DNA of 64,000 bases, from contig NC_043005.1 of assembly GCF_006345805.1 (NCBI RefSeq), positions 57,102,001 to 57,166,000 on the forward strand, given 5' to 3'. The position numbers and the translations under genes are program-made. The DNA comes from Octopus sinensis (taxonomy: Eukaryota). Below, in pieces: positions 1-64,000 of the stretch (positions are counted from its first letter, which is position 1; the number at the start of each line of letters is the position of its first letter). The notes beneath the pieces were generated by a model. The model did no database searches. It worked only from the letters and a program-made list of their open reading frames with translations, and was not told the DNA's origin.

Positions 1-142
1 TTTGTGTGTACATGTTTGTGTGTTTGTATGTGTGTGTGTGCTTGTCTGTCAGTATTACCAATGTATCTGTTTATATATAGACCCATTTACCTACCCATAC
101 ATGTATGCATATATACATACATACATACATACATACATACAA

Positions 143-740
143 TGTAGAGATAAATACTGGAATAGCTTACAGAGAGTTTGTGACAAAGCAAACAGAGTGA
201 ACACATGGTACAGGGCTGACAAATATCAAAGATTGGTATCTGTAGAGGCCATACCCAACAGGGAACTAGTCCGTAGATTTAGAAAAGCTCTGAAGTAGAT
301 CAAACGCAACATTACTCAACATTATGATCGTTGAAAAGCCAGGGAGCTCCATCAGATCTCAGTTATGTAGGACGTGCCCCTTTGAAAATATCACATTCAC
401 TAATGAGAACTGAGTGGTATGTAAGATTAACCCTAGCATTAACGGTAGAATTAGAAATGTAGTCTACAGCATATGGTGCATAGAGGATGCTTGTAAGAAG
501 AAAAACAGAGCATACATTGAAGAGACATCTAGGAGTATTGCGGTGAGAATAAATGGACACCTGTGGCAAAAACAGACCGTCATACTCTACCAACATTCCA
601 AAGACCAACATGGAAGCACACTTGGCTGACATAACATACGCATTTTATCCAAGCATCCGAAGGACCCATCACTCAGACAAATACAGGAGTACGTCCTCAT
701 AAATGAAATGTCCCCCGTACTAAATAGGAAATACACGTAG
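143..740 (+). mobile_element. Penelope-like element 3' fragment (decayed GIY-YIG endonuclease)
   Basis: ORF 414-629 reads NVVYSIWC..C....YIEETSRSIAVRINGH (GIY-YIG VY/YIG-E-T-R-R-H pattern); downstream LRQIQEYVLINEMSPVLNRK matches the E..I....P.LN C-terminus; stops and frameshifts present. Confidence 0.7.
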
Positions 741-908
741 AAGGTGGTGATACCCGTTTACCTGGTGCCCCAGCATGGCCGCGGCCTTCGGGCTAAAACA
801 TTTTTAAGGAATTAAGGATTTAAGGTACATTTGCCTGTAGGCTGTTAAGCAGGCAAATGTGTATACACAAGGGTAGGTAAATGGGTATATAGGTAAACAG
901 ACAGATAC

Positions 909-3362
909 CAGACACGTGCCGCCAGTAATTACTCAGGGTAGGCTGTTGGTGACGTTTATGTAGTAAAATATCATGAAAAGATTTGTCAGTATATAAAAGG
1001 ATGAAAATATTTAAAAAGTTTACTTCCTAATTATATTAGCCTATTTATACAGGAAATCCATTCTTCTCTCTTTCGTAGAAATTGAAAGTAGGGTCTTGCT
1101 CCATTTTGTTAAGTATTTCCTTTTCAATGGATATTAAAGCAAGTAACAAAAGTCTTTGATTTGTCATTCTGTTCATAGTGTAGCTCTTAATTCTTTTCAA
1201 AACAGAAAACGATCTCTCCACAGAAACAATTGTAGCAGGAACTGTCAAAATTATTGGCAGCAAATTCACAGTTTCGGGGAACTTTTAGGTCAGTTTATTT
1301 TCAAATGTTAAATCAAGCAAATTTTTAACGGATTTATCTCGAAACACTTGTGCATTGTAAATTCCAGCTAAATCCGCTTTCAATCTTATGATGTCGAAAA
1401 ACTTTCCATAGTTCTTTTCTAAACTTTCAAATGCATCCATACCAATTTGGCAAGCAAGATCTTGAAATTTATCTTCATGAACTAATGAAATAAACTTGAA
1501 ATTTTGAAATCAGCAAATCTTGCTTTCATGTTCTTCAGTGTGTCATCCAAAATTACACCAAATATTCCCATTCTTTCTTCTTTAACTGAACCTTTCGTAT
1601 GAGATTTTGATTTAGTTATTTTCCCTGCACCATTCTTCAAACTTTACATACAAATCCTCGAAACTTCTGTGTAGATTCTCAAGTAAATTTATTGTTCCAT
1701 TAATCCTCTCAATGCAGTATGAAATATTTATCATTTTGGTTTGTAGGACATTAAAAAGAGTGTCAGTTTTAATGAAAATATCATTATAAACCAACAGGAA
1801 AAAGTATGTTGAGTCTTGTTAGCCACTCATAAAACCCATTGCTTGTCACTAAAGTATCTGGATCCCACAACATAGGATTATTGTTCACATTGTTGAAGAG
1901 TTTGCAAAGGACACCATGGTATTGTAAAATTGTCTGGATTAGTTTTGAATTCGAACTCCATCTCGTTGGTGCTGCCTTTGAAACGCGTTTTCTCACTGTT
2001 TCATCAAGAAGTTGCGTTCGTTTTGTAGAGTGATGGAAAATTGAAGCAAGTGCCTCACTGGTCTTGAAAACGCTTCTACATTCAGTTATGAATTTTGCTG
2101 ACTGAAAACAAGATTTAACTTATGAGCATAGCAGTGAGTAAATAAAGCTGCTGGTGCCTTTTCTCTTACTTTAAGTTGAACACCATTTAAATAGGATGCC
2201 ATCACTAATGCCCCATCGTACGTCTGTGCTACAAGCTTCTCACAACAGCCGTATTTATTCAAATTATTAAATATACGCTCTGTTACACCTCCAAACAGTC
2301 CTGACCTTAAGAATGTCAAATCCTATAAAGACTTCTTTGATATCAGAGTCCTCAATACTGTAGAACACTGAGATGTTGATGAAATATCTGTCATTTCATC
2401 CACGACTATGGCAATGAACAAGGCCTGTGCGACTTATTTAATATTATTTTCTACGATCGTGCCTACTGTTTCTATCAAGTCATTTTGTATCTTATTAGAA
2501 AGGCCAGAAAAAAACTGATGAATTCTGTAAATGTTGTGCAAATTTGTCATCAAATTTTGCTGTATAGTTCAGCAACTCAACATAATTTCCGCGATTTAAC
2601 GATGATTTCTGTTCATTATCTCCGCGAAAATCAAGTTCCTGTTTAATCAAAAAACAAGTAGCACAAATCAATTCTAAAAAAATATATCTCTGTTCTCTTT
2701 AACCTTTTTATTGTGAACTTCAATGCTGACAGATTTCTGTTTATCTGAGAGCAAATCGATTCGTGTAGATTAAAATATTTTCAATGATATTTGGCTTTCA
2801 TAATGTGCTGCTGATCGTTCGTGTTTACTCAAAGCAGTGGGCAAATTATTTAAATCACAATATCATTCTTTTACCCACACACTTTCACTAGATACAAAAA
2901 ATAGTAAACATGAGAAACAGAAGAGCCTTTTTGTTGACGTACAGCCACACAACCATTCTTTCTTGCTGTACCAAGCATTTTGAAATGTTCTAATAATTTT
3001 TGCCCTTTTCTGTTGTTTTAGGTTCTTAAGTTCTGGTGTTGTTTTCTACCATTTTTTATAATTTGTCTCCTTTCTTCATAAGCTAGTTTTGAAAATGTCT
3101 TAAGATAGTCACTCTCCATTGCTGGAAAGGGGAAAAATGGAAATAAATGGAAATGAACTAAAACTGAAAGTAAAACACACAGAAAATAAGCGAAACACAG
3201 GTGCGTAACTGAGCTAGAGGTAGATTTACTTCTGCTTTTATAGCACGCATAGAAAACGGTATTGTAGGAGTGTACACGGCACGTGTACTACATGCGTAGC
3301 TTATACTGAGATTTAAAAGCAGGGGATAATTATGCCTACTTAATCTAATATATATATGTATA

Positions 3363-3404
<42 letters not shown>

Positions 3405-3572
3405 TTTCAATATGTGACCGCGTGTGTTTCGTAGGCGATTTTCTTTCACCGTCTTCCCTTCCTTGGACCTTTCATTTTTCTATGTTTCTGACGAAGAGCT
3501 CCGCTAGAAACGTTAAATCATCCTGCTTTCTTTCCTCGCGTTGTTGTGTTTTCTCTTTGTTGATGTTTGGAT

Positions 3573-3622
<50 letters not shown>

Positions 3623-3763
3623 ATTTATGCATAGTAACCATAGTAACCTTCATAATTTATTGAATTAGGTGCATATATTGCCGTAAGAGGAAAAAGTTGC
3701 TATCTCTCTATTTTACTCAAGGTAGGCACTGCCTACATTGCCAACCAGGACGGCACGTCGCTA
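909..3763 (-). mobile_element. hAT DNA transposon, decayed (ZMYM1/TTF-zinc-finger type transposase ~3119-1045)
   Basis: Minus-strand frames give RTFQNAWY..KEWLCGC...RLFCFSCLLF (TTF ZnF), QTYDGALVM...HCYAHKLNLV, PTRWSSN and TVPATIVSVERSFSVLKRIK (hAT dimerisation domain); imperfect TIRs CAGACACGTGCCG (909) / CGGCACGTCGCTA (3751-3763). Confidence 0.9.
3484..3518 (+). ncRNA. Minimal hammerhead ribozyme motif in a (TA)n-flanked module (3408-3577)
   Basis: gttt CTGACGA A GAGC tcc GCTA GAAA CGT T aaat; stem III palindrome ACGT; one stem II mismatch. Confidence 0.7.
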
Positions 3764-4114
3764 AGATACATAGTTAAGTAGATAATAGATAGGTACATAG
3801 GTAATACGGACAGGCAAACACACACGCAAACACATACACACAAAAGGAGATGGAAACATATGACCGTATACGCACACATTCCACGCACACATTCCACGCA
3901 CACGCATACACACAAAGGCACATAGGGAGATAAACATCCACACATAACAGACGCACGTACATAGTCACACAAACTCATACGCATAGACACTCAAGCATGC
4001 ACACACAAGGAGACAGAGGTACACACACAAATGCACATACAAAAAACAAACACAAACACACACACAAACGCACACACACACACCCACACACACATATATA
4101 TACATATTATATAG

Positions 4115-4145
<31 letters not shown>

Positions 4146-4155
4146 ATATATATAA

Positions 4156-4189
<34 letters not shown>

Positions 4190-4375
4190 GAGAGAGAAAG
4201 AAAGAAAAAAGGGCGTGTATGGTCACGGTCCAGCGCAAACATTAATTTGTTTAATACACGTTTGCGTTCAAGTGTGAAGTGTATGTATATACTATTAAAT
4301 GTTCACGCTTCATCTACTTGGGGTCATCAGTAACTACACACAATCATGTTGCATTAACACACACACACACGCACA

Positions 4376-4455
<80 letters not shown>

Positions 4456-5074
4456 AATACGCACGCACTGAATACTAAATGCTTACTAAATATACAACAG
4501 CTTCCGGATCTTCGGATCTCGTAAAAAATTGACGACTAAAAGTTCCAGTTGCTCAGTCAACCGAATTAAATCTAGGACCTTCTTCAGTCGCGGTGGCTAT
4601 GGTTGGCTGCACATTGAAAAATCTCCGTGATGTAGATCTGGGTAAGATTTATTTTTTAGCGGAAGACTCGCAGCTGCCCCCCGGTCTTCAGAGAAGTACC
4701 GAGGCAAAGGTTTGATACTGCTTGGCACCCGTATCGTTGCAAGTGCCGCTATCAGAATGCAAAACTGCCGGAGCAGATATTGCAAGAGCAGTCTGTATGA
4801 TCGCCTAATAATTCTGCTAATGCCCTGCCCTGGATTGATATTTTATTTTAACGACTCCGAAAGGTTCAAAGGCAAAGTTGTCGTCTGTAGAATTTGAAAG
4901 CAGGACACATGGAGTCGGAACAAACAATGCGAGACATTCTGTCTCAGTCACCTGAAATACTTAACTACCTACAACTGAGAACTTCCCTGTATTGAGCGAG
5001 CCTGTTGCTAAGCATTTGCGATATAAAGTATTAAAAAAAACCCTCTGTAGTATTCCACTGATATTTATACCCAT

Positions 5075-5610
5075 TAAGGCTGCGAGCTGGCAGAAACATT
5101 AAGCACGCCGGGCGAAATGCTTAGTAGTACTTCGTCTGTCTTCACGTTCTGAGTTCAAATTCCGCCGAGGTCGACTTTGCCTTTCATCCTTTCGGGGTCG
5201 ATAAATTAAGTACCAGTTACGTACTGGGGTCGATGTCATCGACTTAATCCATTTGTGTGTCTTTGTTTGTCCCTTCTATGTTTAGCTCCTTATGGGCAAT
5301 AAAGAAATAAGAATTTCGTCTGTCTTAACGGTCTGAGTTCAAATTCCGCTGAGATCGACTTTGCCTTTCTTCCTTTTAAATGCGGCGAGCTGGCAGAATC
5401 GTTAGCACGCTGGGCGAAATGCTTAGAGGTATTTCGTCTGCCGCTACGTTCTGAGTTCAAATTCCGCCGAGGTCGACTTTGCCTTTCATCTTTTCGGGGT
5501 CGATTAAATAAGTACCAGTTACGCACTGGGGTCGATATAATCGACTTAATCCGTTTGTCTGTCCTTGTTTGTCCACTCTATGTTTAGCCCCTTGTGTAGT
5601 AAAGAAATAA
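5075..5610 (+). mobile_element. Composite of Nin-domain-like SINEs (full + partial + full)
   Basis: Head GGCGGCGAGCTGGCAGAA...GAGTTCAAATTCC, core GCCTTTCATCCTTTCGGGGTCGATAAATTAAGTACC; whole block flanked by ATATTTATACCCAT (5061-5074, 5611-5624). Confidence 0.85.
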
Positions 5611-6197
5611 ATATTTATACCCATAACATGATATATAGACAGCAAAATGACAGACTCATTAAAGCTTAGGATAGAATAATTTGTGGTATTTGTTCTGCCT
5701 GTCTGTGCGCTGAGTCCAAACCCGACCAGGGCAACTTTACGTGTCATCATATCGGATCCGATGAAATAAAGTAGCCAGTACAGGGCTGGAAGAATCATTA
5801 GCGCATCAAATAAAATACCTGGAAGAATCATTAGCGCATCAAATAAAATACCTTGTGATATTTGTTCGGGCTATTAAATATTATAATTGGTATCAGTGTG
5901 GTGTTTGTGTATGTGTGTGTGTGTGCGCGCGCTAAACATATCAATAAGGCTAATTACCTTATTGATCTATTTAGTATAGATCTTTGTTTCTGATTATGAA
6001 AGAGTCAGGCATATAATTGTATTTGTCACATTACCAGGAGTTAAATACAATATTGATTATTGATTATGGATAAATAATTATCATAAAATGGACGGGAAAA
6101 GCAACTTCATGAGACATTAATCTCTAAGCATAAAACATCAACAAAACGTAAAGCCGATATCTGTCACGCAGTTTCAATCTGCCCACGTTTGGTTTGC

Positions 6198-6570
6198 GTG
6201 CCATGCTGGAGCACCCGCCTTTAGTCGAGCCAATCGACCCCAGGACTTATTCTTTGTAAGCCTAGTACTTATTCTCTCGGTCTCTTTTGCCGAACCGCTA
6301 AGTTACGGGGGCGTAAACACACCAGCATCGGTTGTCAAGCGATGTTGGAGGTGGGGGGACAAACACAGACACACAAACATATACACACACATACACACAC
6401 ACATATATACATATATACGACGAACTTCTTTCAGTTTCCGTCTACCAAATCCACTCACAAGGCTTTGGTCGGTCCGAGGCTATAGTAGAAGACACTTGCC
6501 CAAGGTGCCACGCAGTGGGACTGAACCCGGAACCGTGTTGTTGGTAAGCAAGCTATTTACCACACTGCCA
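6198..6570 (-). mobile_element. tRNA-derived SINE with internal microsatellite (CORE-like CCTTGGGCAAGTG)
   Basis: Matches copies at 41800, 47433 and 49719; B-box GGTTCAGTCCC. Confidence 0.85.
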
Positions 6571-6682
6571 TGGCCCGTTTTTTTTTTTAAATATCTGGTT
6601 GAACAGGTGGGTAGTATCTCTGAAATTTTGTTGTATGATGTCTTCCATGTATGTATGTATGTATGTATGTATGTATGTATGT

Positions 6683-6850
6683 ACTGTAAATCTTTGAGTA
6701 TAGTCCGGCCTTGAGTATAATACGCAGGGGCTTATAGGGGTCTGTACCTCTGAAAAACTTAAACCTTGTGTATAATACGCACCCCTTCTCTAACTTGAGT
6801 CGTGCATAGTTAAGCCAGCAGCATCTAGTCGAACAAACACTTCTGCGCAT
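6683..6850 (+). mobile_element. pogo/Tc-like MITE left end
   Basis: TA-CTGTAAATC start followed by repeated G(A/T)GTATAATACGCA subterminal motifs; no right end seen. Confidence 0.35.
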
Positions 6851-7278
6851 GCGTAATACAATAATGGTGGTGTTCTTAACTGTTATATGGGAATGTATTC
6901 ATGTACATGCGCACGTACGTATGTATGTATACACAAGTATAATATCTATTTTCCGGAAAGGCTTTGGTTCCAAAGCCTTTTCGGTTTGCTGATTTTTCCG
7001 AACCAGAGGTATTCCCCTTGTTCAAAATTTTCTAAATTAAACAAATATTAAATATATTTAGTTAATTAAATGAAATACAGGCACTTGTACATTAGCATAA
7101 GTTATAGAAGTTTATTAATATTGTATTGTACAAGGAATTAATAAATTAATCAGGGAGCCGTGGGAACTTGAAGCTCCTACTCGAAAATTAGTACGGATTG
7201 AGGTACCGGATCATCAGTGTGTGAAAGTCCGGTGATATGTGTATATATATACATACATACATACATACATACATACAT

Positions 7279-7331
<53 letters not shown>

Positions 7332-7333
7332 AG

Positions 7334-7365
<32 letters not shown>

Positions 7366-7652
7366 ATATAGATATTATATATGTATATATATATATGTAT
7401 ACATAATATGTGTGTGTGTTGTATATATATATATATAATAATATATATATATATATATACATATACACACGTGCGTGCATACATTTATACATACGTACGT
7501 ACATACATGCATGACATTTCAATCTGTTCGATCTGGCAAAATATAATCCAAATTGATAATCCTATTAACAACTCACCTCAGACAATTAGAAATCTGTATT
7601 AGAACAATTAGCCAACCTAAGAGAAAGAGAGGGAGAGAGAGAGAGGAGAGAG

Positions 7653-7722
<70 letters not shown>

Positions 7723-7813
7723 CAGACAGACAGAGGGAGAGAGACAGACAAACAGAAACAGACACTGAGATATAGGTAGGTGGGTTTGGATGGATGGATA
7801 GAAAGATAGATAG

Positions 7814-7858
<45 letters not shown>

Positions 7859-8423
7859 ATATTTAACCTGCCTGTCTATATATATATGTATGTATTATGT
7901 ATGTATGTATGTATGTATGATGTATGTATGTATGTAAGTGAGTAAATTATAGAGAAAGAGGATAACTATGAACAATTGATTCGAAACATATAACTTCTTT
8001 ACCCAGATTATAAATTTACATTTATACCAATAAAAATTGGCGTTCTTGGTTTAGCTAGTAAATGCCTAAATAATAATCTTGAAAGTAGAATTTTCAGAAA
8101 AAGAAACCGACCAGTTAGCACGCTCATTGCCGATATAATCTGTAAAGAGAACAGTAAAAATATGCGAGACTTTTCTCAAGTTCAAAATGTGAATTTGAGT
8201 TTGTTATCTATATTCCAATGTCGGAACATTGTGCCTTTGTTAGAAAGCAGCGCCTTTCTTACAGGAAGACTTCAAATAAGAAGAATACAAGTTTGTGTGT
8301 GTGTGTGTACGTACGCACGCACGTACGTACGTACGTATGTATGTATGTATGTCGCCATGATAGATCGTTAGCCACTACACACATTGTTTTTCTCTCCTTG
8401 TTTCTCTCCGTGTTTTTTTCTGT

Positions 8424-8465
8424 GTCCTTTTCTGGAGAAGAGCGTAGGCTCGAAACGTAAAAGAC
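8424..8465 (+). ncRNA. Minimal hammerhead motif (variant core CUGGAGA) in module 8357-8556
   Basis: ctttt CTGGAGA A GAGC gtag GCTC GAAA CGT A aaag; module flanked by (TGTA)n. Confidence 0.6.
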
Positions 8466-9175
8466 TTTTTCTATTCCTGAGCGTTATACTAATACATCTG
8501 TTTGTTTTGTACACCACCTGTCTTCGTGTTTTGCTTTTTTTCGTAAAACTCTCCCTATGTATGTATGTATGTATGTATGTATGTATGTATGTATGTATGT
8601 ATGTATGTATGTATGTATGTGTACGTGTGTGCGTGTATTTGTGTGCTTGTTTGTATGTGTATGTGTACATGTGTGCGTGTGTGTACGCGTGGGCATGTAT
8701 TCGTTTGAATTTACAAACAAGAGGAAAAAAGCCATTACTGAAACAGAAGTCAGTTATTTCTTGCAGAGCTAAGTTTAAACTGTTCTTGTTACTCTGAGTT
8801 TCGTGACTATCCTCGTTGATCACGCATGTATGTATATATTTATGAACACACAGACGGACACGCACACACACGCACAAACACACATGCACACACATATACA
8901 CACACACACACACATGCACATACACACATGTCAGATTTGTATTTGTCCAACGAGTGACTTGGTCTGAGACGGCGTGTATAAGCTGAAGAAGCAAATTCAT
9001 TGAAGAACGATGCTAACCACTTGATAATACATATTTTAGTTAAATTTACAAGGCCAGATCACGTGATTTGGTAGACCCGGCGGCAGCGATGGCGGCTGAT
9101 TTATCTTGCGCTAGCGATATAAAGAAGAGTTCTTATATGCATCACAAGTCCATATGAGGGTCTCTCATGGTATTG

Positions 9176-9560
9176 GAAGCACTCCGTCGGTTACGACGAT
9201 GAGGGTTCCGGTTGATCCGAATCAACGGAACAGCCTGCTCGTGAAATTAACGTGTAAGTGGCCGAGCACTCCACAGACACGTGCACCCTTAACGTAGTTC
9301 TCGGGGATATTCAGCGTGACACAGAGAGTGACAAGGTCGGCCCTTTGAAATACAGGTACAACTGAAACAAGAAGTAAGAGTGAGAGAAAGTTGTGGTGAA
9401 AGAATACAGCAGGGATCACCACCATACCCTGCGGAGACCCCTCGTGGAGCTTTTAGTGTTTTCAGCTCAATAAACACTCAAACGCCGGTCTGGGAATCGA
9501 AACCCACGATCCTATGAACCGCGAGTCCGCTGCCCTAACCACTGGGCCATTGCGCCTCCT
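9176..9560 (-). mobile_element. tRNA-derived SINE (head GGAGGCGCAATGGCCCAGTGGTTAGG)
   Basis: A-box TGGCCCAGTGG and B-box GTTTCGATTCC; TSD TCTCATGGTATT at 9164-9175 and 9562-9573. Confidence 0.85.
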
Positions 9561-9703
9561 TCTCATGGTATTATACGAAACAACGTTCTCAATCAACGGC
9601 ACACAGTTAACTACTTACTCCGAACAACTGACAATTTTTTTTATATAACAATGAATCAGTCCACTTTTAGTCACTTAGTGGTGGTGGGTCGGAATCCTTT
9701 CAC

Positions 9704-9738
<35 letters not shown>

Positions 9739-9741
<3 letters not shown>

Positions 9742-9961
9742 TTACTACCCACAAGGGGCTAAACACAGAGGGGACAAACAAGGACAAACGGATTAAGTCG
9801 ATTACATCGATCTCCAGTGCGTAACTGGTACTTAATTTATCGACCCCGAAAGGATGAAAGTCAAAGTCGACCTCGGCGGAATTTGAACCCAGAAAGTAAA
9901 GGCAGACGAAATACAGCTACGCATTTCGCCCGCGTGCTAACGTTTCTGCCAGCTCGCCGCC
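9739..9961 (-). mobile_element. Nin-domain-like SINE
   Basis: Reverse complement of the 5381-5610 family; flanking CACAACTAT repeats. Confidence 0.85.
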
Positions 9962-9969
9962 CGCACAAC

Positions 9970-10022
<53 letters not shown>

Positions 10023-10054
10023 ATATATATATAATATATATATATAATATATAT

Positions 10055-10115
<61 letters not shown>

Positions 10116-10303
10116 TATTATATATATATATAAACAAAGATAAATGCGATACAATAAAATTAATTATAATCGCCGGTGTACCAGTACACGCCATATATTA
10201 GACATATATCATTACATTCAAGGCGAAGAGGTGTACTAGATACACAATAGCTGGATAAATTTCGTGTGAGATGAGGTTTAAAAACTTTTACAAACTTAAC
10301 TTT

Positions 10304-10375
10304 TCTTATACTGCAGTTTCGCCAAATTCAGTAATAAAAAATAGTATTTATTACTCAGGCGGGCTCTCAGTAAGA
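10304..10375 (-). ncRNA. Hammerhead ribozyme copy A (core one nt short, CUGAGA)
   Basis: Minus strand: tctta CTGAGA gcc...ggc GAAA CTGCAGT A taaga. Confidence 0.65.
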
Positions 10376-10703
10376 TTCTGTTAATGATGGAAAGACCATA
10401 CCATAGATCCATGTGCGTCTATCGAAATGCTCTTTCTAAACTATTCAAAACACTGCGCAGACTCCGAACAAACCGACAAAATAGGGGATTGTGGTATATC
10501 GTCTAACGGTCAGAAATTTATCGAGAGAATATGTAAACAAGATAAATGCGATACAATAAAATTAATTATAATCGCCGGTGTACCAGTACACGCCATATAT
10601 TATACATATATCATTACATTCAAGGCGAAGAGTGTACTAGATACACAATAGCTGGATAAATTTCGTGAGATGAGGTTTAAAAAACTTTTACAAACTTAAC
10701 TTT

Positions 10704-10777
10704 TCTTATACTGCAGTTTCGCCAAAATTCAGTAATAAAAATAGTATTTATTTACTCAGGCTGGCTCTTCAGTAAGA
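10704..10777 (-). ncRNA. Hammerhead ribozyme copy B (intact core)
   Basis: Minus strand: tctta CTGAAGA GCCA..long hairpin..TGGC GAAA CTGCAGT A taaga; stem I 5 bp, stem III palindrome ACTGCAGT, GUA site. Confidence 0.9.
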
Positions 10778-10934
10778 TTCTGTTAATGATGGAAAGACCA
10801 TACCAATAGATCCATGTGCGTCTATCGAAATGCTCTTTCTAAACTATTCAAAACACTGCGCAGACTCCGAACAAACCCGACAAAATAGGGGATTGTGGTA
10901 TATCGTCTGTGGTATATATATATATATGTATATA

Positions 10935-11000
<66 letters not shown>

Positions 11001-11039
11001 TATATATATATACAAATATATATATATATTATATACACC

Positions 11040-14400
<3,361 letters not shown>

Positions 14401-15317
14401 ATGTTTTTTTTTTTAATAAGTAAAAGCATCGTAAGAGTTAGTGATGTGTCTTTGGTCTATGTTGTGGGTGTACGTCCATCTGTTTTCCTCACGTGACCAC
14501 TAGATCTTTCAAGATCCCTCTTGAAAAAATCTAATCCCTGATAACGACGTGGTTTCACGTATCGACCGCCAGCAGTCGTGTAGGGGCATTAGTTACAAAT
14601 CTAAGGAAGAGGCGGTGGTTATTTGTTTTCATGGGGATGGAAGCTGTTCTAATCGATAAGTATCGAACGGCAACATACATTAATATATCTCACATCAGAG
14701 CAAAGCCTTCAGATGACCACCTGACCTGCTGGAAATGACAGCTAAATCTCCTTCAATATGCTCGGAAATTTTCAAGAATTTATTTTCAAAAACTCTGAGT
14801 CGGCGAGACGAGACGTCTTTTTTGCCTTGTTTCTTTCTTTCTTTTTTAATGAACTCATTTGATAATGTAGTGCAAGGTGCACAATGTCTGGAAAATGGAC
14901 GGGATGGTCATTGTTGGGTTGTTTTTGAAGATAGATCTAACTGATTAAGGATGACCTGGAGCTAAACATTAACAACACAACACCTACCATCATCACATCA
15001 GCATTATGCTCAACAACATTAACAATTGCACTAACATTATTTTCATAAACCACAACCATCACTGTTGTCAACACAGGACAATTGCCACCATCGCCAACAC
15101 CAGCACCAACACTATCATCATCAATACAATAATCTTGATGATTCCAACCATCACTAATACTACCAGCACCACAACCCCCACAACCAGTACCATCAGCCAT
15201 CAACGCTCAAACGAGCCAACATGAGGACCTTTATGTGATCAACCAACATACACTATTTGCAACCAAACGTTTTCTAAATGCTCAAAAGTTAGAGATTGTT
15301 TTTCTTTTTTCCAGTCG

Positions 15318-15610
15318 CTACTTGACTGTATAATAGATTAACTGTTGTCCTTTTCTTCCATACTGATGACCTACAAGATGTAGAAACAGTCTGTCTGTAG
15401 ATGTAGGGTCACTACTTGATTGTATAAAAGAGTAACTATTGTCCTTTTCTTCTATACTGATGACCTACAAGATGTAGAAACAGTCTGTCTGTAGATGTAG
15501 GACAAATATTAAATAAGAAATGTATAAACAATATAACATTATTGTCTTTTTATTCCATACTGATAACCTATAAGATTCAGATATAGTCTGTCTATAGATG
15601 GAGGACAATT
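15318..15610 (+). ncRNA. Tandem hammerhead-like units (period 94 then 103 bp; third unit decayed)
   Basis: CTGATGA at 15363 and 15457; ttgtcct..tctata CTGATGA cc TACA aga TGTA GAAA CAgtcTGT C tgtaga..aggacaa; stem II junction non-canonical. Confidence 0.65.
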
Positions 15611-16227
15611 ATTAAATATGAAATGCATAAAAATATATATAACATGTTTAGTTACTTGCTTATAATAATTTTTGTAAATAGTTGTTTTAAAAAAGCATGG
15701 TGTCGGTGAAAAAAGCCTACGAAAAAGAAGAGAGGAAATGTCAATGAAAATGAGAAGGTGCAAAAGGAGTAGATGAAAAAGGAAGAACTAATCAAACTAC
15801 TTCCTGAGCAACATTGCTGCTAACCGCAACAGTGACACAGCTCAAAACAGCGTCTACGATCGCCACTTCATTGCGTCCATAACCACTAACTCCACCACAA
15901 ACTACAACAATGAGACAATGTAGAAGGCTTCTACATAACCCCTCGATATCAGAAATAGCGATTGAAGCTCCCTCAAATAACATCCCACTGTCTTAGAAAA
16001 GAACACGTTGGATAACGTTGGTGTTTTGGGGAAAATAATGCAGAATTTTCGGACTAGCAACTTCAAGCTCTGATATATCTGATTTCTTTCTTCTTCTCAG
16101 CACAAGTACATTCTGAAATTGCTTTTTATACTCTTCATTATATTTTTATCATTTATACTATATTTTTATACTTATAAATATTTTTATCACTTATACTGTA
16201 GGAACAGGGCCTGGATTTTTGTAGAGA

Positions 16228-16350
16228 GGGGGATATCGATTACATCGACACCAGTACTCAACTGGTACTTAATTTATCAACCCCGAAAGGATGAAAGGCA
16301 AAGTTGACCTCGGCGGAATTTGAACTCAGAACGTAACGGCAAACGAAATA
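16228..16350 (-). mobile_element. Nin-domain-like SINE fragment
   Basis: GGTACTTAATTTATCAACCCCGAAAGGATGAAAGGC core. Confidence 0.75.
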
Positions 16351-16470
16351 CTACTAAAGTGAAGTGTTTTTGAGCTATCTTCTTTCGAAAAACGGGTAGC
16401 AGGTTATTTTGCAGTTATCTATAACAATGTCCTTGCTTTCTTGACTAAATATTATATATTCCAGTAAATA

Positions 16471-16730
16471 AAGTAAAAAATGAATGCGCCCTTTTAAAGC
16501 CTAGCCAGACTCATGGGGCCGGTTTCCTGGTTTTAATGGCGTATGTGTTTCCCAGCTGGACGGGACGCCAGCCCATCACAGCGTTACTCATTTTTGCCGG
16601 CTGAGTGGATTGGAGCAACGTGAAATGAAGTGTTTTGCTCAAGAACACAACGCGTCGCCCGGTCCAGAAATCGAAACCACAATCTTATGATTATGTTGCT
16701 GACACCCTAACCACTAAGCCGCGCGCCTCC
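16471..16730 (-). mobile_element. tRNA-derived SINE (Meta-domain-like body)
   Basis: Head GGAGGCGCGCGGCTTAGTGGTTAGG; body TTCTTGAGCAAAACACTT...GATGGGCTGGCGTCCCGTCCAG; TSD ATTCCAGTAAATA at 16458-16470 and 16731-16743. Confidence 0.85.
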
Positions 16731-18027
16731 ATTCCAGTAAATAGTTTTGATAATTTTTTAATCGCAGAAGAAAGCTAATTTGCTGTGTTCGCGGTAAATG
16801 TAATTTTTTTTTCTGTGACGACTCTAACAAAAAAAAAACACACTCTAAATAATACCTGACGCCCTTGTGACAAATAAAAACTTTTGTTATTCTTGTTTCC
16901 CCTATCTTGTTTTTGTAATATAACATAATTTCTCACTTAAAATGTTATAACAATTGTTTATTACCGAAGTAGCTAGGGTATTAATAATTCTTACTTCATT
17001 GTTAGCTATTATGCCACTGTTAAGTATTAATCTAATGCGTCTATAATCTTTTCTTTCGCTTGTGTGTATTGTGCATTGTCTAGATCGTTAATCCGTAAGT
17101 ATTTGTAAGTTTTTTCTTAGTATAATTCTCTTTTGTCTCTTTATCTTACGTGATATTATTTATATTTATTACTTTTTGCCTTAAGATTTTTCTTTCTAAA
17201 ATGAATATATGCTTGTTTTCTTATTAAGTCTGTGTTCCATGTAAAATAGAATTTCCTCCAGTGTTTTTTCTTTTTTCTTTTTCACCTTTTAAAAATTTAT
17301 TCGAGGTATATAGCTTGTGGTTTTCCATATACAGGGGAAGACTTACTATCACTCATATCACTTACACCGGTTGGTTTAGCATGTTGCTTAGATGTGTTAA
17401 TGATAGACAGAAGAGGAATGGAGAGAGAGAAAATTCCCCGAATAATGATTGGATTCCTGTGTTTACGTCTCTTCTTTTTCCTTCTATTTATCCGTGTACT
17501 CTTCTGTGTATCTACTTCAGTTATTGAATTATTCATAAGTACGGTTTCCTGAATTCACGAAGTTAAGTATATTTAAAAAGCCTTGAGAGAATCTTCCAAT
17601 GTCCAGCTCAAACAATTCTTTTTCTTCTCCTACAATCTTCAGTTACAGTTTTGAGGATCAGTAATATTTACATCCATAAAGGTAGAGACAGCCATGTGGC
17701 TAAGAAGAAGCACGCCTGTCAACCACAAATTTTCGGGATCGATCTCAACGTGCGGCACTCTAGACAAGTGTTCTCTTCTGCACCCTCTGGTTGGCCCGTG
17801 CCTTCTAATTATCTGCAGCGCTCTTTCAATATTTCTTCTACGTCTGTCTGTTTCTTGGTTTTGTGATCTCCGATAAAGAGAGGAAATTTAAAAGCAACTT
17901 AAGGCTTCGTCTCAGGAAAGTAATGATATTGTGTATTGTAGGCTATTAGATAGTGAACTGAAACCGAAAGTTGATACAAGTTAATGAAACACACACACAA
18001 GCACGTAAACACATACATACACAAATA

Positions 18028-18249
18028 CAGCAATCCCTCGCCACATCGCGGTTCACCTATCGCTGTTTATTATCTAAGCTTACGTCGATTCCTCTGTGGT
18101 GTTGTTTTGCATTTATAATAAAATAAATATATAAAAATTGTAAAAATAATTTTAAAAATATACAGTACAATACTGTTTCTGTTTCACGGATGTTCACCTA
18201 TTGCGTTAGGGTTTAGAATATAACTCCCACTTTAGTCGAAGTATTACTG
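18028..18249. mobile_element. Tigger/pogo-like MITE
   Basis: TA|CAGCAATCCCTCG ... CGAAGTATTACTG|TA. Confidence 0.7.
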
Positions 18250-18715
18250 TACACATAAATTTTTCAAACTGATACGCTCAAAACGTACTCTTAGCGACAT
18301 CAGTTCTGTTGTCATGGGGATACTATTTTCAAGACATAAATTATGATAGTACCCTTTCGTTATCTAGCGTAAAACAAAGACTAGGCGAAACTGAAGTTTT
18401 TATTGATGAAAGTGCTAAGAATGTTCTAGTTACTGGTAATCACCTGAAACGTACGTATTAAATGCATTTAAAGTATCATTTTGGCTTCATTATTATTATA
18501 CATTATACGACTCTATGCATGTACAAGCTACTCACTCCTAACTCCACTCACACGGATAATTTAAGAAGGATTTAGAGAGGTTTCTGTTTGACTCGAGTCG
18601 GAACTTCTGTAAATGTGCATCGCTTCTAAGCATAGGACGAATCATATATACATATATATATATAGTTGTGGAAGGATTCCGGTATATATATATATATATA
18701 TATATATAAATTATA

Positions 18716-19093
18716 TCTTTATATATAAAAGTGAGGTTGTGTGCTGTTTATCTCCTACGATTTAGATTCCTAGCTACTCCCACATTTTGCGGTGCAGTTT
18801 AACCAAAACTGGGTATCTTATAGTCGTGATTCATATAGAGCCCTTCTGGGTATTAGCGCGCGTCTACGATGAGTCTACGATTTAAAAAAAAAATTACCAT
18901 CAATTTTTCACATTTTTAATGCATTTTTGGCATATATAAGGGAAGTAAGTCTCTAAAAACGTAAAAAGCTACAGTAATACAACCCCCCTTTGTGGTTAGC
19001 CATATTGAGATGGCTATTATACTTTACATCTCTAAAAATGCTTATATAGTTATTTCCCTTACAAACCCGAGCAACGCCGGGCGATACTGTTAG
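18716..19093 (+). mobile_element. Non-autonomous Helitron
   Basis: 5' TCTTTATATATAAAA; 3' hairpin CCCGAGCAACGCCGGG then TTAG (decayed CTAG); inserted between A and T. Confidence 0.75.
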
Positions 19094-19369
19094 TTAGAGA
19101 TAAAACCACTATTAGGCAAATCAAACAGTGAAAAACATAAACCAATACATAAAAATAAATATAATTGATATAATATACAAAATATATAAAATATAAAATT
19201 TAAAATTTAAATTATTTAAATTTAAAATTTAAAATTTATATTTATAATTTTTTTTTTAAATATATATAACTATCAAAAAGTATTAAAAAGTTTAATATAA
19301 GATAAAAAGTAATATATATAAAGTAATAAGTATATAAGATAATAAGTAATATATATATAAAGTAAAAAG

Positions 19370-19625
19370 TAAAAAGTAAAAGAGTCAAAAGGAAGAGTAA
19401 GTAGCGTTAGGCAGCTTTTTAATTGCTACGGATGTTTTGATACATACACATCCTCGTATATACAGGATTTAAAGTTAAGTTTAAATTAAATTATGTAGCG
19501 ATTTACTTGTATAACTTTAAATCCTGTATATACGAAGATCTGTATGTATCGAAACATTTGTAGCGATTAAAAAGCTGCCTAACCGTACTTACTCGTCCTT
19601 TTGACTCTTTTACTTTTCTTTTACT
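19370..19625. repeat. Long imperfect inverted repeat (~110-bp arms)
   Basis: AAAAGAGTCAAAAGG...GGATTTAAAGTTA versus TAACTTTAAATCC...CCTTTTGACTCTTTT. Confidence 0.85.
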
Positions 19626-19764
19626 TTGTATTTTCACACGCGAGGAATACCTAAGACTAGAATTGGCTGCATACCATAAGAATACTACCGGCTATTTGGG
19701 AATTCTAAGGGTGAACGAGATCTATTTGTACTCATATACGTTCTTAACAGAACACACTTCAACT

Positions 19765-19854
<90 letters not shown>

Positions 19855-19855
19855 G

Positions 19856-19929
<74 letters not shown>

Positions 19930-20018
19930 GTTAATCCAAACAAGAAAGCACAAAAAAACACAATAACGCGAGGACGTGGAACAATATAGTATTATTGGAC
20001 GCTCAGGAAAGAAGGAGG

Positions 20019-20053
20019 GTTTAACGCTTCGAGCGGATCTCTTCGTCGGAAAC
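20019..20053 (-). ncRNA. Decayed hammerhead motif in module 19926-20093
   Basis: Same family as 3484 and 56686; minus strand gttt CCGACGA AGAGATCCGCTC GAAGCGTT aaac. Confidence 0.5.
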
Positions 20054-20091
20054 ATAGGAGAAGGAAAGATCCAGAGAAGGGAAGACAGAGG

Positions 20092-20958
<867 letters not shown>

Positions 20959-21136
20959 TTTGTTCTAGATGATAGTGAATTTACATTCTGAGTTCAAATC
21001 CTACGGAAATCAACTTTACAATTCATCCTTTCGTGGATCGATAAAATAAAATACCAATCAAGTTCTGGGGTGCATATAATCAACTAACCTCCTTCATCTA
21101 AAAACAAATACTGGACTTGTGCTAAAATTTGTAGCA

Positions 21137-21204
<68 letters not shown>

Positions 21205-21247
21205 TATTATTATCATTATTATCATTATCGTTATTATTATTATTATC

Positions 21248-21303
<56 letters not shown>

Positions 21304-21309
21304 CATTAT

Positions 21310-22750
21310 TTATTGCTTTTGCACAGCTTCTAACGCTGGAGATGTACTACAGTGTCAGCTGTTCACTACCAGTGAACTAAGGTAACACCTTTTATTTTTC
21401 GAGTACCTTGCGGAGTATTCAAGTGGTTCCAAGCAGTGCTGTTTTCTGCAAGTGCTCCACCCTTATTGCAACCCCTATTTGTTCCACGTACTTCTCGAGA
21501 TTTTTGCTCACTGTTCTCAGGGCTCTGACATGTAGTGGTACCTTTTTCATCGACCACAACTGCTTAACTCCCCAAGTTAACCTGTCATATCTCTCGACTT
21601 TTCTTTCTTCTTTATCGCATACCTTGTTGTCAACTGGGCATGATATGTCTATGATCCAGCATAGTTTGTTTTCTTTCTCAATTAAGACTATGTCCGGCTT
21701 ACTATTCTCATTCTCATGGTTGCACTGAATCATAAAATCTGATAGGATCTTTGCATTTCTATTTTCGACAATGCTTTCAGGTTTGTGGTCATACCAATTT
21801 TTTGCTCTGTCAAGTCCATACTTGTTGCAAAGTGTCCAATGGACAAGCCTGGCTATACTGTCGTGGGGTCTCTTATATTTCTTCTGGGCTAGTAGCGTAC
21901 ATTGGCTGGTAATATGCCATACGGTTTCGCCATTTTGTCCATAGAGTCTGCACTTGTCACTTTCTGATGTGCTGTCTATTCTGCATTTTACGTAGTTTGT
22001 TTTTAGTACTTGCACTTGGCCAGTACAGATTAGAGCCCCCGTTTCCGGTTTTAAATCCCTTTTAGTCATCCACAGCCATCTTTTTTCTCTGTCTGTCTTA
22101 TCTTCAGCATCCCTATGAAATTGACCATGCATTCTTTTCTTTATACACCTATTTTCAGTTTCATTCGTTTTCAATTGCTTGTATAGTGCTTTATTTTTGC
22201 AATCTTTCATCCTACACAAGCGTGACCTTCTTACTTCTAGCAATAGCGGTTCTGTGGAATTTTTTTTTATTTACAATGCTATGTTGTTTTCTTCTGCTCT
22301 AATGCTGTGTTTGCATTCAATAAGGAGGCAAACCTCTTGTAACAGTTCTGCTGAGCACTCTATTCTAATTTCTTTTATATTCCTCTTGATGCCTTCTGAT
22401 ACTGTTCCCCAAAACCCAACAATAACTGGCGCTATCTTCCCCTTATTCATTTTCCATAGCCGGGCTATTTTGTGCTTAAGAGGGTTGTATTTATCTAGCT
22501 TTTCTCCATCCTACTTGACTATTCGTATACATCAGTTATATAGCATATGTGGTACACCATGTCCACCACTAGCACAGGTCTGTTATGCTCTAGCACCTGA
22601 TCTGTTTGGATTGGGAAATTCCAGAGGATTTTGCTAGTCTCCGACTCCACCACTCTCTGCGGTTTGTGCTCATACCACGTCTTGCCTCTCTCTAGCCCCC
22701 ACTTTTCACACCGGCCAAAGCACCTGACATTAGTTTCCACAGTAGTGTAT
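21310..22750 (-). mobile_element. R4/Dong-like RLE LINE 3' fragments (two copies) in (TAA)n
   Basis: HGQF, LKPETGALI..Q, CR......ETVWHI...C zinc knuckle, RHD-like PHDSIA, KPDIVL..IIDISCP (restriction-like endonuclease), LQKTALLGT; second copy 22330-22750 has KILWNFPIQTD..HNRP. Confidence 0.88.
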
Positions 22751-22756
22751 AGTAAC

Positions 22757-23520
<764 letters not shown>

Positions 23521-23542
23521 AATGATAATGATAATGATAATA

Positions 23543-23598
<56 letters not shown>

Positions 23599-23619
23599 TA
23601 TTATTATTATTATATGATG

Positions 23620-24310
23620 AAATCTCACAATTTATTTTGTTGGGTATGATGGAAAGTGTCAGCTATCCACAGCCAGCAGACTGGGGACATTGTTTACTGG
23701 TCATGCTTAAAGAACCCTGCGAAGAATTCTTGCAGTTCCAAGCAACGCTGATTTTTGTAGGTGTTCTACATTCACACTTGCACCGATCTTTTTCAACCTT
23801 GTTAGTAGTTGAGTGCCGATACTTCCAAGTGCACCAATTACCATTGGTACCACGTCTTACTCTCTTCATTGACCTCAACCTTCGTATTTCCCAACTTCAA
23901 ATCGTCATTGTTGTTTATTTTTTCTTCTTCTTTCTCACTGATCCTGCTGTCACCGGGGCATGCTATGTCGATTATTATACATGTTCATTCTTTTTTATTA
24001 ACTGCAACAACGTCTGGTTTCCGATGTCTGGTTGTGGATCGTTGCATCCCACAGAATTTTGTAATTCTCATTTTCGGCAACTCCTTCTGGAGTTTGATCA
24101 TACTACGTCTTTGCTTTTTGTAGGCCGTGATTCCATAAGAATAATTCTTGCCACATTGTCATATATTCACGTTGTACCAATTTCGGGCATTCGCTAACGA
24201 AGTGCCATACCGTTTCACCCCATCCAGTCAATGTTGAGTGCAGTACCAACTTCCGTCTTCGAAAATACTCCATCCTCAGTTGTTCTTTCATTTCCTTTTC
24301 CATTATCTCG
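23620..24310 (-). mobile_element. R4/Dong-like LINE 3' fragment
   Basis: ETVWHFVSECPKLVQREY; minus-strand KPDVV..IDIACPGD motif; (TAA)n flanks. Confidence 0.75.
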
Positions 24311-24315
24311 TTGAA

Positions 24316-24380
<65 letters not shown>

Positions 24381-24639
24381 TAATAATAATTGAACCAGTT
24401 GAAGACACACGAGATATCGAAATATCGTTCACTAGATAACAATGGCACTCTTCTTTTAATTTTGACTCTATATCTTCAGGAGGAGTTACCTCAATCCTTT
24501 ATATATTAACCAAAATGAAGTAGATTGACAAAATTATTTTTTGAACCAGTTGAAGACACACGAGATGTCGAAATATTGTTCACTAGATAACAATGGCACT
24601 CTTCTTTTAATAATAATAATGATGATAATAATAATAATA

Positions 24640-24691
<52 letters not shown>

Positions 24692-24749
24692 TAGAAGTAA
24701 CTAGAATGTGGAATCTGAAAACTAGAGTAACTAGAAAACTAGAGTAACT

Positions 24750-25035
24750 AGAATAACTAGAATGTGGAATCTGAAAACAGAAACAATTCCTATCATAGTA
24801 GGTGCATTAGGCATGATAAAAAATATTCAGACAAATACATAACAAAAACACCAGGACTTACAAACACATATGACATACAGAAAATTGCACTACTAGGCAC
24901 TGCACACATCCTACACAGAACACTTTCCATACAATAACCATCAGAGCATCACAACAAATCACAGCACATACCCAAGGCACACAGAGCTGCGCTCGGTAGT
25001 GAAGTGAAAGCACGCTATAAAAATAAAACTACTGA
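24750..25035 (+). mobile_element. R4/Dong-like LINE 3' end
   Basis: RMWNLKTETIPIIVGALG...IQKIALLGTAHIL then 3'UTR and (TAA)n; same UTR at 50222-50303. Confidence 0.8.
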
Positions 25036-26509
25036 ATAATAATAATAATAATATACACACAACAGATTAGGCTGTTGGAAAAGAAAAAAACAATCCTAAC
25101 ATTGATCTACAACAAGTAATCTTAGATGCCAACAACCCTCCTAAGTATCCTTGCTGTCCCTAATAACACTGTTTTCTGCAGCTGTACTAAGCTGGGTTAT
25201 ACCTATTTCGTCTATCCATCTGTTCAGATCTTTAGGGATAGTTCCCAATGCTATGCAACAATTTTATAATTTTCGACTGGTAGTTAGGTGAAAATGCAAT
25301 ATTATCTAGAGAACAGGTAAACTTTTTCAGTGGTATTTATAAATGCCTTACACAAGTAATCTGAAAGACTAGAAATCACAAATAACCTGTAGCAAGATGA
25401 TACTGCAAATCCATCCAGGGCTTTTCAATGGACGTAGTCTAGAGTTTGTTAATTTACATCATAAGTGTATTGAAGGTTTGTTAATAAGTGAAGCTTTGCC
25501 ATGTCGGTGAGTATTGATACCGAGATTTAATCAGACACCTCGTGAATCAAATCTACCTTTTATTTTACAAAGAACTGTTTCCTATTTGATTAGCTTATTC
25601 AGCGACAATTAATTAGCGCGAAGCTAAAGATTTAATAAGAGGGATTCTCTTACCTCAAACAGCATGGACAGCTGAATTCTCTATAGTTAGGAAACTAACT
25701 CACGTTATTTATGGCGTAGCTAATACCAATAGGCTAGGAAAACAAATAGGAAGTACTATCATTAAAAACATTGTGTGTACGAAAGTCTTAAAATGATGGT
25801 ATAAATCTATGATAATGGCAATTGATGGTATTATGTTTCAAACTTTGTCGAAATTGATTTGTTTCTTTTGAAAATAGTATTCCTTGTCTAAATTGCAAAC
25901 CAATGCAAGTAATGTAATATATATTTTGAAAAAAATAATTCTCTTTAAAAAAAAAAATTATTATTTCTAAAGAAACACAATGTAGCAGTCCTGATTAGGA
26001 TGAATGTTACTGCTATTTAGCCTCGGAAGACATCATCCCCAGCTGGCTATCAATGCGTCCTTATATTTTCGAACAAGGAAGCTTAGTGTCCCCACTCTTC
26101 TCACAGCAATATTTGTGTACCAGTGGGTCCTGGGTTATTTCCCTTCATCAGCACAGAATAACTGTTTGACTAGAGATGGCGACACTAAATTCTTGTTCGA
26201 AATATATACTTTCCAAAGTGACACACAGTCACTGATCTCATAAATAGAAAAATTATTATTTCTAAATCTCTGAATGAAAAACATTCAGTAACAGTACTCT
26301 AGAGTAAAGATTATTTGCCAACATAATGTGGCAGTCCTGATTAGGACGAATGCTACTGTTATTTCCTACTCAATTATTTACCCACAAGTGATAAATTACT
26401 TCAACGAAATTATGTGTCAGTGTATAAATATATGCAAGAATAATTACTGTCTAATGAAGGGGTTTTAACAGGTCCAGTTACAACATATCCTTTTCTTCCC
26501 TCATCTTTT

Positions 26510-26691
26510 ATTTGTTTCAATCATTGGACTGCAGCCATGCTGGGGCAACACTTTGAAAGGTTTTAGCCGAACGAATTGATTCAGTGCTTATTAAAAAAAT
26601 CTTGCTGCTCTTTCGCCAGACCACGAAGTTTCGGGAACATAAACACGCCAACACGGTTGAAAAGTGGTAATGGAGGCACAAATACAAAGAC

Positions 26692-26723
<32 letters not shown>

Positions 26724-26880
26724 GGCGGGCTTCTTTCAGTTTCTGACTGCCAAATCCACTCACAAAACTTTCGTCGATATGGAGTTATAGTAGAAGACAC
26801 TTGCCCAAGGTGCTACGCAGTAGGACAGAAACCACGTGGTTGGAAAGCAAACTTCTTATCACACAGCCACGCTTGCATAG
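26510..26880 (-). mobile_element. Microsatellite-containing SINE (diverged)
   Basis: Family match. Confidence 0.75.
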
Positions 26881-27235
26881 TTGCTCCACAGCAGAGTAAT
26901 ATCATAATGTGTTCGATTCCGTTCCGTAGTTAAGATTGCCAAAAGCGTTTCCTACACACATAATTCTTTTAACATATTTTTAATTATCTTAACATTATCA
27001 CAATGGAAAGGCAAAGAGAAGTGAACCAGTATGTTCACATAGTCAACAAGATCGAATTGACTTCTTAACGTAAACATAAAATTAAAAGATAAAAATGGTA
27101 ACTCTCAACACCGAAGAGAATTAATATAGTTTCCCACCCTGCAACTGAGCCAACAATACTACCTAAGGGGACTTCACAACATCTCAAGAGTTAAACACTG
27201 GAAAAATTTCTACGGATGCTGCTGACCCTCCTCCC

Positions 27236-27432
27236 CTTCTTCTTCTTCTTCTTCTTCTTCTTCTTCTTCTTCTTCTTCTTCTTCTTCTCTTTCTTCTTCT
27301 TCTTCTTCTTCTTCTCTTCTTCTTCTTCTTCTTCTTCTTCTTCTTCTTCTTCTTCTTCTTCTTCTTCTTCTTCGTCTTCTTCTTCTTCTTCTTCTTCTTC
27401 TTCTTCTTCTTCTTCTTCTTCTTCTTCTTCTT
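27236..27432. repeat. (TTC)n microsatellite
   Basis: Direct reading. Confidence 0.95.
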
Positions 27433-27788
27433 CGTCAAACTAAGAACTTCCCCAACCTACTGAATCCTAGATTTTCATTAAATACTAGCATATCAATAAG
27501 TTTCTATTACCGAACTGGAGAAGACCACCCTCTTCAGTTTAGGAATTCAGTCTCACAAACCTTAAACTTTCTCATCGAATTAACTACACCAACCATTGTT
27601 AATTCCTATTCTAACAGACCAAACGGATACAAATCTCACCTCCTTTCCCTCAATACTTTTTTCTCGTTTTACTTTTTTCGCTAACTTTTTTCTCTCGCTC
27701 TTTCTCGTTCTTTTTCACTTTTCTTTGAAAGCATCCATGTTGTATTTTGAACCTGAAAGATTGCACGCTATACTAGCTTGTGTGATTG

Positions 27789-29044
27789 TTAGGTTGGAAA
27801 GAAAGTCCTATCACATTTTTGACATAATTACGAAGAGGGTACTTTTTCAATACTTACGGTAAAATAAACCTTAATTTTTGTATTCTAATGCTTTTTATCA
27901 TTGCGTGCAGAAACCTTTATAACCATAGTAGTTAAATTCGAATCGATTTTATCCTTTTAGAATGAGTTCAGATCAGATTCATATCGGACACTGCATGATG
28001 CATGAATTCAAAGCAAGACTATTCTGTAATGAAAGCGGCAAGAAATATTCGTTCTGTTTGTAGAAATGAAGCTTTAAATGTCAATATGACATTTAACGAT
28101 GGCTTGACCAGTTTCACTCGGGAAATTTTACTGTCCGTAGATTCCCCTCGATCTTAAAGACTAAGTTCCGTTTATTCTTATAAAATTTGTAGTTGAGGAA
28201 AATTCAAAGCAAACTACATGAAAGTTTGCAAAACAGCTCAATTGAAGTCACATTTTGATTGTAAACCACCTTCACGAACTAGGAAAAATGTCTAAATTCA
28301 GTCAGTGTGTCCCTCATCAACCGTCTGCTTCTCAGTCTAATGAAAGAGTTGTCTTCTGCTTGTTATTAAGGAGAAGGCTTGCTACTTAACCTTTTCTTGG
28401 TAGATTCCTCAAAATGAGAAAAAGTGGCTTCTCGATAACCATACCCAATGAAATCAACAATGGTTTGCACCAAGGAGAATTCCTCCCAAAACTACAGTTA
28501 TAGTCGAAAAAAGTTATGCCCTATGTTTGGCGGGATTTGAAGGATGTCATCTATTATGAAGTATTAAACTATAACGGACCAGTTAGTAGGGAGAAGTACT
28601 ATCGTCAAAAGGAAGCATTGCACAAAAAGTGCAGAAAAATCGCTCATCGTTGGTCACTTATAAATGAACGTTACTCTTACGCGATAATACAAGACGACAC
28701 ATTTCCATAGACACTCTGGAAAAGATCATGGCCCTAAATATGGAGGCATTGCCTCACCTTCTTTACTTTCCTAACCTTGCTCCATCATATTTACCATGTT
28801 TTCAGATCATTGAAATATTATTTAGAGGGATAACAATTGTGAAGAAGTTAAAAATGATATTGGTTGTTTCTTTGCTTCGAAACCCGAAGAATCTTTTCGC
28901 CCAAGGATCAAGAATTTAGAAAATAGCACAGACTATGTTATCAATAATGAAAGGAGATACTTTGATGAAATGTATGAAGTTCAAAAAAGGCTTTGTTTCT
29001 TCACCATTTTGTTTTGAAAGAACATAACTTTCTTTTCAACATAA
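27789..29044 (+). mobile_element. mariner element, decayed (~1.26 kb)
   Basis: MSSDQIHIGHCMMHEFK start, CVPH (WVPH-like), YFPNLAPSY (YSPDLAPSD-like); TIRs TTAGGTTGGAAAGAAAG / CTTTCTTTTCAACATAA. Confidence 0.82.
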
Positions 29045-29329
29045 TGTACATGCATACAGCAATATATCATCTGTGTATATGTGTATGTGTGTGTGTATGT
29101 ACATGCGCCTGTGTGTACGTGTGTGTGTGTGTGTGGTTCTCTAGAGAGTAGAAATCAAAGATATATCAGCCCTTACACTAGAAGAATAATATCAAACACA
29201 CAAACGCACATTCGTATAGCTGTATCAAAATAAAATGATGGTGTAATCGATGAACATCTGTTGTAAAAAAAAAATGACAAACAAATGTATTGCAGAGAAA
29301 GCTAACATAGAGACCAACTGTTCAGAAAA

Positions 29330-31092
29330 AGAAAGATTGACTGATGTATTTTGTTGCGAGTTTGCAGTGGAAGGTTAGAGGTGGTATCCCGGGATGGAAG
29401 GTGCGTGCAACAAGATGGCTCAGAAGACGAGAAAACGTTGTAGCATAAAGAAGCAGTGAGAAGAAATAGTGCTGCAGTAGCTTGTTGTTGTTGTTAGTCT
29501 CAAGACCGACGGTGAATGGCGTTCTGACTGTAAATGCGTCAGTATGGACATGGAGCAACCACAATGGGTCATCCAGATCGTATCTAAATAGCGTATTTGT
29601 TAGGTCAGAGAATAGGGATATGAGTCAATTGCAAGGGGCTAAAATCAACGCCGACAAACCGGTTGGTTTGCAGTTGGACTCTTGGAGAGGCAGGACGATA
29701 CCATCGGACGGAATCGTCGGACGCTGGACCGACGGTCCAGTTAAAGTACTCGGAGTCTGGTTTGGTTCCAACCTCCATGTTGATAAGAACTGAGACGAGG
29801 TGGCGAACAGGGTAGCCAGTCTTACCCAGAGATGGTCTGAAAGAAAGCCGTCCCTGAAAGGTCGGGCAGATGTGGCGAAAGCTTACGTCGCCTCCGTTAT
29901 CATTTATTGCCTGACCGTCGTGTCTGGTCCCGGTTACTGCTTGAACAGGTTGGAGAGAATCTTATTTAAATTCTTGTGGAAGGGATGCGTTCCAATGGTC
30001 AGGCGATCAGTCTGTTGCCAGCACCCTTTGAGTGGCGGATTAGGTATGTCGTGGCTCCTAATGCGTAGACAGGCTCTTAGGTTACGCCACTTGCAGCGAT
30101 TTCTGGGCGGTGAGCGCATGTGGGCTCCGTTTGTGACGGAGCTGCAGTACTGGTCGAAGAAAAGACCGAGACTGGGTGCCTGGTACCTAGAATGTCGTCA
30201 GGCGCTCACAACCTTAGCGACGGGGAAGTGCGAGGACGTTCTCGAGGAGACTCTGGGCGCCGACGAGAAGGAACTGGCTAGTCCGTTCCGGAGGACTTTC
30301 CGGTCGGGAACTATCATGGATAATTTCCAGATGACCTTGGGTTGGCAGTGCTACCGAGGGGCGCTACTGGTTCGGGATAAACTCTACAGGCACAGAATGA
30401 CGAAACCGTTCTGCACGCATTCGTTTAATGTCCGGGCATTGCTGACTTGTGGGGTTATGTTGAACAGCTGCTGTAACCTGTGGGACGGACCTGTCTGTCG
30501 GCCGAGTCTGTAGCGATAATCGCACCGCCGCCCTCCTTCAATCGGGCAAGCAAGGCAGTTTTCCTTAGCCTGGTGGCTGTGGCGAAAGAGGCTATTTGGT
30601 GGACCAGGTTGAAATGCATGAGGACAGATACATTTCTCTTGGGCAGAGCTCTCATTAACTTTTTCAAGTTTCACTTGAAAAGGAAATGGAGACTGGAGAG
30701 GGAAGTGCTGTCCTCGAGTTAGCTTACTGAACGGTGGGTGAATGTTACGAAAATGGGAAGAGTAGATTGTACCTTTCTAAGCGTAGACCTGTGAGTTGGA
30801 GAAAAGGAATTGGAGCGGGCAGGTGCTCCTAGGATTTCAGGTAAATCTCGGACAGTGGGAGTTCCTCGATTATCTCAAGAGGCCTGCATGTATCAGGAGG
30901 GCCACATCGCCATCATCCTCCCCGGATATTTTTTATTTACCTTTGTATGCTATGCATATGCCCCTTCTTTTTCAGTGTATACCGAGTATATTCACTTTTT
31001 TAATCATTTCATTATTATATGTAAATCCCCACACTTTATGTCTGCTTCTGTTTAGTCCCACTCATCCTTCCCCCTAGTGGCAAATAAATGAA

Positions 31093-31095
<3 letters not shown>
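29330..31095 (+). mobile_element. Tx1/L1-clade LINE, internally deleted ORF2 + 3'UTR
   Basis: WTWSN...RSYLNSVFV (end of APE) joined directly to GAKINADK..VKVLGVWFG..SLKGRA..FKFLWKG..GGLGM (post-RT region); ends AATAAATGAA(ATT)n. Confidence 0.78.
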
Positions 31096-31143
<48 letters not shown>

Positions 31144-31144
31144 G

Positions 31145-31235
<91 letters not shown>

Positions 31236-31254
31236 GATTATTATTATTATTGAT

Positions 31255-31495
31255 TGTCCCGCTATTGGGGATTCCTTTTATTTGTTTATTATTTATTTCT
31301 CTATTTTCTATTATATATCCTCTGTTGTATCCTTTAACGTGGTAGTAGTTCCCCTTGATCGATGTTAACTCCACATTTTTTGTAATTTTTGTTTTGTGGT
31401 GTTTTTTTGTGTGTGTGTGTTGTAACTCGCCCTTCGCAATTGTCCTCCATGTCTTGGGCCTTTGTGGCCAATAAAGGAAATCATTATTATTATTG
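31255..31495 (+). mobile_element. Second Tx1/L1-like 3'UTR
   Basis: Ends GCCTTTGTGGCCAATAAAGGAAATC(ATT)n, like the 3' end at 31070-31095. Confidence 0.5.
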
Positions 31496-31704
31496 TTGTT
31501 GTCGGCGAGCTAAAAAACCTGTCTTGAGGACTCCGTTAGTTAAAATTTTTCTGGTGTGTTATTGAAGATTGTTGACTGTTACTTAACTGATTTTGTTTTC
31601 TGAACCCCTTTTGGTGTGCAGAAGGGGTTCTTGTTAAAGACTGGGGTTATTATAATCTTTCTCAAAAAAAATGTGTTTGCTTTTCGTGTTGACGATAAAA
31701 AAAT

Positions 31705-32082
31705 ATGGCGTCCGACGTGAAGTGGAGTGATTCTGTCTGTTATAACAACCAGCACACTGTTGATTTTCCCCCTCTTCATTGCACTAGCACACACAGCAAC
31801 ACCACCACCACCAACACTATCAACAACAACAAAGAAAACCAAGAAATCACCACTATTGTTCCTGAAAAAGAGGAGGAAGAGAGAAAGGAAAAAAAGAATG
31901 ACACCACAACCACGAACAGCAACACATTTAGCGGCAGCGGTTTCGCCTCGGCAGCAAGGGGGTTGTTTAGGAAGGAAGGAAACAATGTCTTCCTTAATAC
32001 CCCTCAGGAACCAATTAAGGAAACCAATAGAAAATCTGTGATATATAGAGTTTTAAACATCAAGAAGAAAAGAATAGAATGA
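31705..32082 (+). other. Low-complexity ORF, possible N-terminus of a LINE ORF1
   Basis: Good Kozak context (AATATGGCG); follows (ATT)n in a LINE cluster; no diagnostic motif. Confidence 0.3.
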
Positions 32083-32301
32083 GCCACCTAATAACAGTTG
32101 GAAATGGCACTTGAACCAATTTGGATTATTAAAACTTACGTGACAAGCGGAAAGAGCTTTGGCACGGTTAACGTCAAACAACTGACAAGCAAATCTGTGG
32201 TATTGAACAATATTTGCTGTAGCCCATCTTTTATGTCAAAACAAAACAATGTACGTAGTAGCACTTGCAATCAGCTAAGATCAAACGCCATGAGGGCAAG
32301 T

Positions 32302-32670
32302 GCCGGGCGAAATGCGTAGCCGTAGTTCGTCTGCCGTTACGTTCTGAGTTCAAATTCCGCCGAGGTCAACTTTGCCTTTCATCTTTTCCGGGTCGATTAA
32401 ATAAGTACCAGTTACACACTGGGGTCGATATAATCAACTTAATCCGTTTGTCTGTCCTTGTTTGTCCTCTCTGTGTTTAGCTCCTTGTGGGTATTAAAGA
32501 AATAGATAATTATTATTATTATTATGGCACGAGCTGGCAGAGTCGTTCGCGCGCTGGGCGAAATGCTTAGCGATATTTCGCCCGTCGCTACGTTCTGAGT
32601 TCAAATTCCGCCGAGGCTGAGACTTTGCCTTTCATCCTTTCGGGGTCAATTAAATAAGTGCCAGTTACGC
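32302..32670 (+). mobile_element. Two Nin-like SINE copies
   Basis: Family match. Confidence 0.8.
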
Positions 32671-33112
32671 TACTCTTGTGGAAAAAAATGTTAAATTATT
32701 ATTATTATTATTATTGTCGTTATTGTTATTATTATTATTCTACCTACCTACTCACCTACCTACTTACCTACCTACCTACCTACCTACCTACTTTCATACA
32801 TACATATGTACATGCACACACGTGTGCGTGTGTGAAGATTTGTCTTCTGTATTCTCATGTTTTCACAAAAGATGTCATTTATATGTGATGATCCGACCGT
32901 CGCCGGTAGTCTGCCTCACAGCTATGGTAGGTAGCATCACATGTTGCTGTATTTCATTAATTAATTCATTCTTTCTTTCATTATGGGATTATGTTTGCAT
33001 GTTGGAAATTTTCACACGAGCATAGACCAATTTTGTAAAAGGTGTGCCCGCCTACATTCACAAATGTTTTGCATGCTTGTACGTGCTTGTGATGTGTGTA
33101 TATGTATGTATG

Positions 33113-33146
<34 letters not shown>

Positions 33147-33168
33147 TGTATGTATGTATGTATGTATG

Positions 33169-33202
<34 letters not shown>

Positions 33203-33204
33203 TG

Positions 33205-33238
<34 letters not shown>

Positions 33239-33381
33239 TGTATGTATGTATGTATGTATATGTGTGTGTGTATGTGTGTGTGTGGGTGGGGGGTGGTTGG
33301 GTAGGTGGATGGGTGTGTGAGTACGTGATGGGTGCGCGCATGTGTGTGTGAAAGCGCGCGTATATAATCCAAAGTATAGTT

Positions 33382-34662
33382 ACAGAGTGTCCCAGGAAGA
33401 TTTACCCACGTTTAAAACTCTTTCTAAAGATTATCGGTTCAGGTAATATTGTCTACATTTTACATAAAGATTTGCAAACATCTTTTGTTCATGTGGTTGT
33501 TGTTTCGTTCATCTATAACAATTTTGTAAACAAACATGGTGTCGAAAGCAAAACATGATCAGATTGCCGCTTTGAAAGCAGCGGGAGTGAGCAACAAGGT
33601 CATAACAAAATAGTTAAATGTGTGCCGTAAAACAGTGTTCAATGCTTGAAAACGATATATGGAGACCGCTACTACCTCCAGCGATCAATTCATACCAAAT
33701 AAACTGTTGAGACTGTGAAAATGCGAATGAACCGAAATCCCCGTTGGAGCGCAAGAAATACTGCAAAAGTTCTTGATATTTCGAAATCGTCAATGCACAG
33801 GATTTTTAAAGAGGATTTAAAGCTAACTACAAACAAGAAACAGACCCGGCAGTTAATTTCAGCAGCTTCAAAGAAGAAACGGCTCGACAGGAGTAAAACC
33901 AAGTTAGCTGAGAAGAAGTGCGCCGCTAACAAAGTGTTGATCTGGTCCGACGAGATGATCTTCACCGTGGAGGCAGTTACCAACAGGCAGAATGATAGGC
34001 TTTATACACGTAATGCAGGAGACTTGCCAGAAGGTAGCAGGAGTCATTTACGCGATCAAAAGCCAGCTTCACTCATAGTGTGGGCTGCAGTTGCATCTGA
34101 TGGGTGCAGGTCTCACTTGCTCTTCGTTAATGCTGGCGTCAAGGTCAACAGTGAAGTTTATGTGAAAATGCTGGATGAGAAAGTGTTGCCTTGGGTCACA
34201 CAGAAAACTTTGATGACCGTTGAATCTTCACTCAGGATGGGTCTCCGGCCTATATATCCAATTTGACACAGAGGTAGTACAAAGAGCATTTCAGCAGTTT
34301 GGGGGACAAGACAATATGGCCTCCTTCAAGTTCAGACATCAATCCCATGGACTTTGCCGCCTGGTCCATCTTAGAGAGTAATGTTTCTGCTCGTTCCTAT
34401 TCAAATGTGTCAGATTTGAAGGAAGCCCTAGTCTTCATGGGTCAAGTTGAATAAAGAGGTGGCACGGCGCTCATGCAACTCAGTGACCACTTGTTTGCAA
34501 GCTATGACCATGGCGAAAGGTGATTTTGAAACGTAACTCCTGCAACGGACTGAGAATTTATATATAATGACTTGTGAATGAAAGGTAGTTCAATGTGTCC
34601 CAATAAATTTCATTTCATATCTTCGTGTTTTTCGTTGTTAGAGGCAAATAATCACGTTATGT
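33382..34662 (+). mobile_element. Tc1/mariner element, maT/DD37D-like, decayed
   Basis: IWSDEMIF..NRQNDRLY, VWAAVASDG, TQDGSPA, WPPSSSDINPMDFAAW (third catalytic residue D); starts TA|CAGAGTGTCCC. Confidence 0.8.
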
Positions 34663-35249
34663 ATTTACATTGCTCACATGTGATTGCTTAACAATTTCTC
34701 GGTCTGTCTGTCTGCCTGTCTGTCTGTATGTGTGTGTGTGTGTCTGTATATATGTATGCATGTATGTATGTATGTATGTATGTATGTATGTATGTATGTA
34801 TGTATTATGTATGTGTGTGGTAATAGTATACCTGAATATATGCATGTTGCCTGCTGCAGGTAATGTATATGTCTATTATGTGTATGTTTATGAGCTATCT
34901 GTCTTTGCATCTACGTGAACCAGAAGTAGTGTAGCTAGAGAGGTAGGGACTGAGGGAGGCAATCGCTCTCCTCTGCCGGGCGCATGCGCGAAGGGGCATA
35001 ACATTTCCTTTCGTCTTTCATAACCGTTAGTTAAGTGTGAGTGCCAAAAATAAATTTGCCCTTCTAAAGTGCTAAGAACCCTTGCTCTGGTACTAATGTA
35101 AATATATGTTACTGAGTATCTGTTGTTGTATAATCGACTGTATTTGAAATATATAATCACTCTGTTCTTTTTTGGAGAACCCTAATATTTCAAGGTTTCT
35201 CTACAGATCTTTTACATAACCCAATTCACCTATGATTAAAGGTATAAAT

Positions 35250-37830
35250 GAAAAAAAAAATCTATAGCTAGGATATAAGAGCTGTAAGTTTCTCATTATT
35301 TCTCCATAAATGTTTTCCTTTTCACCAATTCTCAACATGATATTCACATCCATTGGGAAGCTGAGCTCTACAACGGTGCATGATGTTTACTCCCTCTCCT
35401 GTACAGAATCTGGCCTGTTATGCTTATACCGGGCTACTGTCTGTATTGGAATGTTCTACAAAGGTGTGAATACTTTCTAGATCTGGTAAGACTTGGGCAT
35501 GACCGCCAGAACAATCGTTTCTGCGTATAGCACTGTATATGATTTTAACGACAATGGCATGCTCCGACGGAAAGTGGTCTCTTGCGAATATTTTTCAAAA
35601 ACTGCTGATATCGTGATCACTGCTATGACACAATCGATATTTTCCATCACAATTTGGAGGTTTTGCGGCATAGCTAATCAAGTATTTAAAAACTGCTGAT
35701 ATCGTGATCACTGCTATGACACAATCGATATTTTCCATCACAATTTGGAGGTTTTGCGGCATAGCTAATCAAGTATTTAGAAGCTATCTCTTGTTACTGG
35801 ATATCAAAAGTGTAGCTTTCTAGGTGAGAGTGATGTATTTATTACAGATCTAAGAGAGGTTACTATTTCTGTCATCATACTATATCATAATGTTGTTGGT
35901 ATTCTTTAGCTTGCGGGATAAGTACCCATGCATAACTTTCTGTTGGTATGATGAGTATTTCTCCTCTAAATCTGCTTAAGTAGGTCAATCCAACTACTTT
36001 TGGTTCATATGGAATATGCATACTCGGAATACTTGTTCAAGAGCCCTTCGCCTAATCTCACGATGTTATTACTTTCTCTGTTGCACATACACTCGATATA
36101 CACGTTTCTCTCTTTAACGTAGAGATGCGTCATCTAAGTACACAATGCAGCATTCAAAGGCCGTCTGGACTGATCTTATGCCTCCACATCCAATCCTCCG
36201 TTTACATAGATCCTATCAGTGTCACTGTTAGTGCAGAAATTACCAGTCCTTGTCAGTATCTTTCTGGTTCTGTTGTCCAAGCGGTAGATTTTTTTTCACT
36301 TGTCTAGTCTGGCATCCCAAATGTTGACATTAACACTGATACTACGAAAGCATTGCGGGATAGGGTTTTATTGAATGCACAAAGCCCTGATCTCCGTCCC
36401 TTTCGAAGTCTGCTGAAGCATTCTTCTGTCACTCCAGTTTTACTCACAGCACCAGCATATGCAATATTCTAGTCGAATCTTAGGTATTTATAAAATTCAT
36501 CACGGGTGATAAAGGAGATAGAGCACTGGTATCCATATTCCCCACCTGGTCGACAAACTTTTACCCCACACCCCGTTCACTTCTAAATATAAACGCTTAA
36601 GCTGACCAAACCATATTCTTGTGTCGTGCGAAAATGTTGTGACCAGTTCTAACTGTCCCTTGGTGTCGCGAATATTACTTAAATATGATATAAGTTTACC
36701 AACCAAACGGAAGTGGGTAATATTAATTTTTCTTTCGTCAACAGATACTAATATGTAATCCTTGCATTTCCTTAAGAGGGCTGATAAGAGAATCAATGAT
36801 AGGCAGAAAGACATTTTTAATAAGTTGCCACTCTGTCCCAGCTGATGCCCTAATTCTTTTAGTGATTATAATGATAACTTCAGTTCTTATAAACTCTGTG
36901 GATCATGTTGTTGTCAGTCTCTTAATGGCATGGACTATAACGGCTGGAACCTAAGCCAAGCGTAGTAACTCTATTATCCGTGAGTGAAGAACAGAGACAA
37001 AGCCTTTTTGTAGATTTCGCCAGTGCTATTTCGCTTCCTTAAGAACAACTTACTTGATGATGAGCAGTTCGATACAGTCCCAGACACTTACCCTTTTTTC
37101 CTGCAATCTGGGACTTTTTTTTCGATAATTAAGATTTTCATTTACCTTTCGCAGTTTGTATTTAAGAGTAATTAGTATGCTCGTTAGTTATTCTTATCGA
37201 CGGTTCCAGTAGACTTTAAATAACCTATCGTAAAGACGCAGCTGGTGGCTAGTGAATTTATTATTCATTTCGCATTTAATGATAGCGTTTAACTGCCCAA
37301 TATTTTTTCTGAACCTATCGGTATTAGCACGGAGAAATGTAATCCATTTTGGTTGTTTCTTCTCATCACGATTAATATTTGTTATTCCCAGTTATTGGAG
37401 GAAAAGGTACTCTGAGCGCAGTATAGTAGAACATTCAAAGACCAAAGTTTCGAATTCTCGGTCACTGCAAGTTGTTTCTTAGCTTCTTGATCCATCATGT
37501 ATAATATCATGTCTGAAAGTTTCCTTTCTGTTCAGGTGGTGATTGTTTTCTCATGTAATAGTTTATTAGTGTAGGTGGCAAAGTTTTGATTGAAACTGTG
37601 GTTCCAGTTGTTTATATCCTTCACTCGTAACTTGTGTTTGTTCATGGTCAGCTTCTACTCGTTCGCTTAATACTAACATCTTCATCTTACTCTGATTGTT
37701 ATCGTATCAGTTGCATCCCTTGTTGTTTACAGTTTTCTCAGAAGAAGAGTTCACTTGTTTTGTTTGAATCATTTAATATACGATTTTCATGTTCTCAAGC
37801 AAGTTATTCTCGCTGAATGCTGCTTGTCAA
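35250..37830 (-). mobile_element. Highly decayed APE/RT LINE, probably RTE-like
   Basis: Scattered minus-strand motif remnants resembling GDFNAK, EQ.GF, GV.QG..LSP and Y.DD in the expected order. Confidence 0.4.
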
Positions 37831-37982
37831 CGTTGCTCTTTGGCATTGAAGTGCGAGCGGTTGTACGTATGTATGTATGTATGTATGTATGTATGTATGT
37901 ATGTATGTATGTATGTATGTATGTATGTATGTATGCATGTATGTATGTATGTGTGTGTATGTATGTATGTATGTATGTATGT

Positions 37983-38019
<37 letters not shown>

Positions 38020-38444
38020 TGTATGTATGTATGTATGTATGTTTGCATGTATGTATGTATGTATGTATGTATGTATGTATGTATGTATGTATTTATGTAT
38101 GTATGTATGTCATCATTCAATTTTATTCCAAGATTTGTTGCCAATAGAGAAAGAGCCAGTTTCTACACTAGATCCAAGGCTCTTTGATTGGAATTTCACC
38201 AATATACATATTGTATTTTTGCATGTATGTGTATATATGTGCAATATTTGGAATTAGTACGTGTTCAGATTTGTATGTTTTGTTTAATGCATGTATTCCC
38301 ATGCATATAGTTGCATGTATAGACATGCGCATATATATTTAAATGGTAAACTTCTGGAAAGTTTTACAAATTTTTAGAGTTCCAGTGACGGACTGGATCT
38401 TTAGTCTTCGATAACTCTATGGATCATTTCTTCTGGAATGGTGA

Positions 38445-38923
38445 AATGTGATTTCTTCTTGTGGGGATATTGAAAATCAAAAGTATTCAGTCATTGCCCT
38501 CGATCTATTGATGAATTAAAACGTGCAATTTGTGTAGAAATAGCAACCATTCCAGAAGAAATGATCCATAGAGTTATCGATAACTTCCATGAACGTCTCC
38601 AACAGTGTGTTGACAATGATGGGAAGCATTTAGCTGATTTAATTTTTTAAACTTAATGAAATAAAATGGCATTATATGTACATTCAGAAAATAAAATTTT
38701 TCGTTTCATTATTTCTTATTTTGTGCTTTTATTAAGCCTCCAAATATGTCAGATCATTTTGGTCCACCCTGTTTCATATTTCTTATTTTGTGCTTTTATT
38801 AAGCCTCCAAATATGTCAGATCATTTTGTTCCACCCTGTATTCTCGTAATTTTTCGTTCATTATTCTTATTTTGTGCTTTTATTAAGCCTCCAAATATGT
38901 CAGATCATTTTGGTCCACCCTGT
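38445..38923 (+). mobile_element. Tc1/mariner (DDD-type, rosa/Tc3-like) 3' end with triplicated right terminus
   Basis: CDFFLWGY*KSKVF..P.SIDELKRAI..EIATIP...RLQQCVDNDGKHL; TIR end ...CCACCCTG x3. Confidence 0.8.
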
Positions 38924-39145
38924 ATTCTCGTGAATACGAATATCATACTGTGGCTTGAAATGGTCTCGTATTGAATAGCTCCTTTGTGTCTCAGAAGAGG
39001 TTTTCTATTTCTTTCTTTACTGTAAGTGGCTTAGTCAGAAGGGGAAGGAGTAACGTATATGTCTCTTTCTCAGAATCATCGAAGCTGATGAGCGGGAGAA
39101 AAGGCGTTGCTCTCAGAACGGAGAGCTGGTCCGAATGTTTGCACT

Positions 39146-41165
39146 CAAGGAAATTACAGTTGATACCCAAGAACAAAAACCATGTCAGACAGTATTATAG
39201 ACCTAAATGTCTGTTTACCTTAGTGTCACCGTCGTCTTTTATCTTTTACTTGTTTCAGTCGTTAGACTGCGGCCATACTGGACCACCGACCTGAAAGGTT
39301 TAGTCAAACAAACCAGCCACTGCACTTTTTATTTTAAATCTCGTACTTATTCTGTCGATCTCCTTTATCGAACCGCTAGGTCACGCGGACATACACAAAC
39401 CAGTCTGAGTTCAAATTCCACTGAGGTCGACTCTGCCTTTCATCCTTTTGGGGTCTATAAATCAAGTATCAGTTGCGTACTGGGGATCGATCTAATCGAC
39501 TGGCCCCTCCTCCAAAATTTCGGGCCTTGTGTCTAGAAAAGAGTCTAGTCAGTTAACTAATTTCATGGTAACTGTTTGTGTATTGCATTTTATATAAATT
39601 TACACCATATCACTTTCACGGCTTAATTTATTATCTTTTGCCGAACCGCTAAGTTACAGGGACATAATCTCCGTCTTACAAATTTCATTCGTAAAAGTTT
39701 GGTCGATCCGAAACAGTGGTAGAAAACTCTCGTTTAAAAGCCGTGCATTGGGACTGAAACCCAAGGTAAGTAGTTGCGAAATTCATCTTCTTAACCACAC
39801 AACCAGAACTACTACGACTACTTATATATAGATTGATGGTGGGTTTTGTCATTATTTCATGACAACAGAAGAGATTTGTTTCGCTATCTTTAAACTGATC
39901 TTTCAATGAATCCCTCTTGAGTTAAGAAACATATGGTGTAGGCACAACATATTTTCATTGAGCTGCCAACAAGACTTTGATTGAATCACTGCTGGTAAAA
40001 GGTCTGAAAGCACGAACTGGTCTACTGCGATGGAGATCATAGTCTTATCTACATTATCTACTTTGAGCTGCCACTGAACGTTGATTGAATCATCTCAGTT
40101 AAGAGGTTTGAGAACGTCAGTTGATCTTCCACTAATGTTCAACCTTATTTAGACTTTGATGAATAGGTTTAAGATTCATTAATCATAGAGATATAGAACA
40201 AATTTTTTGTTGTTATAAATTCTGACAAACACAATCCAGTAAAAAGAATTATACTGTGTAATAAAATTTTTATTTATTTGTTTGATTTCGATCAGTAAGT
40301 GTTATTTCCTATTTGCTTCTATCTAGAAATCAAAGGAAATGACTACTATTCCCTTCAAACTTTGCTTTTGTCACCTGGACATCAATGTTTTGAAACTAAT
40401 CTATTTTCCATTTCATTTCAGACAGAATTGAGCGAATATTCAGATTTGCTTGTTAGTTGATTGACCTTAACCACTTGAGCAGGTCCCTTAATGGATGACA
40501 ATACCTGCACCTCTGATCATGAGCAGGAGTAGTGGAGGAGCATCATAGCCATATGTTGAGAGGGATTCTCTGGAGATTGAATAATTGTAACAAAAACAAA
40601 GTTCAAATGAAATATTAGCCATTTTTCATGCATTCTAGGGGTAAATAAATAGGAAATTACAGTTGATACCCAAGAACAAAAACCATGTCAGACAGTATTA
40701 TAGACCTAAATGTCTGTTTACCTTAGTGTCACCGTCGTCTCTTATCTTTTACTTGTTTCAGTCGTTAGACTGCGGCCATACTGGACCACCGACCTGAAGG
40801 GTTTAGTCAAAACAAACCAGCCACTGCACTTTTTATTTTAAATCTCGTACTTATTCTGTCGATCTCCTTTATCGAACCGCTAGGTCACGCGGACATACAC
40901 AAACCAGTCTGAGTTCAAATTCCACTGAGGTCGACTCTGCCTTTCATCCTTTTGGGGTCTATAAATCAAGTATCAGTTGCGTACTGGGGATCGATCTAAT
41001 CGACTGGCCCCTCCTCCAAAATTTCGGGCCTTGTGTCTAGAAAAGAGTCTAGTCAGTTAACTAATTTCATGGTAACTGTTTGTGTATTGCATTTTATATA
41101 AATTACACCATATCACTTCAACGGCTTCATTTATTATCTTTTGCCGAACCGCTAAGTTACAGAGA
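39146..41165 (+). repeat. ~515-bp direct duplication (39146-39660 and 40652-41165)
   Basis: Near-identical from AGGAAATTACAGTTGATACCC to GCTAAGTTACAG. Confidence 0.9.
40290..40675. mobile_element. Foldback/MITE-like element; second copy 52415-52820 in reverse
   Basis: Arms TTTCCTATTTG..CTTCAAACTTTGCTTTTGT versus ACAAAAACAAAGTT..AAATAGGAAA. Confidence 0.6.
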
Positions 41166-42195
41166 CATAAACGCACCAGCACCGGTTGTTAAGCGGTGAT
41201 GGGATACACACACACACATATATCCATATATACATGCGTACAACGGGCTTCTTTTAGTTTCCATCTACCAAATCTACTCTGACGGCTTTGGTCGGCCCGG
41301 GGCTAAAGTAGAAGACACTTGCCCAAAGTAGCATGCAGTAGGACTGCATGGTACCTTGCAGATAGATCTATCTGGTGTTTGTTGTAACTTAGATAAGAAA
41401 CTAGGAACTCACCGCCTTCTGGAAAACCAAGGGTAGCTTTCTGAAAGAAATATAAAATTTGAGGGGGAGATAATTTCACTGGAATATGTTCTGATGATTT
41501 TATTTTATTCAAAGCCTATCTTTTCCACTAATTAGGAAATTGAGAAGCAAGTATTTTTGTTTCTTAATCTACACTTGTAATTACGTTTTAAAAATGTAAA
41601 TATAAACTGTGGTCTATCACAAGTATTCAGCTGTCATAATGTGCATCCTTTTAGAGAGGGCCTTGGACACTATTTTAAAGAACAGTTAGGCAAGATAAAG
41701 TAAAAGTTGCTTTAAAAATTTAGGTTGGCTGTTAAAATTTGTTTCCATTTAGTTAGGGTTTTATAAATGATTATATTTTTTAATAAAAATAACATAATAG
41801 GCTGTGTGGTAAGTAGCTTGCTTACCAACCCCATGGTTCCAGGTTCAGTCCCACTGCGTGGCACCTTGGGCAAGTGTCTTCTACTATAGCCGCGGGCCGA
41901 CCAATGCCTTGTGAGTGGATTTGATAGACGGAAACTGAAAGAAGCTCGTCGTATATATGTATGTGTGTGTGTATATGTTTGTGTGTCTGTGTTTGTCCTC
42001 CCCAACATCGCTTGACAACCGAAGCTGGTGTGTTTACCTCCCCGTAACTTAGCAGTTCGGCAAAAGAGTCCGGCAGAATAAGTACTAAGCTTACAAAGAA
42101 TAAGTCCTGGGGTCGATTTGCTCAACTAAAGGCGGTGCTCCAGTATGGCCACAGTCAAATGACTGAAACAAGTAAAAGAGTAGAGAGAGTAAAAG
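41135..42195. mobile_element. Microsatellite SINE copies (- 41135-41350; + 41800-42195)
   Basis: Family match; 3' tail CAGTCAAATGACTGAAAC. Confidence 0.85.
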
Positions 42196-43332
42196 AGTAG
42201 AGATTAAGTAGTTTACAATATTTGTTAATACAACCTTGTCAAATGGCAATTAATTTCAATGCGGCTTTCTAACATAAAACGGTCCCTTGATACTGTATTT
42301 TTATATCCATCAGTAATTTTTAAGTTTTTGTGATTTTAGATGATACTAATCGCCACTAGACCATGATTTTTAGACCAAGAGGTTATTCGTGCATAGTTCA
42401 ACGTTTAAATAACGACAGTAGTATCATCATATCAAGATTGCACAACGAGAAGTGTAAAAGCCTGGTTTATGCTCAACACGGACAAGTAACGTTTACTTAG
42501 ACTGTGCATGAGGAATACTCATCGAGTAAAGGTTTCTCAGAACAAACATGAACTCATTGAAAAGACTGATTGATAGACTCGAACTAGATTCAAGTATTTA
42601 CAGCTTTTACTCCATAAATCTTCTAAAGAGCAAGAAACAAACAAACAAAAAATACTGATATACTGTACTAAAGTGTGTATATTTTCTTTAGCAATTCTCT
42701 GACTTCACATCGGGATTTTTGTTCACGAGAAATTGCGAGAATTTGCTAGTGTTACCCCAGGAACACCTACTTGCGAGAATTCTCTACTATTATCCTAGGA
42801 ACACCTACGAAACACTCTGATCATGAACGTTCCTTTTACCATTAATTATATATTACAGTTCATTTTATTTACACTCCAGAATCTGTAAGATATTGGCATG
42901 TCGCACTATTTTTTAATGACTCATTCAGTATTCCTGTATTCTGCAGCAGCGTACCATCTTGTCGATAATATTTCTAATTCAAGGTTTCCAGTTTCCAACC
43001 TTATTACCTGTTTGTATCATATTCTAATCAATATCACAGGTCAACAAGTAATTTTTCATCAGAGGTAATTTTATGATTATTTAAGCTATCATTTTTTTTT
43101 TCGCACTAGTTCTGCAGCTAATCTTTTTTCAACGATATATATATATATAAATATATAATAAATATTAGGGAATAAATCCAAATTTACAGGGAAAAATCAG
43201 ATTTAGGATTGAATCCAATTTTATAGTAAAATATTATATAATATTAATTAGAGACAAATTGATAAATTTATATTATTTATAGTTTTAGCCATTTTAAGTT
43301 TATTTTTTAGAATATTGATATTTTTAGATATG

Positions 43333-43386
43333 AAATCCACCTGATGAATGTCATTTGAAGACAGGAAACAATTGTAGTGGCGATTT
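43333..43386 (+). ncRNA. Hammerhead ribozyme in module 43160-43470
   Basis: aaat-ccac CTGATGA a TGTC atttgaa GACA g GAAA CAATTGT A gtgg-cgattt; stem III palindrome ACAATTGT; closing pair of stem II mismatched. Confidence 0.8.
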
Positions 43387-43486
43387 ATTTACTTTATATT
43401 AAAATTTTTTTATGTATTGATTAAGTCTTTCCTTGTTTGATTTGCAAAATAGTGGTTTTGTCTCTAATTAATATTATATGTATATA

Positions 43487-43651
43487 TATAGCATATGTTT
43501 TGTTTGAACCTGTCATTCTGCCCGTAGTAACATCAACTTCAGCAATGTTTATTTGTACTGAAGCATAATCTTTGGTAGCAATAATGCTATTACTGGCTGA
43601 ACATTTCCTTGGGATATACATATCCACGAATTCACCTGCTTCGTTCTGCAT
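43487..43651 (-). pseudogene. RPS21: 40S ribosomal protein S21 retrocopy, 3'-truncated
   Basis: [55 protein letters not shown]: 55 uninterrupted codons, then (TA)n. Confidence 0.93.
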
Positions 43652-43735
43652 AATCCTTTCTTTATTCTAAGAAAATCTTAGTTAAAATGGACGTCCATTT
43701 TAACTAAGATTTTCTTAGAATAAAGAAAGGATTAT
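43650..43735. repeat. Perfect 86-bp spacerless palindrome
   Basis: ATAATCCTTTC...AAAATGGAC|GTCCATTTT...GAAAGGATTAT. Confidence 0.95.
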
Positions 43736-43999
43736 ATATATATATATATATATGGAAAGAAGGGGAAAAGAGAATGAGAAAGAGAGAATAAGTGCTAAGT
43801 TAAGGCTTAATCATAATTAAGAGGGGTTGTAGAGACTTTATGTAATGGGCAAAAGTTTCTCTTATAGCCACTCTTTACCCCGTGGACCTAGTCCTCAATA
43901 AAGATTTCAGAGTTCAAATCATTCGAGCACTACTGCGTGTTTTCTATTCTGAGCATCTTTACCCCTCCTTAATATGCATACGCGCGCACGCACACTAAC

Positions 44000-44118
<119 letters not shown>

Positions 44119-44269
44119 AATCTTTCTGTCTGTCTGTATGTATACAGACAAATACATACATACATACATACATACATACATACATACATACATACATACA
44201 TACATACATACATACATACATACATACATACATACATACTGCTTCGAAACCTTCAGCTTCTATATCTAG

Positions 44270-44450
44270 ACTATGAATTCATATTCATACCAATAATAAT
44301 TGGAGCACTAGGCTTTGTTAATAAATGCTTAAAGGAGAATCTGGATAAACTGGGATTTTCAGGAAGAGAAATCGACCGGCCGATTCGTACAAGTGCAATC
44401 TGTGAGTGGAACAGTAAAAGTTTGCAAGACGTTTCTTAAGTTATAAATGT
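44270..44450 (+). mobile_element. RLE LINE C-terminal fragment
   Basis: FIFIPIIIGALGFVNKCLKENLDKLGF. Confidence 0.55.
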
Positions 44451-45339
44451 GAATTTGTCTGTGTTAACTACATCCCAAAGATTCAGTTTTGTAGATTCAG
44501 TTTTGACTGGGACTTTAATTTGCGCTCGATAGTTTATTCAGCCAGTAGAGATAACTTGCATTTATAATGATTCTAACTTGGTTAACTTGAAACAAAACAT
44601 AAATGGCTACAAGCATTTGGACCAGAACTCTGTGCCGTCTGAGCTTACTTTCTTTCCTTTAGTCGCTGCTGGAAGACTTGGGAAAGGTAATAGGTGCTCT
44701 CCTTTCTCACCTAATTAAGTCAGGCGCCTACAAAAACAAACACAAAAGAAAAAATAGCAGGTTGTGTGTTTTCAACAAAGAGTGCTCAAGATGAATTTGC
44801 GCCAAAGTATCCAGCATTAAGTGTAACTACTACATGTCAAACGTGTTAATAATTAGCTAAGAGACGAACTCATCATTGGCCTTTGTTATTTCAAATTGGA
44901 GACCTGCCTTTTCGGTTGAGGGAGGTTTCTAATAACTGGAAATGCTATTGTCTTTGTCCATGTATATGTTTGTATGAGTAGATGTGTATATCTATCTATG
45001 TGTGTGTATGTGTGTGTGTATGCACGTGTGTGGCTAAGTTTTTGTGTGTGTGTGTGGGGGGGGCCAAGTGTGTGTGTGTGTGCGTGTGCAGGTGTGAGTA
45101 TGTATATGTATCTGTGTGTATACGTGTGCATGTGATCATGTATGTGTGTGTGCGCGTGTGTATGTGTATGTATATCTGTGTGCATGTTGTTGCGTGAGCG
45201 TGTATATGTGCATGTCTATGTGCGTATGTTTCAACATGTATGTGTGTCTAAGTGCATGTGTCTAAGTGCGTATGGCTATGTGTGTGTATATATGTGTGTG
45301 TCTGTGTGTGTTTGTGTGTATATGAGTGTGTGTGTGGCG

Positions 45340-45621
45340 AGAGAGAGAGAGAGAAAGAGAGAAAGAGAGAGAGAGAGAGGAAGAGAGAGAGAAAGAGAGA
45401 GAGATAAAGAGATAGATAGAGAGAAAGAGAGAGAGAAAGAGATAGATAGATAGATAGAGAGAAAGAGATAGATAGAGAGAGAGAAAGAGATAGATAGAGA
45501 GAGAAAGAGATAGATAGAGAGAGAGAAAGAGATAGATAGATAGATAGAGAGAAAGAGATAGAGAGAGAGAGAGAAAGAGATAGATAGAGAGAGAGAAAGA
45601 GATAGATAGATAGATAGAGAG

Positions 45622-45665
<44 letters not shown>

Positions 45666-45816
45666 TAGAGAGAGAGAAAGAGATAGATAGAGAGAGAAAG
45701 AGATAGATAGAGAGAGAGAAAGAGATAGATAGATAGATAGATAGATAGAGAGAAAGAGATAGATAGAGAGAGAGAAAGAGATAGATAGATAGAGAGAAAG
45801 AGATAGATAGAGTGAT

Positions 45817-45892
<76 letters not shown>
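45340..45892. repeat. Compound (GA)n/(GATA)n satellite
   Basis: Recurring GAGAGAGAAAGAGATAGATA unit. Confidence 0.95.
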
Positions 45893-45894
<2 letters not shown>

Positions 45895-46486
45895 GGCGGT
45901 GAAAATATAAACGTGAAGTCTTTCTGAGAGCATCTTTATAAAACAAAAGAACATGAAGAATAAAAAAGAGACCCAAAAGGAAAACGTGGAAAATACAAAA
46001 AAAAAAGAGAGAAAAAATCAGACAGAAGAAGAAAAGTACAACAGCATCCATAACCACGATGACGACGACGATGGCGACGACGATGGCGACGACGATGACG
46101 ACGATAACTGTTCAAAGTAACACCAACGTATTATACTTAATACTTGTTTGTGTTTTTGTACCAACTGTTGTTGTTGTTGTTGTTGTTTGCTGCTGCTGCT
46201 GCTGCTGCTACTGCCATTGTTGTTGCCCTAATTTATCACTGCAATCACAATTAATTTTGCTGCAATCTAAAAATGTAGCGAAGTATTTAAGTATTGTCTT
46301 CTTTTCAATAGCTTTGAAATTACCCCGAGGTAGCTACACGTACGCACGCACGCACGCACTCACGCACGCACACACGCACGCACGCACGCACGCACGCACT
46401 CACGCACGCACGCACGCACTCACGCACGCACGGACGCACACAAAGACATATACACATACGCACACATATGCATACGCACACACGCA

Positions 46487-46528
<42 letters not shown>

Positions 46529-46560
46529 ATTCGGCGATGCTGACAGTACAGGGTGGCTAT

Positions 46561-46740
46561 TTTCGTCTGCCGTTACGTTCTGAGTTCAAATTCCGCCGAG
46601 GTCGACTTTGCCTTTCATCCTTTCGGGGTCGATTAAATAAGTACCAGTTACGCACTGGGGTCGATGTAATCGACCTAATCCGTTTGTCTGTCCTTGTTTG
46701 TCCCCTCTGTGTTTAGCCCCTTGTGGGTAGTAAAGAAATA
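46561..46740 (+). mobile_element. 5'-truncated Nin-like SINE
   Basis: TSD AGTACAGGGTGGCTAT at 46545-46560 and 46741-46756. Confidence 0.88.
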
Positions 46741-46827
46741 AGTACAGGGTGGCTATCTATACATTAGTAATACACACACAAATGAGTGTGTGTGTGTATG
46801 TGTGTGTTGTGTGTGTGAGTGTGTGTG

Positions 46828-46867
<40 letters not shown>

Positions 46868-46944
46868 TCTTATTTGCATGTGCGCGTGCGTCCTTACCTG
46901 TCTGCTTATATGCATACATATACTTACATATTCTTTTAAAATTC

Positions 46945-47134
46945 TTTTTACTTGTTTCAGTCATTCGACTGCGGCCATGCTGGAGCACCGCCTTAAAGAG
47001 CTTTAGTCGAAGAACTCGACCTCAAGACTTATACTATCGCTTTTTTTTGGCCGAGCCGCTACGTTATAGGGGCATAAACATACCAGCATCGGTTGTCAAG
47101 CGATGGCGGGAGAACAAACTCACACACACACACT

Positions 47135-47179
<45 letters not shown>

Positions 47180-47339
47180 TACGACATGCTTCTTTCAGTT
47201 TCCATCTACCAAATCCACTCACAAGGCTTTGGTCGGTCCGAAGACACTAGCCCAAAATGCCACGCAGTGGGACGAACCCAGAACCATGTGGTTGGGAAAC
47301 AAGCTTCTTAACACACAGCCACGCCGGTAAGTATAATAG

Positions 47340-47432
<93 letters not shown>

Positions 47433-47758
47433 CTTGGGCAAGTGTCTTCTAATATAGCTTCGGGCCGACCAAAGCCTTGTGAGTGGATTTGGTAGACGGA
47501 AACTGAAAGAAGCCCGTCATATATATGTATATATTTGCGGGTGTGTTTGTGTGTCTGTGTTTGTCCCCCCAACATCGCTTGACAACCGATGCTGGTATGT
47601 TTACGTCCCCGTAACTTAGCGGTTCGGCAAAAGAGACCGATAGAATAAGTACTAGGCTTACAAAGAATAAGTCCTGGGAGTAGATTTCCTCGACAAAAGG
47701 CGGTGCGCCAGCATGGCCGCAGTCAAATGACTGAAACAAGTAAAAGAGTAAAAAGAGT
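46945..47758. mobile_element. Head-to-head pair of microsatellite SINEs
   Basis: Minus copy 46945-47325, plus copy 47433-47758, (TA)n between. Confidence 0.85.
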
Positions 47759-47899
47759 GTGTATATATATATACATATATATATATATTTGATGGCAGTC
47801 CACTCGTGACTGAGGAAAGCCATTACTGACCTTTAGGAACATTGTGCGCTGAAGACTACCTTATAATTTATAAATAAAAAAAGAAAGAGAAGCAATGCA

Positions 47900-48175
47900 C
47901 ATGTAAAGTAAAAGTCAGCAGTGCTCGTGCAAAATGTTTGGTCCAATAAGGCTTGCACGAAACCTCATAGAGCCTCTCCACTTTATGGACATTGTCCAGA
48001 GACAAGCTGATGGAAGATGTCTGGTGCCGATATGAGTTGCAGGCTCAGAGATGCAAACGCAAAAGATCTCCAAAATGTCCGATGCCATTCCATGCGCATC
48101 TGGTTTTATATCAGAGTAGCCTTCTCCTAGAGACATGCTTCATCAAGAGCTAAGGCGTGACTCACTCCCAGTGGT
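47900..48175 (-). mobile_element. RTE LINE 5' region remnant
   Basis: Minus strand CTAGGAGAAGGCTACTCTGATATAAAACC resembles the conserved RTE 5'UTR motif. Confidence 0.45.
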
Positions 48176-48184
48176 CATCCAGGT

Positions 48185-48400
48185 GGAGGCATATGGCCTA
48201 GTGGTCAGAGCAGCGGACTCGTGGTCGAGGGATCGCGGGTTCGAATCTCAGACCGGGCGATGTGTGTGTTTATGAGCGAAACACCTAAGCTCCATGCGGC
48301 TCCGGCAGAAGGTAATGGCGAACTTCTGCTGACTCTTTCGCCACCACTTCTCTCACTCTTTCTTCCTGCATCTTGCAGCTCACCTGCGACGGACCGGCCT
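48185..48400 (+). mobile_element. tRNA-derived SINE, 3'-truncated
   Basis: A-box TGGCCTAGTGG, B-box GGTTCGAATCT; related to 58616. Confidence 0.8.
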
Positions 48401-48475
48401 TCTATATATATATATATACACGCAGATACACACACACACACACACACGCACATGCACGTGCACAAGTACACGCAG

Positions 48476-48517
<42 letters not shown>

Positions 48518-48518
<1 letters not shown>

Positions 48519-48729
48519 AGCATCAAGGATATCCAGAGGTAATGCAGTACGATCGTTTCATGCAACTCCATTTTAAAGACCAATCTTCAGCTGCACAAAG
48601 ATATAGAATTTGTGCAACTGAATATTGCTCTACATTTTAAATTGATGTAACGAAATGATTGGATTGTTCAATAAAACGGAGTTGCATGAAACGATTGTAC
48701 TGCATTACCTCTGGATATCCTTGTTGCTT
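48518..48729. ncRNA. Foldback carrying two inverted hammerhead-like motifs
   Basis: Minus 48544-48594: gcag CTGAAGA ... GAAA CGATCGT A ctgc; plus 48614-48703: gcaa CTGAATA ... GAAA CGATTGT A ctgc; stem II poorly paired. Confidence 0.6.
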
Positions 48730-48824
48730 TAAATCACCTTATTTAAATCACCTTATTTTGAAATTGTATGGATAGTACCGTACTAAATTCGGGTGCCTCA
48801 ACGTAAGTACCATATTCATCTGAA

Positions 48825-48899
<75 letters not shown>

Positions 48900-49369
48900 T
48901 AGATATAGATAGATAGATATAGATAGAAGATAGATAGATAGATACATGCATACATAGATAGACAGAGAGAGAGATAGATACATACATACATAGATACACT
49001 CATACACACACATATTTATATGTATATATATGTGTGTATGTTTAAGTATGTGTGTGTGTGTGTATGCGTGTGTGTGTGTGTGGTAGTGGCGTGGATTGTA
49101 TTAATAAGAAGTAAAATAAGTAAGTATTGTTGATAAAACTTATTCCCTTCCGAATTAAATTCTTCTTTTGAGTTAAAACATATTTAATTCAAGTGAACAT
49201 AGCCAAAAGCATTTAATTTCTCCTTTGGTCTTTGTGGATTAATATTGGCACACCCACATATATAAATGCTGAAATGCACAAATACGCACTCACACACCAC
49301 ACACACACGCACATGTACGTGCACAAGTACGCGCAGATACACACACACACACACGAATATATATAAGTG

Positions 49370-50108
49370 CTAGCATGGCTGTATAGCAAAGAAGCTCGCC
49401 TTGCAAGCACTCGGTTTTGGGTTCAGTCCCACTGCGCGATACCGTGGGAAAATGTTTTTTACTATAGCATCGGGTCAACCAATACCCCGAGAGTGAATGT
49501 GGTAGACGAAAGCTGTGCACGCATGTGCTTGTGCTGTGTTTGTGTCTTTTTCTCACCGCTGGATAACCGATGTTGGCTTGTTTGCATCTGCAAAGTAGAG
49601 TAAGTTCCAGCTTCGCAGAGTAAGTACAGGGGTCGATTTGTTCGACAACAATCTTTCAATGCAGTGACCCAGCATGGCCGCAATCCAATGACTGAAACAT
49701 GTAAAAAATGTTCCCATAGGCGCAGGAGTGGCTGTGTGGTAAGTAGCTTGCTTACCAGCCACGTGGTTCCGGGTTCAGTCCCACTGCGTGACAACTTGGG
49801 CAAGTGTCTTCTACTATAGCCTCAGGCCGACCAAAGCCTTGTGAGTGGATTTGGTAGACGGAAACTGAAAGAAGCCCGTTGTATATATGTTTATATATAT
49901 GTATGTATATGTGTGTATATGTTTGTGTGTCTGTTTGTCCACCCCAACATCGCTCGACAACCGAATGTAGCGGTTCGACAAAAGTGACCGATACACTAAG
50001 TACTAGGCTTACAAAGAATATGTCCTGGGGTCGATTTGCTCGACTAAAGGCGGTGCTCCAGCATGGCCACAGTCACATGACTGAAACAAGTAAAAGAGTA
50101 AAGAGAGT
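49370..50108 (+). mobile_element. Two tandem microsatellite SINEs (older 49370-49708, younger 49719-50108)
   Basis: Family match. Confidence 0.85.
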
Positions 50109-50221
50109 ATGACGATCCGTTGCGTTTAAACATTCGGTTGCAGAATTCGTTCCACAAAACCACAACAGTTATAATAAGAACTTATAATCATTATAAGAGC
50201 TTATAATCATCCTACGCAAAA

Positions 50222-50885
50222 CACTTTCAATACAGTAACCATCAGAGCATCACAACAAACCACAGCACATACCCAAGGCACACAGAACTGCGCTCGGTAG
50301 TGAAACGAACTTCTGCAGGATATGTGGGAAGAGGGGTCGAAAGCGTGACTCACATTATTAGTACTTGTGAAAGTCTTGCGCAGAAAGGATACAAGCGCAG
50401 ACATGACAAGGTAGCCCAAATCAAATTCACTGTCTAATATGACGGAAGTATGGATACGTGGTAACGGGTGCTTGGTGCTAACATACATCGGAAAAGTTAA
50501 TAAACGAAAAGTGGAAGGCAAAAGTCCACTGGGACTTTGGCTTCCAGACAGACTAGGTCATGAGAGAAAGAGAAAAGATCGATAAATATGGTGACCTAAG
50601 AATTGAGATCGCCAAGATGTGGCAGTTACGAGCGGTAAACATTAATGTTATCCCTGTTGTAATCGGAACATTGGGTTCAATACCACCCAACCTGAAAAAG
50701 CATCTGGAAAATTTAGAAATACCCTACAATATTGGTGTATTGCAAAAATCGGTATTACTTGGAAGTGCAAGCATATTGCGTAAAGTAGTCTGTCCGAGGT
50801 CCTTGTTGTGAGTTGACGAGCAGTACAAAGTCCAGATACACACAGTATCTTCAATCAACATCACGTTATTGTATTCTGTGCGACG
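50222..50885 (+). mobile_element. R4/Dong-like LINE 3' fragments
   Basis: EKIDKYGDLRIEIAKMWQL....IPVVIGTLG...LQKSVLLGSASILRKV followed by (CAA)/(TAA)n. Confidence 0.8.
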
Positions 50886-50948
50886 TCTTAAACAACAACA
50901 ACAATAATAATAACAATAATAATAATAATGATAATAATGATAATAATG

Positions 50949-51055
<107 letters not shown>

Positions 51056-51153
51056 GAAGGCACAATCGTTAGCACGCCGGACAAAATGCTTACTGGCATT
51101 TCGTCCGTCTTTACGTTCTGAATTCAAATTCCGCAGAGGTCCTGAAATAGCTA

Positions 51154-51640
51154 TGTTGAGAATAGGTTGTGTAAATGCTCGTGGGCTATGAGTGACGAAG
51201 AAGCAAGGACACTTGTTCAACGATCTCATGTCACTATGTCTAGATGTTGTAGCCATTAGCGAGACCAGGATTTCTGAAACCCATTCTTTTGCTCAGCTTC
51301 TGGATGACTACCTGGCTTACAACTCGTTTGGTAGGTCTGGATCAATTGACACAGCCGTAGTTTCAGAAAGGCTTAGACGTAAAGGTGAATATGGTTTTCC
51401 TAGACACGGTCATTGGGTAAAAACGAAGGCGATGATGTAACTTTTCAAACTGGTGGTCCTCTACGCTCCAGCGAACAACCCCTGTCAAGTGAACTGGAGA
51501 GGGTGAACACTGTTGAGGAAGGATCTGAACAAAGGGCGTGCGAAAGAAAATTTCAAACTCAGAACTTTGCTCAATACAAAGTTAGAGATTTTGACAAAAG
51601 TGGTCGCCAAGAGGATGGCTCTTGTCGAAAATATACAAAC
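51154..51640 (+). mobile_element. Tx1/L1 ORF2 remnants (APE N-terminus, start of RT)
   Basis: LRIGCVNARGL...LDVVAISETR; ENF...TLLNTKLEILTKVVAKRM. Confidence 0.65.
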
Positions 51641-52945
51641 TGTAATATTTGAAAAAAAAATGGGAAAAAATTTTGGCAAAGCTAGCATTGAGAACATGTA
51701 TGATCATGAGCGAGTTTGTGATGATTTATACATAATCAGCATGTGAACGGTCTAACATGCAAAATTCATGGCAGATTTCGATGAAATAATAGGATGCAGT
51801 ATGGTAGACATGAAATATTTCGGTAAATGAATCTTACTAAATCGATGACAAATATCACTAGATTCTGTGGAGATGAACAGACAACAAACCGTCAACGGGC
51901 AGGATCAAGCATTTCACTTAGAGAAGTACTGCTATCATTTGTAGTCGTGGCGTGCACAGATGAGATATTTCAATCAGCGAAAGATTAATGTGATGTCAGT
52001 TGTCTGATGTGTAAGAGTGACTTTTGGGGCTTGAAAATGACTCTCAAAATAGAATAACAGAAGCGTGTTACATATTAGTTACAAATCTTATGAATAAATA
52101 ATGACTGTAAAAGCAGAATAGTTGCTCAGACCTGTAATGAAGCTGTCGTGACTAGGAAGTTGTAGGACCTGTTGTCAATCAAGAGTTAAAGGAAACTATC
52201 TATATGCTTGACACACAGTTTTGCATTTAGACTAATTGAGTTTTATCACAATTGATGCCTTGAAAGAATTCTGGACTATTCTACAAAAAGATCATACGTT
52301 CTTAATAAAGAAATGACTATGAGAAAACTTTCGAAGGAATCAACTGCTCGTTTAAATTATGTTTCAAAGCTAGTTGCAACTAAATTTGAATATAAAGAAT
52401 CCATTACATTGTGAAACACCTTGGGTAGCAACTGCTATTTCCTATTTGCTTATCCCTAGAAAGCATGAAAAATGGCTAATATTTCCTTCAAACTTTGCAT
52501 TTGTTACGTTTATTCAAACTCCAAAGAATCCTTCTCAACACATAGCTATGATGCTCCTCCACTACTCCTATTCATAATCAGAGATGCAGATATTGCTAGT
52601 CAGTAAAGGACATGCTCAAATTGTTAAGGTCAAGCAACTGACAAGCAAATCTGTGGTATTGAGCAGAATATTTGCTATAACGATGTCTGAAATGTAATGG
52701 AAAATAGGTCAGTTTCCAAACATTACTGTCTGGGTTACAAAAGCAAAGTTTGAAGGAAATATTAGTCACTTCCTTTGATTAGTAGGTAGAAGCATATAGG
52801 AAATAACACTTACTGGCCAAAGACAAAAAATATAAAAAATTAAAAAATAATTTTTTTACACTGTTATTGATGAATTCGAGAAATTGAGAGACCCTGAATC
52901 TAAATAGAATCAAGAATCATATGCAGGCAAAAATTATTTCTTGTC

Positions 52946-52997
<52 letters not shown>

Positions 52998-53075
52998 GGT
53001 AAAACATAAATCCGAAATAGAAGCAGACTCTAAGTTATAGAGCAGTATATCATATAGATGAAGTTAGATGACGCC

Positions 53076-53149
53076 GGTTTTATGAGATTACCCTGGGTTT
53101 CACGTCCATAACGCGCTTAGCATTACAGTGTATCGTCAGATCCCTAACC
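53076..53149 (-). ncRNA. Hammerhead ribozyme
   Basis: Minus strand: ggtt-agggat CTGACGA t ac..tgtaatgc/gcgttatg..gt GAAA CCCaGGGT A atctc..aacc. Confidence 0.75.
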
Positions 53150-53458
53150 TGTTGGTTTATGACCTCTCTAGCAAGTGGCCTCTCCAGAAAATAGAGGAAG
53201 AAAAGACTTCGTTACTTTATGTCAATCACAAAGGATTGTCTCCCTCTGGCTGTCAATTGTAAATGACCATTATCGCGTGGATCCCAGTAGGCCAGCAGGA
53301 ATTTCCTGAAATGCAAGTATGGTCTGAAGACCTCCGTTATGGAGTTAAGGATGTTCTCGGTTCGAGGGACTCCTTTACTATCCCCGCCCGCTCAGCTATG
53401 CACAGTTTACAACGCTTAATCCCGTCTATGTAGGAACCTAGATTTTCTAGGATTCTCC

Positions 53459-53795
53459 ATGATATTACGTGCGCTATTTCGGTCGTCCTTCAATGATGAT
53501 GACCACAACAACAGTACCATTCCCAACGCCAGTAGTAGCCGCACCAAAACCATCGCCACCTCCAGTGACACCTACACTAACAGCACCAGTACCGACAGCA
53601 GCAGTAGTAGCTGCGTCAACACCAGCAGATTCAATATTGCCGACACCCGAACACGGAGATACATCGGATGCTCTGGTAACACATTCAAGCAACGCTTCTC
53701 CAACCACAGCTCTTCCTTCAGGATACCGGAAACGAGATACATTACGTCATTAACTAGCCATGTATAGCAACCGAAGGACGACTGCATTTAAAAGA
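53459..53795 (+). pseudogene. Penelope-type GIY-YIG endonuclease fragment with S/T/N-rich leader
   Basis: RYIGCSGNTFKQRFSNHSSSFR.....TSLTSHV*. Confidence 0.75.
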
Positions 53796-54047
53796 CTGCA
53801 AAAAAGAAGTGCTCAAATGAGACTGAGACAGAGATAAAAAGAAACATTGATAAGAGAACAAACATCATATTCGAATATATATTTTTTAATTGCATATATT
53901 TTTTACCTTCTGTGTTTTTTTTAAATATGTATTCTTTATATGTTAAAGGCCATGGTAATATTTATATATGATCAAATGTATTGTATCGTGGTGTTATATA
54001 AAGTCGTCGACTCAAATTTGATGTTTGTTCTCTTATCAATGTTTATA

Positions 54048-54778
54048 TCTATATTTATAAAGGTAAGGTTGACTGTGTGTATGTGGCAGGTTTGGTAGCC
54101 TTTAACTAACACTATCTCCCGCGAAACCCTGCGGTGCAAGTTGACCAAAATCGACAGTATGATAGAAGTAGGCTTGCTCTTCATTCCGTATAAGAAAAAA
54201 TTCAAATCGGACCATGTTAACACCAAAAATTATTTACATCAAAAAGGTGCTTTTTTCTATGAAAATCCTTATTTTTTTACGATTGTTTGACTGCTGTGTC
54301 GCCATTTTTGGGTGTATTTCAACCAGAAAAATGTTCACTTAAAGAGACTAACCAGCTACATAATCCAACAGTTTTACTTTTCAAAAATTCCAATTCTAAA
54401 GGGTCGAAAATAATTTTTTTGTGATGTCATTGGTTTTGCGCGAACGACGGATTTTTCTGTACTTTTTTAATGAATACTGTTTCAGTGTTAACTTCTTAAT
54501 AGATTTTCAGTGCAGTTCGAAACTTGAGCTTCATTTTGCTTTAAATCTACGAGTAATTCTTTTCTCCATAATGTTCATAGAAGGAATATTAACCAACAAT
54601 ACCAACAATTGAAGTCAGCATTACACATTTTCAGCACATTCAGAGCAAACTTGAGCATCGCCACAGAATACTTTCATTCATAGATTGAAACTATGTCAAA
54701 ACTTTGTTAACGCGACATCAAAGTCTGCCGTTTTAAGCGCAACTAAAAAAACAAACCCGAGCAGGGCTATACTGCTAG
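54048..54778 (+). mobile_element. Non-autonomous Helitron
   Basis: 5' TCTATATTTATAAAG; 3' ACAAACCCGAGCAGGGCTATACTGCTAG|T shared with the other Helitrons. Confidence 0.7.
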
Positions 54779-54953
54779 TATATATAATAAGAAATATTAG
54801 TAGCCACTTCAGCATAGCTGTCCGTTCGAACGGAGTTTATTGCGATTTTTTAACACCCAGAGGACATCTCCTGTAGCTGATTAACGATGCACAGCTGCAT
54901 CCGATATATTGCGAGCAAGGGAGCGAACCCCCACCTTCTAGCGACGGGACCAG

Positions 54954-55000
54954 CAGACCAGCCTAGTTTCGGGCTATTTCTTGCCGCTCTTCAGTACTGG
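54954..55000 (-). ncRNA. Decayed hammerhead motif
   Basis: Minus strand: cagta CTGAAGA GcGGC aagaaata GCCC GAAA CTAGG C tgg; conserved U16.1 replaced. Confidence 0.5.
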
Positions 55001-55077
55001 ACACCCCGTCTGCTCGCAATAATAGTAATAATATTTTATTAAATTCTACACACACATACACACACCACACCTACACA

Positions 55078-55124
<47 letters not shown>

Positions 55125-55131
55125 AATCGAG

Positions 55132-55762
55132 GGATCTTTTCGCTTTAGCCGGCAGGTTTTTTAAATAATTTCCATGTAACTAAACACTTTAAAACTTCGT
55201 ATACTGGTAGAATGTGTTTATAAAACATCTTTTACTCTTGGCTTTCTTGAGAAAATTCTGTAGTTTGTAAGATATTTGTAAGATATTTTCAACCAATCAA
55301 TGACGTCTATTGAGGTGAAAACATTCTCTGCCGTAAACATTTTCTGGCGGTGTGATATGAAAATGTCCCTCGTTTAAGAAACAAATTGGGTTTATTAACA
55401 GTTCTGAAGAAAAAAAGATACCCTTCCTCCCACCCCTAACTAACCCTAAAACAGATTGATATGCAATAGATCGATAGTAGGGTCATAATTATGGGTGACA
55501 TTTTCATATGACACCGCCAGAAAATGTTGTTTACACTCTACGGCAGAAATCGTTTTCACCTCAATAGACGTCATTGATTGGTTGAAACTGCCGAAATTGA
55601 AGAAAATATCTTACAAATATCTTACAAACAACAGAATTTTTTTCAAGAAAGTTAAGAGACAAAGATGTTTTATAAATACATTCTACCAGTATACGAAGTT
55701 TAAAATTCTTTAAGTTACATGGAAATTATTTTAAAAATCTGCCGGTCAAAGCGAAAAGATCC
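55132..55762. mobile_element. Palindromic MITE, GG..CC termini, 8-bp TSD, internal CCCTAA repeats
   Basis: GGATCTTTTCGCTT / AAGCGAAAAGATCC; TSD AAATCGAG. Confidence 0.85.
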
Positions 55763-55790
55763 AAATCGAGGAAGAATTGAAGACAACGAA

Positions 55791-55846
<56 letters not shown>

Positions 55847-56685
55847 AGTGACGTATATGGAGTTTTATGCTGGTTGGGGTATAGAGATCTGTGTGGAAGC
55901 GTATTCGCAAGTATAAATAAATGAGTGTCAGTGTGTCTATATGTATATGTGTTAATACAAATGTTTGTAGAAGTCAACGTGTTGAATAATATATAATATT
56001 AGGGAATAGATATAATTTGCAGTCTCTGAATAAAATGCATATGCACGTGCACCCCACTCAAATCCTTCCTTCTTAACCTACTTCCTTTCAATGATTATAA
56101 ACGGGGTGAGTTATCTCAGTTGTCTGTTATACCCTATTCCCTTACAGCCTCCAGGGTTGATAAGATATATACGTGTGTGTGTGTATGTGTGTGTGTGTGA
56201 GACTGTGTGTGCGTGCGTGTGAACACATATACACATAAATTCATAGCTTTATATACATACACATGTATACAGACATTTGTGTGTGTGTGTATATACATAT
56301 ATGTATATACGCATATATATACACATCTCCGCCTCTCTATACACACATACATACGCACACGGGGATAGATACCCGCAAACATACGTATATAAGTTATTTG
56401 CAGTTAGTTGTCATGTGATCACGTAATGGACAATGTTTTCTCGTTTAGTTTTGCTTTCTTTTATTTTGCTCTTGTGTGCCGCGGTCTTATTTGATCATGT
56501 TTTGTCTAGCTTTATCCACCCGTCCCCGACACACATAATCACAATACACCGGCTTGCGGCACACAAAACTGACATACACTAACAACAAGACTTACATACA
56601 CACATACACACAGCAGCCGACACGCACACAAGTTCTCGAGCACCACCAGCAAAAATATTTTTTTCCTCTGTCTTCCCTTCTCCTT

Positions 56686-56720
56686 GTTTCCGACGAAGAG
56701 CTCCGCTCGAAACGTTAAAC
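56686..56720 (+). ncRNA. Minimal hammerhead motif (CCGACGA variant) in module 56660-56823
   Basis: gttt CCGACGA A GAGC tcc GCTC GAAA CGT T aaac; stems I and II fully paired. Confidence 0.7.
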
Positions 56721-56823
56721 CCTCCTTCCCTTCTTTCCTGAGCGTCAAATAATACTTTAATTGTTCCACGTCTTCGCGTTGCTGTGTTTTTTTCTGTGTT
56801 TTCTTGTTTGGATTAACTTTAAC

Positions 56824-56914
<91 letters not shown>

Positions 56915-57077
56915 ATATAAAACAAAGTGAAGTTGTAAGATACTGCACGAGTGGAAATATATATATGAAAGAAGGTTTGAAAATGCAATTTTAAAAGGTG
57001 TTTATTCACTTGACCGGTTTCACATTTTTAGAAAAAGATTGTCAAGAGTAAAATGTAAAAGCTTTGTAAAAACTTTG

Positions 57078-57547
57078 GGATCTTTTCGGTTTGAACGGCA
57101 GTTTTTAACAAATTCTAGGTAACTAAAAAATTTTAAACTTCGTATACTGGTAGAATGTGATTATAAAACATCTTTTTCTCTTGGCTTTATTGAGAAAATT
57201 CTATGGTTTGTAAGATATTTGTTGGTTTGTAAGATATTTGTTGTTTATTGAGAAAATTCTATGGTTTGTAAGATATTTGTTGTTGTTTCAACCAATCACT
57301 GACGTCTATTGAGGTAAAAAAACATTCTGTGCCGTCTGAATACGTCCCTCGTTTCAGAAACAGATTGAGTTTATTTACATTTATAAAGAAAAAAAAGATA
57401 CCCTTCCCCCACCCCTAACCCTAACCCTAACTAACCCTAACCCTAAAACAGATTGAAATGCAATAGATTGATACTAGGGTCATAATTATGGGTGACAATT
57501 TCATATGACACCGTTAGAAAAAACTGCTGTTCAAACCGAAAAGATCA
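57078..57547. mobile_element. MITE of the 55132 family with short TIRs
   Basis: GGATCTTTTCGGTTTGAACGGCAG / CTGCTGTTCAAACCGAAAAGATC; TSD AAACTTTG; (CCCTAA)n at 57412-57446. Confidence 0.85.
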
Positions 57548-58299
57548 AAACTTTGTTGTGTTAAGTACTGGTTGTCACAAAATATTACAATACATATATA
57601 CATTCTTTGATAATAATAAGAAAAATGTTAAAACAGTTTACAAGGAAAAATCTTAAAAAGTTAATTGAAAATATTAGGATTTCATTAAAAATCATGTTTG
57701 TTTGGAAGTATCTATATATATACACAGAAAATTATAAGTTCAAGAAGGTCATATTTTGGTGGTATATGTATATATACAGAAGAAGATATATTTAGGAGTT
57801 TACAAAGAATTTGAGAAAAACTGACCTGTTTTACCATTTTTCTATATATATCTCACAGAATTGGCTAATTAAAAGCTTATTACACTGGCGGTGCCCCAGC
57901 AATGGTAATCTCCTGGTCGATGATAATCAACGATTACATTAAATATTACTGTTTAAAAGATGTTAGAGTGTGCATTTCTTGGAACTTATGAAAAATTGAC
58001 CGATTATATATATAGATATTGATATAGATACATATATACATATATATTTATTCATACATTTCATACATCCATACATGCAAACATACATACATATATACAT
58101 ACATGCATACATGCATACATGCATACATACATATATATACATACATACATACATACATGCATACATACATACATACATACATACATACATACATACATAC
58201 ATACATACATACATACATACAAACATACATACATAATATTACATATACTGCAGTATAAACTATATAGATGACATATATCTAAACATATTTATAAATACA

Positions 58300-59460
58300 G
58301 CGTTGTCACACAGCTCTGAATCTGCATTGCATTTCAAGAGGGATTTCAATGGAAATGAGGTTGCTAAATTTGTTCAGGAGAATTCTGCCAAAAATTTCAT
58401 GCAATTGAAACTAGGGAAATTTCTTGAGAGTTCATGCTGTCAGTCCTATCTCTGTTACTTAAAATGATAACTAGATTAGCTTTCTTCCCTTCTTGAGGTA
58501 CTTTTTCAACTATTACCACAATCAAATACGGAGGCTGACAATATCGTTATAGATGGAAACATATTAAATAGCGTCAGTCATTTTATTTAATTTTGAGCAG
58601 TATTTTGTCGAGTGGGTGGAGGTGCAATGGCCCAGTGGTTAGGGGCAGTGGACTCGCGGTCGGAGGATCGCGGTTTCGATTCCCAGACCGGACGTTGTGT
58701 GCGTTTATTGAGCAAAAACACCTGAAGCTCCACGAAGCTCCGGCAGGGGGTGATGGCGACCCCTGTTGTACTCTTTCGCCTCAACGCTCTCCCACTCTTT
58801 CTTCCTGTTTCTTGAGTAACGCTGCGATGGACTGGCGTCCCGTCCAGCTGGTGTGAGGTGGGAGGGACACATACGCCATAGAAACCGAGAAACCGGGCCC
58901 ACGAGCCTGGCTAGTCTTGAAAAGGGCGCATAAATAAAATAAAATAAATTTTGTCGAGTGGCAGTAAACTAAACAATGAGCTCCAAAATCATATGACTGC
59001 AGCTTCATCTGCGCTTGGACGTCTTACTGAGCGACTATAGAAAATTGTAACATCTCAGTGAAAGAAAAATGTAAAGTATACTAAGCCATTGTCATCTCAA
59101 CATTACTGTATGGTGCAGAACCATGGACACTATACAAAACAAAAGCCAAAAGGACTGGTGCCTTTATCGTGCAACATCTGAGAGTTATGAACACCAAAAG
59201 GTGACAGCATATCCCAAACTCTGAAGTACTCGGCAAGGGTGGTTTTCAATTCATGCATCACTTATTGATGCACAGAAATCTCCGTTACACAGGTCATATT
59301 GTTAGGTTTGGAAATGATAGATTCCGAAAGACAGTCCTGTTCTCGCAACTAACTAATATCTATCGAAGTATTTATAGCTCCAGTTTAAGATTTAAGAGCA
59401 CTGTCAATCGGTGTGCATTCAAAGCAATGAATAATTGTATACAAAGCAATGATCAGTAAT
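58300..59460 (+). mobile_element. RTE-BovB-like LINE 3' fragment interrupted by a SINE
   Basis: IDGNILNSVSHF; KVY*AIVISTLLYGAEPWTLY; LRYTGHIVRF..DRF.K.VLFSQL. Confidence 0.7.
58616..58947 (+). mobile_element. tRNA-derived SINE, full length
   Basis: A/B boxes, (TAAAA)n tail, TSD ATTTTGTCGAGTGG at 58602-58615 and 58948-58961. Confidence 0.9.
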
Positions 59461-59636
59461 TTACGAAACCGGTATGCTTTTAAATCACTTTAACAAATCA
59501 AAATAATGACTTTTATTACTTTTATTTCTACCTCAGCTCATCTAACTGTATATATCTTTCGTGACTTTTTCATAAAAAGCCTTGACTTCTTTTGATTTCC
59601 AATGTGCATTTTCGCTTAATATTCTTCTTACTTTCC

Positions 59637-59741
<105 letters not shown>

Positions 59742-60214
59742 TATATACATACATATATACATACATACACATATACATATATGTATACACATATATATAT
59801 TATGGATATTATCCTTTTCCAAGTAAGCTTTATCTATCTATCTATACACACACACACACACGCACACACACGCACACACACGCACATATATATATATAGT
59901 GGTGAACTCTGCTGTCGTAAACGGCAGATGTAGGTTCTGCAGTTTCTTGCGGACCAACCTGCACAAATAATTTGTTTACAGTAATTAAACGCTTATGCTG
60001 CATATTGGCTCAATCCCCCCGTTAGATCGACATTATCCCTTACGGGGGCGCTGTGTACCTCACGTCAGATATTGAAGTGATGACAGAGCAACGGGAAACG
60101 CAATGCTTTGCTCAAGAACATGACATCACCTGGTCTGGGAATGGAAACCACGGTCTTGCGATCGTGAGTGCAACTCCTTAAACAAAAGGCTATCATACAC
60201 GCACAAACGCGCAC

Positions 60215-60255
<41 letters not shown>

Positions 60256-60333
60256 GTACACACGTATGTGTGCATGCATGCATGTATGTATGTATATATA
60301 TACGCACACACAAACATACACTCACACACACAT

Positions 60334-60397
<64 letters not shown>

Positions 60398-60398
<1 letters not shown>

Positions 60399-60740
60399 AA
60401 CATTATCGACGTGCATACTCATTGTATGTGCTTTGCTCGTTCGCCAGTACGCTGCGGCATAGCACTGAGGGGTTGACTCCCTCAAAGCACTGAGTGTTAA
60501 AACACCTGAAAGTCGTAGACAGGCGAGACAATTCACCTCTAATCCCACTCAGGATCAATGAATACTGATATTTCGCCGCTCCTGAATGGGATTAGGGATG
60601 AATTGTCTCGCCTGTTTATGACTATCAGGTGTTTTAACACCCACCGCTTTGTAGGAGTCATCCTTGTCGCGCTACATTCGCAGCATACCGGTGAAAAAAC
60701 GAAAAAAGCTATATTGAGTATGTACGGTCGATAACGTTTA
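60398..60740. repeat. ~340-bp imperfect foldback
   Basis: GTGTTAAAACACCTGA..GGCGAGACAATTCA..AATCCCA.TCAGGA versus TCCTGA.TGGGATT..TGAATTGTCTCGCC..TCAGGTGTTTTAACAC. Confidence 0.85.
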
Positions 60741-60849
60741 CAAAATTAGCGCTGCTTCTAATTTCTAATTGAATATGTGTGTAGGTATGTGTGTATGCGC
60801 GTGTGCCTGTGTGTGCATGCGTATCTATATATGTATATATGTATGTGTG

Positions 60850-60907
<58 letters not shown>

Positions 60908-60908
<1 letters not shown>

Positions 60909-61650
60909 TAGCAGTACCGCCCGGCGTTGCTCGGGTTTGTAAGGGAAATAACTATAAAGCATTTTTAGAGAGTTATAGCCAAAAAATGGGGAAAAAATTA
61001 TGGTAAATTTTTTTAGTTAAAAAGGTCGAGTTGCGTCCCCTAGACAGTCTGTGGTTTGTGTTTCTAATTCTCGACCCCATGTCGAATTTATCGATTTTTT
61101 TCAGAACTGGGGGAACTTTTCAAAATTTTCGCTGCGTTAGTTTTGAATTATGACATTGGGCTATGTGTGTGTCAAGTTTCATCAGAATCGGTTGAAAGCC
61201 GTGGTCAGGGTGAGGGTACAACCTAACAGACACACAGAAACACACACAGACAAACTGCCGTTTATATATAGACTAGCAGTATCGCCCGGCGTTGCTCAGG
61301 TTTGTAAGGGAAATAACTATAAAGCATTTTTAGAGAGTTATAGCCAAAAAATTGCAAAAAAATGGAAAAAAATGATGGTAAATTTTTTTTTAGTTAAAAA
61401 AGGTGGAGTTGCGTCCCCTAGACAATTTGCGGTTTGTGTTTCTGATTCTCGACCCCATGTCGAATTTATCGATATTTTTCAGAACTGGGGGAACTTTTAA
61501 AAATTTTCGCTGCGTTTGTTTTGAATTATGACATTGGGCTATGTGTGTGTCAAGTTTCATCAGAATCGGTTGAAAGCCGTGGTCAGGGTGAGGGTACAAG
61601 CAAACAGACACACAGAAACACGCACAGACAAACTGCCGTTTATATATAGA
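60908..61650 (-). mobile_element. Head-to-tail dimer of a non-autonomous Helitron (60908-61272, 61273-61650)
   Basis: Minus strand: 5' TCTATATATAAA, 3' CCCGAGCAACGCCGGG hairpin + CTAG; junction CTAG|TC. Confidence 0.85.
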
Positions 61651-62118
61651 GAGATAGAAGATATATGTATACACACACACGCTACTTTATGTATAAATAG
61701 TGAATATACTTAAAACATGTTATTATGTTACAAAATTAATGTTGTGCCAATACAACTAAATAGTGATTATATATTTCTTTTATAGCAAAAGATATGACTA
61801 TCTGTACCAGTTTGGCTTCAGCTTTAAAATGAATCATCATTTTGTAACAAGCAAACACGTGTAAATAACAAAATTATCCATTATATAAAGTTTTTCAATT
61901 ATATAATTCATGTATGTAAATATATATATATACGTTGTCATATATGTAAATATATATATATACGCTGACGGAGATTAGTTTAGTTTATATAGTACTTCAG
62001 GAAAAAATTTAATGCGAGAAATGGATATACCACTATCAAAACACAACCCAAACATGTGTGTGCTGTTGCAGGAGCCCGTCGTATGTATACACATAACACA
62101 CACACACACACCACACAA

Positions 62119-62187
<69 letters not shown>

Positions 62188-62394
62188 GTGAAATAGAAAG
62201 ATGAATAATCTTGTAGTAGATTAATCAAAAGTTTAACCGATACCTTAGTAGCAAAAATCACAGCAGTAAACAGCACGGTTGGAGGTACAACCATCTGGCG
62301 TTGCAACCGTGCGTTGGTGCGGATAATTGAAATTAAAACATTATTGGTGAATTGAAGAAATGGAGCTGAACGCAGATTGAACAGAAATCGTTTT

Positions 62395-62483
62395 ATTTCA
62401 TTCTACACGTGTTTCGAAAGGCACAAATTACCAAAATCCGATTGAATAATGGGACCATATTGTGTCTTTCTCTTCAGGAAGAA
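62395..62483 (-). ncRNA. Hammerhead ribozyme
   Basis: Minus strand: ttcttc CTGAAGA GAAAGaCACAA...TTGTGcCTTTC GAAA CACGTGT A gaatgaa; stem III palindrome ACACGTGT. Confidence 0.85.
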
Positions 62484-62803
62484 AAAAGGAAATCCGTTGG
62501 AAAAACAAAAACAGAACAGTGGCGGAGCAAAAACAAATCGAACTACGCTCCTAAGAGCCCATGGCGAAACTGTTTATCAGTGTATGTTGAGAACCGGTGG
62601 CTGAAGAATTCAACGGGTCAGGCATCGGTCAATCATGTGGGTGAGGGCGTATAGATGTTCTTAGTGACCGAGAATAAAGTTCTGACTATTTAAGGAATAT
62701 TGGATGTTTTATAAGGGGCGAAAAAAAACCTACTTAGAGACGTGTGTGTGTGTATACTGTTCTATATATGTGTGTGTTGGCGTAGGGGTAGAAAACATTT
62801 TTT

Positions 62804-64000
62804 GTGTACGTGTGTGCGTTTGATCGTTCGGCTGTCAGTGGCTACTGCCGAGAGAACCGTTGGGTGGCAGAAAGAAAAAAAAAAATATATATTATGTTTT
62901 ATGTGTGTGTGTGTTCATCTAAGCCTGCCTTGTCAAGGAAACCCCCCGCTGTGAAAAAACCAAGCCCCGTTTGTCTTACAGGAGTAATTCCCCTTGCAGT
63001 GGTTAATCGTAGATATCTTAAAGGCTATTTCAGAATTTGTTACCAAGGGCTATGGGTGCCGGTATTATTTATAAATAGGGGTGTTGTGGTTGACGGTAAC
63101 AATGGGAGTAGGGTAGTGAGCCCCAATAGCATCCCCAGCATCATTTCCCGCAATAGCAGCACCACGGGCAGTAGCAATGACAGCACTCTGATAGATAGTG
63201 GAGAATCAGGGGTTATTCCTATAGTTAATAGTGACGTAGTGGAAAATAGAGTAGTAAGCGGCTGCAGGTCTCGGAACGAATATAGTGACAGGAACGCAGT
63301 TCTAATTTCAGAAACTAATCCTAGCAGAATAAGATTCACGTCGGCGAACTCCAAGATCAAAAACGCCGTCTACCAATGCAAGGTTTACACGGACTCAGAT
63401 GTCTTCACTTATGTAGGGGCATCATCCTCAAGATTGTCTTTGCGTGTCTCCAACCATTACGCAACTTTTCGGGACATGAACAAGCGCCAGACCACGGGAC
63501 TCAGTAAGCTAATATGGCGACTGAAGGATACGAACTTAAGCTATAGGCTGGAATGGTCAATTTTGTCGGTGGCCCTCCCATTGATAGGGGCAGAAGACAG
63601 TGCAACCTTTGTGTCTCCGAACTCTTCCATATTTTGTTTGCCAGAGGCCGGATGGTAAACGGGCTCTTACAGTCGGCTCTTCGATGCCCCCATTGGCGGC
63701 GTTACACTTATCTGGCTTTTAAATAGCGTTTATAAATAATACCGGCACCCATAGCCCTTGGTAACAAATTCTGAAATAGCCTTTAAGATATCTACGATTA
63801 ACCACTGCAAGGGGAATTACTCCTGTAAGACAAACGGGGCTTGGTTTTTTCACAGCGGGGGGTTTCCTTGACAAGGCAGGCTTAGATGAACACACACACA
63901 CATAAAACATAATATATATATATTTTTTTCTTTCTGCCACCCAACGGTTCTCTCGGCAGTTGCCACTGACAGCCGAACGATCAAACGCACACACGTACAC
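62804..64000. repeat. Inverted repeat arms 62804-63075 / 63729-64000 (inverted pLTR-like; runs off the window)
   Basis: Near-identical 272-bp reverse complement, also visible as twin ORFs in the track. Confidence 0.92.
63076..63726 (+). pseudogene. Penelope-type GIY-YIG endonuclease, one frameshift near 63580
   Basis: NAVYQC..TYVGASSSRLSLRVSNHYATF..TGLSKLIWRLKD....EWSIL, then shifted frame RQCNLCVSELFHI...VN......RCPH, stop at 63724-63726. Confidence 0.85.

Follow-up and report, generated by a model that had tools for sequence, protein, structure and literature searches.

The window analysed here, a 64-kb stretch of DNA, carries at 10132-10908, in the minus-strand sense, 1.9 head-to-tail copies of a ~403-nt non-coding repeat set within a TA microsatellite. 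The features of this locus, and of one element at the far end of the window, are as follows.

9973-10131 (tract called to 10132), no strand: left (TA)n tract, adjoining the element's 3' end in the minus-strand sense and likely the insertion target
10132-10534, minus strand: full-length unit, 403 nt as assembled, made up of copy A and 30 nt that occur once
10304-10375, minus strand: type I hammerhead of copy A, predicted to cut after 10309
10309-10708, minus strand: stretch from one cut site to the other, a predicted monomer of 400 nt in the assembly and ~403-404 nt in the family
10505-10534, minus strand: 30-nt segment that occurs once, forming the first 30 nt of the full unit and comparable to the tail of Penelope-like tandems
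10535-10908, minus strand: copy B, the upstream, 5'-truncated unit of 374 nt, in the pseudo-LTR position
10704-10777, minus strand: type I hammerhead of copy B, predicted to cut after 10709, at a GUA triplet
10909-10917, no strand: 9-nt repeat of 10895-10903 at the 5' junction, running into the right TA tract and likely a template-switch or microhomology scar
10913-11035, no strand: right (TA)n tract
62182-64000: Penelope-like remnant with a GIY-YIG frame, an inverted repeat and a second hammerhead

A first-pass annotation had described the locus as a tandem of two near-identical units between (TA)n tracts. The near-identity and the setting hold, as a blastn comparison of 10132-10908 with the window shows the two copies to be 96-97% identical over ~380 columns, but copy B is ~30 nt short and the locus holds 1.9 units rather than two. 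The same comparison found no third copy of the unit in the 64-kb window, the next-best match (E 0.04) being a hairpin inside the unit. The register of the unit was fixed by the 3' end common to the family. It is the whole unit that is repeated, and there is no LTR. The longest stop-free frames in the unit span 47 codons in the sense and 70 in the antisense direction; no coding remnant is evident from the frames, and a comparison with 153 proteins gave one marginal match (E 0.006). The type I motif, a G+C content of 34%, the lack of a long frame and a length of 403-404 nt bear out its earlier description as a retrozyme-like non-coding unit.

A type I hammerhead descriptor was run over both strands of the 64 kb (128 kb of strands). 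In its strict form it returned one match, on the minus strand with the core starting at 10772, and none in any of 100 shuffles; in its loose form it returned 2 matches in the window against a shuffle mean of 0.03. The minus-strand hammerheads with cuts after 10709 and 10309 that had been proposed are thus supported. In copy B, helix I (10777-10773 with 10708-10704, 5 pairs) encloses the core box CUGAAGA (10772-10766), a helix II formed by a 45-nt AU-rich hairpin with 5 closing pairs (10765-10721), the bases GAAA (10720-10717) and a helix III that consists of a single G-C pair and an 8-nt palindrome (10717-10710). Helix I is the open helix, which makes the motif type I and not the type III of plant LTR retrozymes. 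Because helix II is 45 nt long, there is no room for the usual contact between loops 1 and 2. Copy B had been called canonical; this is true of its core bases but not of its helix III or its long helix II, and Rfam does not recognize it. At the gathering threshold, Rfam gave no match in the window, and at E<=10 it gave no hammerhead among 7 matches in 10100-10950 and none for either the 10772 motif or the second motif of the window (core 62477). In copy A, helix I is formed by 10375-10371 with 10308-10304 and the palindrome lies at 10317-10310. Its core box (10370-10365) is, as had been noted, one A short as assembled, the missing base falling at 10367. Helix II loses its fourth pair to a C that replaces A at 10361, and 3 closing pairs remain. 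A 22-nt ribozyme pattern had 0 exact matches in metagenome contigs and 0 in viral contigs, so that, at exact-match sensitivity, nothing points to a viroid or a virus as the origin.

The family was followed in four (X1, X8, X9 and X14) of 20 matching public sequencing runs, representing at most 4 samples from 4 studies, whose contigs were aligned to copy B plus the joining segment. At most 0.48 of the sampled words matched in any one of the matching runs. The unit is uncovered at 10750-10768 in X8 and at 10676-10783 in X14, and absence there carries no weight. There were no RNA runs among the matching runs listed; that X9 and X14 are RNA is no more than a guess, and neither was used for or against expression. 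The head-to-tail junction, 10908 to 10505, is present in contigs of all four runs (two contigs in X1, one each in X8, X9 and X14), with 25-129 letters on the short side. In each of the four the unit closes on itself after 404 nt, in contigs of 297-425 nt that are wholly or almost wholly unit sequence.

Run X1 yielded 221 aligned contigs, among them single 60-nt contigs at depths of 2,940 and 4,933; these depths, which are not copy numbers and have no single-copy baseline, point to a dispersed multi-copy repeat. Among the loose ends listed for this run (9 of 26), (TA)n is joined before 10535/10539 in 2 and 5 contigs (two rows), a position equivalent to 10132, the end seen at the locus. TA-rich ends also lie behind 10581, 10591 and 10857 (1, 1 and 2 contigs, again among the 9 of 26 listed), as would be expected of 5'-truncated copies. 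The junction has a depth of 83 in X1, far under the summed depths near the 3' end, and tandems may be a minority of the copies there, depths not being copy numbers. One X9 contig (depth 3.2) matches only the ribozyme, 10704-10780, with diverged flanks, a hint that the hammerhead may be the most conserved part among sister families. In a separate contig of X1, 762 nt long and at depth 88, the match is confined to 10760-10838, with ~680 further letters upstream; what this contig has in common with the unit is 80 nt, comprising the 5' half of the ribozyme and the bases upstream, and it is a candidate longer relative or autonomous partner.

On sequence-level features, the unit is filed with the animal non-LTR retrozymes, its RNA behaviour being predicted only. 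These elements, as presented by Cervera and de la Pena 2020 (PMC7229834) and by Li, Clavereau and Pollet 2026 (10.64898/2026.07.22.740005), are likewise non-coding tandem units of 150-450 bp with a G+C content below 50%, one type I hammerhead per unit and no LTR, and the 2026 preprint argues that they are non-autonomous Penelope derivatives. The mussel retrozyme family also lacks the usual loop-loop contact, and the helix III of the axolotl HHR_Amex1 is, as in our unit, one pair with a palindromic loop, in that case a tetraloop (PMC7229834). The unit differs from these retrozymes in its 45-nt AU-rich helix II hairpin and GUA triplet, in its insertion in (TA)n with a common 3' end and in having a copy A that is defective as assembled. 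In plant LTR retrozymes, by the account in PMC7229834, two hammerheads also flank a non-coding monomer, but those elements have a type III motif, LTRs, a primer-binding site, a polypurine tract and 4-bp duplications, none of which the unit has. Its type I motif and the repetition of the whole unit rule out a plant LTR retrozyme.

The layout of the locus carries a Penelope-like signature that the first-pass annotation missed, namely a common 3' end in (TA)n and a truncated copy joined to a full-length one. Penelope-like elements show frequent 5' truncation, partial tandems and a 30-40-bp tail (Craig et al. 2021, PMC8557442), and Neptune and Naiad elements have an insertion bias for (TA)n (PMC8557442). 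The partial tandem, the tail and the microsatellite target all have their counterparts here in the copies of 374 and 403 nt, in the 30-nt single segment, which lies within the unit, and in the common end in (TA)n. At the last bases of the 30-nt segment (10529-10534), 5 of 6 positions agree with (TA)n. The ribozymes are alike as well: Penelope pseudo-LTR hammerheads (PMC4209133, PMC8557442) and the unit have in common the CUGAAGA box, a 5-bp helix I, an enlarged helix II, a small palindromic helix III and a dimer-type design. The helix II of the unit exceeds those in the available rows of the Penelope hammerhead table (PMC4209133), and the unit is without the extra base that the Penelope min-HHR consensus has between core and helix II, as are the shrimp and acorn worm rows of that table. 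Unlike Penelope-like elements, the unit closes on itself after ~403 nt and has no RT or GIY-YIG frame, which rules out an autonomous Penelope element.

The window itself contains a Penelope-like remnant, at 62182-64000. Its GIY-YIG frame (63353-63723, plus strand, with a frameshift near 63590) matches the RT-zinc-finger-GIY-YIG protein P0109 at E 7e-15. Its closest relatives among named proteins come from Octopus sinensis (60-63% identity) and, in one case, from Argonauta hians; in the Argonauta protein, on a reading of motifs, we take an RT end, a cysteine linker and a GIY-YIG domain to stand in Penelope order. A word-based protein search with the GIY-YIG fragment recovered 0 of 78 candidates, and Pfam assigned the fragment to no family and gave one weak GIY-YIG match among 12 relatives; the Atlas score of 0.89 for GIY-YIG is a lead only. 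The region downstream of the frame forms an inverted repeat of 272 bp (62804-63075 and 63729-64000, 99% identical). Beyond this repeat, in the inverted 3' region of the remnant, sits another minus-strand type I hammerhead, with its core at 62477 and its cut after 62404, the only other descriptor match in the window. It is built like that of the unit, with CUGAAGA, a 55-nt helix II, an 8-nt palindrome and GUA, and from its cut site to the (TA)n at the end of the remnant's arm is 222 nt, as against 174 nt in the unit. These data suggest that the genome is that of an octopus and holds hammerhead-bearing, TA-ended Penelope elements. The remnant was rejected as the unit's own autonomous partner, as alignments of the unit with the two Penelope remnants of the window were no better than with shuffles (93 of 200 and 47 of 200 as high). 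A 22-nt likeness between the 3' part of the unit and 53967-53988 was likewise found to be chance by alignment against shuffles. The other, more decayed GIY-YIG remnant lies at 53504-53779 (plus strand; tblastn E 3e-6), with no hammerhead match nearby.

We consider the unit to be, with a probability of about 0.75, a non-autonomous passenger of Penelope-like retrotransposons, that is, an animal non-LTR retrozyme, with hammerheads that we predict to cut only when paired. A helix III of 1-2 pairs with a palindromic loop impedes cleavage of the monomer, while a double hammerhead forms when two such copies fold together (Cervera and de la Pena 2014, PMC4209133). In the proposed mechanism, a tandem copy would be transcribed on the minus strand and its two palindromic helix III strands would pair to form a double hammerhead, in which each core cuts the GUA site of the other copy. 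From the two sites we infer release of the monomer 10309-10708, which could then be circularised by a host ligase; circles have been proposed as templates of more-than-unit copies (PMC4209133). A Penelope-type GIY-YIG endonuclease would nick (TA)n, and the reverse transcriptase would prime on the (UA)n-like bases of the RNA at 10529-10534, 174 nt downstream of the cut. More than one unit would be copied, from a circle or an uncut multimer, so that a 5'-truncated copy comes to stand ahead of a full one. The template was not a single cut monomer, because the insertion holds both cut sites, intact, in its interior; it would have been either a circle copied round 1.9 times or a multimer left uncut, and the data are compatible with both. 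The first-pass annotation suggested a search of RNA-seq for the ligation junction, but re-ligation would yield the sequence already present in the genome, and such a search is therefore no test.

Folding predictions favour the double hammerhead. On the assembled 521-nt transcript, the double fold (-108.8 kcal/mol) gains 12.9 kcal/mol over a pair of single folds (-95.9 kcal/mol) and lies 3.8 kcal/mol from the free minimum (-112.6 kcal/mol), and the hammerhead is predicted to be a weak kind that requires a partner. The accessibility of the double fold would also suit a stronger claim, that this is an active retrozyme locus from which double cleavage releases a 400-nt RNA, linear and circular, in abundance. 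The size, G+C content and tandem type I motif fit the mussel (350-390 bp) and axolotl (330-350 bp) retrozymes, and HHR_Amex1, with its comparable helix III, cleaves well as a dimer (PMC7229834). This claim nevertheless appears unlikely. The core of copy A is defective as assembled and, because in the double fold each core cuts the site of the other copy, a dead core A would leave 10709 uncut, unless a second transcript or a weak single fold were to rescue it. The preprint calls active those elements that have two consecutive complete hammerheads, and the missing core base leaves the locus without them as assembled, a gap that is likely a consensus error given the intact family core in X1 and X9. 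The 45-nt helix II leaves no place for the loop 1-loop 2 contact, minimal motifs of the Penelope type are poor at cleavage even in dimeric form (PMC4209133) and, of nine predicted Xenopus dimers, one was cleaved in vitro and eight were not (10.64898/2026.07.22.740005). Moreover, retrozyme circles are described as "highly self-paired" (PMC7229834), whereas the circle of our unit is not strongly so: the circular monomer has a z of -1.4, with 6 of 60 shuffles as stable and a paired fraction of 0.60 equal to that of the shuffles (for the linear monomer, z -1.7, with 2 of 100 shuffles as stable).

The Penelope-like architecture throughout the locus might instead mean that the unit is a mere truncated terminal region, a pseudo-LTR, of an autonomous Penelope-like element and has no separate life as a short element. 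The ~680 letters that the 762-nt X1 contig carries upstream of its match are in keeping with this. Against it stand the self-closure of the unit after 404 nt in all four runs and the lack of a coding remnant within it, and we regard it as improbable.

Copies A and B differ by 2 substitutions and 9 gap openings, nearly all of them single bases in short runs. Measured along the unit, the period goes from 402 near its left end to 400 at the ribozyme and then to 404 at its right end, and a 425-nt contig of run X9 also gives 404. The spacing of "exactly 400" nt first reported between the cut sites is therefore correct as assembled (10709 - 10309) but has no meaning as an exact value, since single-base indels move the period between 400 and 404 along the unit. 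Public contigs agree with copy A at three indels, 10538 (4 runs), 10679 and 10724 (3 runs each), while the variants private to copy A, including the core deletion, have no contig row, the core being covered only by X1 and X9. In these two runs the hammerhead core is intact and, judged by their contigs, the deletion in copy A is not a family trait. The deviations are scattered over both copies, as expected of consensus errors. Most of the differences between A and B, likely including the missing core base, are probably errors of the assembly consensus, evidence that is at the level of the family and comes from samples other than the window's own.

Possible real decay of copy A at the locus would fit another history, in which a dead insertion was duplicated locally after arrival, by unequal crossover or slippage between TA tracts, and the hammerhead is a passive relic. 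Both copies also carry variants at 10664, 10675 and 10676 and lack a C at 10779, unlike the majority in X1, X8 and X9, which indicates one source. However, there is no TA tract between the copies, and the 30-nt joining segment with both its neighbours recurs in the four other runs, which duplication of a monomer at this locus would not produce; we judge this history highly improbable. That the duplication is an assembly artefact, a concern raised in the first-pass annotation, and one favoured by indel-rich homopolymer differences and phase breaks in the TA tracts that suggest a low-accuracy consensus, is scarcely credible, because the head-to-tail junction occurs in independent public contigs of four out of four runs.

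Several other repeats of the window were recorded. From the right TA tract onward, a LINE spans 11030-13600 (plus strand), its frames for endonuclease (PF14529) and RT (PF00078) being fragmented; it is treated as a separate insertion that has only the TA tract in common with the tandem. At 15327-15637 (plus strand), a 94-nt tandem of 3.1 copies contains a CUGAUGA box, a short hairpin and GAAAC; this hammerhead-like core fails the descriptor and is possibly a decayed or variant motif. A 378-nt dimer at 60898-61650, 92% identical between copies, adjoins (TA)n; it is older than the 10132-10908 tandem and has diverged mostly by substitutions (15, with 5 gap openings), and its start may resemble a non-autonomous Helitron-like repeat. 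Two 232-nt inserts, at 9739-9970 and 20539-20770, lie beside TA tracts, have mutually reverse complementary ends and are likely copies of one short dispersed repeat.

The locus in itself is ordinary, as tandem type I hammerhead repeats number in the thousands across many animal phyla and a connection with Penelope-like elements has already been argued. In the literature listings examined we found no cephalopod retrozyme family, although the supplements of PMC7229834 and of the bioRxiv preprint may list cephalopod motifs, and the available text of the Octopus vulgaris repeat annotation (PMC13282606) has 0 mentions of ribozyme, hammerhead or retrozyme. The locus extends the known animal retrozyme family to a probable octopus. 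It also lets the marks of Penelope insertion be seen on a retrozyme-type unit itself, beyond the vertebrates with which the 2026 preprint mostly deals. A bolder proposal, which we put forward tentatively and as a doubtful one, is that this is a recently active cephalopod retrozyme family with a 403-nt circle whose priming always takes place at a single (UA)n-like site, 174 nt from the cut, so that thousands of TA-embedded insertions would record rolling-circle reverse transcription by a Penelope-type enzyme. If the circle reading is true, the family would provide a natural data set for whether the tandems and tails of Penelope elements arise from circular templates, and would add a hammerhead with a long helix II, working only as a dimer, that is common to autonomous and non-autonomous partners.

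Follow-up and report, generated by a model that had tools for sequence, protein, structure and literature searches.

EN+ PLE insertions hold an inverted, 5'-truncated copy and a tail (Craig et al. 2021, PMC8557442; Frangieh et al. 2024, PMC11167929). Their arms stand head-to-head with the 3' ends pointing outwards, the target is AT-rich or (TA)n, two internal starts are used and poly(A) is absent; in canonical insertions the tail measures 30-40 nt (PMC8557442, PMC11167929). A hammerhead is found near the 3' end (PMC8557442). Type I minimal hammerheads of metazoan PLEs have a CUGANGA/GAAA core and a short helix III with a palindromic loop, and occur singly, dispersed, in truncated elements (Cervera and de la Pena 2014, PMC4209133). 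Cleavage and extension of both strands have been shown for a purified PLE protein, which favours AT-rich DNA and starts internally at two RNA sites; in vitro it depended on a binding region in its own RNA and did not use target homology to initiate (PMC11167929). Mobilisation of host sequence by PLEs in trans, with palindromes at inverted junctions, is also known. In Adineta vaga, where Pen3a mobilised an NRPS gene (Arkhipova et al. 2013, PMC3846280), introns are retained in the cargo, pLTRs frame it and the TSD is 8 bp long; self-priming on an antisense template was favoured there.

As a rule, processed pseudogenes are attributed to L1-like LINEs, and poly(A) and 3' ends often serve to recognise them. 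L1 twin priming normally retains poly(A), and the template is split rather than duplicated. For twin-primed L1 5' inversions, Ostertag and Kazazian reportedly described in 2001 that the inverted 5' segment is not duplicated in the direct segment.

Here we describe an RPS21 unit from the genome of Octopus sinensis, found in a window of 64 kb (the whole stretch of DNA analysed, 64,000 nucleotides). Like EN+ PLE insertions, the unit has head-to-head arms with outward 3' ends, a (TA)n target and apparently two internal starts, and it has no poly(A). It differs from them by a host-mRNA template devoid of PLE sequence, by starts 162 nt apart and by a zero spacer. With the Adineta vaga case it shares host sequence apparently moved in trans and a palindrome at the inverted junction; unlike that case, introns seem to have been lost, no pLTR frames the unit and only the 5' part of the gene is present. 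An intronless copy of an abundant mRNA, two probable primers and inverted segments recall L1 processed pseudogenes and 5' inversions. In contrast with these, poly(A) and the 3' half are missing, the 5' end is complete and (TA)n lies at both ends. The reversed polarity relative to L1-type retrocopies, pointed out by an earlier sequence-only reading of the same DNA, is borne out.

The RPS21 fragment, its palindrome and its relatives

The RPS21 ATG is located at 43651 on the minus strand and opens the RPS21 frame. The best protein match of the fragment is P0002 (Octopus RPS21 by its source), with 53 of 55 residues identical (96%). The two changes are A26T and H29Y. Among 48 full-length homologues starting with MQN, Ala26 is kept in 46 and His29 in 43. 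The fragment matches Pfam PF01249 with an E value of 2e-26. It is most likely a dead pseudogene without function.

At the nucleotide level, region 43488-43692 of the minus strand corresponds to Octopus RPS21, with a 41-nt 5'UTR (43652-43692) followed by intron-free coding sequence c.1-164 (43488-43651). The match is to a 302-nt contig, record 30 of run X6. Taken by guess to be RNA, X6 has no depth on the single-copy flanks and low depth only from the right-flank repeat. The contig is ungapped over 43488-43692 with five mismatches. Four are listed (c.76, c.85, c.93 and c.129); the fifth lies within a few bases of one end, which leaves a possible error either in the left overlap or in the precise 5' base. 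The other end of the contig continues into the missing 3' half, with codons CGKIRQMGES as in P0002. The fragment is colinear with the mature mRNA, as expected of a retrocopy, if X6 is indeed RNA, and the RNA origin proposed from sequence alone gains support. Because mRNA homology stops at c.164 (43488), codon 55 takes its third base from the TA tract. A 5-nt overlap (UAUAU) at this left junction was ruled out, since codon 55 is ATT in the RNA contig; the overlap is at most 3 nt.

The last letter of the contig is at 43692, the exact centre of a perfect palindrome. A contig end is not a mapped start site, and contigs cannot reveal where transcription starts. The palindrome spans 43650-43735 (86 bp, 43 + 43 bp, zero spacer). 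It is the sole perfect inverted repeat other than (TA)n in the 64-kb window with arms of at least 13 bp and a spacer of at most 12, and its chance expectation is about 2e-18. The second arm (43693-43735, plus strand) is the inverted 5'UTR with AT from the start codon; it shares its last 3 nt with the right (TA)n tract (43733-43753), the outer boundary of the unit. On the left, a 10-bp (TA)5 tract (43481-43490) separates RPS21 from its neighbour; its last 3 nt (ATA) overlap c.162-164. Where the sequence-only reading had given 55 codons and 43 duplicated upstream bp, the arm is made of 41 nt of 5'UTR plus AT, and the homology ends at c.164. An intronic origin of the arm was also considered, as the UTR stretch ending TTTTCTTAG is acceptor-like, but the RNA contig runs unbroken through it and this origin was rejected. 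Rfam search over 43634-43765 returned miRNA matches all below the gathering score, which reflect the perfect hairpin only.

Four of 24 listed runs (X1, X3, X4 and X6) were compared over 42960-43960; four insect or termite gut runs (shares 0.13-0.15) were left out. The palindrome is present in one of the three DNA-like runs. Record 15 of X3 covers 43650-43721 with no difference and crosses the centre by 29 nt. Its depth is 13.3 against 7.4 for the flank, as expected from both arms being counted. Record 14 of the same run ends at 43679 and overlaps record 15 by 30 nt, a branch that is expected if the second arm ends at 43735. No listed piece of X1 or X4 crosses the centre, in the 76% and 80% of those runs that were read. 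X3 does not carry the private alleles of the window copy and is therefore unlikely to be the source of the assembly. The presence of the palindrome in this independent run makes an assembly artefact unlikely.

Searches of the 64-kb window by tblastn, using the whole of P0002 or residues 56-83 alone, gave no C-terminal RPS21 piece (best E 0.2), so that the missing 3' part is not nearby on this scale. Over 42101-44800, the only A- or T-run of at least 9 nt is T10 at 43092, outside the RPS21 unit. No TSD was found outside the TA tracts; a duplication inside (TA)n would be invisible. The unit therefore has neither the 3' end nor the poly(A) that L1-type copies retain, and the earlier description of an intron-free 5' part with a palindrome and flanking (TA)n stands, with the corrections given above. 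A 76-residue read-through frame (43421-43651) was taken as a chance frame. It is absent from the protein collection, and no high-identity match covers its added C-terminus among the best 120 of 277 matches.

The positions of the parental introns were read indirectly, from contig ends taken as branch points, using GT..AG rules and an assumed k=31 over the 158 sites of c.3-160. Record 8 of X1, which carries the private alleles of the window copy with no difference, ends at 43631. In X4, a contig end is located at 43602 (from_end 27 at 43576), where a from_end value may mean either contig end. Only c.50|51, out of the 158 sites, explains the ends at 43631 and 43602, from opposite sides. For a further contig end in X1, at 43537 (from_end 15 at 43523), c.114|115 is the sole fitting site, on one side. 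From this indirect evidence, we infer that the parental gene has introns at c.50|51 and c.114|115 that were lost in this copy. We take these two sites to be the intron positions of human RPS21. Search for the human positions in the supplements of PMC1386722 gave no RPS21 match. X3 shows no contig breaks at c.50|51 or c.114|115, though its gene copy should give them. An intronless parental gene, which would have undermined the sequence-only reading, is thus not what the X1 and X4 ends point to.

The window copy is not the only intronless RPS21. Besides a window-type copy, X1 has a second intronless one (record 7, 5 differences), and the depth of each is close to that of a single locus. X3 holds only the second type (record 14, 43491-43679, 8 differences), which abuts the palindrome contig, and X4 holds a further intronless variant (record 22). 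c.76A is common to the window copy and the second copy and is not found in the RNA contig; the window locus may therefore be a later duplicate of the original event. Either one event was followed by duplication, or the same start sites were used repeatedly. X3 and the window differ at 2 of 269 flank bases and at 8 of 189 RPS21 bases (Fisher p 0.019), a comparison of sequences that leans towards a location of the X3 copy at another locus. The alleles of X1 record 7, X3 record 14 and X4 record 22 are reticulate with those of the window copy (c.76, c.108), which suggests duplication with conversion or recombination.

The neighbouring hammerhead stub

The module next to RPS21 spans 43151-43479, somewhat more than the 43160-43470 first assigned to it. 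Its opposite orientation had been correctly seen; the 10-bp TA tract stands between it and RPS21. The module is an inverted-plus-direct unit in itself, bounded on its outer side by a (TA)n tract (43135-43149). It starts with a tail of about 72-85 nt, with approximate boundaries (43151-43235, minus strand), longer than the canonical one. This tail extends the 3' end in the inverted arm only. It is followed by an inverted 23-nt copy of the 3' end (43236-43258, minus strand), 100% identical to 43457-43479, and by the direct copy (43259-43479, plus strand), a 5'-truncated copy of a high-copy non-coding PLE-type 3' region. The two arms are 198 nt apart. Summed depth is very high over 43164-43231, and loose ends at 43247 and 43258 lead into the 3' end of the element. 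Along the stub, summed depth rises by at least two orders of magnitude towards the 3' end. Contigs join the tail to the direct copy at many points, with variable 5' truncation. A relative of the direct copy lies at 19084-19165 (82% identity over 82 nt). An inverted copy with a tail, a 5'-truncated direct copy, a hammerhead near the 3' end and dispersed high copy number identify the module as a PLE stub, which fits the EN+ PLE arrangement directly. No RT/EN open reading frame of its own family is linked to it within the 64-kb window. In X3, a multi-copy contig (record 12, 43259-43355) ends exactly at the junction of the inverted and direct arms; either members of the family may share a 5' boundary at position 43259, or X3 may carry the same insertion.

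The hammerhead motif (43333-43386, plus strand) is in opposite orientation to RPS21 and follows the type I minimal arrangement. Stem I is formed by 43333-43340 and 43377-43386, and stem II by 43349-43352 and 43360-43363. The core motifs CUGAUGA and GAAA are located at 43341-43347 and 43365-43368. Helix III has 2 bp with a palindromic AAUU loop, and a GUA triplet, of the NUH type, is found at 43374-43376. In this copy, the base of stem II has an A-G mismatch. Variants within the motif affect the free core position 43345, position 43364 (G>T, a change carried by other copies that restores the stem II base pair) and position 43383 (A>G). With its CUGANGA/GAAA core, short helix III and single occurrence in a truncated, dispersed element, the motif looks like an ordinary member of the metazoan PLE class, stem II mismatch apart. 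A stem-checked grammar, written after the motif had been seen, gave this one match in the window and none in 60 shuffles. Rfam models did not list a hammerhead at 43333-43386, and in free folding of the monomer the minimum free energy fold is not the ribozyme fold (z 0.94, 0.25 and 0.86).

The module has an element 3' end at a TA tract on either side and is thus complete without RPS21. It is a neighbour in the same TA tract and lies outside the RPS21 template. Neither a pLTR nor a hammerhead is found within the RPS21 unit or framing it, the stub being one-sided, oppositely facing and self-contained. A second hammerhead-bearing stub family is present three times in the window (3402-3576, 19930-20086 and 56685-56817), with a core CTGACGA or CCGACGA followed by GAAAC and a (TA)n tract at every 3' end. 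Of the 34 merged TA runs elsewhere in the window, 5 are touched by such stubs; adjacency is therefore weak evidence on the enzyme that made the RPS21 unit.

Origin of the RPS21 unit

The explanation that we favour, with a probability somewhat under one half (about 0.45), is that a fragment of RPS21 mRNA was copied into (TA)n by a PLE RT/endonuclease acting in trans, through twin priming with run-off of both cDNAs. The template was likely spliced. In this mechanism, the (TA)n target would be nicked on both strands. Within the mRNA, priming would take place at c.164 from the top-strand TA end and at c.2 from the bottom-strand TA end, each time at a UAU, to give two cDNAs. Both cDNAs would extend to the same mRNA 5' end, and their identical ends would be joined head-to-head by an end-to-end template jump or by repair. 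The product would be a spacerless palindrome centred on the mRNA 5' end, without 3' half and without poly(A). By the same mechanism, a separate event in this TA tract would likely have produced the neighbouring stub from its own RNA; there the two cDNAs would have halted at different points, leaving 198 nt between the arms. Thus, run-off of both cDNAs at one RNA end would give a zero spacer, and unequal stops a spacer, as in the module and in the element at 62804-64000.

The unit has the anatomy of the module: two antisense arms start from (TA)n at an internal UAU and meet head-to-head at 43692|43693. As in PLE-type insertions, the arms are inverted with 3' ends outward, and the two starts on the RNA (c.164 and c.2) are internal. 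The stub and a PLE-like element at 62804-64000, which has 272-bp inverted arms (98.9% identical, about 650 nt apart) and runs off the window end, share this head-to-head arrangement. The latter contains a GIY-YIG-like remnant (63344-63595, feature score 0.92; no Pfam match at E 0.01), which shows only that such elements exist in the genome. Both junctions of the RPS21 unit fall at UAU/ATA overlaps. UAU occurs at 8 of 203 positions, so that the chance of both is about 0.16% (0.5% in either phase), a post hoc figure. Initiation without target homology by the purified PLE protein means that these overlaps do not point to PLEs in particular. Two observations speak against PLE authorship: PLE sequence in cis is absent from the unit, and in vitro the protein needed a binding region in its own RNA. 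The PLE capture proposed in the sequence-only reading is thus favoured by the TA junctions and the PLE-like signature, and weakened by the limited value of adjacency and by a TA-flanked LINE in the same window. What the sequences show directly is the anatomy, the mRNA match, the contig end at the centre and the palindrome in a second run; intron loss, priming chemistry, order of events and the enzyme are deduced. The mechanism is drawn from one locus, and from a single locus the enzyme cannot be named.

Another enzyme could have given the same product, if a LINE RT or a repair polymerase patched a break in fragile (TA)n by extending both of its ends on RPS21 mRNA. The LINE (~11030-14086) carries RT and AP-endonuclease domains as well as an (AATC)n tail and has (TA)n on either side, so that a (TA)n target is not specific to PLEs. 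L1 extends both break ends on mRNAs, even on different mRNAs, and in one case without poly(A) (10.1101/2024.12.14.628481). The 3-base overlaps at both junctions suit microhomology priming, and the contacts of PLE stubs with other TA runs indicate that adjacency can be chance. We nevertheless hold this origin to be unlikely, as the 5' segment is fully duplicated, like PLE inverted ends, and both starts are internal, whereas L1 twin priming would normally keep poly(A) and split the template; the 43-nt segment is present here in both orientations. A single cDNA might also have sufficed. Primed at TA by the PLE machinery and extended from c.164 to the 5' end, it would fold back, copy 43 nt of itself from its 3' end and anneal to the far (TA)n. 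This is the hairpin start of the second strand proposed in the sequence-only reading. The predicted anatomy is the same, with identical arms, but arm identity does not discriminate, since the divergence of the coding part would still leave the arms identical in about 12% of cases. Self-priming has been proposed for palindromic inverted junctions of PLEs (PMC3846280), and a 12-bp AT-rich palindrome (63066-63077) is found at the inverted junction of the GIY-YIG element. With an mRNA start a few bases upstream, the centre GGACGTCC could fold into a 4-nt loop on a 2-bp stem. However, a hairpin start needs a loop and the centre has none, and the RNA contig ends at the centre rather than a few bases past it. 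Fold-back seems to us quite unlikely.

A different order of events, in which a full-length retrocopy with a 5' inversion came first and the PLE stub landed later at a TAT near codon 55 with loss of the 3' half, would account for the strand of the stub's right-hand cDNA, which must be primed from the strand reading RPS21 in sense. Abundant ribosomal-protein mRNAs often yield retrocopies, and further intronless RPS21 copies are present in X1, X3 and X4. But the 3' half and poly(A) are absent beyond the stub and throughout the window, a TA tract and not a clean junction separates the stub from RPS21, the intronless copy of X3 also begins at 43491, and the (TA)n end of the right arm is independent of the stub. 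We regard such an older retrocopy as improbable. Still more so would be a palindrome created by assembly error, or a fragment duplicated from an intronless gene. Palindromes beside microsatellites are hard for assemblers, and the intron positions were read indirectly, with no breaks in X3 at the deduced sites. Nevertheless, X3 has a contig over the centre at genomic depth while lacking the window's private alleles, and the X1 and X4 contig ends fit one GT..AG intron to the base. This leaves very little room for either version.

The RPS21 unit is real, and PLE-type twin priming on the mRNA is a plausible mechanism for this one locus. Host-gene mobilisation by PLEs is already known, with introns kept and cargo framed by pLTRs (PMC3846280). 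In the literature searched, most subscription papers being outside its scope, we found none that describes a host mRNA copied in spliced form, without its 3' part and with PLE-type ends. A term search of the text of a preprint (10.64898/2026.07.22.740005) showed no such copy in the portions covered. Tentatively, and with more doubt than confidence, we suggest that PLE-rich genomes hold an unrecognised class of retrocopies, consisting of 5' fragments of spliced host mRNAs that PLE protein wrote into (TA)n, without PLE sequence in cis and with palindrome centres at transcript starts. Being 3'-less, TA-bounded and palindrome-ended, such copies could be overlooked or misassigned. PLE copying of host mRNA from both cut strands would then be a little-noticed route of host-gene copying.

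For the origin of PLE head-to-head ends, antisense self-priming has been proposed (PMC3846280), and two-strand internal initiation is seen in vitro (PMC11167929). A spliced template implies the sense strand, contrary to the antisense template favoured in PMC3846280. In a spliced host mRNA the template strand is given and the 5' end can be mapped, which makes the choice between the two testable. If twin priming is correct, the head-to-head junction arises from two sense-templated cDNAs, and a zero spacer is expected exactly when both arms reach the transcript start. The second-type intronless copy in X3, which abuts the same palindrome with one shared derived base, may mean repeated making from the same start sites or onward copying.

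Other elements of the window

Several further repeats were noted. A second GIY-YIG-like remnant with a YIG motif is located at 53420-53767, in an insertion that begins at (TA)n near 52994 and also holds a hammerhead-like core near 53139 (minus strand). From 15363-15480 and beyond, tandem units 94 bp apart each carry a hammerhead-like core CTGATGA...GAAAC, an array that resembles those of non-LTR retrozymes. An element at 18716-19093, which we take to be Helitron-like, has a TC start and a GC-rich hairpin before its TAG end, and a similar end is found at 60907-60960. It appears to be inserted at the 3' end of the module relative at 19084-19165. Beside this relative, region 19355-19631 forms an imperfect inverted repeat (83%) with a short spacer that may be another decayed PLE head-to-head unit.

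Follow-up and report, generated by a model that had tools for sequence, protein, structure and literature searches.

A probable 5'-truncated, inverted insertion of an abundant Hydra-related Penelope-like element in a (TA)n tract of an octopus genome

Layout of the locus

The window analyzed here, a 64-kb stretch of microsatellite-rich, animal-type DNA with a GC content of about 37%, contains a (TA)n tract at 62135–62181, preceded by a (CA)n run. The tract, which had been reported in a first-pass annotation of this DNA, is followed by an apparent minus-strand copy of the 3' end of a Penelope-like element (PLE; its pseudo-LTR, or pLTR, and 3' UTR) at 62184–63075, a fragment of coding body from 63069, and the start of the sense-strand 3' UTR or pLTR at 63727–64000. 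The arms at 62804–63075 and 63729–64000 match in inverted orientation at 269 of 272 nucleotides, with two of the three mismatches lying within an A/TA run. The inverted match annotated earlier is therefore real; however, 272 nt is only the portion that is mirrored inside the window, and the full left arm likely spans 62184–63075, approximately 890 nt. The segment 62184–62803 has the highest depth of the family in all four public sequencing runs examined and terminates at the (TA)n, and from the mirror match together with this depth we infer that 62184–63075 is one continuous inverted 3' end. On the sense strand the 3' UTR is predicted to continue for about 620 nt beyond the window, giving a predicted length of about 895 nt, and one contig (record 32 of run X3) bridges the nuclease and the UTR up to 63889. 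There is no second copy of the 62184–64000 family within the 64-kb window.

The inversion junction is marked by the palindrome TTTATAAA at 63068–63075, a second copy of which is at 63729–63736, as the first-pass annotation had described for the ends of the arms. The nucleotides at 63069–63075 are common to the inverted arm and the sense body and constitute a 7-nt microhomology. The alignments of two contigs (X2 record 20 and X3 record 32) begin at 63069, and the sequence before this position differs. At the other end of the body the stop codon TAG (63724–63726) is followed by 2 nt and then by the arm from 63729, also as annotated. We considered whether an arm starting 2 nt past the stop represents a designed boundary, and rejected this reading because in other copies the junctions are scattered between 62258 and 62983. 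At 62851 the two arms have the same minority letter, from which 90% of the X2 depth differs, and this fits their derivation from a single template.

A type I hammerhead motif is present on the minus strand at 62392–62487, with its core at 62404–62477, a loop II of 33 nt, and a short palindromic stem III. All of the core letters are present (CUGAAGA at 62471–62477, GAAA, and the GUA cleavage triplet ending at 62404), stem II (62460–62470/62416–62426) has 10 pairs with one A-C mismatch, stem III has 2–3 bp and lies inside the palindrome, and stem I is bulged; cleavage is predicted between 62404 and 62403, about 220 nt from the element end. The motif descriptor matched one of 2000 dinucleotide shuffles of 62183–64000 and has two matches across the 64-kb window. 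The motif had been called an intact hammerhead, and this description applies to the sequence only, because the free fold retains stem II and loses the core, with z = −0.5 over a 121-nt stretch; the fold constrained to the hammerhead is 3.4 kcal/mol less stable than the free fold. An Rfam scan gave no hammerhead match, probably because loop II is 33 nt, and returned only microsatellite-driven miRNA matches, all under the gathering score. A search of metagenome data with the hammerhead pattern gave no matches.

The motif sits in the inverted arm and is thus sense relative to the 3' UTR, and a mirrored sense-strand hammerhead is predicted to lie beyond the end of the window, at +321 to +409. It resembles the PLE hammerheads described by Cervera and de la Pena (2014, PMC4209133) in being of type I, with a long helix II and a short palindromic helix III, for which action as a dimer is expected, and it differs from them in its unusually long loop II, which can itself fold, and in having no Rfam match. 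By analogy with these ribozymes, the short palindromic stem III suggests that cleavage would be efficient only as a dimer in tandem transcripts; a head-to-head copy places its two hammerheads on opposite strands, so they presumably would not pair within one transcript. Three X10 contigs show (TA)n adjoining 62334–62340, suggesting that there is a further 3' terminus, roughly 150 nt internal to the main one and some 65 nt beyond the cut site of the hammerhead.

Several other repeats are present elsewhere in the window. On the minus strand at 10133–10912, between two (TA)n tracts, a unit of approximately 402 nt is repeated head to tail in about 1.9 copies, the second of which has a full type I hammerhead (core 10709–10772, long loop II) and the first a degenerate core; this tandem is unrelated by BLASTN to the 62184–64000 family, and looks like a non-LTR retrozyme or a PLE pLTR tandem. 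A hammerhead-like core with a broken stem II (54956–54994, minus strand) failed the strict descriptor. Two head-to-tail repeat copies at 60898–61650, about 94% alike and with a spacing of 365–378 nt, start right after a (TA)n, and a MITE-like inverted repeat of 84 nt lies at 60471–60663 (86% complementarity, copies separated by 25 nt). Open frames that are partial or contain frameshifts are found in 11050–13175, 21422–22270, 29794–30510 and 33703–34263; judging by eye, we take these to be a LINE (AP endonuclease plus reverse transcriptase [RT]), fragments of two more LINEs, and a transposase of the Tc1/mariner type.

The coding body and its protein relatives

The sense-strand coding body begins with an S/N-rich remnant of the linker between RT and endonuclease (EN), cut on its 5' side (63069–63292), followed by a cysteine-free motif at 63293–63370 and a GIY-YIG core at 63362–63580. 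The core has VY..YVG and the conserved R and H; it contains a single Cys and has no CxxC between the GIY and YIG motifs, and the internal CCHH is therefore absent. A 1-nt frameshift at 63578–63582 separates the core, whose frame ends at a stop at 63656–63658, from a nuclease tail at 63583–63726 containing a CxxC, the conserved E and N, a CxH, and the stop codon, as judged by eye against Fig. S7 of PMC8557442. The nuclease R and H are thus in the core frame in the window copy and the E and N are out of frame, such that the frameshift near 63580 removes the catalytic E and N. No in-frame ATG is present between the junction and the nuclease.

The first-pass annotation described an S/N-rich leader joined to a GIY-YIG nuclease with a CxxC..CxH tail, and all of these parts exist, but the tail is out of frame with the core; both the missing start codon and the frameshift between core and tail were overlooked. 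It also described about 95 residues before the nuclease as being of low complexity. This is true of about 72 of the approximately 99 residues, whereas the last 26 or so form a motif that is conserved in relatives. The frame is open at 63580 in many other copies, accounting for 105332 of 130383 of the depth in X2 (81%), 151 of 271 in X10 (56%), 292 of 25471 in X1 (1%), and the one contig of one in X3, and a loose end at 63581 in X1 is compatible with the same extra base. The frameshift in the window may be private, shared, or an assembly error.

The window protein has no Pfam match, with two pieces giving only a low-complexity hit (E 0.17), but PF01541, the GIY-YIG family, is weakly matched by 8 of 50 aligned relatives at E ≤ 0.1. 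The top Atlas match is a GIY-YIG cluster (0.91), and an AlphaFold model of the nuclease (pLDDT 87) ranked T4 EndoII (Z 6.1) and I-TevI (Z 5.3) first, both of these scores being middling. Foldseek searches with the model returned nothing at E ≤ 0.001; seven of the top ten rows are what we take to be the GIY-YIG enzymes Hpy188I and T4 EndoII. A PDB sequence-profile search gave one chance-level match (E 0.35). Sequence and model together indicate that the window nuclease is probably of the GIY-YIG type, with its R, H, E and N residues.

A phmmer search identified 700 relatives at E ≤ 0.001, the two best of which are Octopus sinensis records, in keeping with a likely octopus host. Among the closest relatives, P0152 (XP_036366068.1; 544 aa, O. 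sinensis) shares 51% identity with the window frame across 136 aa (pairwise E 7e-41) and contains in one protein the RT motifs MGSSDS, YRDD and FLDVTL, a thumb, a Hydra-type WF..PF linker block, an N/S-rich stretch, and the nuclease. By eye, its RT and linker blocks resemble the Hydra rows in Fig. S7 of PMC8557442; a Pfam search with the P0152 RT gave nothing at E ≤ 0.1. P0152 represents a sister family, and is a gene model that diverges from the nuclease at its end. In P0002 the shared leader likewise continues into a WF..PF linker block, and the alignment of the window leader with the P0152 and P0002 linkers identifies it as the distal part of an RT-EN linker. The Hydra-clade RT is marked by RWK and DKT motifs and by having no IFD; among related proteins of 600–1000 aa, RW[KR] is present in 22 of 29 and DK[TS] in 27 of 29, and the N-terminal RT of the window family itself is not among them. 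A match to P0005, a repeat protein of 5692 aa, was dropped as spurious. The Octopus gene models P0152, P0002, P0003, P0153 and P0161 are named kinase-like, myb-like or GATA-like, and appear to be PLE fragments with Asn-rich linkers. Metagenome scans gave 158 stretches, none of which was confirmed.

Origin of the insertion

The stretch is contained wholly or partly in 20 of 24 listed public runs, with at least half of its words in 19, and the runs in which it occurs carry five organism labels plus one small-share metagenome. Four runs were aligned in detail, among them X1, X2, X3 (whose nature as RNA is a guess) and X10, yielding 8974 aligned contigs in X1 and 3039 in X2, mostly at ≥95% identity. 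The summed depth at the 3' (hammerhead) end is approximately 10 times that of the linker plus nuclease in X1 and 3 times in X2, and although depth is not equivalent to copy number, this rise toward the 3' end is as 5' truncation predicts; the zero depth at 63891–64000 reflects a repeat skipped in the alignment and not absence. Among the rows listed, (TA)n adjoins 62184 in at least nine contigs of X1, at least one of X3 and at least one of X10, and thus in three of the four runs. Sixteen joints were found, and in 12 of the 15 listed the left arm meets the sense body, at a position that differs from joint to joint; these 12 come from three runs and have overlaps of 0–5 nt or short inserts. A single joint is weak evidence because its sides are only 22–34 nt, and it is the inverted arms, these 12 joints and the depth gradient together that support a pLTR with variable 5' truncation.

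The contig X3 record 32 is 2534 nt long, matches 63069–63889 with six substitutions and one gap (99% identical), and has the frame open at 63580. It contains a further 1651 nt 5' of 63069, known by length and not by letters; our reading of such record coordinates was verified on X3 record 29 and X10 record 9. From the spacing in P0152, a YRDD would be expected about 1.0 kb upstream, and the 1651-nt extension would reach the RT core. This record also has a 27-nt match to 62398–62424 in the inverted hammerhead region, at a distance that is not given, which we take to be the distal end of a truncated copy of greater length, although it may be a direct join followed by flank.

We consider it very likely that the locus is a frameshifted, probably dead, 5'-truncated and inverted insertion of an abundant Hydra-related PLE that would normally encode RT and a GIY-YIG nuclease in one protein. 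Ordinary truncation is the most likely explanation because P0152 has an RT, the 99%-identical contig runs on for 1651 nt, the junctions vary, and depth rises toward the 3' end. The first-pass annotation had offered two readings, and the first of these, a 5'-truncated, inverted PLE with an upstream inverted pLTR, is supported by the arms, the junction, the missing ATG, the variable junctions, the longer contig and the RT of P0152. The RT is presumably encoded by the window's own family. We refer to the family as Hydra-related and not as a strict member of that clade because it lacks the CxCx5C linker.

The second reading, that of an endonuclease-only PLE derivative with an RT supplied in trans, is unlikely; such a family would be non-autonomous, and its copies would share one 5' end near 63069. 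This reading accords with the lack of an RT of this family in the window's long ORFs, with an X2 depth that does not drop toward 63100, and with the failure to find an RT-bearing protein near-identical to the window nuclease (0 of 472 candidates of 225–2000 aa; 1 of 47 near-length candidates), and the sole joint to 63069 might represent another insertion that shares this 5' end. However, with the ATG absent and the nuclease frame broken the window copy has no translatable EN ORF of its own, the RT is in frame with the nuclease in the sister family P0152, the X3 contig continues well past the supposed 5' end, and none of the 11 arm-to-body joints listed from X1 and X2 is at 63069.

It is more improbable still that the inverted arm is chimeric, put together in the assembly from pieces of a high-copy repeat, and not part of one insertion. 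Although the family is very abundant, none of the contigs listed spans the window's own junction, and the 1-nt deletion could be a long-read error, the same geometry is seen at 12 other breakpoints in three runs and matches the published PLE pattern (PMC8557442, PMC3846280), and the two arms differ at three sites yet share the minority letter. Least probable of all is a DNA element with terminal inverted repeats carrying a GIY-YIG nuclease, for although long inverted arms with a 99% match do flank the nuclease gene, the inner arm ends differ among copies, the depth gradient is 3'-biased, the locus contains a hammerhead, and RT is encoded in the relatives.

A truncated, inverted PLE insertion of this kind most likely arose when the RT-EN protein of an intact copy nicked the (TA)n tract, and reverse transcription of the element RNA began from its 3' end and halted in the RT-EN linker at 63069–63075. 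A second cDNA, comprising approximately 890 nt of the same 3' end, might have started from the other target strand or from the palindrome folding back on itself, and the two cDNAs would then have been joined head to head via the 7-nt microhomology, leaving element 3' ends as both outer ends within (TA)n. The hammerhead would be a 3' UTR motif of the family, with presumed ribozyme activity.

A model for the mechanism is PAc, a Poseidon element of Anolis carolinensis, for which cutting of AT-rich DNA, and both cutting and extension of the two target strands, are reported in vitro (Frangieh et al. 2024, PMC11167929). It provides precedents for AT-rich cleavage, extension of both strands, an internal RT start and a hammerhead in the pLTR; unlike the window family, PAc belongs to the Penelope/Poseidon clade, and in it the hammerhead and the start of the ORF overlap. 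We found no biochemical work on a Hydra-type element in the literature searched. The Pen2a, Pen3 and Pen4 elements of Adineta vaga (Arkhipova et al. 2013, PMC3846280) have similar head-to-head inverted pLTRs, junction palindromes, which are interpreted there as self-priming, and Asn-rich coding inserts between RT and EN. They differ in host and in being low-copy, whereas the window family is very abundant, and target site duplications are unreadable here within (TA)n.

The Hydra clade, as described in PMC8557442, includes inverted 5'-truncated copies and (TA)n targets, with Penelope-13_HM among the examples, as well as hammerheads and an octopus member. The window family shares with this clade (Hydra-1_Obim, Penelope-13_HM) a C-terminal GIY-YIG without CCHH; a CxxC and CxH around the E and N, here in the shifted frame at 63583–63723; a hammerhead near the 3' end, a (TA)n target and an inverted 5'-truncated copy; and the RT and linker blocks, here in the sister protein P0152. 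It is distinguished from the clade by its cysteine-free motif, since the CxCx5C is kept in all nine Hydra rows of Fig. S7 of that paper, by its loop II of 33 nt versus 3–10 nt in the Hydra rows of File S2, by its predicted 3' UTR of about 895 nt with the cut site about 220 nt from the end, and by a linker that is long and N/S-rich.

A probable cysteine-free linker lineage

The 32 residues that precede the nuclease Tyr contain no Cys, and the Hydra CxCx5C linker is thus missing from the window copy. The motif at its position (63293–63370) is common to P0152, P0003, P0002, P0004, P0006 and P0007. We mapped 192 relatives, dropping self and P0005, of which 155 extend for 30 residues or more ahead of the nuclease Tyr. 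A CxCx4-9C is present in 114 of these 155, and 21 have no Cys or one. Among the 21 are the six relatives with the best scores, and all six share the replacement motif of the window, which occupies the same place in the alignment as the zinc motif and has mostly retained the Pro of the latter; the other 15 look by eye like out-of-frame fragment starts.

A nuclease-core tree was built from 51 rows, comprising 45 of 95 zinc-bearing proteins, five cysteine-free ones (P0003 was omitted as a near-copy) and the window, with 73 columns and a midpoint root. The cysteine-free rows fall on one branch (97/86), which also includes the long-branched, zinc-bearing P0009. These data make it somewhat probable that a young octopus lineage of Hydra-type Penelope elements, itself very abundant, no longer has the CxCx5C zinc linker of its relatives, conserves a cysteine-free motif in its place, and still targets (TA)n. 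We did not find a cysteine-free Hydra-related lineage described in the parts of the literature searched. The O. vulgaris repeat library contains 31 recently active Penelope-like families (PMC13282606), and the family may already be present in it, in Repbase or in Dfam as an unnamed consensus.

The insertion itself is ordinary, with a published PLE structure, and the small gain is the lineage, which merits a brief mention in a PLE survey. The (TA)n insertions of Hydra elements were taken by Craig et al. (2021, PMC8557442) to support a connection of the zinc linker with targeting, and a linker-less Hydra relative in (TA)n is a direct test of that idea. The surprise is modest because Chlamys elements target microsatellites without such a linker (PMC8557442). 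If the loss is true, the lineage would be a natural knock-out, and the CxCx5C linker would not be what directs microsatellite targeting.
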